DNA of 63,624 nt, the filler included, from Actinomycetota bacterium (lineage in GTDB: Bacteria > Actinomycetota > Acidimicrobiia > IMCC26256 > VFJJ01): NCBI GenBank assembly GCA_009886115.1. It is 4 parts of 4 records of this genome, joined end to end, with 100 filler letters (N's around TTAATTAATTAA, not from the genome) between each part and the next. Parts side by side here need not be neighbours in the genome. Positions count along the whole stretch, not along the records: positions 20,471 to 50,530 come from VFJJ01000200.1; 3 more parts are not named here. The stretch is one strand, 5' to 3'. The notes beneath the pieces are model-generated. The model had not been told where the DNA came from, did not search any database, and saw only the letters and a list, made by a program, of their open reading frames with translations. The stretch's first letter is position 1, and each line of letters opens with the position of its first letter. This document shows, piece by piece, positions 1 to 63,624 of the stretch. A program made the position numbers and the translations under genes.

Positions 1-42
1 CCACCGCCTGACACGCCACCGCCCGACACGCCACCGCCCGAC
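1..42. repeat. Short tandem repeat, 15-bp unit CACGCCACCGCCCGA, about 2.8 copies
   Basis: Read directly: ccaccgcctgacacgccaccgcccgacacgccaccgcccgac. Confidence 0.8.
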
Positions 43-78
43 GGACAACCGGCACCGCGCGAACCGCACCGGTCGGGA

Positions 79-936
79 TCAGCGGTAGACGATGGTGAGC
101 TCCATGGCCATCGCGGGAACGCCGGCGGTCGAGGCGAGCGCTTCGACGACTGCGAAGTCATGAGCAGCCGTGCTGAACAGGCTCGCCACCCGGCCAGCGA
201 TCGACACTCGAGCTCCTGAGGGGATCGGCGCCAGATGGGTGATCGCGGTGCCGGCGTGCACCCACCGCCCGTCGGCGAAGGCGATCGTCTCGCGCAACAC
301 GCCGTTGACGGCCGACACGACCCAGGCCGGGTGGGCCCAGCGCGTGCGCCGCCACCAGCCGTCAGGGTCGACCTCTGCTGCGAAGGCGAGGTCGCGATCG
401 GCGTCGAAACCGAAGGCGGGTGCAGTGAACGCCAGTCCGTCGAGCATCTCGGCAGTCGCGGGCACCGGCAGCTCCGTGACGTCACCTCCCCGCCAGGCCG
501 TCCAGCCGGTTCCGGGACCGGCCGAGCCGCCGACGCCACCCCCACCGGCCCAGCCACCCAGCCCACCCAGCCCACCAGCACGGCCCAGCCCACCGAAACC
601 AGCAAGCCCACCCAGGTCGCCCCGACCGTGGAGACGGGCCGAGCCGTCGGCCATGAGCACACCCTCGCCGTCGAGCACCCGGAGCCCCATCTCGACGCCC
701 TGGTCGACGAGCACCGTGACGCCGAGCCCGGCGGTGAGATGCCGACGGAAGCGCAGCTGCATGCCACCGCCAGCGAGCCACCCGGTTCCCCACCGCTGCA
801 CGGGGTAGCGGCTCAGCCAGGCCTGGACGACCACACCCATGATGTGATCGTCGACCGGCTCGCTCGTCACCATCTCCACCGGGAACTGGGCCATCCCCAG
901 ACCCGAGGTCACCAGCTCATGACGTTCGACACTCAC
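79..936 (-). CDS. Hypothetical protein, probable double hot-dog fold (thioesterase/dehydratase-like)
   Basis: 285-aa ORF with two hot-dog-like strand patterns (GGGMQLRFRRHL; WVHAGTAITHLAPIPSGARVSIAGRV) separated by a Gly-rich linker. Confidence 0.55.
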   Translation of the reverse strand: MSVERHELVTSGLGMAQFPVEMVTSEPVDDHIMGVVVQAWLSRYPVQRWGTGWLAGGGMQLRFRRHLTAGLGVTVLVDQGVEMGLRVLDGEGVLMADGSARLHGRGDLGGLAGFGGLGRAGGLGGLGGWAGGGGVGGSAGPGTGWTAWRGGDVTELPVPATAEMLDGLAFTAPAFGFDADRDLAFAAEVDPDGWWRRTRWAHPAWVVSAVNGVLRETIAFADGRWVHAGTAITHLAPIPSGARVSIAGRVASLFSTAAHDFAVVEALASTAGVPAMAMELTIVYR

Positions 937-985
937 GTGCGCTCCCTGACTGGTCCCCAGGCACCGACACCCGCCGGGGAGCGCG

Positions 986-1912
986 TCAGATCACCCCGGC
1001 GCCGAGCAACACGATGGTCGCGGCCGCGGCGCCGAGCCGATACCAGCCGAAGATCGCCAGCGGTCGGTCACGCAGGTACGAGACGAGCCAACCGATCGCG
1101 GCGACCGCCGTGACGAAGGCGACGAGCACACCGAGCAGGGGCATCCTCCACCCGTAGTCGTCGAGCAAGGTCTGGCCATCCTTGCCCAGGTCGAGCGCGG
1201 TGGCGGCGGTCAGCGTGGCCAGGCCGAGCAGGAAGCTGAACTCGAGCGCAGCACCGATCTCGAGCCCGACGGCGAGTGCGGCGACGATGGTGACGAGGCT
1301 GCGGCTGACGCCGGGCCACAGCGCCAGCGCCTGGGCACACCCGATGAGGGCCGCGCTGCGAACCGTGAGGGCATCGAGGGCCACCCCGCCCGATCGGGGC
1401 TTCCACCAGAGCAGGAAGATCCCGCCGACGGCCCAGGCCCCCACGATCGGCCACGGCCCGAAGAGGTGGTCCTTGATCGTGCTGTCGAAGGCGATCCCCA
1501 CGATGGCGGCGGGCGTGAACGCCACGACCAGCCGCACGAGCACCGCACGGCCAAGCACATCGCGGCCCACCATCCCGGCGGCGAGCTGGGCGATCCGGCG
1601 TCGGTAGAGCGTGACGACAGCGAGGATGGCGCCGAGCTGGATCGCGATGGCATACGTGTCGGCCGCGGTCTTCCCGGCGCCCGAGCCGAGATCGAGGAGC
1701 CGCTGCGTGACGAGGAGATGACCGGTCGACGACACCGGGAGATACTCGGTGATCCCTTCCACCGCGCCGAGGACGACCGCCTTGGGCGCGGTGAGCGGGC
1801 CCTCGCCGCCGGTGAGCGCGAGCACGACGATCGCGGCCACGACCACAACCACAGCCACGACCGAGGCAGCTCGGAGGCGCGAAGACTCGGCGACCGAGGG
1901 CTCAGCATTCAT
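986..1912 (-). CDS. uppP: Undecaprenyl-diphosphate phosphatase (BacA family)
   Basis: Motifs VEGITEYLPVSSTGHL, IQLGAILAV, PGVSRS, EFSFLLG; polytopic membrane protein. Confidence 0.95.
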   Translation of the reverse strand: MNAEPSVAESSRLRAASVVAVVVVVAAIVVLALTGGEGPLTAPKAVVLGAVEGITEYLPVSSTGHLLVTQRLLDLGSGAGKTAADTYAIAIQLGAILAVVTLYRRRIAQLAAGMVGRDVLGRAVLVRLVVAFTPAAIVGIAFDSTIKDHLFGPWPIVGAWAVGGIFLLWWKPRSGGVALDALTVRSAALIGCAQALALWPGVSRSLVTIVAALAVGLEIGAALEFSFLLGLATLTAATALDLGKDGQTLLDDYGWRMPLLGVLVAFVTAVAAIGWLVSYLRDRPLAIFGWYRLGAAAATIVLLGAGVI

Positions 1913-1937
1913 CGCTATCGGTCCTGTTCATACGGGC

Positions 1938-1980
1938 CACGGCGGACACGGCGGACACGGCGGACACGGCGGACACGGCG
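1938..1980. repeat. Tandem repeat (CACGGCGGA) x about 4.8, intergenic
   Basis: Read directly between uppP and the upstream small ORF. Confidence 0.9.
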
Positions 1981-2265
1981 TCAGTCGTCGGCGGGTCGGG
2001 CGAGGAGATCAACGCTGAGCGCGAGCGCACCGGCGACGCCAGCCGCCCGCTCGATGACCGCCGCGAAGTAGTGCCCAGCCGTGTGCCCATTGGTCATCGG
2101 GGGATCGCCGAGTGAACGCACGAGCGCTCCCGGGTCGGCGGACACGACGATGGGCTCGATGTCGGGGAGGGGGCGGGCCGACCGCCAGATGTCGACGGGC
2201 GCCGCCGGGGCCTTCGCGGGCGGTCTGCGGCGCTGGTTGCTGCGGGCCCGTTGGGGGCGGTTCAC
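1981..2265 (-). CDS. Small hypothetical protein (94 aa) coupled to the SNF2 helicase
   Basis: GTG start overlaps the helicase TGA (GTGA, 2262-2265); protein-like sequence DIWRSARPLPDIEPIVVSADPGALVRSLGDPP. Confidence 0.7.
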   Translation of the reverse strand: MNRPQRARSNQRRRPPAKAPAAPVDIWRSARPLPDIEPIVVSADPGALVRSLGDPPMTNGHTAGHYFAAVIERAAGVAGALALSVDLLARPADD

Positions 2266-5200
2266 AGGTCGTCCTCCTTGAGGAGCTCGTCGGGTCGCAG
2301 CCCGAGCGCGAGGCGGAGCTGATCGGTGTTCAAATCGGCGATCGAGCTCGACCGCTGCAGCACGACCTCGGCGATGTGTCGTTTCCCCGCCACGACCTCC
2401 TCGACCCGTTCGTCGACGGTCCCCGGGCACACGAGCCGGTGCGAGATCACCGTGCGGCCCTGGCCGATCCGCCAGGCCCGATCGCGGGCTTGGTCCTCGA
2501 CCGCCGGGTTCCACCAGCGGTCGTAGAGCACCACGTGATTGGCGGCAGTCAGGTTCAGCCCGGTACCGCCGGCCTTGAGTGACAGCACCAAGGCGGCCGG
2601 GCCGGTGCCGTTCTGGAAGTCGGCGACGAGACGGTCGCGAACGCCTCGCGCCAGGCTCCCGTCGTAGCAGGCGATCGGGACCCCGGTGACCTCGCTCAGA
2701 TGGACGGCGAGTCGGCGACCCCAGGTGGCGAAGTGCGTGAAGACGAGGATGCGCTCACCAGCCGCGAACACCGACTCGACGATCTCCTCGAGCCTGGTGA
2801 GCTTGCCCGAACGCCCGGTGAGCGGGAGGCCGTCGTCGCGGTACGCCGCGGGGTGGTTGCAGATCTGCTTGAGAGCCGTGATGGCGGCCAGGATGGCGCC
2901 CTTCTTGCGGGCCCCGGGATCGGCCGGATCGACGCGTCCGTCGGCGTCGTCATCGTCGTCGCCGTCAGCCCCGTCTTCGCCCGTCGCGTCACCGGCGACC
3001 ATGACCATCACCGGCGCGGAGGCGCGGGCGACGAGATCGTCGAGGACGGCCTGGTACAGGCCGATCTGCTCGGCTGTCATGGTGCAGTGGTCGAGCTCGT
3101 CGATCTTGTCGGGGAGCTCGGCGGCGACCTCGGGCTCGGCCTTGGTACGACGGAACAGCAGGATCCCGTTCAACGCACGCAGCGCAGCTTCACCATCGCC
3201 CGACATCTGCGCGATGAACATCGGCCGGGGTCCGACGAGGCCGGGGTTCGTGAAGTCGAGGATGGCCCAGAGGTCGCCGAGCCCGTTCTCGATCGGCGTT
3301 CCGGTGAGCGCAAGACGGGACCGGGCCGGGATGCGCCGGAGCTGCTGTGCGGTCTCGCTCGCCGGGTTCTTGATGGCTTGGGCCTCGTCGAGCACCATCC
3401 GGCGCCAGTCGATCGCCACGAGGGCCTCGACATCGCGAACCGCCGTGGCGTAGGTGGTCACGACGATGTCGGCCCCGGCGATCTCGGCCTCGAGCTCATG
3501 CGCCGACGACCGCGAGGCTCCGTGGTGCACCACGACCCGCAACCCGGGCGCGAAACGCGCCGCCTCGGCCGCCCAGTTGCCGACGACGGCGGCGGGTGCG
3601 AGCACCAGCGTGGTGCCCTCGCCGGCCCGTCGGGCGAGATGGGCGAGGACGGTGGGGGTCTTGCCCAGGCCCATGTCGAGCGCCAGGCATCCGCCGAGCT
3701 CGGCCGTATCGAGAAAGCCCAACCACGCCAGGGCCTCGGCCTGGTAGGTCCGTAGCTCGCCGGCGAAGCCGTCTGGTCGCGAGATCAGCTCGTGGGTGGC
3801 CTCACCGGCCCGGCGGACGATGTCGTTGGCCCAGCTGGTGCCGTGGACGACCACCCCACCGGCCAGCCCCGAGCGGTCGAGCCCGATCGTCTGGCGGAGG
3901 ATCTCGGCCCCGGTGAGCTGCGTGATCGATGCCCGCTCGGCCAGGGCGGCCGCGGCCTGCTCGAGATCGACCCGATCGACCTCGACCCATCGACCCCGCG
4001 ACAGCACCAGCGGGCGCGCCTCGCGGGCCAGACGGGCCACCTCGGCGGCTGTCAGCTCGACATCGTCGAAGAGCACCGACCAGGCCACGTTGCTCAGCTG
4101 GTTGGCCCCGACCACCGTGCCTGTCGTCGCCTCGGCGAACAGCCGCAGCGCAGGCCGGGCCTTGCGCCGCGACAGCGCCGGCACCCGCACGTCGAAGCCC
4201 ACGGTGGCCAGTGTGGGACCGTCGACCGTCATGAACGCCCACGCCTCGTCCTGGCTGAGGGCAACGCTGCCCCGCCGTCGTGCTCCGGCCCTGTCGAGCG
4301 CCGGAAAGAGTCGGCCGAGCCGGGACCATTCCGACGCGAGATGCCGGCTGGCACCCTCGGTCCTGAGGGCGGCGTCGATCGGCAACAGCTTGCCCTTGCC
4401 TGCCGGAGCGTGCACCGAGGCGATCCAGACGCCACCAGCATCGGGCGCGTCGAGTTGCACGACCAGCTTCGGACGCGCTTGCGACGTGACGGTCTGCGAC
4501 CACTGGTCGAGCCGCCGCGACAGGTCGGGTGCCAGCCCGGCGCTGACCCGAAAGCTCGAGCCGTCCATCCGGGCGATGACGGTGTCGGCCAGATCGGTGG
4601 GCGAGTTCGCGCTCGGCGGCGGGGCCGGCAGCTCCATGCGTTCGGTGCTCTGGGTGACGATCGCCTCCACCACGGCGTGCAACACGTCGGCGATCACGGC
4701 CGACGGGCTCGTCCGGCCCCCGGTTGCCGTCGCGACGACGATCCCCGGCATCGCTGCCGCGAGTGCGTCGACGGCCGAGGTGTCGACCAGCGCCGGCACC
4801 CAGCGCACGGCCGCCTCGACAACCCGGCCCTCGGTGCGCTCCATGACCTTCACGCTCGGCAGGATCGACCCTCGGGCCACGAGCCGAACGCCTTCGAGCG
4901 CGACGTGGCCGAGCCAGAGGAGGCTGGCGCCCGCACCGGAGCGACCGTGCCCACCCCGAGGGCCACCAGCCAACCGAGGGCATCCTTCATGCTGATGGCC
5001 AGGGCCTCGGCGCGCTCCCCGCCGGGGAGCGAAACCGGCGGATGGTCTTTCCATCCCGCGGGTGGGCCGTCCATCGAAGCCAGCCGCCCGATGAGCGCGC
5101 CGTCGGCCTCGGGGAGCGCTCCCCGCCCTCCCGCCCAGACGATCACCTGGCCCGCTGACCACGACGCTTGGAGCTGCACCTCCTCGGGCTCGAGGATCTC

Positions 5201-5509
5201 GGCGGGGGCCGCTTCGATGTCTTCCCAGTCGCGAGACCGGGACGGCGACGCCACACTCGCCGGCCGGAAGCGCGCGGCCGTGACGCGGAGGCTGGTCAGC
5301 GTCTGCATGAAGTCGGCCACGACCTGGTCGCGCTCGTCGCCGGGCAACCCGCGCACCCCCGCCAAGTGGTCCTCGGTCTCGATGATGAGGCGGTCGAGCA
5401 CCGCCAACGACGCCCCGGCGTCGGCGTCGATGATCCCGAGGTCGTCGTCGGAGCCCAGGCCGTCGGCGATCGACCAGATGGCCGCTTCGAGCTGTTGTGC
5501 GTCAACCAT
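2262..5509 (-). CDS. SNF2-family helicase/ATPase, with a 1-nt frameshift near 4955
   Basis: Motifs LRTYQ, DMGLGKT, LDEAQAIKN, LTGTPIEN, SGKL, GLNLTAANHVVLYDRWWNPAVEDQARDRAWRIGQ. The N-terminus (MVDAQQ...ALGWLVALG, ATG 5509) is in a different frame that rejoins at a G-run. Confidence 0.9.
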
Positions 5510-6015
5510 CGGTTTCCGTTCTCGGTCGTGGCGCCCCATGGCCTGGACCCGACCACGACGTGGGTCTGTGCTGGCCACGTGGAACCACCCCGGGCTCGTG
5601 CGGTCGCCGCGGCGCACCCGTCCCGGCCGGACGGGCGTCGGTGGCGTACGAACCAGGCTCGGCGGTGTGACCGTCGCGCCGAGCGGTGGCGAGCTTCGAC
5701 ATCGCACCAGGGTGCCGATATCAACCGAGACGCTACTCCGCGGCGGGGCGCCACCACGACGCCGACATCGGGGCGATGAGCTTCTGCTCGGTCAAGCCCT
5801 CACGTGCGGTCGACCTCGTCGCTGTTGCCGGGATCTCGATGCCCTTCCGGGTACCGACGATCGAGCGGAGACCTCGCCCCGCACGATCGTCGTTCTGATG
5901 CCGTGAAGCTCAGCAACGAAGGGCCAACACCCCGCTCGCTCCCCCACCGGCCGTCGGCACCGATCTGCTCGAGCCGACGCGCGCCGAGCGCTCGCGCAGG
6001 CCTCCGGGCTCGACG

Positions 6016-6846
6016 GTGGTGTCACCATCGACGAGGGCCCGGAGCGCGCTCGATCCGCCGTCGCCGCGATCGCCCGCGCCGCGATCGCCCGGCAGCGTCG
6101 CCGGGGTGCGTCCGACGGGCGCGATGCACACGAGGCTGCCGCGGGGCTCGGTGTCGATCGGGGCGGCCGAGATCGTGGTCCTCCCGGGAGTGGTGGCCGC
6201 CATCGTCACGCCGCGCTATGTGCTCGCCCGCGACGTCGACAGCGATCTGGCACCTGGCGATGGACCGGCGCCGAGCATCGGGGCACGGCGGGCCGAGATC
6301 GAGCACATGCTCTCCGGTGCGATCGGCGGCGGGCCCATCCGCTTCCGGGCCCGGGCCGAGACGCCATGGTTGCGCCAGGGCGACGCCGTGCTCCCCCAAT
6401 CGATCGTGAAAGCCCGCTTCGGCGAGTTCGCCTATCGCCGGACGGGCCCGGGGAGCCGAACCATCGAGCAGGACCCGGCGTGGGTCGCAGCGAACATCGT
6501 CGAGATCGAGGTCCCGATCCTCGGACCCGTCCGCTGCCATCGCTCGGTCGCCGAGGCGGTGGGCTCCGCCCTGTCCGAGGCCATCGACAGTGGCCTGGCC
6601 GCGAGCTTCGCCCGCGATGGCTTCCTCGGCTGCTGGAACCCGCGCCTCGTGAGCGCGTCCGACAATGCCGGGATCTCCCGTCATGCCTGGGGGATCGCCT
6701 TCGACGTGAATGCGGCCGACAACGTCCGCGGCCGCGACGGTGCGCAGGACCCGCGGGTCGTCGATCTCCTCGCCCGCCACGGGTTCACCAACGGCGGACA
6801 GTGGCTCGTTCCCGATGCCGTGCACTTCGAGTGGATCGGCCGCTGA
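6016..6846 (+). CDS. M15-family metallopeptidase (D-Ala-D-Ala carboxypeptidase-like); start uncertain
   Basis: SRHAWGIAFDVN (SxHxxGxAxD) and C-terminal DAVHFEW motifs. Confidence 0.8.
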   Translation: MVSPSTRARSALDPPSPRSPAPRSPGSVAGVRPTGAMHTRLPRGSVSIGAAEIVVLPGVVAAIVTPRYVLARDVDSDLAPGDGPAPSIGARRAEIEHMLSGAIGGGPIRFRARAETPWLRQGDAVLPQSIVKARFGEFAYRRTGPGSRTIEQDPAWVAANIVEIEVPILGPVRCHRSVAEAVGSALSEAIDSGLAASFARDGFLGCWNPRLVSASDNAGISRHAWGIAFDVNAADNVRGRDGAQDPRVVDLLARHGFTNGGQWLVPDAVHFEWIGR

Positions 6847-7263
6847 CTCGCGGCCGGTCGGCCTCGGCGACGGCGACGGCGATTTCGACGAAGGGGTCAC
6901 GCCAATCCACCACAACGGCGCAGGCGGTTGTGGTTGTTGACGGGTACGGGCCAGGCTCCGGGGAGAAGTTCCGGGCCCACAGATGACTTTCGGGCACGAA
7001 ACGACCGTCTGAGGAGGCGTCATGTCGGCAATGGACAGCTCACCAGCGGGCAGTCGGGGCATGAAGCGCAGGGACGCGGGCACCGATGAGCTGACGGCGC
7101 TCTACGCCGACGACCGGCTGAGGCCCGTGCAGATCGCGAGCATGCTGTTCTTCCTCGCGCTGCGCGACAACGACGGACCGGGTCTCGCTTCGGCGCCGAG
7201 CGAACCCGGCACGTCCACGGCCAGCGGGATGCCACCGTCACCATCACCGTCACCATCGCCAGT

Positions 7264-8067
7264 GTGATGACGGCCACGGGCGAGCGGAAGATCACCCGAC
7301 TGTCGGGCACGTTGGGCGCCCGGATCGACGGTCTCGATCTGGCCCGTCCCCTCGACCCCGAGACGTTCGGATGGTTGCGCGCCCGGTTCCTCGAGCACCA
7401 CGTGCTGGTGTTCCCGAGCCAGGACATGACACCCGACGAGGAGGTCGCCTTCGCCCGCCACTGGGGCGAGATCAGCGTGCATCCCTACATCCGTCCGCTC
7501 GAAGGTCATCCCGAGGTGCTCGAGGTCGTCGACCCCCGCCATCCGATCGCCCGGACCTGGCACCAGGACCAGACGTATCTCGAACGACCGCCCCTCCTCA
7601 CGATGCTCATGGCTCGCGTGCTCCCCGAAGCCGGCGGCGACACCATGTTCGCCAATCAGCACAAGGCCTTCGACGATCTGAGCGACGGCCTGCAACGACT
7701 TGTGCTCGGGCTCCGGGCCGTCCACCGCGGCACCGAGAGCGCAGCCGCCGACGCCGGGCTGACCCGTGTGCAGGTCGAGCACGCGCACCCGGTTGCGCCG
7801 CGACATCCGGTGACGGGTCGCCCGGCCCTGTTCGTCAACGCCGACTACACCCTCAGGATCGAGGGCTGGAGCGAGCCCGAGAGCCGGCCCCTGCTCGATC
7901 TCCTCTACCGGGCGGGCAGCCGGGCCGAGATCTCGTGTCGGCACCGCTGGTCGCCGGGCGACTTCGTGCTGTGGGACAACCGCTGTGTGTTGCACCGTGT
8001 GGTTCCCGACGCGACCGGCGATCGCGTGTTGCACAAGGTCACCGTGGCCGGCGACGTTCCGGCCTGA
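7264..8067 (+). CDS. TauD/TfdA-family Fe(II)/2-oxoglutarate dioxygenase
   Basis: GARIDGLDL, WHQD (HxD), GGDTMFAN, HRWSPGDFVLWDNRCVLHR. Confidence 0.93.
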   Translation: MMTATGERKITRLSGTLGARIDGLDLARPLDPETFGWLRARFLEHHVLVFPSQDMTPDEEVAFARHWGEISVHPYIRPLEGHPEVLEVVDPRHPIARTWHQDQTYLERPPLLTMLMARVLPEAGGDTMFANQHKAFDDLSDGLQRLVLGLRAVHRGTESAAADAGLTRVQVEHAHPVAPRHPVTGRPALFVNADYTLRIEGWSEPESRPLLDLLYRAGSRAEISCRHRWSPGDFVLWDNRCVLHRVVPDATGDRVLHKVTVAGDVPA

Positions 8068-8200
8068 GCGCTACGAGCCCAAGGGGGCCGGGCCTCCCGG
8101 GCCCCGCGACCACGCGCCTCCCGGGACCACGGAACGGAGGTGGCGTCGGGAGCAGGCAACGTAGAGTCGGCCCCCGTCGACGCGCACGGAGGAGTCGCCC

Positions 8201-8992
8201 ATGTCCAGCCAGGCCGAGCAGGTCTATCGGGAGGTCATGGTCGCCGATCCGCCCGCCGCGACAACGCCGTGGGCGCAGGCGAACCTGGAGTTCGTGTTCG
8301 GTGAGGTGTGGGCGCGCCCGGGGCTCAGTCGCCGCGATCGCCGCTTGGTGACGCTGTCGTGCGTCTCGGGGGCGGACGCGACCCGACCCATCGACGAGCA
8401 CATCTACGCCGCGTTGGCGAGCGGCGATCTCACCCTCGAGGAGATGCTGGAGTTCACCCTGCACTTCGCCGTGTACTGCGGTTGGCCCAAGGCCTCCCAG
8501 GTCGAGATGGCCATTCGGATCCAGTGGGCGAGGATGCACACCGAGCGGGGACAGGAGGTCCCGCCGTTCCCGATGCTCGCCGACGACACCCTCGGTGCCA
8601 CCGATCGCGAGGAGCGCCTGGCCAAGGGAGAGCAGCATTTCGTGGATGTGAACTACGTGCCCGCCCCCCGCCGTGACTCGCCGTACTTCCAGGCCGGGAT
8701 CCTCAACTTCGTGTTCGGCCACGTGTGGCAGCGACCCAACATGGGCCAGCGCGACCGCCGGCTGGTCACGCTGGGCTGCGTGGGGCTCGACGACACGATG
8801 GGGCCGCTGCGGTCGCACATCGGCTCGGCGCTGAAGTCGCGCGACATCTCGGTCGACGAGATGCACGAGGTGATCCTCCAGTTCTCGTGTTACTCCGGCT
8901 TCGCCAAGGGCGAGGCCATGCACCAGGTCGCCGCCGAGGAGTGGGCCCGCATCCAGCGCGAGGAAAACGCCGGGACCACCACCCCCGCCTGA
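8201..8992 (+). CDS. Carboxymuconolactone decarboxylase-family protein with two CMD repeats
   Basis: Duplicated FVFGxVWxRPxLxxRDRRLVTL...YxGxxK motif; GGAG Shine-Dalgarno upstream. Confidence 0.9.
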   Translation: MSSQAEQVYREVMVADPPAATTPWAQANLEFVFGEVWARPGLSRRDRRLVTLSCVSGADATRPIDEHIYAALASGDLTLEEMLEFTLHFAVYCGWPKASQVEMAIRIQWARMHTERGQEVPPFPMLADDTLGATDREERLAKGEQHFVDVNYVPAPRRDSPYFQAGILNFVFGHVWQRPNMGQRDRRLVTLGCVGLDDTMGPLRSHIGSALKSRDISVDEMHEVILQFSCYSGFAKGEAMHQVAAEEWARIQREENAGTTTPA

Positions 8993-9032
8993 AGCGCCGG
9001 GGCCTCCGGGGCCGCCTGACCCCGACCGCTCG

Positions 9033-9083
9033 CCAAATTTGAGCGGAAATGCTCACCCCGTGAGCATTTCCGCTCAAATTTGG
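9033..9083. repeat. 51-bp palindromic element, copy 1 (perfect 24-bp stem, CCC loop)
   Basis: CCAAATTTGAGCGGAAATGCTCAC-CCC-GTGAGCATTTCCGCTCAAATTTGG, between convergent genes. Confidence 0.92.
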
Positions 9084-9104
9084 AGCCCTCAGCCGCTCTG
9101 CCGC

Positions 9105-10288
9105 TCAGCCGAGGCGGAGGGTCTCGAGGGGCTCGAGGCGGGCGGCCTTGACGCTCGGGGCCAGACCGGCGAGGGCGGCGACGCCGATCGAGATCACCAC
9201 CCACCACGGGACGAGGTCGTAGCGGAGGACCATCGTCCACTCGAGCACCTGCGACGTGGCCCAGACCACGCCGATCCCGAGGGCGGCGCCGAAGATGCCC
9301 CCGAGGAGGCCGACGGCGACGGCTTCGAGGAGGAACTGGAGCGCGATCGTGACCCGTCGGTGGCCCAGGGCCCGCCGGATGCCGATCTCGTTCGAGCGCT
9401 GGATGACCGAGATCGACATCACGTTGACGATCCCGATCGCTCCGAGCAGCAACGCGAGGACGCCGGCCATGAACGCCGTGCGTTGCACGGTCTTGTCGGC
9501 CTCGGCCTTGGTGGCGAGCGCCTTGCTCGGGACGTCGGTGGTGATCTCGTCGCCGCCGCCGAGCGCGATCGCGGTCGGTAACGCCGCGGCCGTCGACTGG
9601 GTGGTCCCGTCACTCGATCGCACGAACAGCCGGGTGGGAATGGCATCGTCGATGAAGTCGCGTTCGGCTGCGGCGAGAGCGATGAACACGGCGTCGTTGA
9701 GCTCGCCACGCAACTCGACGAGGTCGAGCACACCGACGACCCCGTAGTCGAAGGCGCCGAGGCGGATCGTGCGCAACTCACCCGGCAGGTACCCGTACTC
9801 GTCGGCCAACCCGGAGCCCAGCACCACGGCCCGGGTCGCGTGGCTCTCGTCGGCCGGCGAGATCCAGCGTCCGTGGGCCAGCCCGATCCCGAGCACCTCG
9901 GGCAGGTCGTCGTCGGCGGCGATCACCGGGATGGGGAACGCGGCGTAGAAGTCCTCGGCGCCGGCGTAGGGCAGGGTCACGATCCCCGACAGCTCGGCGA
10001 TGGCCGATGCCGCCTCGACCGTCGAGAGGTTGAGGGCGCGCTCGACGGCGTCCTCGGGCAACGTGGGCGTCTGGGCCGAGCCGAACGTGCCCGCGGCGTC
10101 GACGACGAGCAGGTCGGTTCCCAGCTCGGCGAGCTTGGCCTTGAAGTCGCCCTTGGCGCTGTCGGTGAGCCCGACCGCGGCCACCATGGCGCCCACGCCG
10201 ATGAGCGGCCCGAGCAACAGCATGAACGTGCGGACCTTGCGGGCCACGAGCCCCGAGCCGGCGACCCCGAGCAGATCGCGCAGGTACA

Positions 10289-10292
<4 letters not shown>
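9105..10292 (-). CDS. MacB/FtsX-family ABC transporter permease
   Basis: One N-terminal TM helix, a large extracytoplasmic domain, GAIGIVNVMSISVIQRSNEIGIRRALG, QFLLEA, PSVKAARLEPLETLR. Confidence 0.93.
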
Positions 10293-11037
<745 letters not shown>

Positions 11038-11041
<4 letters not shown>

Positions 11042-13950
11042 GGAGCCTGCACCTCGACGACGACGATCTCGTCGCCCTCGAGCCCGGTGAGAATCTCGAT
11101 GAACGACCCCTCCTGCAACCCGGTGGTCACGGGCACCCGCCGGAATTCGGCCGCGCCCAGATCGATGACCCGAACCTCGTCGGCCCCGCTGGCGTCCTGG
11201 CCCACGGCCGCGATCGGGACGACGATGGCGTCGACGCGCTCGGCGAGGACCACCTCCAGACGCACTGCAGCCCCGTCGACCGAGCCCAGGGCCTCCTCGA
11301 TCTCGACGGTACCGCCGTACTGCTCGGCCTGGGTGGTGGGGTCGAGCTGGGCTTCGGTGTCGAGTTCGGTGATGACCCCGGTGGTGAACTGGCCCGTGGC
11401 CGAGATCTCCACGTCGACCGTCTGGCCGACGAGCAGCTCGGAGCGATCGGAGGGGTTGGCCTTCAACGTGATCGTGAACTCGTCGGCGATGATCGTGAAC
11501 AGCGGCGCGCCAGGCGCAATGACCTGACCCTCGTCGACGAGCACCGTCCCGACGCGAGCCGGCCACTGCCCCACGACCATGTCGGTCGGCAGGAACACCA
11601 CGTCGTCGTCGAAGGCCCGCAACGAGACCGCGGCCGAGGTCTGCCCCGCCCGGAGGACGACCGTCCCCGACAAGGGCTCGAAGTCCTGACCGGGCGTCGC
11701 GGTGCCCAACGCCTGGTAGTTGACCGACGTGTCGTCGACGGGCGCCTGGTCGGCCACGATCGACACCGTCGTCGTGGCTCCTTCAGCCAGGCTCACCCCG
11801 CCCACAAGGGTGATCTCGGGCAGGTCCTCGGAGTCGACGGTGGTTCGGGCCGAGCTGGCCGACGAGATCCGGTACGCGGGCGACGGTTCGAGGGTCACCT
11901 CGATCGTCTCGTCCCGCTCGACGCGGTCGTCCTGGCGGACGGTCACGATCACCTGCACCTGGCGCGCGCCCGGCGCCATGGTGACGGGACCGGCCGGGAG
12001 GTCGGCGTCGCTCCCGGCGGACGCGGAGCCCCCGAGGCTGAGCACGACGTCGAAATCGTCATCGAGTGCCCGATCGGCCTCCACCACGAAGGTGACGGGC
12101 TGACCCTCGATCGACGACTGCGCCGTGGTCCTGATCGACAGCACCGGTGTGGCCGTGTCAGCCGTGGACGCTTCGACGGTCACCGTCTGGCTGGTGGTCG
12201 TGCCCAGCCGGAAGCCGGCGCCCGGGGCCAGGGCGACGACGATCGTCTCGGCCCGCTCGACGAGCTCGTCGGTCAGGGTCGAGACGTCGAAGCTCACGCT
12301 GGTCTGACCAGCCGGGAGCACCACGGTGGCGGGGAGCGGGTCGTAGTCGGCGCGGACGGTCGCCGATCCGCCCGGCGTGAGCGCGATCTGGAGGTCGTCG
12401 TCGCTGCGGGCGTCAGCGGTCACCGTGAGCCGGGCGCCCGTCCCCTCGACGACCGACCGGCCACCGGTGAGCGTGAGCGTGGGCAGGTCGTCGTCGACGA
12501 GCCGCATCGATGCCCGATCGGGCGAGCCCACCTGGTAGCCGGTCCCAGGCAACACCAGGAGCTCCACGGTCTCGTCGAGCTCCACGAGATCGTCCTGACG
12601 CAACGCCACGGGCACGGTCACCGAGGTCGCGGTGTCACGCAGGGTCACGGCGCCGATGGGGACGATGTAGTCGACGCCCTGGCTGGCCGTGCCGACGAAC
12701 GCGATGTTCACCGAGACGTCGCCGACCGGGTCGGTCGAGGCCGAGATCGTGAACGAGGGCGGGGCGACGCCGGCCTCGCTGGCGACAGCGGTCTCGGCCC
12801 GGGCGGTCAGCACCGGATCGCCCGCCTGGGCGGCGATCGTGACCTGGGTGGCGTTGCGGGCGCCGATCGAATAGCCGGCGCCCGCGGCGAGGCTCACGAG
12901 GACGGTCTCGGCCGGCTCGATCACGGTGTCGGTGCGGGTCGTGACCACGACATCGACGGCGGTGACGCCCGCCGGCACCAGAACCGATGCCGGGAGGGCA
13001 TCGAAATCGGATGACGGGGTCGCGGTGCCCCCGGTGGCGATGGCCACGGCGAGATCGGCGGCCGGGGCCGGGCTGAGCGACAGCGACACCGCGAGCGCTG
13101 CGCCCTCGGTGACCGTGGCGGGGCTCGTGACGATCTCGACGACCGGATCGGTCGCAGCCACCTGGAACGCCAGGCTCGGGCTGCTCCCGCCGACCGGGGC
13201 CGCGCCACCTGGGACCGGGGCGCCTGGGACCGGGGCGCCGGAAGCGCCGGAGGCGCCGGTACCAGAGCCGGCATCCGACGCGATGACGCTGCGCATCCCG
13301 TGGAACCTCGGTGGCAGTGAAGGTGCCACAGGCGCGCCCGAGGCCACTGAGCCCGGGCCGATCGTGACCGCAGCAGTGCTCAACGGCCCGACGGTGTACC
13401 CCGTCCCGGGGCTGAGGGCGAGCGTGATCGTCTCGGGCTGCTCGGCGCCAGCGCTGGGATAGCCGTGCTCGGCCTGCCATCCGGCCAGGGCGCTGCGGGT
13501 CTCCTCGGTGTAGGTCTCGTCGACCGGCCCCGGCAGATACCCGTCGCCGCTGAGGATCTGCTCGAGGCGGAGAACATCGGGACCCTCCGAGCCCACATCG
13601 AGCTGGCGGAAGAACGGCAGCTCGCCCGGGACGGCCACCGCGGCCCGACCGGCGACGGTGAGGATGGTGTCTCCGATGTCGACGGTGGCGCCGTCCTCGA
13701 CCGGCGGAGCGCTCACCCGTCCCTCGGCGGCCGCATTCACGGTCCGCTGCTCGCTGCGTTCGAGCACCCCCGACAAGGTCACGGTGTCACGCAGCGTCTG
13801 GCGCTCGGCTTGAGCGGTCAACAGGAGCTGACGCCCGGTCTCTTCGTCGTCGGCTCCGGCCACCTGCCATGTGACGACGCTGGCCACCAGCACGACCACG
13901 ACCGCTCCGGCGGCCTTCTTCAACCACGACGATCTGCGTGCCCCGGCCAT
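11038..13950 (-). CDS. Membrane-fusion (MacA-like) adaptor with a peptidoglycan-binding domain and a Calx-beta repeat array
   Basis: N-terminal TM; lipoyl-like halves (GRVSAPPVEDGATVDIGDTIL; ARVGTVLVDEGQVIAPGAPLF); PG-binding segment (LDVGSEGPDVLRLEQIL...TRSALAGWQ); repeated EG...ATxxxDY/F...DDxVExxET units; C-terminal IVVPIAAV...VTTGL. Confidence 0.85.
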
Positions 13951-13963
13951 CAGCCCTCAGCCC

Positions 13964-14764
13964 TCAGCCGTCAGCCAGCTGACGGGTCGACTCGTCGGCA
14001 CACTCGTTGAGGTCGCCGCTGTCGAGCAGCGACTCGCCCGGCGGCGCAACGATGCCCGTATTGCCGCCTCCGCCGAAGCTGAACAACCGGCCCTGCTCGT
14101 CGGGAACGGGCTCGGGGATGCCCCAACCCCGCTCGATCATGCAGTCGCGCCAGATGAGGTAGCCCTCGTTGCGCTCCTCGATCTCGTCGGGCGTGAGACT
14201 GTCGTTCTCGGCCTGGGCATCGCTCAACGCCTGGACGATGTTGGAGCGGGCCGCGCACGTCCCCAGGCCCTCAAGGTACAGGGGATCCTGGGTGGCCGGG
14301 TTGTCGGGGCTGGGCGCCCCGATGAACTCGATCCCCTCATCGTCGAGGCAGGCGTTGAACCGGCCCACGGCTTTGAGGAGACGGCTCGCGGCCGGTTCCT
14401 CGCTCTCGTTGACCGGGATGGTCTCCTCGGTCTCGGGTGCTGTCGTCGTGGTCGCCGCCGCGGCGCCCGGGCCCCGGGATGGCGACGTGGTGGCCGAGGC
14501 GACCGAGCCCGTGGTCGCCGTGGTCGTCGGCGTCGGCACCGCATCGCCCGCCGCGCCATCGCCCTCGGCGGCGTCGCTCGGGAGCTCGAAGCCATCGGGG
14601 AGCTGGATGTCGACCTCGCCGGCCCGGACGATGATCGGTCCTGCCGCCGACTCCGCATCGTCACCACAGCCCGCCATGACGAGCGCCAGCGCCAGCGCCA
14701 GCGCCATCCCCAGGCCCGGCGTGGCGCTCGTGAAGGAACAGCTCGACGGCGGCGCGCTCGTCAT
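13964..14764 (-). CDS. Putative lipoprotein, first gene of the ABC operon; true start may be near 14707
   Basis: Lipobox-like MAGC after a hydrophobic stretch, Thr/Ala-rich linker, two FNACL/WRDCM...C repeats. Confidence 0.75.
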   Translation of the reverse strand: MTSAPPSSCSFTSATPGLGMALALALALVMAGCGDDAESAAGPIIVRAGEVDIQLPDGFELPSDAAEGDGAAGDAVPTPTTTATTGSVASATTSPSRGPGAAAATTTTAPETEETIPVNESEEPAASRLLKAVGRFNACLDDEGIEFIGAPSPDNPATQDPLYLEGLGTCAARSNIVQALSDAQAENDSLTPDEIEERNEGYLIWRDCMIERGWGIPEPVPDEQGRLFSFGGGGNTGIVAPPGESLLDSGDLNECADESTRQLADG

Positions 14765-14871
14765 GTCGGTGCTCCTGGGCTCGCGAGGCGCACATGATGG
14801 TCCGGCAGGCGCTCACCGGGCCAAGCGGACACCCTCGGAGCTCTGTTCAGCGCCGGTCACCGGCACACAGC

Positions 14872-15279
14872 TCACTCAGCGATCACCTTGGTGGCGTCGG
14901 GGTTGTGGTACTCGCGCCACGCGCAGATCTGGCCGTCACGGAAACGGAAGATCCCCACGTACTGGTTGCGATACGGCTTGCCGTTGCGGGCCACCACGGC
15001 GTCACTGCGGTACTCGGCGATCACCACGTCGGGGTCGTCGGTGGCGTAGATCGCCGTGGGCTCGTTCTTGAACGAGGTGAACATCTTGAACGTGGCTCGC
15101 TGCATGGTGTCCCAGGTGTCGCGGCCCTCGAAGGCGTTGGGGATCGGTGCCGAGGCGTAGGGCAGCTCGAAGTGCAGGTCGTGTGTGACGTGTTGGGCGA
15201 GCTCGTCGTACTCGCTGGCGCTGATGTGGGCCAGGACCTTCCGGACGACGTCGGCGTTCGAGCTGCTCTGACCGGTCAT
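14872..15279 (-). CDS. SnoaL-like/NTF2-family protein (PhzA/B-like)
   Basis: FELPYA...DPDVVIAEY...YRNQYVGIFRFRDGQICAWREYHNP. Confidence 0.88.
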   Translation of the reverse strand: MTGQSSSNADVVRKVLAHISASEYDELAQHVTHDLHFELPYASAPIPNAFEGRDTWDTMQRATFKMFTSFKNEPTAIYATDDPDVVIAEYRSDAVVARNGKPYRNQYVGIFRFRDGQICAWREYHNPDATKVIAE

Positions 15280-15305
15280 CGGTGCACTCCTTGGGCGCTC
15301 ATCGT

Positions 15306-16244
15306 TCAACCCCGGGCAATGTCGGCGACGACGCGGAGGCACTCGTCGCGGTTCGATCCCATCGGCGACACGACCACCTCGTCGGCCCCCGCATCGAAGT
15401 AACGCTGGAGCTTTGCAGCCAAGGTCGACTCGTCGCCATAGGGCAGGCTGGCCTCGATCATGGCGTCCGACCATCCGCCCGCCGTGCCCCGTTCGCCGAG
15501 CTCGATCCCGGCGGCCGTCCACAGGGATCGATAGAACGGCATCATCGGGTAGATCGCCAATTCCTCGCCACAGATCGTGCGGACCGTCTCGATGTCGGTC
15601 GTGAGTGCGACGGGGACCTCGGCGATCACCGGCGGGGTCGGCCGTCCGGCCTCGGTGGCTCCGGCGATCACGTTGGGCACGATGGTCGAGGCGAGATAGT
15701 CGGCCGGGGGCAGCCAGGGCAGCACGCCGTCGGCGGAGGCGCCGGCGAGTCGGCACATCTGCGGCCGAAGGGCGCTCAGGAGCACCGGCGGCACGCCGCC
15801 GTCGGCCACGTCGAGCATCCCCCGAACCTTGTAGCGATCGCCGTCGTGAGCCACCGTGCCGTCGCGAAGCAAGGCCCGGACGATGCTCAGGTACTCGCGT
15901 AGGTGCGAGATCGGCCGGTCGAACTCGATGCCGAGCATCTGCATCACCGGTGTGTGCGACGGGCCGACACCGAGCCGGAAACGCCCACCGCACATGGCAT
16001 TGGCCGTCGCCGCCTGCTGGGCCATCACCTGGGGGTGACGAGGCCACGTCGGAACGACGGCGACCCCGAGGGAGATCGTCGAGGTCTGGGTGCCGGCATG
16101 GGCCAGCGCCATGATCGGGTCGATCCCGAAGGCGCTGCCCAGGAACATGCCGTGATACCCGAGCTCCTCGGCACGCTGGGCGAGCGTGACGACGTTTGCA
16201 GCCGATCGGGTCTCGGGGAACACCACCGACACCTTGTGCCCCAT
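15306..16244 (-). CDS. LLM-class (probably F420-dependent) oxidoreductase
   Basis: AQRAEELGY, LGVAVVPTWPRHP, GRFRLGVGPSH, SALRPQMCRLAGASADG. Confidence 0.9.
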   Translation of the reverse strand: MGHKVSVVFPETRSAANVVTLAQRAEELGYHGMFLGSAFGIDPIMALAHAGTQTSTISLGVAVVPTWPRHPQVMAQQAATANAMCGGRFRLGVGPSHTPVMQMLGIEFDRPISHLREYLSIVRALLRDGTVAHDGDRYKVRGMLDVADGGVPPVLLSALRPQMCRLAGASADGVLPWLPPADYLASTIVPNVIAGATEAGRPTPPVIAEVPVALTTDIETVRTICGEELAIYPMMPFYRSLWTAAGIELGERGTAGGWSDAMIEASLPYGDESTLAAKLQRYFDAGADEVVVSPMGSNRDECLRVVADIARG

Positions 16245-16330
16245 GGACTATCCCCCCGTCGCCTCACGTCGCCTCGAATGACCGCAGGACGATTGTAGAG
16301 CCGGAGGTCGGGCTCGCGCCCGGAGCACCC

Positions 16331-16681
16331 TCAGGCAGCCGAGCCGATCGACAGACGAGGACCGATCGCCGCGACCGCGACGTCGGCCGATTCGACGACG
16401 GTCACCGTCTCGTCGAGCCGATGCAAGCCGACGATCCGACCGACGGGCGTCTCGGCCGAGGCCACCACGATGACGTCGACGCCTCTCGCTCGGCAACGTG
16501 AGCAGAGCGTCTCGATGGTGCGAAGCGCCGCGCCGTCGATGAACTCGAGCAACGAGAGGTCGACGATGATCGACGTCCCGAGCCGGGCACGTACGAGCTC
16601 GACACTCATCCAGGAGATCGTGGCCCGCACGGTGGACTCGGCGATCACGGTCGGCCCGGGAGTCAACATCGGAGAGGTCAT
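16331..16681 (-). CDS. STAS-domain anti-sigma-factor antagonist
   Basis: IIVDLSLLEFIDGAALRTI motif; about 116 aa. Confidence 0.7.
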   Translation of the reverse strand: MTSPMLTPGPTVIAESTVRATISWMSVELVRARLGTSIIVDLSLLEFIDGAALRTIETLCSRCRARGVDVIVVASAETPVGRIVGLHRLDETVTVVESADVAVAAIGPRLSIGSAA

Positions 16682-16836
16682 GACACGTTTGTACGCCCCG
16701 AGAGCCACCGTCGGACGACCGGGAGGTCACGATCGCGCGAACACGGAGTGACCAGAAGCTGTCACACCCGCGACTACCGTCCGCTCGTGCCCATCGACCT
16801 GAGCGATCTCGCCGAAGCCCCAGGACGGGAAGCCTG

Positions 16837-18540
16837 ATGGGTTTCGACCTCGTCATCCGCAACGGCACGGTCGTCGACGGCTCGGGCCTCGGCTCGTACC
16901 GGGCCGACGTGGGTGTGGTGGGCGACCGCATCGCCTTCGTCGGCCGCATCCGCGAGAGAAGCGCGTCCGACCTCGACGCCGACGGGCTGGTTGTCACACC
17001 GGGCTTCATCGACGGCCACACGCATCTCGACGCCCAGGTGTTCTGGGACCCGTTGGGCGCCAACTCGTGCTGGCACGGCGTGACCACCGTCGTGATGGGC
17101 AACTGCGGCTTCACTCTGGCGCCTGTGCGTTCCGACGCCCGGGCCCTCGTCGTGCGCAACCTGGAACGCGCCGAGGACATCGACCCGGCCGCGCTGGCCG
17201 CGGGGATCGACTGGAGCTTCGAGACCTTCCCCGAGTACCTCGACGCCGTCGACGCGCTGCCCAAGGGCCTCAACTACGCGGCGAACGTCGGGCACTCGGC
17301 GTTGCGCACCTGGGCCATGGGGGAACGGGCTTTCGAGAGCGAGGCCAGCGACGACGAGCTCGCGCTCATGGCCCAGCACCTCGAGGCGTCACTCCGCGCC
17401 GGGGCCATCGGCTTCACCACCTCGCGCACCGAGCACCACGAGACCTCCGACGGGCGACCGGTCGCGTCGCGTGTCGCCTCCTGGGACGAGCTACGCCATC
17501 TCGTCGGGGTCATGGGCCGCCTGGGTGCCGGCATCCTCGAAGGGGGCGCCGAGGGGGCGATCTCGCCCGATCCCGACGTACGGGCGCACACCGGCGCGCT
17601 GGTGCGCGCCCTCGCTGTCGAGACCGGGGTCACCGTCACCACGGGTCTGGTGGCCACCGACCCGGCTGGAAACCAGATGCTCGACCTGATCGACTCCGTG
17701 GCCGCAGCCGGGGGGCGCATGTTCGCCCAGACCCACTGCCGGGGGATCTCGGTGCTGCTGTCGTTCAAGACCCGCCTCCCCTTCGACGTGCTGCCCGAAT
17801 GGGAGCTGATCAGGTCCTTGCCTGAACCCCAGCAACGCCAAGCATTCCGTGACCCCGCCGTGCGCGAGCGGCTGGCCCGGGCGGCCATGGCCGGCGACTA
17901 CACGCGTTGGCGGGGCATCGGAGCCATGCCCCGCACGCCCGACTACGAGGGCACCCTGGTGTACCAACGGGGCCTGCCGCCGAACCCGTCGGTGGCCGAC
18001 GTGGCCCGCCAACGCGGCTGCACCCCGGCCGAAGCCATGATCGACCTCGCCGTCGAGACCGACTTCGAGCAGCTCTTCATCCAGCCCAGCCTGTACCCGC
18101 AGGACCCCGCCGTCCTGCGCCGCGCGCTTCGTCATCCGAGAACCGTCATGACGTTCTCCGACTCGGGCGCCCATCTCAGCCAGATCTGCGACGCCTCGAT
18201 CCACACGTACCTGCTCGGGCACTGGGTTCGGCAGCTCGAGGAGCTGACCCTGGAGGATGCCGTCCGCGAGATCACGCTGGCCCCTGCGCTGGCTTGGGGT
18301 TTCTCCGATCGCGGCCTGGTGCGGGAGGGTCTCGTCGCCGACCTCAACGTCTTCGATCCGGTAACCGTCGGGCCACTCGTGCCCCGGGTCGTGCACGACC
18401 TCCCGGGAGGCGGCTCGCGGCTCGAGCAGCGGGCCGAGGGCCTCAAGGCCACCGTGGTGAACGGCCGCGTGACGATCGTCGACGGCGAGCCCACGGGCCA
18501 GCTCCCCGGCCGGCTGCTGCGCAAGCGCGTTCCCTGGTAG
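16837..18540 (+). CDS. N-acyl-D-amino-acid deacylase-family amidohydrolase
   Basis: DLVIRNGTVVDGSG, PGFIDGHTHLD, GVTTVVMGNCG, SDSGAH, ADLNVFDP. Confidence 0.92.
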   Translation: MGFDLVIRNGTVVDGSGLGSYRADVGVVGDRIAFVGRIRERSASDLDADGLVVTPGFIDGHTHLDAQVFWDPLGANSCWHGVTTVVMGNCGFTLAPVRSDARALVVRNLERAEDIDPAALAAGIDWSFETFPEYLDAVDALPKGLNYAANVGHSALRTWAMGERAFESEASDDELALMAQHLEASLRAGAIGFTTSRTEHHETSDGRPVASRVASWDELRHLVGVMGRLGAGILEGGAEGAISPDPDVRAHTGALVRALAVETGVTVTTGLVATDPAGNQMLDLIDSVAAAGGRMFAQTHCRGISVLLSFKTRLPFDVLPEWELIRSLPEPQQRQAFRDPAVRERLARAAMAGDYTRWRGIGAMPRTPDYEGTLVYQRGLPPNPSVADVARQRGCTPAEAMIDLAVETDFEQLFIQPSLYPQDPAVLRRALRHPRTVMTFSDSGAHLSQICDASIHTYLLGHWVRQLEELTLEDAVREITLAPALAWGFSDRGLVREGLVADLNVFDPVTVGPLVPRVVHDLPGGGSRLEQRAEGLKATVVNGRVTIVDGEPTGQLPGRLLRKRVPW

Positions 18541-18589
18541 GTCGACGGGGTACCGTCGTCGTTGCCCGACCCGACCCGAGAGTGACGAC

Positions 18590-20338
18590 GTGACCTCCAC
18601 CGAGCCATCATCCCCCCCGACCGGTCGCCACCCCGCCACCGCCACCAGCGCTGGCGCGGCGGGATCCGACTTCATTCGCGAGCTCGTTCGGGCCGACATC
18701 GAGCAGGGCACCTTCGGCGGACGGGTGTGCACCAGGTTCCCGCCCGAGCCCAACGGGTATCTGCACATCGGCCATGCCAAGGCGATCTGTCTCGACTTCG
18801 GCATCGCGCAGGAGTTCGGGGGCGTCTGCAACCTGCGCTTCGACGACACCAACCCCCTCACCGAGGACGAGGAGTTCGTCGACGGGATCATCGCCGACCT
18901 GGCCTGGCTGGGCTTCACCTCCGAGGGCCCGCCGCTCTACGCCTCCGACTACTTCGAGCAGCTCCACCAGTGGGCCGAGCACCTGATCGGTCAAGGCCTG
19001 GCGTACGTCGACGACCAGGACGGTGACGCCATCTCGGCCGGTCGCGGCGGGTTCGGACAGGCCGGAGTCGACAGCCCGTTCCGATCCCGGACGGTCGAGG
19101 AGAACCTCGAGCTGTTCCGGGGCATGCGCTCGGGCGCGTTCGCCGACGGCGCCCGTGTGCTCAGGGCCAAGATCGACATGCAGCACGAGAACATGCAGAT
19201 GCGCGACCCGGTCATGTACCGGATCCGGCGCAGCCACCACTTCCGTACCGGCGATGCCTGGGTGATCTATCCCACCTACGACTGGGCCCACGGCCAGAGC
19301 GACGCCATCGAAGGCGTGACCCACTCGCTGTGCACCCTGGAGTTCGACAGCCACCGCCAGCTCTACGACTGGTATCTGTCGCATGTGCCCGTTCCGGGCG
19401 ACGTCCCCCGTCAGACCGAGTTCGCCCGGCTCGAACTCACCCACACCGTCACGTCGAAGCGCAAGCTGGCCCAGCTCGTGGCCGATGGCGCCGTCGACGG
19501 CTGGGACGACCCCCGCCTCCCCACCCTGCGGGGCCTGCGCAAGCGAGGATATCCGGCGTCGGCCATTCGCGAGTTCTGCGCATTCATCGGGGCTGCCCGT
19601 ACGAACAGCAGGCACGCCATCGAGCTCCTCGAATCCTTCGTGCGCACCGAGCTCAACCGGACGGCGATCAGGCGCATGGCCGTGCTGCGACCGTTGCGCC
19701 TGGTCATCACGAACTGGCCCGACGATGCCGACGGCCGTCCCGTCGTCGAGCTGCGAGAGGCTGTCAACAACCCCGAGAACGACGCCGACGGCGTCCGCCA
19801 GGTTCCGTTCTCGCGGGTGCTCTACATCGAGCGAGACGACTTCATGGAGGACCCGCCGTCACAGTTCTTCCGGCTCAGCCCCGGGCGCGAGGTGCGCCTC
19901 CGTGCGGCGTACTTCGTCACGTGCACCGAGGTCGTGAAGGACGCCGACGGCGAGGTCGTGGAGGTCCGTTGCACCTACGACCCGGCCACGGCCGGCGGCA
20001 GCGCCCCCGACGGCCGCAAGGTGAAGGCCACGATGCACTGGGTCTCGGCCGACCATGCGCTCGACGCCACCGTTGCCCTGTACGACAGGCTCTTCAGCGC
20101 CGAGGTTCCGGGTGAGGCCACCGGCGATCCGCTCGACGATCTCAACCCGACCGCACGGGAGTTGCTCACCGGGTGCAAGCTGGAACCAGCGGCTGGCGAC
20201 ACCGCACCGGGGACGGTCGTGCAGTTCGAGCGGCTGGGGTACTTCGCTCGCGACATCGAGACCCCGACGCTCTGGCACCGCACCGTCGGCCTGCGCGACG
20301 AGTGGGCCAACATCCAAAAGCGCCTACCCAAGCGCTGA
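18590..20338 (+). CDS. glnS: Glutamine--tRNA ligase
   Basis: TRFPPEPNGYLHIGHAKAICLDFG, LRFDDTNP, YPTYDWAHGQSDAIEGVTHSLCTLEF, GWDDPRLPTL, RLSPGREVRLR, QFERLGYF. Confidence 0.96.
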   Translation: MTSTEPSSPPTGRHPATATSAGAAGSDFIRELVRADIEQGTFGGRVCTRFPPEPNGYLHIGHAKAICLDFGIAQEFGGVCNLRFDDTNPLTEDEEFVDGIIADLAWLGFTSEGPPLYASDYFEQLHQWAEHLIGQGLAYVDDQDGDAISAGRGGFGQAGVDSPFRSRTVEENLELFRGMRSGAFADGARVLRAKIDMQHENMQMRDPVMYRIRRSHHFRTGDAWVIYPTYDWAHGQSDAIEGVTHSLCTLEFDSHRQLYDWYLSHVPVPGDVPRQTEFARLELTHTVTSKRKLAQLVADGAVDGWDDPRLPTLRGLRKRGYPASAIREFCAFIGAARTNSRHAIELLESFVRTELNRTAIRRMAVLRPLRLVITNWPDDADGRPVVELREAVNNPENDADGVRQVPFSRVLYIERDDFMEDPPSQFFRLSPGREVRLRAAYFVTCTEVVKDADGEVVEVRCTYDPATAGGSAPDGRKVKATMHWVSADHALDATVALYDRLFSAEVPGEATGDPLDDLNPTARELLTGCKLEPAAGDTAPGTVVQFERLGYFARDIETPTLWHRTVGLRDEWANIQKRLPKR

Positions 20339-20370
20339 CCCCAAGCGCTGACCCCAAGCGCTGACCCCAA
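20327..20370. repeat. Tandem repeat (CCCAAGCGCTGAC) x about 3.4 at the contig end
   Basis: Read directly; spans the glnS stop and runs into the gap. Confidence 0.85.
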
Positions 20371-20470
20371 NNNNNNNNNNNNNNNNNNNNNNNNNNNNNN
20401 NNNNNNNNNNNNNNTTAATTAATTAANNNNNNNNNNNNNNNNNNNNNNNNNNNNNNNNNNNNNNNNNNNN
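20371..20470. other. Artificial contig spacer
   Basis: 100 nt of Ns with a central TTAATTAATTAA (stops in all six frames). Confidence 0.98.
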
Positions 20471-21160
20471 CGCGCGCTGTTCGGCTTCGTCTGGGCCCTG
20501 GCAACGCCGCTGGCTCGGTTGGCCATCTTCACCTTCGTCTTCACCCGGGTGATCCCGTTGGGGATCGACGACTATCCGGTGTACCTGTTCACCGGGATCG
20601 TGTTCTGGGGATGGTTCGCCGGGGCCGTGGCCTCGACGACCTCGTGCGCCGTCGATCGACGTGATCTGCTCTTGAGGCCGGGCGTCCCGCGAGCTGCGGT
20701 CCCTGTCGTGAGCGCCTTGACCGACGCCATCGACATGATCGCCGCGCTACCAGTCCTGTTCGTGTTCTTGATGTGGGGGCCGGGGTTGCGCGCGTCGGTC
20801 CTGCTGTTGCCCGTCCTCATGCTCATGCAGCTCCTGTTGATCCTCGGTCTGGGCTACGCGCTGTGCTCGCTCAACGTGTACCTGCGCGACGCCCGGCTCG
20901 TCGTCGACATCGTGCTCCTCCTCGGCGTGTACCTGACCCCCGTGTTCTTTCGTGCTGAAAGCTTCCCCGAGCGGTATCGGTTTCTCATTCAGGCCAACCC
21001 CATGGCTCGTCTGCTCATCGCCTATCGCGACGTGCTCGTGCAGGGCACGTTCCCGGCGCCTGGCCCGCTGCTCGTGCTCGGGCTGGCGTGCCTCGGCATC
21101 TGCGCCGGCGGCTACGCCATCTACGCCAAGGCCAGCCCGACGTTCGTGGACGAGCTGTGA
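20471..21160 (+). CDS. wzm: ABC-2 polysaccharide export permease (Wzm-like), 5' end lost at the gap
   Basis: FGFVWALATPL, YPVYLFTGIVFW, NVYLRD, YLTPVFF, ANPM. Confidence 0.88.
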   Translation, partial: RALFGFVWALATPLARLAIFTFVFTRVIPLGIDDYPVYLFTGIVFWGWFAGAVASTTSCAVDRRDLLLRPGVPRAAVPVVSALTDAIDMIAALPVLFVFLMWGPGLRASVLLLPVLMLMQLLLILGLGYALCSLNVYLRDARLVVDIVLLLGVYLTPVFFRAESFPERYRFLIQANPMARLLIAYRDVLVQGTFPAPGPLLVLGLACLGICAGGYAIYAKASPTFVDEL

Positions 21161-22338
21161 ACGTCATCGAGCTCGACCACATCGCCAAGCGCTACCGCCG
21201 TCCCGCTGGCGGGCGGACCCGCTCCCTGCGAGCCCTTGCCGAGCGCGTGGGGACCGTCGAGCACTGGGCGCTGCACGACGTCACCTTCAGCGTGGCTCGC
21301 GGCGAGAGCCTCGCCCTCATGGGCACCAACGGGAGCGGGAAATCGACGTTGCTCCGGATCATCGCCGGGACGACGCGAGCGACCAAGGGAACGGTCTCGG
21401 TACGCGGCAACGTCAGTGGCCTCCTGACCCTGGGCGACGGTCTCCAGCCGCTGTTGTCGGCCGAGGAGAACGCGATCACGGCTGCGGTGCTCTCCGGGCT
21501 GACGGTCGCCGAGGCCCGGCGACGCCTGTCCGAGATCGCCGCATTCGCCGAGCTCGCCGACGTGATGGATCAGCCGTTGCGAACGTTCAGCGACGGAATG
21601 CGGCTCCGGCTGGCCTTCGCCGTCTCGGTGCACGTCGAGCCTGAGCTGCTCCTGATCGACGAGATCCTCGCCGTCGGCGACCTCCGCTTCCAGGAACGCT
21701 GCCTCACCCATCTCGAGCACCTCCGCGACGCGGGCACGACGCTCGTCCTGGCGTCGCACATCCCGAGTCACATCGAACGGCTCTGTGGTCGAGCCGTCTG
21801 GCTGGCCGACGGTCGGGCCCGCGAGGTCGGCGACACGGCGATGGTCACCGAGCGCTATGTCGATTCGCTCCGCGTTGCCGAAACGGCGCCGCCTCCCGGG
21901 AGCCAGTCGACGATCCGGCTCGGCGACCGTCGGGTCGAGATCGCCGCGTTGCGGTTGCTCGATCGGCTCGACCAGCCGGTCACGAGCGTGACGCCGGGGT
22001 CGGGGGTCGCCGTCGAGATCGATTACGTCGCCCATGAACCCGTCGACGATCCGATCCTCGTCGTGAGCGCGCACACGGCCGAGGACGGGATCCGCTGCTT
22101 CGACCTCAACACCGACACCGACGGGGTGAGCGTCGGACGACTCGAGGGGGAGGGCCGGCTCCGGCTGGAGCTCGAGCGCCTCGACCTGGCGCACGGTCGT
22201 TACTGCCTCGATGTCGGCTTGTACTCGTCCGACTGGTCGTGTCCCCATGACTACCAGTGGGAAGCGTTGGCCTTCGAGGTCGTCGGGATCCGATCGAGCG
22301 CACCTCTCGCGCCGCCTCACCGATGGAGCGCGTCGTGA
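21157..22338 (+). CDS. wzt: Polysaccharide ABC transporter ATPase with C-terminal Wzt_C-like domain
   Basis: WALHDVTFSV, GTNGSGKST, FSDGMRLRLAFAV, LIDEILAVGD, C-terminal beta-rich domain. Confidence 0.92.
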   Translation: MNVIELDHIAKRYRRPAGGRTRSLRALAERVGTVEHWALHDVTFSVARGESLALMGTNGSGKSTLLRIIAGTTRATKGTVSVRGNVSGLLTLGDGLQPLLSAEENAITAAVLSGLTVAEARRRLSEIAAFAELADVMDQPLRTFSDGMRLRLAFAVSVHVEPELLLIDEILAVGDLRFQERCLTHLEHLRDAGTTLVLASHIPSHIERLCGRAVWLADGRAREVGDTAMVTERYVDSLRVAETAPPPGSQSTIRLGDRRVEIAALRLLDRLDQPVTSVTPGSGVAVEIDYVAHEPVDDPILVVSAHTAEDGIRCFDLNTDTDGVSVGRLEGEGRLRLELERLDLAHGRYCLDVGLYSSDWSCPHDYQWEALAFEVVGIRSSAPLAPPHRWSAS

Positions 22339-23291
22339 ACGCCGATGAGTATCCGACCACCGATGATGGCGCTGGGACTCCCGTGATACCCGTGATACCC
22401 GAGATACCCGAGATACCCATGCCCATACCCATACCCATGCCGATCCACGAATCGCTCCCGAGTGCCTCGATCATCATCAGGACCAAGAACGAGGAGCGGG
22501 GTATCGGTCCGACGTTGCGCGGCGTGTTCGACCAGACCGTCCCCCCGCACGAAGTGATCGTCATCGACTCAGGGTCGACCGACAACACGCTCGCGATCGC
22601 TCGGGGCTTTCCGATCACGCTGCTGACGCTCGATCCAGCCGAGTGGGGTTACAGCCGGGCGCTCAACCGTGCAGCGTTGCACGCCACCGGCGAGGTGCTG
22701 GTGGCGCTCTCCGGCCACTGCCCACCCGTCGACCCCGACTGGCTGAAGAACATGCTCCGCCATTTCGCCGATCCTGCGGTGGCCGCCGTATGGGGCCCGG
22801 GGCTGAGGCCCCGACGGCCCGCTCCCACCCCGGGTCCGCCGAAGCGCCAGGAGCCTGGTACCTACGACGTCGAGAACCGCATGTGGGGATACAACAACGC
22901 CAACGGGGCGGTCAGACGGTCGCTGTGGGAGCAGTTCCCGTTCGACGAGTCCCTCCCCGCGGCCGAGGACAAGGCCTGGGGCCGCGAGGCCATGGCCCGT
23001 GGCTACTGCATCGTCCATGACCCGAGGGCCGCGGTCTGGCATGAACGCCATGCGTTTGCGAGCGCCTACCGACGCAACAAGGCAGTCGCCGCTGGATTCT
23101 CGATGATGTTCCCCGAGCTCGCCGGATCGTCAGGAGTCGCCGGGCGAACCTTCGTACGTGCAGGGATGCGCGCGGCTGTGTTTCACCTCCGCCACCGCGA
23201 GTTCAGTGCGTTCTTCTACGACCTGAGCCGAATCCCGGCGACCCTGGCAGCGATCGTTGGAGGTCTGCGTGGCCGTCGACGCGCCCGCTGA
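22335..23291 (+). CDS. Glycosyltransferase family 2 (rhamnosyltransferase-like)
   Basis: SIIIRTKNEE, EVIVIDSGSTDNT, YSRALN, FPFDESLPAAED. Confidence 0.9.
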   Translation: MNADEYPTTDDGAGTPVIPVIPEIPEIPMPIPIPMPIHESLPSASIIIRTKNEERGIGPTLRGVFDQTVPPHEVIVIDSGSTDNTLAIARGFPITLLTLDPAEWGYSRALNRAALHATGEVLVALSGHCPPVDPDWLKNMLRHFADPAVAAVWGPGLRPRRPAPTPGPPKRQEPGTYDVENRMWGYNNANGAVRRSLWEQFPFDESLPAAEDKAWGREAMARGYCIVHDPRAAVWHERHAFASAYRRNKAVAAGFSMMFPELAGSSGVAGRTFVRAGMRAAVFHLRHREFSAFFYDLSRIPATLAAIVGGLRGRRRAR

Positions 23292-25918
23292 GCTCGATAC
23301 CGCGGCGGTCCCGCTCGACGCGCCCGATACTGCCCGAGCGCGGTGGGCGGGGCTCGCCGATCCGCGCCGCATCGCCATCGTGCTGGCTCTTCTCACCGTG
23401 GGGGGCGCAGCCCTGCGGCTGTACTACGCCTGGCGCTACAACGACCACCAGGTCGCCGGGCCGACCCGCCTCACGGGCGACGAGCCGGGCTACGACTACC
23501 TGGGATGGCAGCTGGCGCGGGGCCGGGCCTTCGATTACGAGGCCCAACCGCCGCTGTACCCGGCGTTCCTCGCAGTCTGCTATCTCGTCTTCGGTCATGA
23601 GTACGCGCCAGCCATGTACGCCCAGGCGATCGTCGGCGCGCTGGCGATCCCCCTCACCTACGTCGTCGCCCGGCGGCTCGTCACCAGACCCGCGGCACTG
23701 ATCGCCGCGGCGCTGGTCGCCACCCACCCGTCGCTCACCCATCACGCGGAACGGCTGTACTCGGAAGCGGTCTATGTCCCCGTGCTGTTGGTCGCGGTCT
23801 GGGCGCTCATCGCGGCCGCGCAGGATCCCGACCGCCGCGTCCGGTGGCTGGTCGCCGGCATGGCGATCAGTGTCGCCACGTTGACCCGCCCGACGACCGG
23901 CCTGTTGTTCCTCCTCGTCCCGCTGTGCCTCGCCCGAACCCGTCGCGATCGCTGGCGCACGCTCATCCCTGCCGGGCTCGGCGCCGTGGGTCTCCTCGTA
24001 CCCTGGACGATCCACAACGCTGTGCAGTACCACGAGTTCCTGCCGGTGAGCACCACGACGGCGATCCTCTGGCAGGGGAGCCCCGACTACTACCACCTGA
24101 TGGAGCAGCGCCGGCCGTACCTCGACATCTGGACCCACGAGCTCTCGGCCGCGGCGAACGGCGGTCACGATCCCACGCGCATCGACGGCGACCGGTGGTT
24201 CACCCGCAAGGCCGTGCGATCGATCGCACGCGAGCCTGATGTGTACGCGTGGTACAGCCTCAAGAAGGCGGGGTATCTCTGGATCGGCCACCCCAGCGCC
24301 GACTGGGGGTACGCACCACTCAGCGTCAGGGAGATGAGGACATACGCCGGCTGGGGCTTCATCGGGCGGGTCTTCTACTCCCGCCTGGTGTTCCCGCTCC
24401 TGGGTCTGGCCGCGATCGTCGTGCTGCGCCGCCGCGGGAAGCTCGGCGATCACCGGGCCATCCTCGTCGTCCTGGGCTATTTCACGGTCGTCTCCGCGCT
24501 CACCTACGCCGAGGCCCGCCACAGCGAGCCGCTGGTCCCACTCCTCGCCATCCTGATCGCCGGCGCGATCGATGCCCGCGGCACGAAGCAGGTGCTCGAC
24601 CCGCCCGCAGCCGACACCAACGACCAAACCGGTCCCGACGCGGTCGCAGAGGTCGCGCCACTCGTCACAGGCCGTCGAACACCCCGCCTCGGAACTGCAC
24701 TCCGAACGGCACTCCGGTCGCGGCGGCGCACCCGCCAACCACGCTCGATGCGCACGACGGCCCCAAGACTGAGCCATTCGCCGGTCGCCAAGCTCGTCGC
24801 CATCGTCGTGCTCAGCCGGATGGCGCTCCTGCTCGTCGGCTACCTCTGGGTGGCCAACCCCGACGACCCGACCGTCGAACGCGCCGGATTCACAGCCACA
24901 GCGGTTCGCGAACAGATCAACACGTTCGATTATGGCGATCCCACCTGGTACCGCGGCATCGCCGAGGACGGTTACGAGAGACGCGCCTTCACCTCCACCC
25001 CCCATGCGAACTGGGCCTTCTCACCAGCGTTCCCAGCGGTGTGGCGGGCCGTGATGGCCGTCGACGGTGGGGAACCGATCGTTGCGGCCATCCTGGCCAA
25101 CACGCTCATGTTCGGATTCGCCGTGGGCCTGGTGTTCCGCCTGCTCGCTCCTGACATCGGCGATCGAGCGGCATTCCTCACCGGCCTGCTCATGATCGCC
25201 TACCCAGCCACGCATCATGCGTCGAGGCCGGGCGCCGAGTCGCTCTTCCTCCTCGTGACCGTCGGCGCGCTGCTGGCTGCCCGTCATCGACACTGGAGCA
25301 GCGCGGCAGTCCTCGGATCAGTGGCGACGTTGACACGGCCTCACGGGATCCTGATCCTCGTGCCGCTCGTGCTCTCGCTGCTGCGAGCGCGGCGAACGGG
25401 AACGGGACGGGCTCGCGTCGTCGACTGGGCCGGTCTGGTGCTCATCCCTGTGTCGCTCGTGTCGTTCTGGGCCTACCTCCGCCATCTCACGGGCAACTTC
25501 TTCGCCGCGGTCGAGATCCAGGAGGCGTGGGACCTGCGGGTCGCGTTCCCGTACCGCAGCACGCTCGCGTTCTTCACCGATCCGACGATCGTCGACTACT
25601 TCCACCTGAACCTCACGCCGCTCAGCGTGGCGGTGATCGTCGCGGCGACCTGGGCGGCGATCGCCGGCTTCCGGAAGTTCCCCATTCCGATCCCCCCTTG
25701 CCGTCTGGGGCGCGATCAATGTGCTCGTGGTCGTGAGTCGCAGCAGCACCGAAGCCAGTCCCCGCTTGTTGTTGCCGGTGTTCCCGCTCTTCGCCGTCGC
25801 GGCGGTCGCCCTGGCCAACCGTGAGCGGGCCACGACCGCCGTCGTGGCCGCGTGCGCGACGCTCCAGGGCACGCTGTTCATTGCGTCGCTGGAAGGCATC
25901 GGCTGGGGGTGGGTCTGA
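23269..25918 (+). CDS. Fused double GT-C membrane glycosyltransferase (ArnT/PMT-like plus PIG-V-like), with a frameshift at a C6 run near 25695
   Basis: N-half GDE...PPLYPAFL...YSEA...TLTRP; C-half DPTWYRGIAEDGY...WAFSPAFP...ESLFL...TLTRPHG; GGAGG before GTG 23269; last TM helices in a shifted frame ending at 25918. Confidence 0.8.
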
Positions 25919-25978
25919 TGGAACCCCTTCTCCCGCCGCTGCGCATGACCGGGCAGCGCCGGCAGTCCCGGAAATGCG

Positions 25979-27337
25979 TTACTCGGCGGCTTCGGCGAGC
26001 GACTCGGCCAGTGCGGGGTGCACGAGCAGGGAGTCGACGATGTCGCCGACGCGCAGACGGCAGGTGACGGCCACCGCCAGCACCGAGATGAGCTCGGCGG
26101 CGTTGCGGCCCACGATCGAGCCGCCGAGCACGACGCCGGTTGCCGGATCAGACAGGATCTTCACGAAACCCCTGGGGTCTCCGGAGATCAGGGCCTTGGC
26201 ATTGGCCGAGAACGGCACCTTCGTGACCCGCAGCTTGCGGCCCTCGGCGAACGCCTCGGCTTCGCCCAGCCCCACGTCGGCGATCTCGGGCTCGGTGAAG
26301 ATGGCCGAAGCGGCGTTCTCGTAGTTGAGGTGCCGGTGTTCGAGCGTGTGCAATCCCATCACGTGCTCGGCGACCTTGCGCCCCTGGGACGCGGCGACCG
26401 ACGACAACGGCAGCTTTCCCGAGAGATCACCGGCGGCGTAGATGTGCTTCACGTTCGACTGCATGTGGTTGTTGATCGGGATGTACCCGTGCTCGTCGAC
26501 CGTCACCCCGGCGGCATCGAGTCCGAGCTCGTCGCTGTTGGGGATCGAGCCGATCGCCAGCACACAGTGTGATCCCTCGACGAAGCGGCCATCGTCGGTG
26601 CGCACCTGTACCACGTCGCCACGGCGTTCCAGCCTCTCGGCTCGGGCGCCCTTGAGCAGGCGCACACCGCGCCGTAGGAAGTCGTCCTCGAGCACCGCGG
26701 CGACCTCGGCGTCTTTTCGGGGCAGGACCTGCTGGCGGGAGACAACCAGGGTCACGGTCGAGCCGAGCGAGCTGAACATGTGGGTGAACTCGACGCCGGT
26801 CACGCCCGATCCGATCACGATGAGGTGCGACGGGATCTCCGGCGGCGGGTACGCCTGGCGCGTGGTGAGCACCCGGACACCGTCGACCGGCGCCCACGCC
26901 GGGAGCCGAGCCCGGCTCCCCGTCGCCAGCAGCACGGCGTCGGCCTTGAGCTCCTCGATACCTTCGGCGGTCTCGACGATCACCTCGTGGGGGCCCTTGA
27001 GCCGGCCCCGCCCGTGGATCATGCGCACGCCCTGCGACTCGAGCAGGGTCTCGACCGAGCGCTGGAGCCGGTGCTCGATGTCGAGGATGCGGACACGCAG
27101 GGCGTCGAGGTCGAGGCGACCATCGGCGTGGAGACCCATCCCGGCCGCTCGCCGTAGCTCGCCGAGCGCGCCGCCGGTGGCGATCATCGCCTTCGACGGC
27201 ACACAGTCGTGGAGATGGGCCGCGCCGCCGACCACCGTGTCCTCGATGAGGGTCACCTTGGCCCCCAGTCGAGCGCCGACCGTCGCCGCGGTGTTCCCCG
27301 CCGGGCCGCCTCCGATGATCACCAGGTTCACAGCCAT
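25979..27337 (-). CDS. lpdA: NAD(P)H-quinone dehydrogenase (LpdA-type flavoprotein disulfide reductase homolog)
   Basis: GGGPAG, GGAAHLHDCVPSK (single Cys), IGSGVTGVEF, YAAGD, HPALAE. Confidence 0.85.
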   Translation of the reverse strand: MAVNLVIIGGGPAGNTAATVGARLGAKVTLIEDTVVGGAAHLHDCVPSKAMIATGGALGELRRAAGMGLHADGRLDLDALRVRILDIEHRLQRSVETLLESQGVRMIHGRGRLKGPHEVIVETAEGIEELKADAVLLATGSRARLPAWAPVDGVRVLTTRQAYPPPEIPSHLIVIGSGVTGVEFTHMFSSLGSTVTLVVSRQQVLPRKDAEVAAVLEDDFLRRGVRLLKGARAERLERRGDVVQVRTDDGRFVEGSHCVLAIGSIPNSDELGLDAAGVTVDEHGYIPINNHMQSNVKHIYAAGDLSGKLPLSSVAASQGRKVAEHVMGLHTLEHRHLNYENAASAIFTEPEIADVGLGEAEAFAEGRKLRVTKVPFSANAKALISGDPRGFVKILSDPATGVVLGGSIVGRNAAELISVLAVAVTCRLRVGDIVDSLLVHPALAESLAEAAE

Positions 27338-27413
27338 GAGACAAGGCTACGCGCTCGACGAGAGCCGGGAGCCCCTGGGCCGTCGGCCGGTGACCAGCGC
27401 GTACGCTCGCGTC

Positions 27414-27881
27414 ATGCGAGTCCACGTGTGCACGACGATCGCCGCGACGCCCGAGGTGGTGTGGGCCGAAGTCGAACGGCTCGAACGCCACGTCGAGTGG
27501 ATGACCGATGCCGAGCACATCCGTTTCGTCGATGAGCAACAGAGCGGCGTCGGCACCCGCTTCGAGTGCACCACGCGTGTCTGGAAGCTCAAGCTCGAGG
27601 ACCTGATGGTCGTGACCGAGTGGGAGCCCGAGCGCTCGCTCGGCGTCGCCCACCGGGGGCTGGTGACGGGCCTCGGCCGCTTCACGCTCAAACCCCGGCG
27701 GCACGGCCAGACCCGGTTCTGCTGGGACGAGCGCCTGAGCTTCCCGTGGTGGATGGGCGGCCCGCTCGCCGGGATCGTCGCCTGGCCGATCCTGCGCTCG
27801 ATCTGGGGCCGCAACCTGGTGGCCCTCAAGCACATCGTCGAGTCGGGCCGCCCCCTCGAGCCCACCCCCGCGCCCACCTGA
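27414..27881 (+). CDS. SRPBCC/polyketide cyclase-family protein
   Basis: IAATPEVVW...WM...GVGTRF...VTEWEP pattern. Confidence 0.85.
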   Translation: MRVHVCTTIAATPEVVWAEVERLERHVEWMTDAEHIRFVDEQQSGVGTRFECTTRVWKLKLEDLMVVTEWEPERSLGVAHRGLVTGLGRFTLKPRRHGQTRFCWDERLSFPWWMGGPLAGIVAWPILRSIWGRNLVALKHIVESGRPLEPTPAPT

Positions 27882-27901
27882 TCGCCCGCCCCCACCCCTT
27901 C

Positions 27902-27952
27902 CGAAATTTGCGCGGAATTGCTCACCCCGTGCGCGTTTCCGCGCAAATTTGG
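27902..27952. repeat. 51-bp palindromic element, copy 2
   Basis: CGAAATTTGCGCGGAATTGCTCAC-CCC-GTGCGCGTTTCCGCGCAAATTTGG, between convergent genes. Confidence 0.9.
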
Positions 27953-27982
27953 GATGGGGATGGGGATGGGGGGGGTGGCCGG

Positions 27983-28762
27983 TCAGCGGCCCGTGAACGT
28001 GGCCTTGCCCGGCCCGTGCTCGAGGAACGATGCGATGCCCACGCGGGCGTCGTCGGTGTCGAACAGGCGGGTGAACTCCTCGAGCTCGAGGTCGAGCCCG
28101 GCCGAGAGGCCCAACGCCAGCCCGCCGTCGATCGTCCGCTTCGCCGCCCCGATGGCCCGGGCCGGCCCCGCTGCGAGCTGGACGGCGAGCGCCAGAGCCG
28201 CGTCGAGCACCTCGGCATCGGGGACGACGCGATCGACGAGACCGATCTCGAGGGCTTCGGCGGCCTTGAGCTGACGTCCCGTCCACACCAGGTCCTTGGC
28301 CCGGGCCGGCCCGATCAGTCGGGTGAGCCGCTGGGTTCCGCCCGCGCCGGGGATGATGCCGAGGAGGATCTCGGGTTGGCCCATCCGCGCCTTCTCGGCG
28401 CCAGCCACCCGCAGGTCGCACGCCAGGGCCAGCTCCAGGCCCCCGCCGAGGGCGAAGCCGTTGATGGCGGCGATCACCGGGACGGGCAGCGCGGCGAGGC
28501 CGTCGAGGCTGGCCCGGAAGCGCCGACCCAGGGCCCGGGCCGAGACCCGGTCGGAGAACTCGGCGATGTCGGCTCCTGCGGCGAAGGCTCGATCGTTCCC
28601 GGCGACGACGACCGCGCGGAGGTCGGCGGAGGCGTGCAACCCGTCGACGATCTCGGCCAGCTCGGTGAGCAGGGCCCCGTTCAACGGGTTGACCGGCGGC
28701 CGGTTGAGGCGCAACAGGGTGACGCCGTCAGCACGCGATTCGACCAGAACGAGCTCAGGCAT
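27983..28762 (-). CDS. Enoyl-CoA hydratase/isomerase
   Basis: LNRPPVN, FAAGADI, AINGFALGGGLELALACD, GQPEILLGIIPGAGGTQRL. Confidence 0.95.
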   Translation of the reverse strand: MPELVLVESRADGVTLLRLNRPPVNPLNGALLTELAEIVDGLHASADLRAVVVAGNDRAFAAGADIAEFSDRVSARALGRRFRASLDGLAALPVPVIAAINGFALGGGLELALACDLRVAGAEKARMGQPEILLGIIPGAGGTQRLTRLIGPARAKDLVWTGRQLKAAEALEIGLVDRVVPDAEVLDAALALAVQLAAGPARAIGAAKRTIDGGLALGLSAGLDLELEEFTRLFDTDDARVGIASFLEHGPGKATFTGR

Positions 28763-28783
28763 GGGAATCCTTCGGGGAAGTTG

Positions 28784-28816
28784 GGGACGGGACGGGACGG
28801 GACCGGACGGGACGGG
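28784..28816. repeat. (GGGAC)n microsatellite, intergenic
   Basis: About 6 copies read directly. Confidence 0.8.
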
Positions 28817-28822
28817 TGCCGC

Positions 28823-29068
28823 TCAATCTTCGGCGACGTTGACGACCTCGGTCACACCGGGGACGCGATCTTTGAGGATCCGCTCGACGCCGGCCTTCAG
28901 CGTGACCGTCGAGACGGGACAGGTTCCGCAGGCACCCACGAGCTGCACGCTCACCACACCGTCACCGTCGACGCCGAGGAACACGATGTCGCCGCCGTCG
29001 GCCTGGAGGGCCGGGCGGATGATGTCGAGGGTGTCGAGCAGGACCTTCTCGTCGACGATCATGGTCAT
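28823..29068 (-). CDS. NifU-like (Nfu) Fe-S cluster protein
   Basis: IRPALQADGGD...LVGACGTCPVSTVTLKAGVE with CxxC. Confidence 0.93.
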   Translation of the reverse strand: MTMIVDEKVLLDTLDIIRPALQADGGDIVFLGVDGDGVVSVQLVGACGTCPVSTVTLKAGVERILKDRVPGVTEVVNVAED

Positions 29069-29304
29069 GGGGCTCCGTACTCCGTGTTCGGTGTTCCGGG
29101 TTCTGTTGTTCTGGCGGGGTGCTTGCCACGGCCGCTCGGGAGCGGGTCAGGATTTCCACCATCGCCGTAGGGGAAACCTCGACAGTCTCGCGGATGTTCC
29201 CGTCCGGCCGGGAACGGGCCCTCCTCACCACTCGCTGCTCGCCGCTCGACGAACAGTGCGGCGTACCTCCTCTGGAGGGCACGACTCACTCTTGCTCGCC
29301 CCGG

Positions 29305-30564
29305 TCAGGGGGAGGTGGTCCGATGCACGTCGGCACCGAGGGAGGCCAGCTTGGCGGCCAGGTTCACGTACCCCCGGTCGACGTGGTACGGATCGTGCAC
29401 GACGGTCTCACCGTCAGCCGCCAGACCGGCCAGCACCAAGGCTGCCCCGGCGCGCACATCGAGGGCCCTGACGGGAGCGCCCGAGAGCCGGTCGACACCC
29501 CGAACGACGGCGTGACGGCCCTCGGTGTGGATGTCGGCGCCCAGGCGGAGCAACTCGTCGACGAAGCCGAACCGGCCGTCGAACACGTTCTCGGTCACGA
29601 TCGCCGTCCCTTGGGCGACAGCGAGCAGCGTCACAGCCAGCGGCATGAAGTCGGTGCCGAAGCCGGGGAACGGCAACGTGGCGATGTCGACCGCCGAGAG
29701 GCGCCCGTCGCTGCGGGCCCACAGCCCGTGCGCCGTGGGCGAGACCTTCAGGCCCATCTCCCCGAGCTTCATGACCACGAGGTCGAGGTGCTCCAGACGG
29801 GTGCCGTTGATCTCCACCTCGCCGCCGGCGATGCCGCAGGCCATGAGGAAGGTGCCCGCCTCGATCCGGTCACCGACGACCTCGTGCTCGATGGGCGTCA
29901 GCTCCGACACACCCACCACGGTGATCGTGGGACTGCCGGCGCCGAGGATCGTGGCGCCCATCCGGATGAGGAACTCGGCCAGGTCGACGATCTCGGGCTC
30001 ACGGGCCGCGTTCTCGATGATCGTCGTGCCCTCGGCCAGCACGGCGGCGGTGAGGATGTTCTCGGTGGCGCCCACGCTCGGGAAGTCGAGGACGGTGCGC
30101 GCTCCGATGAGACCCGGGGTCGTGGCTTCGATGAACCCGTGGCGGCGGACGAAGCTGGCACCCATGGCTTCGAGGCCCCGGAAGTGCATGTCGAGCTTGC
30201 GGCGGCCGATGTTGTCGCCGCCGGGAAGCGCGACCCGGGCCCGTCCGCAGCGTCCGAGCAGGGGTCCCAGCACGTTGATCGACGCCCGCATGCGGGTCAC
30301 GAGGTCGTAGGGCGCCTCGGGGACGATCTCGTCGGGCACGTCGATCAACAGCACGGCCGGCTCGGGACGGGTGACCGTGGCGCCGATGGCTTCGAGCACC
30401 TCGGCCATCACGGCGACATCGGCGATCTCGGGGACGTTGCGCAACACGGTGCGTCCCCGCGCGAGCAGCGAGGCGGCCATCTGCTTGAGCGCCGCGTTCT
30501 TGGCTCCTGAGACCGTGACCTCACCCTCGAGGGGACGGCCGGCACGGACGACGAAACGATCCAT
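29305..30564 (-). CDS. murA: UDP-N-acetylglucosamine 1-carboxyvinyltransferase
   Basis: [49 protein letters not shown]. Confidence 0.96.
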
Positions 30565-30761
30565 ATCAGCGAGCCATCCGCACCCGAGGCGCCGTGAGCG
30601 ACCGGCGCTGCCCAGTGAGCGACACACTCGGCGATCGAAGAAAACGGAGCCTGACCATGGGGACGGCCATGGTACGGGCCCTGTGGGCGCCGCGCCGCCT
30701 TCGGGCCCCCAGACGTGTGCCCCGCAGGAGGCCCCGCAGGAGGCCCGTCCGGCTCGGCGAC

Positions 30762-31286
30762 TCAGGCGCTCGTTGGGGAATGGTCGCCCCGACGGCTCCA
30801 GTCGATGACGTCGACGACCTCGATCGGGGCTGAGAACCCCGCCAGCTTCCTGTGCCCGGCTGCGCGGTAATGCGCCGACGGCCACGCGGTGTCGGCGATC
30901 TCGCGGGTCGTGAGGATCTCGTGGGCCTTGGCCTCGTTGCACAGCCGAGCGGCCAGGTTGACGGCGTCTCCGATGTAGTCGTCGCCCTCGAGCAACAGCA
31001 CGTCGCCCCGGGTGATCCCGCCACGCAACGGCAAGGGCAGCCCCTGCTCATCGCAGCGCCGCTCGATGTCGAGCACCGCCTCGACCAGTGGCGAAGCCTC
31101 GACCGAGACCAGCATCACACCGTCGCCGAGCCACTTGTCGATGCGCACCGCGAAGTCGGACGCCACCTGACGCACGATCGCCCGGAACTCCACCAACACC
31201 CGAACCGCCTCGGCATCGCCGCTGGCGTGCGTGAACGCGGTGAACCCGCACAGGTCGAGAAACGCGAAGCTCCGGTCGGTGCGCAC
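30762..31286 (-). CDS. Stand-alone class III adenylate/guanylate cyclase domain protein
   Basis: [29 protein letters not shown]. Confidence 0.9.
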
Positions 31287-31557
31287 GTCCCCAGTCTGAC
31301 CGATCCACGCCCCGGTCCGTGCCAATTCTCGATGACGGTCGCCCTACGAGAATCTGAACGACCCTGGGCGAAACGTCGGTGGTTCCCATACGATCCGAGT
31401 TCCCGACGCTGGATCCCATGAGATCCCGGGCGGATTCGACGACCGACGACAGCACCATGGCCGCGAGTCGCAACCCCACCAACACCCGATCACCGAGCCG
31501 TCAGCCCGGCGGACGATGTCGATGCCGAGACAGCACGCTCGCTCGGCTCATCCACGC

Positions 31558-32280
31558 TCACGTCAGCTCGCGCACCCAGGCGGCCACGACGGTGCCGGCG
31601 GCGGCCAACACGTCGGCGGTGGTGCGGCCCGTCTCCTTGCGCCACGAGGCGAGGGGGGCGAAGCCGTGGTCGGCCGACTCGAGCCAGTGGTGGGTGACGG
31701 GGCCGGGGATGGCCTGGGTTCGGGCCATCAGCTCCTCGGCCGGGGCCAGAGCATCACGGGTACCGGTGACGAACAGGGTCGGTAACAACAGGCGCGGGAA
31801 GTGCTCGTCTCGCACCACCTCGGGCTTGCCCGCGGGGTGCAGCGGATAACCCAGGAGCACCAGACCCAAGGCGGACAAGGGATCGGCGACATCGGCCACC
31901 GCCATCGAGCACATCCGCCCTCCCATCGATCGCCCGCCCACGACGATCTGCTCGGGCCCGAGGCCCGTCAACTCCCCGAGCGCGGCCACGCCATCTCGCA
32001 CGGCCTGAAGCAGCACCGGCGCCCGGTCGGGAGCCTTGCGGCCGGCGGCCCGGTAGGGGAAGTCGATCCGCAGCGACGCCACCCCGGCCTCGGCCAGCGC
32101 GGCCGCGACGGCGAGCAGCGGTGCCGCGTCCTTCCCCGTCCCCGCGCCGTGGGTGAGGAGCACGGCCCGGTCGGCCCGCGCCCGGGCTTCAGTCCCGGAG
32201 CCTGCGCCCGCCCCCGTACCGACGCCGGGGGAGGCTGGGCCCGAGGCCGGCGTGAATCCGCCAGACAGGTCGGTCGTCAA
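31558..32280 (-). CDS. Alpha/beta hydrolase family protein; start uncertain
   Basis: THGAG, GGRSMGGR nucleophile elbow, GYPLHPAG, GTRD, ADH; TTG at 32280 overlaps the upstream stop. Confidence 0.85.
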   Translation of the reverse strand: MTTDLSGGFTPASGPASPGVGTGAGAGSGTEARARADRAVLLTHGAGTGKDAAPLLAVAAALAEAGVASLRIDFPYRAAGRKAPDRAPVLLQAVRDGVAALGELTGLGPEQIVVGGRSMGGRMCSMAVADVADPLSALGLVLLGYPLHPAGKPEVVRDEHFPRLLLPTLFVTGTRDALAPAEELMARTQAIPGPVTHHWLESADHGFAPLASWRKETGRTTADVLAAAGTVVAAWVRELT

Positions 32281-34373
32281 CGTTTGAGTACCCAGCGGGT
32301 GAGGAAGGTCTCGACCCGGGAGAGCTCGTCGGCCACGGTCTCGGGCCGGCCCCAACCATGGCCTTCGCCGTCGTAGACCTGATGCTCGACGGGCGTCCCG
32401 GCAGCGCTCACCGCGCTCACCAGGGCCTCGGCCTGGGCGGGCGGGACGACCGTGTCGGCCGAGCCCTGCAGCACCAAGAGGGGAACCCGGAGCCGGCTCG
32501 CGTGGGTGAGAGGCGAGCGTTGCTCGTACCGGTCGGCGGCTCCGGGGAGACGGCCGACGAGCGCGTCGAGATAGCCGGCCTCGTAGCGGTGCGTGGTCTC
32601 GGCCAGGTCGAACAGGTCGCTGACCGGATAGAGCGCCACGCATGCCCGCACCAGCTCGGCGTGGTGGAGGGCGACGAGCAACGCCGTGAAGCCCCCGGCA
32701 CTACCGCCCATCACGGCCACCCGTCGACCGTCGGCCCAGCGCTGCCGGCGGGCCTCCCCGATGGCGGAGGCCACGTCGGCCACGTCGAGCTCGCCCCAGC
32801 GGCCGTTGAGGGCCTGGGTGTGGGCCCGCCCGAGGCCGGTGGAGCCCCGATAGTTCACAGCGAGCACGGCCCAGCCCCGCGACACGAAGTACTGCACCCT
32901 CCCCGACCATTGCACCGAGTGCTGGTCGGTCGGGCCCCCGTGCACCGACACCAGCAACGGGGGACGGGCGACCGCTCGCCTGCCGCCAGCGCCAGCGGCG
33001 CCTGCAGCGCCAGCAGCACCAGCAGACCCGACACCAGTAGCACCAGCGGCGCCTGCAGCGCCGGCAGACCCGGCGCCAGTAGCGCCTGCGGCGCCTGCGG
33101 CGCCAGCGGCGCCAGCGGCGCCAGCAGCGCCGGCAGACCCGGCACCAGTTGCGCCAGCAGCCGTCCAGGCCGCGAGCTCGGGTCGGGGGCGGTAGAGCAC
33201 TCCGTGGACCCGTCCACCGTCGGGGCCCGTCCATTCGACGATCTCGGGCTCGACGGGCTGCGAGGCCTCGATGCCAGCGGGCGCCGAGCGGGCCAGCGTG
33301 CGCCGGGGCGAGCCGTCGACCGGAGTGGCAACGACCTGGGGAACGGTGATGCCGCCGGTGCGCACGCCCACGATCGTCTCGGGCGTGGCCCAGTCGAGCC
33401 CCAGGTGCCAGGCCCGGGCCAACTCCTTCACCGGCGCGCCCCTGCGCACCCCGACGGTGACCAGCCGCCCGAAGCCCCGCTCGTTGCGGCACACGGCGAT
33501 CGTGGCGGAGTCGGGCGACCAGGCGAACGAGCGCTGTCCCGGCCCCCAGGTGGCCTCGGCGTGCTCGAAGGCCTCCCCGGGCAGGCGGGCCGCCCCGGGC
33601 GACGTGCCGGGCCGCTCGACCAACGGACGGGCGCCCGCCCCGAACGGCGCCCGCCCCAGCCACACGTTCATCCAGCCGGTGCGGTCGCTCACCCAGGCCA
33701 GCCAGCGCCCGTCGGGCGAGAACCGGGGCTGGCCCACGGCGGTCGCGGCGCCCCCGGCGACGACCCGAGGACCGCCGGAGCCAGCGGTGCCGGCGACCAC
33801 CGCGGCGACCTCGCGTACGACGATGCGGGAGCAGTCCCAAGGCATGAGACCGTCGTCCCATTCGTGCCAGGCCACGTGGCGACCGTCGGCCGACCAGGAC
33901 GGGTCGTACGTGAAGGCCGCGCCGGTGGAGAGGCGCGCCGGCCAGGCCGAGCCGTCGACGGGCATCCAGGCGATGTCGCAGCGGTCGTCGCGCTCGATGA
34001 CGAACGCCACCCGGGTTCCGTCGGGCGACACCGCCGGTGCGGCGACCCGCCCGTCAGTGGTGAGCACCGAGAGCGGTCCTCCGCTGGCGCTCGTGACGGC
34101 CAGACGACCGTCGCCGGTCACGTACAGGAGCCGCCCGCCGGGCGCCCAGCAGAACGACCCCGGTGACGCGCTCGCTGCCGTCTCGGCCGTGACCACCACG
34201 GCCGAGCCGCTGCCGTCGAGCGGCGCGATCACCAGATCGGCCCGTCCGGCCAGCCCCTCGCTCCACGCGACACGGCCGCCCCCGGGCTCGGCCCGAGCGT
34301 CACCGAAGCGCCGGGTCCGAGCCACCAGCGCTGCGGGCAACACCGGGAACGGTCGGGTATCGGGGGTGCTCAT
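32277..34373 (-). CDS. S9-family (prolyl oligopeptidase-like) peptidase with beta-propeller
   Basis: PD40-like repeats (SPDG), HGGPT, NYRGSTG, GGSAGG, QGSADTVV, EGHG. Confidence 0.93.
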   Translation of the reverse strand: MSTPDTRPFPVLPAALVARTRRFGDARAEPGGGRVAWSEGLAGRADLVIAPLDGSGSAVVVTAETAASASPGSFCWAPGGRLLYVTGDGRLAVTSASGGPLSVLTTDGRVAAPAVSPDGTRVAFVIERDDRCDIAWMPVDGSAWPARLSTGAAFTYDPSWSADGRHVAWHEWDDGLMPWDCSRIVVREVAAVVAGTAGSGGPRVVAGGAATAVGQPRFSPDGRWLAWVSDRTGWMNVWLGRAPFGAGARPLVERPGTSPGAARLPGEAFEHAEATWGPGQRSFAWSPDSATIAVCRNERGFGRLVTVGVRRGAPVKELARAWHLGLDWATPETIVGVRTGGITVPQVVATPVDGSPRRTLARSAPAGIEASQPVEPEIVEWTGPDGGRVHGVLYRPRPELAAWTAAGATGAGSAGAAGAAGAAGAAGAAGATGAGSAGAAGAAGATGVGSAGAAGAAGAAGAGGRRAVARPPLLVSVHGGPTDQHSVQWSGRVQYFVSRGWAVLAVNYRGSTGLGRAHTQALNGRWGELDVADVASAIGEARRQRWADGRRVAVMGGSAGGFTALLVALHHAELVRACVALYPVSDLFDLAETTHRYEAGYLDALVGRLPGAADRYEQRSPLTHASRLRVPLLVLQGSADTVVPPAQAEALVSAVSAAGTPVEHQVYDGEGHGWGRPETVADELSRVETFLTRWVLKR

Positions 34374-34669
34374 GAAACGAGCACCTCGGGGAGCCAGACG
34401 AGCAATCGCTCGAGTACCTCGTCGGGCGTTTCGACACGGCCGCCCCCGGGCTCGGCCCGAGCGTCACCGAAGCGCCGACTCCGGGCCACCAACGCCGCCG
34501 GTAGCACCGGGAACAGCCACGCCGAATCGACCCGCGAACCGGCGCCAGAGCCGACCAGGGACCCGGTGACGGAACCGGCGGCGCTCCCGACCCCCGAACC
34601 GGCCACAGAATCAGCGGCCATGGAACCCTCCACAGAATCGGCGGCAGAATCGGCAGCGGAGCCGCTCAT
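34370..34669 (-). other. Chimeric 99-aa ORF from duplication of the hydrolase/S9 peptidase gene junction
   Basis: 34432-34514 copies 34268-34350; 34368-34424 copies 34664-34720. Confidence 0.8.
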
Positions 34670-35364
34670 GAACCGAGCACCGCAGGGATCCAGACGAGCA
34701 ATCGTTCGACGACCTCGTCGTGCGCTTCGGCGAGACCGTGCCCGGCCCCGGGGAGCATCACCACCTCGCCGTGGCCCCCAGCCAAGGCCTGGACGACCCG
34801 GGAGGTCTCGGGTGGCAGCCGGTCGTCGAGGCTGCCGTGCAGGAGGAGGAAGGGACGCGGCGCCAGCATCACCGCGACCTCGCATCCTGCCGATTGGGTC
34901 GACAGCGTGCACACGCCCCGAACGAAGCCAGGCAGCGCAGCGCCGGCTTGCACCGCGACCGCCCCGCCGAAGGAATGGCCGACCGTCACGAATCCGCGGG
35001 CCCCCGACCGGAGCGCCAGGTCGGCTGCGGCTGCGACGTCCATGGTGCAACGCGGGAGGTGGTCGGGCTTGCGCCAACCGACCCTGATGGTGCCGATCCC
35101 GACGTCGGCCAGGCGCACCCCCAGCTCGTGGTAGAGGGCCCTTCCCGGTCCGAGCAGGCCGCCCATGGCCCCGCCGCCCAGCAGTGCCACCCCCGCTGCG
35201 TCGCGGGGACCGTGCCAGAGGAGGGTGAGCAGGCCCTTCATGGTGTAGATCTCCACATGGCGCAAGGCCGGCGAGATCTCGGCCTCCGACATCCCGAACG
35301 CCTCGAGCTCGTCGAGGGGCCCTCCGGTGCTCGGCGATGCTGCGGAAGGTTCCGGGGGCGCCAT
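34666..35364 (-). CDS. Alpha/beta hydrolase family protein
   Basis: GHSFGG, LLHGSLDD, GAGH catalytic-triad-like motifs. Confidence 0.88.
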   Translation of the reverse strand: MAPPEPSAASPSTGGPLDELEAFGMSEAEISPALRHVEIYTMKGLLTLLWHGPRDAAGVALLGGGAMGGLLGPGRALYHELGVRLADVGIGTIRVGWRKPDHLPRCTMDVAAAADLALRSGARGFVTVGHSFGGAVAVQAGAALPGFVRGVCTLSTQSAGCEVAVMLAPRPFLLLHGSLDDRLPPETSRVVQALAGGHGEVVMLPGAGHGLAEAHDEVVERLLVWIPAVLGS

Positions 35365-35375
35365 GGATTCAGAGC

Positions 35376-36440
35376 CTACGGGTCGACGGGCGACCTAGCC
35401 GGGAGCTCCCGCACCAGCAGATGCTCGGCCGGCACCCATCCGTGGCGCTCGAGGAACGCCTCGCCCCCGGCCCCCGCCGCGCCCCAATCGGCCAGGGTTC
35501 GGGAGCGACCGTCGACGGCCCGAGCCAGGAGGTGGGCTCCGATGCCCTGGCGCCGATGCTCAGGCGCGACGACCACAGCCTCCAACCAGCGCCGGTTGCG
35601 GACCGCCACCCCCACGATCTGGTCGTCGCGCCGACCCACAAGGAGCACGGAGCCGACGGGTACGGGCATCGTCGCGGACACAGCCGCAGCTACGCCAGGG
35701 GTCACGGCCGCGGGCCCAGGTCCCGTGGCCGCAGCAGCGCGGCCAGCCGCAGCTGCGCCGGGGCGTCGAGCCGCGGGCCCGACGGGTACCAGCGGGGGCT
35801 CCGCGAGTCCCGGACGGGCCGGCGGTGCGTACAGGGCGAGGAACGCCGCCACCTCGGGGTCGGCCATGACGGCCTCGGAGATGGTGAGCGCCAGCCCGCC
35901 CCGTCCCACGACCCCGGCCGAGCCCAGGCGTTCACCGGCCAGCGGTCGCCAGACTCGATCGGGCCCCTCCTCGAGGAGGTGCACGACGTCGACGTTCACT
36001 TCGGCGCTGAAGCCGGCGAGGACGTCGACGATGGCGCCGATGCGCTCGGGATCAGCGCCGTCGAGCAGCGTCACGTGCGGCACCCACGGCCAGGCCAGCG
36101 GCCTCGCCAGCGGCGGTTCGAACACCGTGTCGCGGAGGGCTTCGAGCGCTCGCAGGTCGCCGCCGACGGGCAGGAACACGACGGGGTTGTCGGGGAGGAA
36201 CGACCTCGGCCGACCCAGCTCGAGCCGCAGCGGCGCAGCGGTCACGGTCGCCGCGCCAGCGCGGAGGCGCGCCAACGCGAGCCCGAGCGACGCCTCGGGA
36301 ACGTTCACCGGAGGGACGAGGGTCAGGTGCGTCGGCACCCGCCCGAGTCGCGGGTCGCTCACCGCCATCCGCAGGGCGTCGATCATGTGCCCGACGGGCG
36401 GCGGGATGACCAGGGCAACACCCAGTCGACGGCGCGTCAC
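35376..36440 (-). CDS. 2H phosphoesterase (2'-5' RNA ligase-like) fused to a GNAT acetyltransferase
   Basis: HLTL and HVTL 2H motifs; C-terminal VVAPEHRRQGIGAHLL acetyl-CoA motif and AFLERHGW. Confidence 0.85.
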   Translation of the reverse strand: MTRRRLGVALVIPPPVGHMIDALRMAVSDPRLGRVPTHLTLVPPVNVPEASLGLALARLRAGAATVTAAPLRLELGRPRSFLPDNPVVFLPVGGDLRALEALRDTVFEPPLARPLAWPWVPHVTLLDGADPERIGAIVDVLAGFSAEVNVDVVHLLEEGPDRVWRPLAGERLGSAGVVGRGGLALTISEAVMADPEVAAFLALYAPPARPGLAEPPLVPVGPAARRPGAAAAGRAAAATGPGPAAVTPGVAAAVSATMPVPVGSVLLVGRRDDQIVGVAVRNRRWLEAVVVAPEHRRQGIGAHLLARAVDGRSRTLADWGAAGAGGEAFLERHGWVPAEHLLVRELPARSPVDP

Positions 36441-36460
36441 GACGGCTCAGCCCTTCCGGC

Positions 36461-37639
36461 TCACGGCTGACCGTCGAGGAGCAACCAGGCGTAGGTGGCC
36501 GTGGTCCGGTAGTCGTACACCGAGATCCCGACCGATCGGTGCAGCGCTGCGGCGTCGACGAACTTCTGGTAGTCGATGTTCGACGAGGTGTCGCCGATGC
36601 CTCCAATGGGGTGCACCACCGCATCCGGCAGCCCCAGATTCGACCGCATCCGTCGGATCGACTCGTCGGTGTAGGTGAAGGCGTCGCGGTAGGGGGAGTC
36701 GGCGTTGCGGAACGTCCAGTAGGTCATCGGCAGCCACACGTCGTAGTGCGGGGCGATCTCGGCCCACGGGAACCCCGCCCAGAAGTCGTCGTTGATCACC
36801 TCCATGAGCACCGGCGGCGGGACGATGGCCCCGAGCAGCATCCCCGGGTTCGCTGTGCGGAACCGGGCCGACAGCTCGATCAGCCGCTGGCTGCGCAGCG
36901 CATGGTCGGCCACGTCGCCCCGGAACTCGATGTCGAGCGCGAGCGAGTCGAAGCGTTCCCCGGGGATCGGCTCGAAGGTCCGAAGCGTCTCGAGGCGGGC
37001 GAAGTCGACGTCGATGTCGCCAAAGCGGGGGAGGTACCACGCCACGACGCAGAGACCGAACGAGTGCGCCCGCAGAACGAACTGCGTCACGAGCTCAGGG
37101 TCGACGATCCCCGTGAAACCCTTGTCGTCATTGCGGACGGGCTGGAGGTACAGCGTCGTGATACCGAGCGCGGCCATCTGCGGGACGTGGTCGGGCGTGA
37201 TCGCCGGGACGAGATCCTCGGCGTAGGTCGGGCTGTAGTCGAACACGTCGATCCACGTTCCGAGACCGTTGTAGGGCGATGCAGCCGGGCCCACGCCCGA
37301 GCGTGACGCTGCCGGCTGACAACCCGAGGCCGGGGCGGCCACGGTGGCGCTGGGCCCGGCTTCGAGGGCCGCGGCACCGATGGTCGAGCCCCCATCGAGC
37401 GGCGGGGCTCCGAGCCCCGTCGATCCGCTCGCGTCGCCCGAACCGCCGGCCGGGGTGTTCGGGTCCGCGCCCGGTTGCTGCGACGAGTCGTCGCAGGCCG
37501 CCACGAACGACGCGATCGCGATGGCGACCACGCCGACGCGCCACCGGGCCCACGGATTCAGCCGAGTCCGCACGCTCGACCGGGCGCTCAACCACGATCG
37601 GCTGGACGCGACCGTCGATGCTCGAACCTGATGGGCCAC
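36461..37639 (-). CDS. Putative lipoprotein with glycoside-hydrolase-like catalytic domain; start may be later
   Basis: Lipobox VAAC, low-complexity linker, GLGTWIDVFD, LALDIE, WLPMTYW. Confidence 0.7.
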   Translation of the reverse strand: MAHQVRASTVASSRSWLSARSSVRTRLNPWARWRVGVVAIAIASFVAACDDSSQQPGADPNTPAGGSGDASGSTGLGAPPLDGGSTIGAAALEAGPSATVAAPASGCQPAASRSGVGPAASPYNGLGTWIDVFDYSPTYAEDLVPAITPDHVPQMAALGITTLYLQPVRNDDKGFTGIVDPELVTQFVLRAHSFGLCVVAWYLPRFGDIDVDFARLETLRTFEPIPGERFDSLALDIEFRGDVADHALRSQRLIELSARFRTANPGMLLGAIVPPPVLMEVINDDFWAGFPWAEIAPHYDVWLPMTYWTFRNADSPYRDAFTYTDESIRRMRSNLGLPDAVVHPIGGIGDTSSNIDYQKFVDAAALHRSVGISVYDYRTTATYAWLLLDGQP

Positions 37640-37815
37640 GTTCTACTCACCGCCCGCGCGTCGGTATTCCGGTCGCCGGTCCCCAGACCAGCATCCAGAA
37701 CGGATCGGATCGGCCCGCAGGAACCAGGCTCGAACTCATCTTGTCATTCCTCACGAGGAACCCGGCGTCAGCCAGCAACGCTCACCCTGGTTGCGTTCCC
37801 GACGACCGACCCCGC

Positions 37816-37866
37816 CGAAATGTGCGCGGAAATGCGCACCCCGTCAGCATTTCCGCGCAAATTTGG
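37816..37866. repeat. 51-bp palindromic element, copy 3
   Basis: CGAAATGTGCGCGGAAATGCGCAC-CCC-GTCAGCATTTCCGCGCAAATTTGG, just downstream of atpC. Confidence 0.88.
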
Positions 37867-37897
37867 AGCTCGCCCGGGTTGGAGCTCAGCGTCAGCC

Positions 37898-40787
<2,890 letters not shown>

Positions 40788-40804
40788 CGGCTACACGCTC
40801 CCCA

Positions 40805-42331
40805 TCAGCCGACCGCGGCCAGGAACTCGTCCTTGGCCGCCTGGACCGCCGAGCGGAGTTCGTCGGCGTCGGGCATCGCACCCGTCGTGCGGATCTTGTC
40901 GAGCATCTCTGAGCGCCGGCCCCGGAAGAAGTCGAGGAGCGCGTCCTCGAAGGCCCGCACCTGGTGCACCTCGAGGTCATCGAGGAACCCCGTGGTGCCG
41001 GCGTAGATCACCACGACCTGCTCCTCGACCGGCATCGGCGAGTTGAGCGACTGCTTGAGGAGCTCGGTGAGGCGGTATCCCCGGTCGAGCTGGGCCTTGG
41101 AGACCTTGTCGAGCTCGGAGCCGAACGTGGCGAAGGCCTCGAGCTCACGGAACTGGGCCATGTCGAGCTTGAGCGTGCCGGCCACGGCCTTCATGGCCTT
41201 GATCTGCGCGGCGCCACCCACCCGCGACACGGAGATGCCCACGTCGACCGCCGGGCGGATACCCGACTTGAAGAGGTCGTCCTGGAGGTAGATCTGCCCG
41301 TCGGTGATCGAGATCACGTTGGTGGGGATGTACGCCGACACGTCGCCCGCCTTGGTCTCGATCACCGGCAGCGCCGTGAGCGAGCCCGCGCCGTAGGCGT
41401 CACCGAGCTTGGCCGCCCGCTCCAGCAAGCGGGAGTGGAGGTAGAAGACATCGCCCGGGTAGGCCTCGCGACCCGGCGGCCGACGCAGCAGCAACGAGAC
41501 CTGCCGGTAGGCCTCGGCCTGCTTCGAGAGGTCGTCGTACACGACGAGCGCGTGCTCGCCATTTTCCATCCAGTGCTGGCCCATGGCGCAGCCCGTGTAG
41601 GGCGCGAGGTACTTGAAGGGTGCGGCGTCGGACGCCGGGGCGTTGACGACGACCGTGTACTCCATCGCCCCGTGCTCCTCGAGGGTTGCGACGGTCTGGG
41701 CGACCGTCGAGCCCTTCTGGCCGATGGCCACGTAGATGCACTTCACGCCCTGACCCTTCTGGTTCAGGATCGTGTCGATGGCGACGGTGGTCTTGCCGGT
41801 CTTGCGGTCGCCGATGATGAGCTCGCGCTGGCCCCGCCCGATGGGCGTCATGGCGTCGATCGACTTGATGCCGGTCTGGAGCGGCTCGTGGACGGGCTTG
41901 CGGGCCACGATGCCCGGGGCCTGGATCTCGAGGCGACGCTGCACCGATCCGGCGATGGGGCCCTTGCCGTCGATGGGTTCGCCGAGGGCGTTGACGACCC
42001 GGCCGAGGAGACCGTCGCCGACGCCGACGCTCAGGATGCGTCCGGTGGCCTTGACCGCGCCGCCTTCTTCGACGCCGTGGGTGTCGCCCAGGATGACCGC
42101 GCCGATCGACTCCTCGTCGAGGTTCAGCGCCAGGCCCAGCGTGCCCCCCTCGAACTCCAGGATCTCGTTCACCGCCGCCAACGGCAGGCCCGAGATGCGA
42201 GCGATGCCGTCACCGACCTCGAGGATGCGGCCCACCTGCTCCTGGTTGATCGACGGGGAGAAATCGCCGATCGCGCGGCGCAGCGCCGCTGCGATGTCGT
42301 CGGAGTTGAAGTTCAGCTCGGTCACGGTCAT
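40805..42331 (-). CDS. atpA: ATP synthase F1 subunit alpha
   Basis: [37 protein letters not shown]. Confidence 0.99.
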
Positions 42332-42427
42332 GTCCTTTAGTGCCTCTCGGGCTCTGTGTGCCGCTCGGGCGCTCATTCGCTACCAGTTACCAGTTACCAG
42401 TTCGAGGTACCAGCTTCCGGCGAGCGT

Positions 42428-42955
42428 CTAGATGCGTTCGCGGAGCTGATCGAGACGGTGGCGCACGGAACCGTCGATCACGGTGTCGCCGATGCGGGCC
42501 ACCAGCCCGCCCATCACCGTCGGGTCGACGATCACCTTGACCTCGATGCGCTTGCCGGTCTTGGTCGAGAGCGCCACCTCGAGCCGGGCCACCTGGTCGG
42601 CGTCGAGGGCGATCGCGGATCGCACCTCGGCCACCTCGTGGTTGCGTTCCTCGGCGGCGAGTCTCACGAACGCGTCGACGACAGCGCCGAGATCGCGGCC
42701 CCGACCGGTGCCCACGACGAACGCAGCGAGCTGCGTGCTCACCGGGTGCGCCGCCTGGCCCATCAGCTCCTCGACGATCGCCATGCGGCGACCGGCCGGA
42801 AGCGTCTGGTCGGTGATGGCCTTGCGCAGCTCGTCGTTTGCGTCGACGGCGCGGGCGAAGCGGAACAGCTCATCCTCGGCCGAGCTCAGCGCGTTCTCGG
42901 CTGAGGCGATGGCGAAGAATGCCTGGGCGTAAACCTGCGTGCGTTCATCCGACAT
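42428..42955 (-). CDS. atpH: ATP synthase F1 subunit delta
   Basis: YAQAFF, VRSAIAL, VDPTVMGGLVARIGDTVIDGSV. Confidence 0.95.
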   Translation of the reverse strand: MSDERTQVYAQAFFAIASAENALSSAEDELFRFARAVDANDELRKAITDQTLPAGRRMAIVEELMGQAAHPVSTQLAAFVVGTGRGRDLGAVVDAFVRLAAEERNHEVAEVRSAIALDADQVARLEVALSTKTGKRIEVKVIVDPTVMGGLVARIGDTVIDGSVRHRLDQLRERI

Positions 42956-42962
42956 GGCGTCC

Positions 42963-43709
42963 TCACACGCTCCGGCTCAGATACTCGTCGACCACGCCCT
43001 GGCTCGCCGTGGCGTCGACGGTGCGTTCGACCACCTTGGAGGCCAGCTCCACCGACAACGCGGCGATCGGTGCCCGGAGCTCGATCATGGCCTGCTCGGT
43101 GGACGCCCGTACGGCTGTGGACGTCCGTTCCCGCTCGGCCGCGGCGTCGGCCTCGGCGCTGGCCATGAGATCCCGGCGAACAAGGTCTGCTTCGGCGCGG
43201 GCCTGCTCGAGGATGACGTTGGCCTCGGCCCGGGCCGCCGCGACAGCCTTGTCGTACTCGGCGACCACGGTGACGGCCTGGGTGCGAGCCTGCTCCGCAC
43301 CCTCGAGATCGCCGCGCACCTTGGCCTCACGGGCTTCGACGATGCTGCGGAGGCGAGGAGCAGCGAAGGTCATCATGAAGATGGCGACGAGCCCGAAGAG
43401 GATCACCGCCCAGATCAGCTCGTTGAGCTGGGGTAGGATCGGGCTGGGCTTGTCGGCACAGTCCTCGATCGATCCACCGGTCTCGATGATCTCGAGGCAT
43501 TCCTGCTCGTCGGGGCCGAGTGGAGCTACGGGCTCGTGCTCGGCGTCCTCCCCGGCGCCCTCAGGCTCGTCAGCGGGCGCCTCGGTCGTCGTCTCGGTGG
43601 TCTGGCCGTGGGCGACACCGCCGGCCGCCAAGGCGACGACGGCCCCGGCCATGATCGTCGAGACCAGTAGGAACCGCACTCTGCGCATGAACTGCAACTC
43701 CTGGCTCAT
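42963..43709 (-). CDS. atpF: ATP synthase Fo subunit b (second copy) with N-terminal extension
   Basis: TM helix then PRL...REAKV and an Ala/Glu coiled coil; LSVELASKVV; operon position. Confidence 0.9.
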   Translation of the reverse strand: MSQELQFMRRVRFLLVSTIMAGAVVALAAGGVAHGQTTETTTEAPADEPEGAGEDAEHEPVAPLGPDEQECLEIIETGGSIEDCADKPSPILPQLNELIWAVILFGLVAIFMMTFAAPRLRSIVEAREAKVRGDLEGAEQARTQAVTVVAEYDKAVAAARAEANVILEQARAEADLVRRDLMASAEADAAAERERTSTAVRASTEQAMIELRAPIAALSVELASKVVERTVDATASQGVVDEYLSRSV

Positions 43710-44491
43710 CAGTTCTGCCGGTTGCCGACCTGCTCGATGTACCGCTCCACCAACGCCCGCTGCGTGTCGAGGTCGAGGCTGCGCTCGACGACTCGCTCGG
43801 CCACATCGACCGAGAGGCCCGTCACTCGGGTGCGCAGGTCGGCCTGGGCCCGCTCCGACGCCAGACGGGAATCGGCGGTGGCTCGCGCCCGGGTCGCCGC
43901 GGCATCGGTCTCGGCTCGGGCGACCAGCTCGCGGCGTAGCACCTCGGCCTGCTCCCTGGCCTCGGCCAGGATGCGCTGCCGCTCGGCACCGGCATCACCG
44001 ACGCGCCCCTGAGCCTCAGCGAGCACAGCGACACCCTCGGCTCGCGACTGCTCGGCCCGCTCGATCTCGCTTCGGATCCGCTCGGTGCGCGCCGCCATGG
44101 CCTTCTTGGCGGCCGGCCCGGCGAACTTCACCATCATCGACGCCACGACGACGAAGAAGATCGATCCCCAGATGATCTCGTTGGTCTCGGGGAGGAACTT
44201 CTTCGGCGAGCTGTGACAGTCCTCGACGGTACCGCCCTCGTTGAGGAGGTGGAGACACTCCTCCTGGAAGGGGTCGAGCTCGACACCTTCCGCCGGCACC
44301 GTGGCGCCCTCGCCCTCCTGGGCACCGGCGGCAACACCGAATGGACCGGCCAGGGCCAGGAGCGCCACTGCACCCACGGCCAGGGCGGTACGGACAGCGC
44401 GCCGGCCCGAGGGCCGCGCCCGGCCGGGCAGTGCCGAGGCGCCGAACGGCTCCATGGTGTCTGTCAACCGCATCGTGTCGGTCAACCGCAT
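43709..44491 (-). CDS. atpF: ATP synthase Fo subunit b/b' (first copy) with N-terminal extension; start may be 44455
   Basis: EIIWG TM helix, RTERI, coiled coil, LSVDVAERVV, QRALVERYI. Confidence 0.9.
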   Translation of the reverse strand: MRLTDTMRLTDTMEPFGASALPGRARPSGRRAVRTALAVGAVALLALAGPFGVAAGAQEGEGATVPAEGVELDPFQEECLHLLNEGGTVEDCHSSPKKFLPETNEIIWGSIFFVVVASMMVKFAGPAAKKAMAARTERIRSEIERAEQSRAEGVAVLAEAQGRVGDAGAERQRILAEAREQAEVLRRELVARAETDAAATRARATADSRLASERAQADLRTRVTGLSVDVAERVVERSLDLDTQRALVERYIEQVGNRQN

Positions 44492-44498
44492 CGTCGGC

Positions 44499-44840
<342 letters not shown>

Positions 44841-45599
44841 TCAGTGCTCGGGGTGCAGCGATTCGTTGAGGTACACGGCGGTCAGCATCGTGAAGATGTA
44901 CGCCTGGAGCACGGCCACCAGGATCTCGAAGCCGGTCATGGCGACGCCCAACAGGATCGGCCCTGGGAGCGCGATCGCCGTCGGCTCGGTGATCCACAAA
45001 GCGGCACTCATGATCGCGGCCAGCGTCAACAACACGTGACCGGCGACCAGGTTGGCGAACAGTCGAACTGCCAGCGAGAACGGCCGGACGAGGAACACCG
45101 AGAACAGTTCAATGAACCCCACCAGCCAGCGCAGGGCGAGCGGGACGTTGCGGGGCCAGACGATGTGGCCCAGGTAGGCGAAGCCCTGCTTCTTGAATCC
45201 CATGAACACCATGAGGATCCAGGTCAGAATGGCCAGCAGGCCGGTGAGCGCGATGCGCGACGTGGCGGGGAACTGGATCACCGGGATGATCGACCAGATG
45301 TTGCAGAAGAAGATGAAGAAGAACAACGCTGACAGGTAGGGAGCCCATTTGCGCCCGGCGTGGCCCATGACCTCGCCGGCAATGTTCTTCTCAACGAGTT
45401 CGAAACCGGCCTCGGCCACGTTCTGCAGGCCGGTCGGCACGAGCGCCCGGGGCCGCGTGCCCAGGCCGAAGACGACCAGCACGCACAGCGTGGCCAGCAC
45501 CATGATGATGGCGGTCTTGTTGAACCCGGCGCCGAACGCCTGCCACTCGAACAGGTGGCTGACCGGCGGGACGTCGAGGGCGAGCACGTGCACCGTCAC
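44841..45599 (-). CDS. atpB: ATP synthase Fo subunit a
   Basis: PTGLQN, RPFSLAVRLFANLVAGH, LQAYIFTML. Confidence 0.97.
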   Translation of the reverse strand: MTVHVLALDVPPVSHLFEWQAFGAGFNKTAIIMVLATLCVLVVFGLGTRPRALVPTGLQNVAEAGFELVEKNIAGEVMGHAGRKWAPYLSALFFFIFFCNIWSIIPVIQFPATSRIALTGLLAILTWILMVFMGFKKQGFAYLGHIVWPRNVPLALRWLVGFIELFSVFLVRPFSLAVRLFANLVAGHVLLTLAAIMSAALWITEPTAIALPGPILLGVAMTGFEILVAVLQAYIFTMLTAVYLNESLHPEH

Positions 45600-46033
45600 T
45601 CCTTCACCGCTGGGACGGGGGACGGCCGGCGCACGCGCAGGCCGGGTTCGGCGAACGAGAGCCGCACCGAGTGCAGCTCCCAGAACAGCAGCGCCAGGTG
45701 GGCGATGGCCATGGTGATGACGAGCGCCTCGATGTCGATGAAGCCAACCTCACGCAGCGCGAAGGCCGAGCCGAACATCACGGCGATACGGATGATGTAA
45801 CCCCCGAGCACGGCACCGCCCGCGACCCCGGGGGAGATCGACGCGCCCCACGACTGCAGCGCAGCAGCCGCCAAGAAGTTCCCGAGCACGATGGCCATGG
45901 CAATGGCCGCGCTCCACGCGCCGTCGGCGCCCCGGATCAGACCGGCGACGACGACGACGACCGGTGACGCGAGCAACGCGTGCCGGGCGAGATCACGGGC
46001 GATCTGACGCTCTACGGCCGGGACCTGGTCCAC
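45596..46033 (-). CDS. atpI: ATP synthase protein I
   Basis: Four hydrophobic segments, GYIIR; immediately upstream of atpB. Confidence 0.8.
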   Translation of the reverse strand: MDQVPAVERQIARDLARHALLASPVVVVVAGLIRGADGAWSAAIAMAIVLGNFLAAAALQSWGASISPGVAGGAVLGGYIIRIAVMFGSAFALREVGFIDIEALVITMAIAHLALLFWELHSVRLSFAEPGLRVRRPSPVPAVKE

Positions 46034-46281
46034 GGCTTTCCCTTCTCCTGCACGGTCATCGAGATGGCGTAGGCGAAGTACACCCGGGCCACCGCGCCGA
46101 CCACTCCACCGACGAGCAAGATGACGAACAGCACCGGACGGATACCGAACACACCGTCGAGCCACCATCCGAGCAGCCCGAACAGGGTGGGAACGACCAC
46201 CAGCTCGATCGACAACGACAGGCCATCGCCCATGCCGCCGTAGCGCGCCTGGCGCTGTGCGTGCTGGTCGGCCTGGCTCAT
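46012..46281 (-). CDS. AtpZ/AtpI-family small membrane protein
   Basis: LFGLLGWWLDGVFGIRP (GxxxDxxxxxxP) motif; first gene of the atp operon. Confidence 0.85.
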   Translation of the reverse strand: MSQADQHAQRQARYGGMGDGLSLSIELVVVPTLFGLLGWWLDGVFGIRPVLFVILLVGGVVGAVARVYFAYAISMTVQEKGKPWTRSRP

Positions 46282-46335
46282 GCGCGTCGCTACTCCCCGT
46301 GTGCAAACGCAGGCAACGCCCCATGGCGAAGCGGC

Positions 46336-46353
46336 TTGTGAAACCACGCTCAA
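46336..46353. promoter_or_regulatory. Possible Rex operator upstream of the atp operon
   Basis: TTGTGAA-ACCA-CGCTCAA versus consensus TTGTGAA-N4-TTCACAA (11/14 matches). Confidence 0.4.
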
Positions 46354-46479
46354 ACTAGACGATCGTTTCCGGCCGCTTCCAACTCTGCGTCATTCTGCGG
46401 GGCCCACCGGCTTTCGGCCATCCGCCAGTGCGGATCGGGGCCTACCCCCTCACTGCCACGCCCACGTCCAGAGAGAACT

Positions 46480-47736
46480 TCAGCGTTCGGCGATCTTGCG
46501 GTGGTCGTCGAGGGCGATGACTTCGCCGCCGGGGCCATCGTGCTGGTCGAGCGCGACCGTGTCATCGAGCGCGACCGTGGCGGGCTCGATGCGGCCGGTG
46601 GGATGGTGCGCGCGCGCCGCTTCGAGGCGGCGCTCGCGAGCGCCAGGATGGAACACCGCGTACAGCAGCAACGCCAGGGCGGCGAACACCAGCGGCACCA
46701 TCATCTGGAGGCCGTCGCCGATCTCGTAGGTGGGCAGGAGGACCACGGCCGACAGGACGGCCGTCCAGCACCAGAGGATGACCACCGCCCGGCGATGTCC
46801 ATGACCCAGGCGGACCAGCCGATGATGGAGGTGCTCGCGGTCGGCGGCGGCGAACGACGTGCGGCGCGCCACCCGCCGCACGAACGCGAACACGGTGTCG
46901 AGGAGGGGCACGCCCAGGATCACCAACGGGATCACGAGCGGCGCAAGGAAGAAATAGGTCTGACCGGTCTGGCCGGTGAGCGGCTGCTCGGCGCGGCCAG
47001 CCACCACCGAGGTGCTCGACGCCATGAGCAGACCGAGGAACAGGGCACCGGCGTCGCCCATGAAGATCTTGGCCCGATGGAAGTTCCAGGGCAGGAACCC
47101 CACGCACACCCCGACAGCCAGGCAGGCGATGAGCGGTCCGAGGTTGCCTCCGGGCAACAGGCCCTTCTTGAACAACCTGTCGTCGTAGAGGAACAGCGCG
47201 GCGCCGCCGATGGCGACGATGCCCGCCGCGAGACCGTCGAGACCGTCGATGAGGTTGATGGCGTTGGCCATCACCACGACCCAGGCCACGGTGACGAGGA
47301 ACTGCCAGTTGGCCGAGAGCACGAACACGTCGTCGACGAACGGGACGCGGAAGTAGATCATGGTGACGCCGAGCATGTACAAGACGCTCGCCGCCAGCAC
47401 CTGGCCGGCGATCTTGGCCGGGGGCGACACCTCACGGAGATCGTCGAGCATCCCGACGACGAGCATCACCCCGGCGGCGAGCAGCACCCCGAGCGGCTCG
47501 GAGGTGTCGTGGAAGATCTCCTTGAACTGGGGGATGCGGCTGGCGACGGCCAGCGCCACCGCGAACCCCACGAACATCGCCACGCCGCCCAGGGTGGGAA
47601 CGGCCTCGTCGTGGATGTGCCGGGCGTCGCCCGCCGGCGCGACGGCGCCGAACCGGAGCGCGAGTCGCCGCACCAGAGGGGTGACGAGGAGCGTCACCAG
47701 CGCCGAGACGGCGAGCACGATCGAGTAGCCGCCCAT
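46480..47736 (-). CDS. wecA: WecA/MraY-family polyprenyl-phosphate GlcNAc-1-phosphate transferase
   Basis: PTLGG, GMLDD, NAINLIDGLDGLA, IFMGDAG, DREHLHH; glyA-wecA-atp order. Confidence 0.93.
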   Translation of the reverse strand: MGGYSIVLAVSALVTLLVTPLVRRLALRFGAVAPAGDARHIHDEAVPTLGGVAMFVGFAVALAVASRIPQFKEIFHDTSEPLGVLLAAGVMLVVGMLDDLREVSPPAKIAGQVLAASVLYMLGVTMIYFRVPFVDDVFVLSANWQFLVTVAWVVVMANAINLIDGLDGLAAGIVAIGGAALFLYDDRLFKKGLLPGGNLGPLIACLAVGVCVGFLPWNFHRAKIFMGDAGALFLGLLMASSTSVVAGRAEQPLTGQTGQTYFFLAPLVIPLVILGVPLLDTVFAFVRRVARRTSFAAADREHLHHRLVRLGHGHRRAVVILWCWTAVLSAVVLLPTYEIGDGLQMMVPLVFAALALLLYAVFHPGARERRLEAARAHHPTGRIEPATVALDDTVALDQHDGPGGEVIALDDHRKIAER

Positions 47737-47813
47737 TCCCCCTCAGCCTCGCGCGCCGAGCGGGGTCGGTGTCGGTCGAGCCGACCGCCGCTCGGAGGGA
47801 ACCATCGATCGGA

Positions 47814-49094
47814 TCAGCCGACGAGCTCGGGGTAGGGCGTGAAGCGCCCGCACAGTTCGTGCACCTCGGCCAGCACGCCCCGGCGCACCGATTCATCGCC
47901 CACACCGCGCAACGCCCGGGCGATGAGACGGGCGACCTCGCTCATCTCGCCGACGCCCATCCCGGCGGTGGTGACAGCGGCGGTTCCCAGGCGCAGGCCG
48001 CTCGTGACGAACGGCTTCTCGGGGTCGTTGGGGATCTGGTTCTTGTTGCAGGTGATACCCGCGGTGTCGAGCGCCTCCTGGGCCACCTTGCCGGTGACCC
48101 CGAAGGGACGGAGGTCGACGAGCATGAGGTGGTTGTCGGTGCCGCCCGAGACGATGCGGAACCCCTCGTCGGTGAGCGCCGCGGCCAGCGCGACGGCGTT
48201 GGTGACGACCCGGGCCGCATAGTCGCGAAACGACGGCGCGAGCGCTTCCCTGAAGGCCACGGCCTTGGCCGCGATGACGTGCATCATCGGCCCGCCCTGC
48301 AAGCCGGGGAACACAGCCTTGTCGATCGACGCACCGTGCTCGGCCCGCGAGACGATCGCTGCGCCCCTCGGCCCCCGCAGCGTCTTGTGCGTCGTGAAGC
48401 TGACGACGTCGGCGTGCGGGACCGGCGTGGGATGCGCGCCGCCGGCGACGAGACCAGCGATGTGCGCCGCGTCGACGATCAGGAGCGCTCCGATCTCGTC
48501 GGCGATCGAGCGGAAGGCCGCGAAGTCGATGAGGCGCGGGTAGGCCGTGGCTCCGGCCACGATGGCCCGGGGTCGCTCGCGCACCGCAAGTGAGCGGATG
48601 ACGTCGTAGTCGAGCATCTCGGTCGTTTCGTCGACGCCGTAGGAGACGAAGTCGTACATGATGCCGCTGAAGTTGACCGGTGATCCGTGGGTGAGGTGCC
48701 CGCCCTGATCGAGTCGCATCCCCATGACCTTGTCGCCCGGCTTGAGCAGCGCCTGGTACACGGCCATGTTCGCCACGGCCCCGGCATGGGGCTGCACGTT
48801 GGCGTGCTCGGCCCCGAAGAGCTCGCGGGCGCGGCTCCGGGCCAGCTCCTCGGCCTCGTCGACGATCAGGTTCCCGCCGTAGTACCGCTTGGCCGGGTAG
48901 CCCTCGGAGTACTTGTTGGTGAGGACCGTCCCCATGGCCTCCATCACCGCTGGCGAGGTGAAGTTCTCGCTGGCGATGAGTTGGATGGTGGTGTTCTGCC
49001 GAACGATCTCGCGCCCGACGATGGAGGCGATCTCGGGATCGACCGTGGAGAGATCGCGGACTCGGCTGGGAGCGGGGCTCGAATCAGACGTCAT
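47814..49094 (-). CDS. glyA: Serine hydroxymethyltransferase
   Basis: [39 protein letters not shown]. Confidence 0.98.
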
Positions 49095-49609
49095 GACGAC
49101 AGTGTCTCCTGTGACCGCTGGGCTTTCTGGGCATTCTGGGTGTGCAGGGTGTGCTGGGATTCCTGGGATTCCTGGGCTTCGATCTCGGCGACCAGCTCGA
49201 TGCGGCGTTGGTGGCGCCCCCCCTCGAACGGGGTCTCGAGGAAGATCCGCAGGATCTCCTCGGCCAGCCCGAGGCCCACGATGCGGCCCCCCATCGAGAG
49301 CACGTTGGCGTCGTTGTGGCTGCGGCCCAGGCGGGCCGTGAAGAGGTCGTTGCACAACGCGGCCCGGACGCCACGGACCTTGTTGGCCGCGATCTGCTCA
49401 CCCTGGCCACTGCCGCCGAGCACGATCCCACGATCGGCCTGACCGCCCACGACCGCTCGACCCACGGCCGCGCAGATCGGCGGGTAGTCGACCGCCTCCT
49501 CCGAGTACGTCCCCAGGTCGGCAACCTCGTGACCCCACGCCCGGCAGTGCTCGACGAGCACCTGCTTGAGCGCGAACCCGGCATGGTCGCACCCGATGGC
49601 GATCCTCAC
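49091..49609 (-). CDS. rpiB: Ribose-5-phosphate isomerase B
   Basis: [43 protein letters not shown]. Confidence 0.96.
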
Positions 49610-49721
49610 TCGTGCCCTCCCGAGAACGTCGACTCGACCGGCGACGCCCACAGCGGCGCCGTCGCCGCCATGGCCTCCGAAGTCTACGGCCCGTTTCCGA
49701 CCCCACCGGTACGGTGTCGAT

Positions 49722-50530
49722 GTGCCCCCTCGAAGTGAGCGTGTCGAGCCCGTTCCGGCGTTGTTCGTCTCGCCGCATCTCGATGACGTCGCGCTCTCGG
49801 CCGGGGCCACGGTGCACCGTCTCGCGCGGCTCGGCCATCGCATCACGGTGGCCACGGTTTTCGCCGGCGAACGCCCCGCCGGATCGCTTTCGCCCTTCGC
49901 CGGCGAGCTCCACCTCGCCTGGGGTCTCGGCGCGGAGCCCATCGAGGCCCGCCGGGCCGAGGACCGGGCTGCGGCCTCCGAGCTCGGCGGTGACCGGGTG
50001 AGCCCCGTCCACCTCGACTTCATCGATGCCGTCTATCGGACCGATCATCGCGGCGAGCCGCGCTACCCCGACTGGACGTCGACATCGAGCGGGTGGCTCC
50101 ACACCCTCGACCACGGCCTGATCGCCACGGTCGCCACGGCCATCGGGGGTCTGATCGAGACCCTGACCGCGACGTTCGGAAGCGCCCCGAAGGTGTTCGG
50201 GCCCCTCGGCGCCGGGGGCCACGTCGACCACGTGGTCGTCAGGCAGGCACTCGACGGCCTCGGGACACCGATCGACCGGTATGAGGATCTCCCCTACGTC
50301 GCTCGGGCCGGCGGCGTCGCGACGGCCCCGGTGGCCGGGCTCCACCCGTGGCTCGAGGAGCTCGACGAGGAGGACCTCGCGGCGAAGTCGCGAGCCGTGG
50401 CCTGCTACCGCTCGCAACTCGAGACGGTCTTCGGTCCCGACTCGCCCGAGCTGCTCGAGCGATATGCCCGGTTCGTGGGGCGCAGCCGGCCGGCCGAGCG
50501 CTTCTGGTCGGATCGCGGAGCGTCAACCTC
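49722..50530 (+). CDS. PIG-L/LmbE-family deacetylase; runs into the gap, start uncertain
   Basis: SPHLDD, RRAED, GGHVDH, YEDLPY, CYRSQL. Confidence 0.88.
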
Positions 50531-50630
50531 NNNNNNNNNNNNNNNNNNNNNNNNNNNNNNNNNNNNNNNNNNNNTTAATTAATTAANNNNNNNNNNNNNN
50601 NNNNNNNNNNNNNNNNNNNNNNNNNNNNNN
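50531..50630. other. Artificial contig spacer
   Basis: Ns with central TTAATTAATTAA. Confidence 0.98.
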
Positions 50631-51126
50631 CGGCAGCGAGGCGCCCCGAGGCGAGGCCGGCGAGATCGTGGTGCGCGGCTACAGCGTCATGACGGAGTAC
50701 TTCGACGACACGGAGGCCACCGCGGCAGCGATCGATGCCGAAGGTTGGCTCCACACCGGTGACCTCGGGGTGATGGACGACCGGGGCTACCTGCGGATCG
50801 TGGGCCGCATCAAGGACATGTACATCGTCGGCGGCTTCAACGCCTACCCCGCCGAGATCGAGAACATGCTCCTCACCCACCCGACGATCGCCCAGGTGGC
50901 CGTGATCGGCATCCCCGACGAGCGCCTCGGCGAGGTGGGGATGGCGTTCTGCGTGCTGCGCCAGGGAGCCCGTCTCGACGCCGCTGCGCTCACGGCCTGG
51001 AGCCGAGAGCGCATGGCCAACTACAAGGTGCCTCGGCGGTTCGAGCTCGTCGACGCCCTGCCCGTCAACGCCACCGGCAAGGTCGTCAAGGAGGAGCTGC
51101 GCGCCCGAGTGATCCCGGCGAGCTGA
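50631..51126 (+). CDS. Acyl-CoA synthetase (FadD3-like), C-terminal part only
   Basis: [47 protein letters not shown]. Confidence 0.92.
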
Positions 51127-51192
51127 TCGTTGCCGTCGTCTGTCGTTCGGTCCGGCGTGGCGGATATCGTGCGTCGTGAAATGAGCTCGACG

Positions 51193-51210
51193 TCGACGTC
51201 AACGTCGGCA
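51193..51210. promoter_or_regulatory. Candidate operator, copy of the motif at 53854
   Basis: TCGACGTCAACGTCGGCA, 15/18 identical to 53854-53871; upstream of the SDR-TetR pair. Confidence 0.4.
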
Positions 51211-51232
51211 CCAGGGGAAGGGCACCGAAGAC

Positions 51233-52057
51233 ATGGGTATCGAGGCATTCCGGTACGACGGCAAGCGGGCACTCGTGGTGGGAGGCGCCACCGGGATGGG
51301 CGCCGCGACGGCGAAGCTCCTCCAAGACGTCGGCGCCGACGTCGTGGTCATGGACTACGCGCCCGTCACGCAGTCAGGCGTGCAGTTCATCCAGGTCGAC
51401 CTGCGCAACCAGGCCAGCATCGACGCCGCGATCGACACCTGTGGTGGTCCGGTCCACGCGCTGTTCGCCTGTGCCGGTGTCGCCGACGGCACCGACGGGC
51501 TCGAGCGGATCAACTTCCTCGGTCACCGCCACCTCATCGAGCGCATGGTGGCCCAGGGCACGGTCGGCCGCGGTGGTTCGATCGGCGCCATCTCGTCGGC
51601 CGCCGGGCTGGGCTGGGAGAGCAACCTCGCTGAGCTCAAGGAGTATCTGGCCACGTCCGACATGGCCACGGGCACGGCATGGGCCGTCGAGCACAAGCGC
51701 ACCGACTACATGTGGAGCAAGCAGGCGATGAACCTCTACGTCGCCGCCCAGGCGTTCCCCTTGCTGGCGAAGGGGATTCGCATCAACGCCATCTGCCCGG
51801 GACCCACCGACACGCCGCTCGCCCAGGCCAACGCCGAGACCTGGCTCGGCTTCGGCACCGACTATCGCGAAGCGACGGGCGTGGCCGCGTCGACCCCGGA
51901 GGAGCAGGCGTATCCGTTGGTGTTCCTGGGATCGGCGGCGGCTTCTCACGTCAACGGCATCATCATGGTCACCGACGCGGGGTACATGTCGTCGGGCCTG
52001 ACCGGCTCCTACGAGCCGGCCGTCGGCGCCGCCATGTTCCTGTACGGCCGCCTGTGA
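51233..52057 (+). CDS. SDR-family oxidoreductase
   Basis: GGATGMG, YMWSK (YxxxK), RINAICPGPTDT. Confidence 0.92.
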   Translation: MGIEAFRYDGKRALVVGGATGMGAATAKLLQDVGADVVVMDYAPVTQSGVQFIQVDLRNQASIDAAIDTCGGPVHALFACAGVADGTDGLERINFLGHRHLIERMVAQGTVGRGGSIGAISSAAGLGWESNLAELKEYLATSDMATGTAWAVEHKRTDYMWSKQAMNLYVAAQAFPLLAKGIRINAICPGPTDTPLAQANAETWLGFGTDYREATGVAASTPEEQAYPLVFLGSAAASHVNGIIMVTDAGYMSSGLTGSYEPAVGAAMFLYGRL

Positions 52058-52962
52058 GTCGACGCAGCGACCCCGCTGCTCGGCGCTCAACCACGACCTC
52101 GGAGCATCGCGGCAGTCGGGAGTCGCAGGGGAGCACCGACGGGCACACGCCCACAACGCCGACGACGACGGCGGTGGGCGTCACCGGGCCCAATGCACCC
52201 CGGTCGCGCAAGGGAACCGAGACACGCGCGCGCCTGCTCGCTGCGGCCAAGCTGGTGTTCGAGGACGACGGCTTCCTCGGCGCCCGGATCTCCGACATCG
52301 CCGAGTGGGCCGGGCTCTCCCACGGGTCCTTCTACCACTACTTCGATTCCAAGGAGCAGATCTTCCGAGAGGTCGCGGCCGTCCACGAGGCGTTGCTCAC
52401 GGCGCCACCCGACCACCCCGAGCCGGTGGACGGGCCGGGTTGCTCACCCCGCGATCGGATCCGCACAGCCAACCGGCGCTACCTCACCCGCTACCGCGAC
52501 GAGGCGCGGATCATGGGGGTCATCGAGCAGGTGTCGCGCCACGACGCGGCGGTGAACGAGGCTCGGACCGTGAGCCACAAGGACCTCGCCGCCCGCGCCG
52601 AACGGGCCATCCGCCGATTGCAGGCCGACGGCGTTGTGTCGGCATCGCTCGACCCGGCCATCGCCGCCACGGCCCTGGGCGCCATGGTGGCGCGCTTCGC
52701 CGAGCTGTGGTTGGTGCAGGCCTACGCCGAGTACGACATCGACGAGGCGGTCGAACAGCTCACCCTGTTGTGGGCGAACGCTCTGGGCCTGCCCGAGGAA
52801 CCTTCGACGCCGGCGGCGCTTCGGCGCAAGCCCAAGCCCGGCAAGCCCAAGCCCGGCAAGGCCAGCAAGCCCGGCAAGGCCAGGAAGCCCGTCAAAGCCA
52901 CGACCCCCGTCAAGGTCAAGAAACCCGGCAAGCCCAAGACGTCCGTCACGGCCAACGGGTAG
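52054..52962 (+). CDS. TetR/AcrR-family regulator with Lys/Pro-rich C-terminal tail; start uncertain
   Basis: TRARLLAAAKLVF...ISDIAEWAGLSHGSFYHYFDSKEQIF. Confidence 0.92.
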   Translation: MSRRSDPAARRSTTTSEHRGSRESQGSTDGHTPTTPTTTAVGVTGPNAPRSRKGTETRARLLAAAKLVFEDDGFLGARISDIAEWAGLSHGSFYHYFDSKEQIFREVAAVHEALLTAPPDHPEPVDGPGCSPRDRIRTANRRYLTRYRDEARIMGVIEQVSRHDAAVNEARTVSHKDLAARAERAIRRLQADGVVSASLDPAIAATALGAMVARFAELWLVQAYAEYDIDEAVEQLTLLWANALGLPEEPSTPAALRRKPKPGKPKPGKASKPGKARKPVKATTPVKVKKPGKPKTSVTANG

Positions 52963-52985
52963 GAAGCGGGACGATCGTCGGCGGC

Positions 52986-53786
52986 TCAGCTCGATGGGCT
53001 GCGTCGCAGCATCTTCGAGAGGTTGGCACGAAACGCCGGCTCGTCGAACGACGCCGACTCGGCCACGAGCGCGTCGTGGAGCAGGGACTCGACGGCACCG
53101 TGCAGCGCCCGGTTCAGCAACGCCTTGGTCTCGCGCACCGATTGCGGTGGGAGCGCGGCCAACCGTGCCGCCAGCTCGAGAGCCGTGGTCACGGATGTCC
53201 CGGTGGGGACAACCCGGTTGGCCAGGCCGATGCGCAGCGCCTCATCGGCGGGGAGACGGTCGCCAAGGAGGATGTACTCCTTGGCCTTCAGCAGGCTGGT
53301 GAGCAGCGGCCAGGTGATGGCCCCGCCGTCGCCGGCCACCAGGCCGAGGGCCACGTGAGGATCGGCGAGATAGGCCTGTTCCTCCATCACCACGATGTCG
53401 CACGTTGCGGCCAGGCTGCACCCCAGACCGACCGCGGCTCCGTTGACGGCGGCGATGATCGGCACCTGGACCGAGAGCATTCCCTTGACGATCGCTCCTC
53501 CTTCGGCCAGCACCGAGGCCCGAAGCTCGGTGTCGTCCGACATGCGCTCGAGGAGGTTCAGATCGCCGCCGCCCGAGAAGGCCTTTCCCGCACCGGTGAT
53601 GACGATGGCCGCCACGTCGGGATCGGCGGCGAGCTCGGGCCAGATCAGGGCCAGCTCGCGATGGAGCGTCTCGTCGGCGGCGTTGAACGCCTCGGGGCGG
53701 TTCAGGGTCACCAGCCGCACGGCGCCGTGGTGCTCGACGAGCAACTCAGCGCCAGGACCTCGACGTTCGACGACGTTCTCGCTCAT
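52986..53786 (-). CDS. Enoyl-CoA hydratase/isomerase family protein
   Basis: LNRPEAFNA, FSGGGDL, AVNGAAVGLG, DPHVALGLVAGDGG. Confidence 0.93.
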   Translation of the reverse strand: MSENVVERRGPGAELLVEHHGAVRLVTLNRPEAFNAADETLHRELALIWPELAADPDVAAIVITGAGKAFSGGGDLNLLERMSDDTELRASVLAEGGAIVKGMLSVQVPIIAAVNGAAVGLGCSLAATCDIVVMEEQAYLADPHVALGLVAGDGGAITWPLLTSLLKAKEYILLGDRLPADEALRIGLANRVVPTGTSVTTALELAARLAALPPQSVRETKALLNRALHGAVESLLHDALVAESASFDEPAFRANLSKMLRRSPSS

Positions 53787-53852
53787 GTGCTTCCTCACAG
53801 CGGCTCAGGCCGCAGGGTCGTTCGCGTTGCGCCGGGCCCGGCATATTTCTAT

Positions 53853-53871
53853 ATTGACGTCAATGTCGTCA
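53853..53871. promoter_or_regulatory. Palindromic operator candidate in a divergent promoter region
   Basis: Perfect palindrome ATTGACGTCAAT (53853-53864) in an AT-rich patch between divergent genes. Confidence 0.55.
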
Positions 53872-55032
53872 ATTGAGGGTGGCCGATCCGACCCCGATGG
53901 CCGAGCCGACCCGCTCCACGACCTGCGGACGTTCGTCGACGAGCTGGAGGCGTGGTTGGTCACAGGCCCGGCGACCCTCGACGCCGCCCGAGCGCCGATC
54001 CCGTCGTTCGCCGAGCGGGTCGAGGTGATGTCGCGCCTCATGGCCGACCTCCACGACGCCGGCTGGGCCCGCTACGGCTGGCCCGAGTCGTTGGGAGGTC
54101 TCGGTGGCACCATCGTGCATCGGGCCGCGATGTGGGATGCCCTGGCCCGCCGCGGCGTCGCGGGCATGGCGCTCTTCGAGCACCTCGAGGTGCTCGCCCC
54201 CACGCTCGTGGCCCTGGGTCCCCGAGACTTCGTGGTCCGGGCCCTGCCGGCCTTTCTGTCGGGGCGCGAGCTCTGGGCTCAGGGCTTCTCCGAGCCCGAA
54301 GCGGGTTCCGACCTGGCGTCGTTGCGCACCCGGGCCGTTGCGGCCGACGGCGGCTTCATCGTCAACGGCCGCAAGATCTGGACGAGCTGGGCGCGCTACG
54401 CCACGTGGTGTCTCCTCCTCACTCGGACGGGCACACCCGAGTCGCGCCACCGCGGGCTCACAGCGCTCATCGTCGACCTGCGTTCGCGCGGGGTCGAGGT
54501 CACCACCATCGTCCAAGCCAACGGCACCGACGAGCTGGCCGAGGTCGTCTTCGACGACGTGTTCGTCCCCGCCGATCGCATCGTGGGTCAGCTCGACGGC
54601 GGATGGGCCGTGGCCATGCACATCCTCAGCTCCGAGCGAGGAACCTTCGCCTGGTTCCGGCACTGCTTCTTGTACCAACACCTGCGCGAGCACCTCGATC
54701 ACGGCGACGCGGGGAACGACTTCGGGCTCGGGGGCGCGCTGCTCGACCTGGTGGCCGTCACCGCCACCAGTCACGACGGACTGCGGTCGCACGAGGCGGG
54801 CGTGCCACTCGGGCCTCGGGCGACGTTCACCAAGCTGCTCCTGTGCGCGGCCGAGCAGGCGGTGAACGACTGGATCCTCGACGCCGACGCCGACCTGGCC
54901 GTGGGGGTGCAAGACGCCGCCACGGCCATGCGCCGCCAGGAGTACCTCTTCTCTCGGATCGTGACCGTGTACGGGGGCTCCCAGCAGATGCAGCTCGAGA
55001 CGATCGCCAAGCAGGCACTGGGTCTGCCGTGA
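53863..55032 (+). CDS. Acyl-CoA dehydrogenase
   Basis: WPESLGG, WAQGFSEPEAGSDLASLRT, NGRKIWTS, VYGGS. Confidence 0.93.
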   Translation: MSSIEGGRSDPDGRADPLHDLRTFVDELEAWLVTGPATLDAARAPIPSFAERVEVMSRLMADLHDAGWARYGWPESLGGLGGTIVHRAAMWDALARRGVAGMALFEHLEVLAPTLVALGPRDFVVRALPAFLSGRELWAQGFSEPEAGSDLASLRTRAVAADGGFIVNGRKIWTSWARYATWCLLLTRTGTPESRHRGLTALIVDLRSRGVEVTTIVQANGTDELAEVVFDDVFVPADRIVGQLDGGWAVAMHILSSERGTFAWFRHCFLYQHLREHLDHGDAGNDFGLGGALLDLVAVTATSHDGLRSHEAGVPLGPRATFTKLLLCAAEQAVNDWILDADADLAVGVQDAATAMRRQEYLFSRIVTVYGGSQQMQLETIAKQALGLP

Positions 55033-56015
55033 CCGCCGGGACGCCCCGATCGTTCGAGGGCGACGACGAGTTCCTCGCCGCGGCGTGCGCGGCGGCGAGT
55101 CGGTCGAGCGGCGCCGACGCTCTCGAGACCCTCGGCTGGTGGGACCTCCTGCCCGAGCTCGACGACCCCGATGCCCGTGCAGCCGTGTTCGCGGTGTTCC
55201 GGGCCCAGGGCCGGTCGCTCACCGGGTCGATCGCGCTGGGTGCGCTGATGGCCCATCCCTACCCCGTGCCCGGCGATCGCCAGCCGGGCTCGGTGGCTGC
55301 CGCCGTCACCCGTCGGTCACTGCGCCGCGGAACCGTCGTGCTGGTCGTCGGTGACGTGCCGTCCGAGCTCCTGCTCGTCGATCGGCCCGGTGTCGGCGCA
55401 TCGTTGGTGCCCGTCGCCGACGTCGATCTGCTTCGCGTCGAGATCCCCGGACGCCTTGCACTGCACGAGGTGGTCGTCGATCTCGACGCGGCGCCGATCT
55501 CGGTACCTGAGGTCGACGCGGCCCCGGCTCGGCGCCGCAGCCATGCGCTCGGCCGGATGGCCATGTCCCTCGAGATGCTGGGCGCGGCCGAGGCCACCTT
55601 GGCCCTCGCCGTCGAGCACGTGCAGGCCCGCGAGCAGTTCGGCAAGCCGATCGGTTCGTTCCAGGCCATCCGCCACCTGCTGGCGTGGGCGCGCACCGAC
55701 TGCGCCGCCGTCGAAGCCGTCGCCCGGCACGCCGTGGCCCTCGATCGGGTGGCCCCGACGGGGTTCGACGAGATCCTCAAGGCGCTGGCCGGTCGCAACG
55801 CCCGACGGGCCTGCGAGCGCACGCTGCAGTCGTTCGGTGGCGTCGGTTTCACCGCCGAACACGACCACCACCACTTCCACAGCCGCGTGCTCGCGCTCGA
55901 CTCGCTGCTTGGCACCTCGTCGGAGCTGACCCGCGAGCTCGGCGCTCGGCTGCGCACGTCGGGCTCGGATCCGGCGATCGCGGCTGGCGTGCTGGTACCC
56001 GTCGACGCGCGCTGA
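55029..56015 (+). CDS. Acyl-CoA dehydrogenase-like partner subunit (short)
   Basis: REQFGKPIGSFQAIRH, QSFGGVGFTAEH; GTGA overlap with the upstream ACAD. Confidence 0.88.
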   Translation: MTAGTPRSFEGDDEFLAAACAAASRSSGADALETLGWWDLLPELDDPDARAAVFAVFRAQGRSLTGSIALGALMAHPYPVPGDRQPGSVAAAVTRRSLRRGTVVLVVGDVPSELLLVDRPGVGASLVPVADVDLLRVEIPGRLALHEVVVDLDAAPISVPEVDAAPARRRSHALGRMAMSLEMLGAAEATLALAVEHVQAREQFGKPIGSFQAIRHLLAWARTDCAAVEAVARHAVALDRVAPTGFDEILKALAGRNARRACERTLQSFGGVGFTAEHDHHHFHSRVLALDSLLGTSSELTRELGARLRTSGSDPAIAAGVLVPVDAR

Positions 56016-56136
56016 CCTCCGCCACCCCTGGGCCGATACCGCCGGAGCCGCCGCCGGTGACCACCGCGACCTTCGGGTCGAGAGGCGCGTTCCCGTTGTC
56101 GATCGGTGGGATGGCGCCGGGCTGTTGGCTGGACAT
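56016..56136 (-). pseudogene. Truncated N-terminal fragment of an SDR gene
   Basis: ATG 56136...KVAVVTGGGSGGIG Rossmann motif, then similarity ends at the ACAD 3' end. Confidence 0.55.
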
Positions 56137-56217
56137 GGGTCGCCGAGGTCGAGTCAGTGCTCTGGGTTGACGGCGGAGGTTCGCGCCGAGCGCACAGCCG
56201 TGCCGACGGTGGACGGG

Positions 56218-57120
56218 CTACGGCGTCGTCGACGCGACGCCGGTCGCGGTCCCGCCGATCGAGTTGAACGGGGGATACCCCCAGTTCGACGGCCCGTAGG
56301 GGTGGGGCAGGGACCTGCCCTCGACGAGATCGGCCCAGACGCAGAACTGGGGCGCGTCGACCGTCCGCCCCGAAAAGGCCATCGGATGGGGGTGCGAAGC
56401 GATGTACGCGCACACCGAGCCGGGGACGTCGACCGCGAGGCCGTTGCCGTAGTCGATCCCCATCTCTCGCATCGTGACCTCGGCGCGCTCGGTCAGCACG
56501 AAGCCGGGCTCGAGGTTCACGACGGCGACGTCGTACTGCTTGAGCTCCTTGCCCAGCCCCGGGGCCACCCGGTTGTGTGCGGCCTTGGTGATCGAATAGG
56601 AGAACGGCCACCCGCCGTCCCCGGGTTGCTTCGAGGTCTCGTTCTGCCCGGCTCCCGAGGTGACGTTGACGACGAGCCCGCCACCGAGCCGCTTGAAGGT
56701 CGGGAGCACCAGCTTGATGAGGTACAAGCCGGCCAGGACGTTGCCGGCGAAGCTCTTGTCGTACTCGTCGATCTCCGTGTGCTCGAACGAGCGCATGGGG
56801 CCGCTCGGTTGGAAGATCGCGTTGTTCACGAGCACGTCGATCCGGCCCAGCTCGCTCAGGGCGGTCTCGACCGCGGCGTCCATGCTGGCCCGGTCGAGCA
56901 CATCGAGACGGGCGACGACCGCGCTGCGCCCGATGTCTCGAATCTCCGCCGCGGTCGCCTCCAGGGTTCCCGGGACACGAGACCGTCCACGGTCGGCCTC
57001 GTTCACGGTGCGGGCGGCCACCACGACGTCGAAGCCGGCTCGGGCGAGGTGCAGCGCACAGCCCCGGCCGATACCCCGGCTGGCACCGGTGACGAAGGCA
57101 ACTTTCCCTGACGTCGACAT
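56218..57120 (-). CDS. SDR-family oxidoreductase
   Basis: TGASRGIG, DVLVNNA, YSITK, NLEPG. Confidence 0.94.
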   Translation of the reverse strand: MSTSGKVAFVTGASRGIGRGCALHLARAGFDVVVAARTVNEADRGRSRVPGTLEATAAEIRDIGRSAVVARLDVLDRASMDAAVETALSELGRIDVLVNNAIFQPSGPMRSFEHTEIDEYDKSFAGNVLAGLYLIKLVLPTFKRLGGGLVVNVTSGAGQNETSKQPGDGGWPFSYSITKAAHNRVAPGLGKELKQYDVAVVNLEPGFVLTERAEVTMREMGIDYGNGLAVDVPGSVCAYIASHPHPMAFSGRTVDAPQFCVWADLVEGRSLPHPYGPSNWGYPPFNSIGGTATGVASTTP

Positions 57121-57634
57121 GCGGGCAAGCTAGCCCGACGACGAAAGGCCGGCGATGACGAGCACCGCCTCTGCACACGACGCCAGTCCCCTGCCCATGC
57201 GACGAGCTCCTCGAGCTGATGGTCATCCCCGGCTGCTACCGCGCCATCGGCTCGATCCTCGCCACGTTCTCGGTCCCCCTCGAAGCTCACGTCGAGCCCT
57301 GGGCTCCCGACGGTCACGCCCCGGGCGGCTGAAGGGGGGCGCTCCCCCGTGGCAAGCGGCGCTGAACATCGCCACTCGCACGGCGACCGACCTCCGGAAC
57401 GGTCCGCTGATCTCGAAGATCATGCCGCGTTCACATCCGCACGCCAACGCTGTTCGCTGAAGGCCTTGAGGCCGCTCGCCTCGAGGTCGAGGTACCGCTT
57501 AGTCAGGCGAGCGGTCAGAATCCCGACGACGACGCCGATCGGACCCCGCTGGGCTACGAGTTCCTCCGCTCGATTGGCTGAGGCGGCATCTCGCCCTTCC
57601 ACACTCGACGCAGCCTGCCGCTACGTGCCGATCC

Positions 57635-57664
57635 GGGTCGGGACGGGTCGGGACGGGTCGGGAC
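57635..57664. repeat. (GGGTCGGGAC)x3 tandem repeat
   Basis: Read directly downstream of the P450. Confidence 0.8.
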
Positions 57665-57709
57665 GTGCCGTTCCGGGGCGGGTGGGGACGGGACGGCACC
57701 CTGCTCTGG

Positions 57710-58894
57710 TCAGGTCGTGAAGACCGGGAGGGCGTCCCACCCGCGCACGGTGGAGGTGCGGGCCTGGACGGCGTTGTCCCAGTCGACCTCCCACGACGGG
57801 AACCGGTCGAGGACCTCCTGCAGCGCCACCCGTCCCTCGAGTCGGGCCAGCGCCGCGCCGAGGCAGAAGTGGATGCCGAACCCGAACGTGAGGTGATGGT
57901 CGATCCGGCGATGGATGTCGAAGCGATCGGCGTCGGGGAACCGTCGTTCGTCGCGGTTCGCCGACGCCGTGAGGAGCACCATGGCACTGCCTGCGGGGAC
58001 GGCCTGCCCGTGGTGCTCGACGTCCTTGGTGACGTAACGGGCCTGCACCGGCGACGGCGCTTCGAAGCGGAGCAGCTCCTCGATGGCGTTGGGGATCAGC
58101 GAGCGATCCTCGACGAGCTGGCGGCGCTGGTCGGGGTGCTCGGCCAGCACCTTGCCGGTCCAGCCGATCAGGCGGGTGGTCGTCTCGTTTCCGGCCCCGG
58201 CCAGGAGGCCCACGTAGGTCAGAACCTCTTGGCGCGTCAGGGTTCGCGTCGTGCCGGTCTCGTCCTCGAACTTGGCGGTGAGGAGCTCGGTCATCAGATC
58301 GTCGGACGGGTTGGCCGCGCGCCATTCCACGTACTCGGCGAGGACGCCGAACTCCCCCATGGCGGTGACGTCCTCGGGCATGACGCCGTCCTCGAGACGC
58401 AGTCCCGAGTCGGTCCGCTCGCGAATGGCGTCCTGGTCCTGCTCGGGGATGCCCAGCAGCATGCCGATCGTGCGCATCGGCATGTGCGCTCCGAGGTCGT
58501 GGATGAAGTCGAAGCGCCCTGAGCCCACGTGCGGATCGAGCGTGCGAGCGCAGAACTCCCGCACCTTGGGCTCGATGGCACTCATCTTCTTCGGCGTGAA
58601 CACCCGCGACAGCAATCCACGGTGCACGTCGTGGGCCGGAGGGTCCTCCCACAGGATCATCCCGGGCGGGATCGGCACTCCGGCCTTGATGATCTCGAGC
58701 ACGCTGCCCTTGCCCGAGATGTAGGTGGGCCATTCGAGCGACGCCCGCTCCACGTCCTCGAAGCGGCTCAGGGCATAGAAGCCGTACCGGTCGTTGTGGT
58801 AGAGCGGGGCCTCGTCGCGGAGTCGCTTCCAGACGGGGTACGGGTTGGCGTCGATCTCGAAGTCGTATGGGTCGTAGTACGGATCATCGGCCAT
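57710..58894 (-). CDS. Cytochrome P450
   Basis: AGNETT, EELLR (ExxR), FGFGIHFCLG heme motif. Confidence 0.97.
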   Translation of the reverse strand: MADDPYYDPYDFEIDANPYPVWKRLRDEAPLYHNDRYGFYALSRFEDVERASLEWPTYISGKGSVLEIIKAGVPIPPGMILWEDPPAHDVHRGLLSRVFTPKKMSAIEPKVREFCARTLDPHVGSGRFDFIHDLGAHMPMRTIGMLLGIPEQDQDAIRERTDSGLRLEDGVMPEDVTAMGEFGVLAEYVEWRAANPSDDLMTELLTAKFEDETGTTRTLTRQEVLTYVGLLAGAGNETTTRLIGWTGKVLAEHPDQRRQLVEDRSLIPNAIEELLRFEAPSPVQARYVTKDVEHHGQAVPAGSAMVLLTASANRDERRFPDADRFDIHRRIDHHLTFGFGIHFCLGAALARLEGRVALQEVLDRFPSWEVDWDNAVQARTSTVRGWDALPVFTT

Positions 58895-59001
58895 GTGTCG
58901 ACCTCGGTCTGCTCGGGACGGGCGGCTGACTGCCGGCTGGGGGAGCTGGGGCTGCGGCCGTGCTCACGCTACATGCGGGTCGGTCGCGTACCGTCGGAGC
59001 C

Positions 59002-59412
59002 GTGGACGAGCGTGCGATGCAGGCGCAGCTGGCGGGGGCGAGGGTCGGACGGCTGGGCACGGTGCGCCCCGACGGGCGGCCGCACATCGTGGTGTGCTGT
59101 TTCGCCATGGCCGACGACGTGGTGTATTCGGCGGTCGACCACAAGCCCAAGACCACCATGGCGCTCCAACGTCTTCGCAACCTCACGACCAACCCGGCGG
59201 CTTCGCTGTTGGTCGACCACTACAGCGAAGACTGGACCGCCCTCTGGTGGATCCGGGTCGACGGCACGGGGCGGGTGATCGCCGACGGACGCGAGCACGA
59301 GCACGAGCGTGCCGTCGCCGCGTTGTGCGCCAAGTACGAGCAGTACCGCCGTCAGCCGCCGGCCGGTCCGGTGATCGCCGTCGACGTCGCCCGATGGTCG
59401 GGGTGGCCCTGA
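59002..59412 (+). CDS. PPOX-class (probably F420-dependent) oxidoreductase
   Basis: LGTVRPDGRPH, AVDHKPK, RLRNL, DHYSEDWTALWWIR, KYEQY. Confidence 0.9.
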   Translation: MDERAMQAQLAGARVGRLGTVRPDGRPHIVVCCFAMADDVVYSAVDHKPKTTMALQRLRNLTTNPAASLLVDHYSEDWTALWWIRVDGTGRVIADGREHEHERAVAALCAKYEQYRRQPPAGPVIAVDVARWSGWP

Positions 59413-59429
59413 CCGTTCGCACGTAGGCT

Positions 59430-59933
59430 GTGGACATGTCCCTCGACGTCGAGCTGCTCAACAAGGTCATGTGGAAGATCACGAACGCGCTCGCCCTCAT
59501 CGGCTCCCGTTCCGGCGACGAGCGCAATGCGATGACCGCGAGCTGGATCACGCAGCTCTCCATGGAGCCGGTGCTGATCGGTGTCGCCGTCGACAACGAG
59601 GCCATCACGCATCGTCTCATCGCCGACGGTGGGTCGTTCACCGTGAACCTGTGGGACGCGAGCGACACACGCGTGTTCGTGAAGTTCTCGAAACCGGCCG
59701 TCGACGACGGTTCCACGCTCAACGGCCGGGCGGTCCGAGCGGCGACCACCGGCGCTCCCGTGTTCGACGAGGCCTTGGCCTGGATGGACTGCGCGGTCCG
59801 TCACCGACTCGACCTGGGCACGCACACCCTGTTCGTCGGTGAGGTCGTCGACGCGGCCATCAACGACGACGAGGCCCGGGCCGCCTCGATGAACGACACC
59901 CGCATGAAGTACGGCGGCGTCAAGCGCCACTGA
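59430..59933 (+). CDS. Flavin reductase-family protein
   Basis: NAMTASWITQLSMEP, FTVNL, GAPV, GTHTLFVGEV. Confidence 0.92.
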   Translation: MDMSLDVELLNKVMWKITNALALIGSRSGDERNAMTASWITQLSMEPVLIGVAVDNEAITHRLIADGGSFTVNLWDASDTRVFVKFSKPAVDDGSTLNGRAVRAATTGAPVFDEALAWMDCAVRHRLDLGTHTLFVGEVVDAAINDDEARAASMNDTRMKYGGVKRH

Positions 59934-60053
59934 CCACACCGAGCCGGCCAGTCACCAACACCGCTACCAACAGCCGGTTACCCCTGGCTGAGCGGGACCG
60001 GCCGGGGCGGTCGGATCACGCGGCCGCGGATCGCGTTCGACCGCGCCCCAGGG

Positions 60054-61274
60054 TCACGAACGCGCCACCAGGCGCACCGGGAGCGTCTCGTGGCGGCGAA
60101 CGAGGAGGCTGTCGACCCAGTGGGGCGCTCGATCGGGATCGAGCGTGATGCTGCTGGTGCGCTCGAGCAACATCGTGATCACGACCCGGGCCTCGAGGCG
60201 AGCGAGCGGGGCACCGACACAGTGGTGGATGCCCCGACCGAAGGCCACGTGGTGGCGCGGCGCTCGACGGTCGATGTCGATGTCGTCGGGGCCGTCGAAC
60301 TCGGCGGGATCGCGGTTCGCGGCGCCCCAGAGCAGCAACACGGTCGCGCCGCCGGGGATGGCGACCCCGCCGAGCGTGGTGGTCTCGGGAACCGACCGCA
60401 TGAGGTAACGGAACGGCGATTCGAGCCGGAGCACCTCTTCGACGAACGCCGGGACGAGCTCGAGGTTCGAGCGAAGGCGCTCCTGGAGAGCGGAGTGCTC
60501 GGCGAGGCGGCGCACGGCGTTGCCGAGCAGGCTCACCGTCGACTCGCCGCCGGCGCTGAGCAAGGTGTGCAGGGTGATGACACCCTCCTGGACACCCATG
60601 ATGCCGGCATCGACGGCCCGGCGGACTGTGCCGAGGATCGTGTCGCCCGGGGTCGTCGTGATGGCGATCTGATCGGCGATCCACCCGCCGAGGTCGTCGC
60701 TCCGGCCGACGAGCTCCTGCAGCCGTTCGAGCGACAGCGTCGAGCCCAGCATCAGGGTCGAGTCGAACGCGGCACGCAAGAGGCGATCGAGGTCACTGTC
60801 GTGGAACCCGATGAGGTGGCTGATGAACGTGATCGGGACGACGTTGCCGACGGACGCCATGAAATCGACCTCGGGCTGGTCGAGCGCGCTCGAGATGCAG
60901 CGAGCGGCAACCTCGGCGATCTCCGGCTCGAGCGCCGCCATGCGCCGCGACACCAGCTCCGGGAAGATCGCGCTCCGGTGCACGGTGTGGATCGGCGGAT
61001 CAGCGGTGGCCAGCGTGTCGAGACCGGTGGGCGCGAACGTCAGCCGGCACGGGAGGCCGTCGTCGCCCCGGTAGAGCAGGCACCGGATGTTCGACGAGAA
61101 GTCGTCGATCCGGCTGACCGCCTCAGCCACCATGTCGAACGTGCTCACGGCGACCACATCGGACCCGGGGACGAGCCAGACGGGGGCCCTCCGGTGCAGC
61201 TCGCGATAGAAGGGGTACGGATCGTCGATGACCTGAGGATCGAGGAGGAGGGTTCCGGCGAGGTCGCTGCTCAC
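60054..61274 (-). CDS. Cytochrome P450
   Basis: AGGEST, EEVLR, AANRDP, FGRGIHHCVG. Confidence 0.96.
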   Translation of the reverse strand: MSSDLAGTLLLDPQVIDDPYPFYRELHRRAPVWLVPGSDVVAVSTFDMVAEAVSRIDDFSSNIRCLLYRGDDGLPCRLTFAPTGLDTLATADPPIHTVHRSAIFPELVSRRMAALEPEIAEVAARCISSALDQPEVDFMASVGNVVPITFISHLIGFHDSDLDRLLRAAFDSTLMLGSTLSLERLQELVGRSDDLGGWIADQIAITTTPGDTILGTVRRAVDAGIMGVQEGVITLHTLLSAGGESTVSLLGNAVRRLAEHSALQERLRSNLELVPAFVEEVLRLESPFRYLMRSVPETTTLGGVAIPGGATVLLLWGAANRDPAEFDGPDDIDIDRRAPRHHVAFGRGIHHCVGAPLARLEARVVITMLLERTSSITLDPDRAPHWVDSLLVRRHETLPVRLVARS

Positions 61275-61301
61275 CCCACGAAGCTACCCGTCGTCGGCAG
61301 C

Positions 61302-61401
61302 NNNNNNNNNNNNNNNNNNNNNNNNNNNNNNNNNNNNNNNNNNNNTTAATTAATTAANNNNNNNNNNNNNNNNNNNNNNNNNNNNNNNNNNNNNNNNNNN
61401 N
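61302..61401. other. Artificial contig spacer
   Basis: Ns with central TTAATTAATTAA. Confidence 0.98.
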
Positions 61402-61519
61402 ATCAGAAATGTATCAATCCACCTGATACCGATGCGGTCCGGCGAGTACGGCCCCGTCCGGAAACCCCTGGTGCACATGGACGAGCGGGCACCAGATAAC
61501 ACCAGAAATGCGTCCGAAT

Positions 61520-61566
61520 CCTGCTTTGCAAGCAGGGGGTCGAGGGTTCGAGTCCCTTCGTCTCCA
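61520..61566 (+). mobile_element. 3' fragment of tRNA-Ala(TGC), probable att site of an integrative element
   Basis: Anticodon arm CCTGC-TTTGCAA-GCAGG, T arm GAGGG-TTCGAGT-CCCTT, acceptor 3' strand CGTCTCC-A; no 5' acceptor strand or D arm upstream. Confidence 0.8.
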
Positions 61567-61600
61567 CTCGCCGTTGTCGATGTCACAACGGGCCTCCGGA

Positions 61601-61873
61601 TCAGGATGCCAGGTACTCGCGCAGGGCGGCGCGGATGACCTCGCTGTTGGTGGCGTGGTCGCGGGCGGCGCGGCTCCGAAGCGAGTCCAGAAGTTCGGGG
61701 TCGATCCGGACCGGGACGAGTTGTGCGGGTCCGCTGCCGAGGGTTGGTCGACCCCGGCGACGGATCTCCTCGACGTCGTACTCGTGGGTAGCAACGTCGT
61801 TGGCGATGGTATCGATCTCGTCGTCGGTGACGGTTCGTCCGGCGCTGGTGGTGTATCGGTGTTTCGATGTCAT
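61601..61873 (-). CDS. Ribbon-helix-helix (CopG-like) protein, putative antitoxin
   Basis: RGRP followed by VPVRIDPELLDSL...NSEVIRAALREYL. Confidence 0.85.
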   Translation of the reverse strand: MTSKHRYTTSAGRTVTDDEIDTIANDVATHEYDVEEIRRRGRPTLGSGPAQLVPVRIDPELLDSLRSRAARDHATNSEVIRAALREYLAS

Positions 61874-61876
61874 GGG

Positions 61877-62130
61877 TCACTCCGTGGGGTCCGGGAGAAG
61901 CGGGTAGAAGCTCGGCCTGAGGGGCATGGCATGGATGATGAGCAACTCGTCGCCGGCGAGGACGAGAGCGATGAGTTCGAGGAGGTTGCCCGCTGCATCG
62001 GGCCCGATGAGGAGCACTTTCGGTGGTCGGAGTCGGGATCGAGGTCGGCGACCACGATGACATGGTCGTAGGCGTGCTCGATGCGGTCGATCGTGACGCC
62101 GTGCTTGAACGCAGACCGATGGCTGAGCAC
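61877..62130 (-). pseudogene. Putative BrnT/RelE-like toxin, frameshifted near 62024
   Basis: SAFKHGV...IEHA in one frame; KVLLIGPDAAGNLLELIAL...IIHAMPLR in another, ending TGA at 61877-61879, 3 nt before the RHH start. Confidence 0.7.
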
Positions 62131-62143
62131 GCCGATTAACGTA

Positions 62144-62428
62144 TCACGGAATCCTCGGTTGTCCCGGCTGTTTGGTCCGGTCGCGCCGAAGGTGAGAGAT
62201 CACGGTGGTGCGATGGATCCCGAACTCCATGGCCAGAGCCTCGATGGTTGCACCCGCCGTTCGCCTGTCGATGAGCGCTGCGAAATCGGATGCATCGAGC
62301 CGGCGTTGGATTTGGCCAGCGGGACGACGGCCCGCCCGCACATGCGACCGGATCAACAGTTTCGACAGCAGGGCGATCGCCCGACCGAAGTGGTGCGGGG
62401 GGTTCGAAAGCCGTCCCTGATGGTCCAC
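62144..62428 (-). CDS. Small helix-turn-helix protein (resolvase-type HTH), possibly decayed
   Basis: QRRL...AGATIEALAMEFGIHRTTVISHL. Confidence 0.6.
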   Translation of the reverse strand: MDHQGRLSNPPHHFGRAIALLSKLLIRSHVRAGRRPAGQIQRRLDASDFAALIDRRTAGATIEALAMEFGIHRTTVISHLRRDRTKQPGQPRIP

Positions 62429-62881
62429 CGAATACCAGCAGGTCAACGGCACTGCAAAGATCGTCGACATTCCGACGCGATTGCCGACGGAGCCAGTCTG
62501 AGCGTCGTCGTTTGCCCGGTGGCTACGTCGGGTGGCTACGTCAGGAGATCGGGGACCCTTGCGTCGGTGCGCCACCGACGACCCCGAGGAGCCGGCGGCG
62601 CATCGGTCTGCACCCCTTGCGCGTCGCGACCCCGAGCGACGTCGGGGCAGTCGAGGAACGCTCGGCGCTCAGTCTCGTCGCGCCCGACCGGCACGGGTTT
62701 CATGCGGTGGTCCGTAGCCGGCGGGCGATGGCTTCGAGCTCGTCAGCCACGTCACGAGGTGAGGACGCGACATCGGCTCGCCTGGTCGTTGGCTGTCCCG
62801 CCAGCGCGGCTCCCGAGAGCCGGCGCCGGGGCCGGCGCCGGCGCCGGCGCGGGCAGGGTGAGGCCGTGGTAGCACGAGGGC

Positions 62882-63624
62882 ATGAGCCAGGATCACACGA
62901 GCGTCGTCCGGACGAGCATCGAGCTGGTGGAGGTGGCGGCGCGCACGTGGTTCGTGCGCGGCGCGTTCGTGCACGCCGCGCTGTTCGAGACCGACGAGGG
63001 TCTCGTGATGGTCGACACCTGCTTCGCCCACGAGGCGCCGTCGGTCTTGGCGGCCGTCCGCCGGATCACCAACGCCCCCTTGCACACCGTGGTGTTCACC
63101 CATGGCCACATCGACCACGCGTTCGGACTGGCACCGTGGCTCACCGAGGCCTCGACCGCCGACCCGCCCCGGCCCCGGCCCCGCATCGTGGCCCACGAGC
63201 TGGTCCCCGAGCGGTTCCGCCGCTACGCCCGGACCGCCGAGTACAACGGCCGCATCAACGCCGTCCAGTTCCAGCTCGATCAGGTCTGGTGGCCCGATGC
63301 CAACGAGCAGTTCGCCTGGCCCGACGTGACCTACGCCGATCGTCTGGAGCTCACGATCGGCGGTGAGGTCTTCCAGCTCAACCATGCCCGGGCCGAGACT
63401 GACGACGTGACGTGGGTGTGGGTGCCCGGCCGGGCGGTGCTCGCGGTCGGCGATCTCGTGATCGGCTCCGCTCCCAATGCCGGGAACCCCCAGAAGGTGC
63501 AGCGTTATCCCGAGGGCTGGGCCGGGGCCTGCCGGGCGATGGCCGATCTGGGCGCCAGGGTGCTGCTGCCCGGCCATGGGCCCTGGTGGGAGGGCGTCGA
63601 GCCCCTACGCCGATTGCTGATCGA
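62882..63624 (+). CDS. MBL-fold hydrolase, alkyl-sulfatase-like; runs off the window end
   Basis: ATG 62882; FETDEGLVMVDT, THGHIDH, HARAETDD, PNAGNPQKVQRYP, LLPGHG; absent from the ORF track because it has no stop. Confidence 0.9.
   Translation, partial: MSQDHTSVVRTSIELVEVAARTWFVRGAFVHAALFETDEGLVMVDTCFAHEAPSVLAAVRRITNAPLHTVVFTHGHIDHAFGLAPWLTEASTADPPRPRPRIVAHELVPERFRRYARTAEYNGRINAVQFQLDQVWWPDANEQFAWPDVTYADRLELTIGGEVFQLNHARAETDDVTWVWVPGRAVLAVGDLVIGSAPNAGNPQKVQRYPEGWAGACRAMADLGARVLLPGHGPWWEGVEPLRRLLI

Follow-up and report, generated by a model that had tools for sequence, protein, structure and literature searches.

Subunit b of ATP synthase is usually taken as a plain membrane anchor with a stalk and almost nothing outside the membrane. 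Each ATP synthase contains two b chains, and in the solved enzymes the b anchors sit on the flanks of subunit a. To our knowledge, no bacterial ATP synthase carries an external functional module on its stator, and a search of full-text literature with few subscription journals turned up no report, in a Tat review or elsewhere, of a b subunit that begins with a bacterial signal peptide or bears a Cys domain on the outside. Here we compare these enzymes with two b genes found in a window of 63,624 nucleotides (the whole stretch of DNA that was analysed) from an Acidimicrobiia bacterium.

The b subunits of E. coli and Bacillus PS3 (6oqr_X and 6n2y_b1) resemble those of the window in having a single anchor and a long helical stalk, and in being encoded between c and delta. 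However, the solved chains have only ~8-12 residues ahead of the aligned anchor and no leader, whereas window b has ~100 extra residues. The mycobacterial b and fused b-delta proteins (7njk_b, 7jg5_b and 7jg5_d) are actinobacterial and, as in the window, form a set of two differing b-type stalk proteins. Mycobacterial chain b has ~35 residues ahead of the aligned anchor and, as far as we know, its N-terminus holds neither a cleavable leader nor a Cys pair. In contrast to mycobacterial b-delta, the window has a separate delta and neither b is fused to it; the NCBIfam B/delta model, whose cut-off is 328 bits, gave b1 and b2 scores of 36 and 46.

A presequence ahead of a single anchor, as in window b, is also found in the nuclear-encoded chloroplast subunit CFo-II (b'; 6fkf_p, whose aligned part begins at residue 97). 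Its presequence is said to be bipartite, according to the title of Michl et al. 1994. The CFo-II presequence is an organelle import signal, whereas the window leader is of bacterial export type. In the lumen the hydrophobic part of the CFo-II presequence is cleaved, and the mature lumenal tail is short and not known to contain Cys. In a review (PMC8790069), CFo-II is described as a single-span subunit that is inserted directly into the thylakoid membrane, and M13 procoat as requiring YidC for its insertion. The layout of M13 procoat (a leader that is cleaved off, a short acidic segment that is exported, an anchor, and basic residues on the inside) is shared with the predicted b precursor of the window, but there is no homology between the two, and the window-type loop measures 29 to ~80 or more residues and bears a conserved Cys pair. 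A conserved, redox-regulated Cys pair under thioredoxin control is present in chloroplast ATP synthase gamma, on the stromal F1 side. The window pair belongs to a different subunit, would lie on the opposite side, and gives no sign of reversible regulation.

The tandem b genes

The two proteins, b1 and b2, are genuine F-type ATP synthase b subunits, since both exceed the Pfam and NCBIfam cut-offs and their genes lie in the minus-strand order a, c, b1, b2, delta, alpha, gamma, beta. PF00430 matched b1 with 71.7 bits (residues 106-235) and b2 with 70.6 bits (residues 98-227; cut-off 28), and TIGR01144 matched them with 74.7 and 81.3 bits, respectively (cut-off 65.5). The Pfam ATP-synt_B match leaves ~100 N-terminal residues uncovered in each protein. 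The genes concerned are as follows.

44841..45599, minus strand: atpB (a subunit), PF00119 at 198.7 bits; expected to adjoin the b anchors in the membrane
44499..44771, minus strand: atpE (c subunit), immediately upstream of b1, PF00137
43709..44491, minus strand: atpF copy 1 (b1), an ORF of 260 aa (P0001); putative precursor of ATP synthase subunit b
42963..43709, minus strand: atpF copy 2 (b2), an ORF of 248 aa (P0002)
42428..42955, minus strand: atpH (delta) as a gene of its own, PF00213 OSCP at 144 bits

A sequence-only reading of this DNA had called the two b genes tandem paralogues and delta a separate gene, and both statements hold: the adjoining ORFs are 41% identical over 201 residues, with the Cys motif inside the aligned region, and the OSCP match at 42428-42955 falls outside both. 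The b1 ATG follows the c stop by 7 nt, the b2 ATG shares one base with the b1 stop codon (TGATG), and GC3 of b1 is 0.86. The translated atpE product is without cysteine. No b genes other than b1 and b2 were found in the genome of the window organism. Two adjacent paralogous b genes in one operon are a trait of the cyanobacterial or alphaproteobacterial b/b' type, and we scored both proteins against b' models. With NF005607 (cut-off 131), NF009988 (186) and NF006293 (118), b2 reached 44.9, 51.6 and 23.6 bits, and b1 stayed below the b2 scores.

Leaders, cysteine motif and predicted fold

Within the uncovered N-terminal residues and the adjoining anchors we distinguish the following parts.

44321..44491, minus strand: b1 leader, residues 1-57; a predicted signal peptide with a long Arg-rich n-region, a hydrophobic core and GVAAGA, then Q58
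44177..44320, minus strand: predicted mature ectodomain of b1, residues 58-105; made up of an acidic linker, the Cys knob and SPKKFLPETNE as a Pro-rich tether
44216..44260, minus strand: b1 Cys motif ECLHLLNEGGTVEDC, residues 78-92, with Cys79 and Cys92 (C-x12-C)
44108..44176, minus strand: b1 transmembrane anchor, ~residues 106-128; W108 and F113 invariant (alignment A1)
43605..43709, minus strand: b2 leader, residues 1-35; VAHG, then Q36
43419..43604, minus strand: predicted mature ectodomain of b2, residues 36-97; strongly acidic
43458..43502, minus strand: b2 Cys motif ECLEIIETGGSIEDC, residues 70-84, with Cys71 and Cys84 (C-x12-C)
43350..43418, minus strand: b2 transmembrane anchor, ~residues 98-120 (alignment A3; Pfam match from residue 98)

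The leader ends are as read earlier, with AGA before Q in b1 (A55-G56-A57, Q58) and AHG before Q in b2 (A33-H34-G35, Q36). The Cys spacing had been given as C-x10-C and needs correction, because ECLHLLNEGGTVEDC and ECLEIIETGGSIEDC are both C-x12-C. Features of a Sec-type leader are present, namely a basic n-region, a hydrophobic core and small residues at -3/-1; the earlier description of the leaders as signal-peptide-like thus stands as far as these sequence features go, and the signal peptide itself is a prediction. The uncharged stretch of the b1 leader is 24 residues long, and R34, A55 and A57 (the latter two at -3 and -1) are the only leader positions with at least 90% conservation in alignment A1. 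Among distinct N-termini with a Cys pair, 79 of 83 combine a K/R-rich n-region, 20-28 uncharged residues that include a hydrophobic core, a small-x-small end and acidic residues, with Pro or Gly a few residues ahead of the small-x-small end. Given such a leader, an extracytoplasmic Cys pair is to be expected.

The n-region of b1 is atypically long (22-34 residues) and Arg-rich, and with GRRAVR it looks somewhat Tat-like. We considered a Tat signal peptide, but its conserved RR motif is missing: just one Arg is conserved at 90% or above, and many leaders are without RR (MRIHR, MKIRK, MRIQR, MRLRHK), GRRAVR of b1 being an exception. The in-frame ATGs M1, M7 and M13 of b1 sit within an 18-nt tandem duplication (repeat 44453-44494). 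For b2, the true start is likely M8 (ATG at 43688, with AGGAG 9 nt upstream).

The Cys motif lies ~15 residues upstream of the membrane anchor. Loss of cysteine conservation had been named as grounds for giving up an exported Cys domain; instead, both cysteines are invariant in 56 diverse module sequences (mean column identity 33%), and the pair is likewise invariant in 27 full-length homologues (A1) and in 26 long-form sequences. C79, G86 and C92 of b1 are invariant in alignment A1, as are C71, G78 and C84 of b2 in alignment A3. All 82 ectodomains scored hold exactly two Cys (in a set chosen by a pattern that requires the pair), and their median net charge is -11; the ectodomains of b1 and b2 have net charges of -8 (42 residues scored) and -16 (54 residues scored). 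The second Cys keeps a fixed distance from the anchor, the first stands 12 to ~76 residues upstream of the second, and most of the length variation falls halfway between them. In long forms a conserved SGE[ST][VI]GxC directly follows A-x-A, and in short forms of the motif a His is often found two residues past the first Cys. A conserved metal site that includes His was rejected, as the His near Cys is not conserved and b2 has none near its motif. Short b forms have no Cys. The PETNEIIWG segment of b is conserved.

AlphaFold2 predicted for b1 a helix at model residues 4-14 (with Cys9), a turn and a helix at 19-24 (with Cys22), followed by a linker (mean pLDDT 81), and for a long form two helices at 6-20 and 25-42 with Cys9 and Cys41 (mean pLDDT 75). 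The pLDDT was 58-79 in the ectodomain and 83-96 in the long helix that starts at the b1 anchor. Foldseek gave no match of the module model in the PDB at E <= 0.001 (best E = 5), and in the ESM Atlas the best scores for b1 residues 30-125 were <=0.82, to generic b clusters. The family profile matched solved b chains with E = 1e-25 to 1e-32, from the anchor through the C-terminus; no matching solved bacterial, mycobacterial or chloroplast chain aligns before the anchor, in agreement with the earlier remark that no b/b' pair is known to have an exported Cys-containing domain.

Distribution, duplication history and disulfide capacity

The module is a lineage trait. Of 40 genomes from the same order, 28 carry it, nearly always on a single b gene, and it was seen in 0 of 112 Actinomycetota genomes sampled outside the class. 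Since the other 12 of the 40 do without it, the module is not essential to the enzyme. Among Acidimicrobiia loci from named records, 55 of 59 carry it (as scanned with a motif-biased pattern), and the module profile retrieved 801 cluster representatives at E <= 1e-3, with the pair present in 112 of the best 149 previously unsampled ones. Leader features and Cys motif are conserved at the protein level across dozens of genera, and cultured carriers include Aquihabitans sp. G128 and Actinospongicola halichondriae.

Side-by-side b genes that both bear the module were found only in the genus of the window (G000 and G001, = L006/L038). The G001 paralogues differ in Cys spacing, with 12 and 14. In a FastTree tree of 139 b cores, b1 groups with G001 b1 and b2 with G001 b2 (support 98 each; 58 at deeper nodes); the Cys-pair labels (CC/no) on this tree are pattern matches and include some false positives from frames that are open upstream of the real start. 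As 28 of the 40 genomes have the leader together with the Cys pair, and the window's genus alone has the tandem genes, the module is, judging from these sequences, older than the b1/b2 duplication and independent of it. It is an ancient feature of a large clade of Acidimicrobiia that normally have one b gene, and the duplication would have happened in or before the window's genus, with the module carried along.

We also asked what the genome offers for disulfides outside the cytoplasm. A rough screen of 75 predicted exported soluble proteins of the window organism gave the following numbers of proteins by Cys count: 16 with 0, 13 with 1, 22 with 2, 1 with 3, 11 with 4, 0 with 5, 5 with 6, 0 with 7 and 5 with 8. 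Even and odd counts stand at 43:14 in this set and at 275:385 in 833 cytoplasmic-type ORFs (Fisher p = 1.1e-6, from crude rules and 75 proteins), and disulfides in exported proteins of this organism are plausible. The usual thiol oxidases are VKOR and DsbB. None of 41 genomes of the order yielded a VKOR, and DsbB was not found in the genome of the window organism. Thioredoxin_4 (DsbA-like) was present in 11 of the 41 and was not found in the window organism's genome, where the sole DSBA match is weak and interrupted by TGA. Exported cysteines in these genomes seem to be paired without help from VKOR or DsbB.

A probable exported knob on the stator and its alternatives

We consider it probable that the Sec-type leader is removed and that the knob is exported and closed by a disulfide within its own chain; export, cleavage, disulfide, location and role are inferred. 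Both b1 and b2 would be made as precursors, each bearing a Sec-type signal peptide open to cleavage by signal peptidase I. Leader and anchor would insert together as a hairpin, moving the acidic segment between them to the outer side of the membrane, and the cut would fall after A-x-A/G, ahead of Q58 in b1 and of Q36 in b2. Mature b would then consist of an exposed N-terminal ectodomain of ~45-60 residues, the anchor and the usual cytoplasmic stalk. In the ectodomain, a membrane-adjacent helix-turn-helix knob would be closed by a disulfide between the two invariant Cys of the same chain and connected to the anchor by the Pro-rich tether xAPNPxLPETNE. Given the position of the b anchors on the flanks of subunit a in solved structures, such a knob would most likely lie next to that subunit on the outer Fo face and brace the stator, either structurally or for its assembly. 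A comparison of carrier and non-carrier a-subunits (70 vs 9, confounded by phylogeny and with a small non-carrier group) yielded 5 discriminating columns and no obvious outer-loop partner.

The leader might instead stay uncleaved and serve as a first transmembrane helix, giving a two-helix b with the Cys pair in an outside loop. Subunit b of mitochondria is a two-helix membrane hairpin, which such a protein would resemble. An uncharged stretch of 20-28 residues could span the bilayer, and the basic n-region would be inside in either model. What is conserved in the leader, however, is limited to the n-region Arg and the small residues at -3/-1; the core sequence is unconserved and interrupted by Pro or Gly shortly ahead of A-x-A, and SGE[ST][VI]GxC right after A-x-A in the long forms fits a mature N-terminus. 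We therefore regard an uncleaved leader as unlikely.

A further possibility, which we also hold to be improbable, is a staple on the outside of the stator, in which disulfides between chains, or a metal site common to both, would join the cysteines of one b to those of the other (b-b, or b1-b2 here). With two b chains per enzyme, four Cys would come close together, and a Pro-rich tether of ~13 residues could perhaps span the gap between the anchors. The variable spacing also fits a parallel dimer with Cys1-Cys1' and Cys2-Cys2' contacts, and the His that short forms often have two positions past the first Cys would suit a metal site. Yet that His is unconserved and missing near the b2 motif, and the spacings of 12 and 14 in the G001 paralogues are unequal. 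The fixed second and variable first Cys, indels midway between them, as at a hairpin tip, and the helix-turn-helix that AlphaFold2 predicts for the monomer favour a within-chain hairpin. The sequence-only reading had suggested a module that staples b to b'. Its exported Cys pair is still to be expected, but the module is also present in genomes with a single b and is not specific to a heterodimer.

Likewise improbable is a functional role for the acidic, disulfide-locked ectodomain, either as part of the proton path (an antenna or buffer at the a/c mouth) or as a redox switch working through disulfide reduction. The idea of a proton path draws on the median net charge of -11 and on a presumed tethering at the outer mouth of the a/c interface, from where the ectodomain would feed the entry half-channel in bacteria that have no enclosed periplasm. 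Compared with these two roles, an intramolecularly closed knob acting as a brace is the reading that we prefer.

That the extension is an annotation artefact, with the true start downstream and leader and Cys motif an untranslated open frame, can be set aside as highly improbable: long spurious open frames do occur in GC-rich genomes, and at many of these loci the frame stays open well ahead of the true start, but the extensions keep a coding pattern (GC3 of 0.83 and 0.86 vs 0.88 and 0.87 in the cores), leader features and Cys motif are conserved across dozens of genera, the b1 and b2 ATGs adjoin the c and b1 stops, and a start past the motif, earlier named as a point to check, is excluded because there is no in-frame ATG, GTG or TTG at b1 residues 66-115 or b2 residues 28-101, so that such a start would cut into the anchor.

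Altogether, widespread and largely uncultured Acidimicrobiia of soil, freshwater, marine and wastewater habitats (including relatives of Iamia and Microthrix) appear to make a secreted-type b precursor with a conserved outside domain. With Aquihabitans sp. G128 and Actinospongicola halichondriae as cultured carriers, the predictions are directly testable. If the ectodomain did act in the proton path or as a redox switch, the stator of one Acidimicrobiia clade would have acquired an external functional module. If the exported knob is real, it would be a new element on the outer face of bacterial Fo, b would be a natural stator subunit that needs processing by signal peptidase, and the module would provide a clade marker for the ATP synthases of Acidimicrobiia.

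The atp operon and the start sites of its two b genes

Positions 20471-50530 are a single contig of the 5.4-Mb draft genome, and the minus strand of this contig carries a complete atp operon in which the b subunit is encoded twice (b1, 260 aa; b2, 248 aa).

Genes of the atp operon
46012-46353, minus: AtpZ-like ORF (PF09527)
within 45596-46324, minus: Cg1360-family ATP-synthase-associated protein (family match at residues 120-221 only)
44841-45599, minus: subunit a
44499-44771, minus: subunit c
43709-44491, minus: subunit b1 (ATP-synt_B and TIGR01144)
42963-43709, minus: subunit b2 (ATP-synt_B and TIGR01144)
42428-42955, minus: subunit delta
same operon, minus: subunits alpha, gamma and beta

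Both b1 and b2 are members of the b family: each passed TIGR01144, and the Pfam ATP-synt_B match was confined to residues 106-235 of b1 and 98-227 of b2. The two proteins are 41% identical over 201 residues, with the cysteine motif inside the aligned part, and no further b genes were found in this genome. Elsewhere in the operon, the Cg1360-type ORF (45596-46324) overlaps the AtpZ-like ORF (46012-46353) in a different frame, and its real start probably lies well downstream of 46324. The 51-nt delta-alpha spacer holds about 4.9 copies of the heptamer TACCAGT (42381-42413), immediately before the alpha start codon. At about 50531-50575 a run of Ns shows where contig C56 ends; the window is stitched from more than one contig.

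The sequence-only reading had allowed that the true starts might lie downstream of the cysteine motif. We checked this, and in neither gene is there an in-frame start codon between the motif and the membrane anchor (no ATG, GTG or TTG in residues 66-115 of b1 or 28-101 of b2), so that a start downstream of the motif would fall inside the anchor and remove the invariant PETNEIIWG segment. GC3 was 0.83 over the first 95 codons of b1 and 0.86 over the first 88 codons of b2, compared to 0.88 and 0.87 for the respective remainders, and the overall codon-position GC pattern of each extension matched that of the rest of the same gene. The c stop codon is 7 nt from the first b1 ATG, and the b1 stop codon and the b2 ATG overlap. 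That the N-terminal extension is an annotation artefact is effectively excluded.

The exact first codon is a separate matter. In b2, M8 (ATG at 43688) has AGGAG 9 nt upstream and gives a leader beginning MRRVRF, as in relatives; it is the better candidate start, and the annotated one (43709) may be 7 codons too long. The 5' end of b1 (44453-44494, minus) contains 2.3 copies of an 18-nt unit, encoding MRLTDT-MRLTDT-M with three in-frame ATGs. This duplication, absent from b1 of the congener G001 (locus L006), accounts for the unusually long Arg-rich n-region.

Leader, acidic segment and cysteine pair

The same leader layout was found in 79 of 83 distinct N-termini with a cysteine pair. It consists of a K/R-rich n-region, an uncharged stretch of 20-28 residues that includes a hydrophobic core, a small-x-small end preceded at a short distance by Pro or Gly, and acidic residues directly thereafter; a twin-arginine motif was not conserved among the 83. 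When 27 full-length sequences were aligned, conservation of 90% or more was confined, within the leader, to one Arg and the Ala residues at -3 and -1 (A55 and A57 in b1). Judged from this alignment, such conservation is characteristic of a signal peptidase I site and not of a conserved membrane helix, which bears on the rival reading that the leader stays uncleaved and yields a two-helix b. For the ectodomains remaining after the predicted cut, the medians are 46 residues for length and -11 for net charge, and 79 of the 82 carry a net negative charge.

Both cysteine motifs, ECLHLLNEGGTVEDC in b1 (Cys79/Cys92) and ECLEIIETGGSIEDC in b2 (Cys71/Cys84), are C-x12-C. The earlier description of tandem b genes with leaders and an external cysteine pair was accurate except for this spacing, which it had given as C-x10-C. 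The second cysteine lies at a constant distance from the anchor (C-x-x-A-P-N-P-x-L-P-E-T-N-E), the position of the first is variable, and length differences fall midway between the two. In sequence terms this is the pattern expected of a hairpin tip; the rival possibility is that the cysteines link separate chains.

Distribution and duplication of the module

After a search in which every b locus was read, 28 of 40 genomes of the same order were found to have a b with a leader and two cysteines ahead of the anchor, the remaining 12 having a short Cys-free N-terminus; in one genome, G016, the two kinds coexist on separate contigs. Named public records gave 59 loci, all from Acidimicrobiia or Acidimicrobiales and 55 with the pair, although the search pattern, PE[TR]NEIIW, is biased towards this family. 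These include the cultured Aquihabitans sp. G128 and Actinospongicola halichondriae, and Iamia and Microthrix MAGs.

Among 37 b loci read from other orders of the class, 20 of which (a second batch) were chosen for long open frames and so favour extensions, leader and pair occurred in 2 (L109, L113), the pair without a clear leader in 4 (L108, L122 and the second copies L098 and L132), and 31 were short and Cys-free. L098 and L132 come from genomes with a b/b' pair, and their second copies combine an acidic N-tail and two cysteines ahead of the anchor with no recognisable leader; they could represent an early stage of the module or a form of it that lacks the leader. In a sample of 112 Actinomycetota genomes outside the class (6 flagged unpublished), no module-profile match started before model position 16, and the two b loci of this sample that were read and could be parsed were short and Cys-free. 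A global search with the module profile among representatives of 50%-identity clusters (1.84 billion) gave 801 matches at E <= 1e-3, of which 176 reached E <= 1e-10. The pair was present in 112 of the 149 best matches that the searches above had not already given, with spacings of 12 (51 proteins), 13 (11), 14 (6) and further values as high as 76.

Tandem module-bearing b genes were found only in the window's genome and in G001 (also recovered as L038), and in a tree of 139 b cores each of the two paralogues groups with its G001 orthologue (support 98). Since the module mostly occurs with single-copy b, it is not a device specific to a b-b' heterodimer, to which the suggestion of a staple had tied it. 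Within the order, the short b proteins that lack cysteines (L015, L017, L020, L021, L043, L047, L065, L133, L136, L139 and L142) form one clade (support 88) nested among the module-bearing ones. Together with the mixture in G016, this tree position points to one loss that spread afterwards, to a second operon, or to contamination.

Predicted fold, oxidation and a possible role

AlphaFold2 modelled the b1 module as a helix (4-14, with Cys9), a turn, a second helix (19-24, with Cys22), a linker and the long anchor helix (mean pLDDT 81). A long form gave helices 6-20, 25-29 and 32-42, in which Cys9 and Cys41 lie close to the open end (mean pLDDT 75). The 26 distinct PDB b chains matched by the family profile all align from its position 78 on (anchor and stalk), none covering the leader or ectodomain, and Foldseek found no match for the module model. 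By their leader and outer cysteine domain, b1 and b2 are set apart from the solved b, b' and b-delta chains.

We next consider whether the cysteines would be oxidised. None of 41 genomes of the order yielded a VKOR, and searching the window's genome for DsbB gave no match. Thioredoxin_4 (DsbA-like) turned up in 11 of the 41 but not in the window's genome, where DSBA gave one weak, interrupted match. In a rough screen (GC3-selected ORFs, our own signal-peptide rules), 75 predicted exported proteins of this genome included 43 with even and 14 with odd cysteine counts, compared to 275 even and 385 odd among 833 cytoplasmic-type ORFs (p = 1.1e-6). So strong a preference for even counts is typical of organisms whose exported cysteines are paired, and therefore lends moderate support to a disulfide in b, even though the usual oxidases are not evident. 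These Acidimicrobiales may use an unrecognised disulfide-forming route.

The module is well supported as a sequence feature, from which we infer its biochemistry. Most likely, b would be a procoat-like precursor whose leader and anchor insert together; the acidic segment would be exported and the leader then cut off, and a disulfide-closed helix-turn-helix knob would stay tethered just outside the anchor. The precursor layout is similar to that of M13 procoat. In the literature searched, mostly outside subscription journals, we found no description of this b variant; the closest parallel for a b-type subunit made with a presequence is chloroplast CFo-II (PMC8790069).

A likely position for the knob can be proposed from solved enzymes, where subunit a has the b anchors at its sides; the knob should therefore sit on the outer face of Fo, next to a. 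As to function, the cautious assumption is that it has a structural role or helps assembly; more boldly, the very acidic tail might be involved in capturing protons or in redox control.
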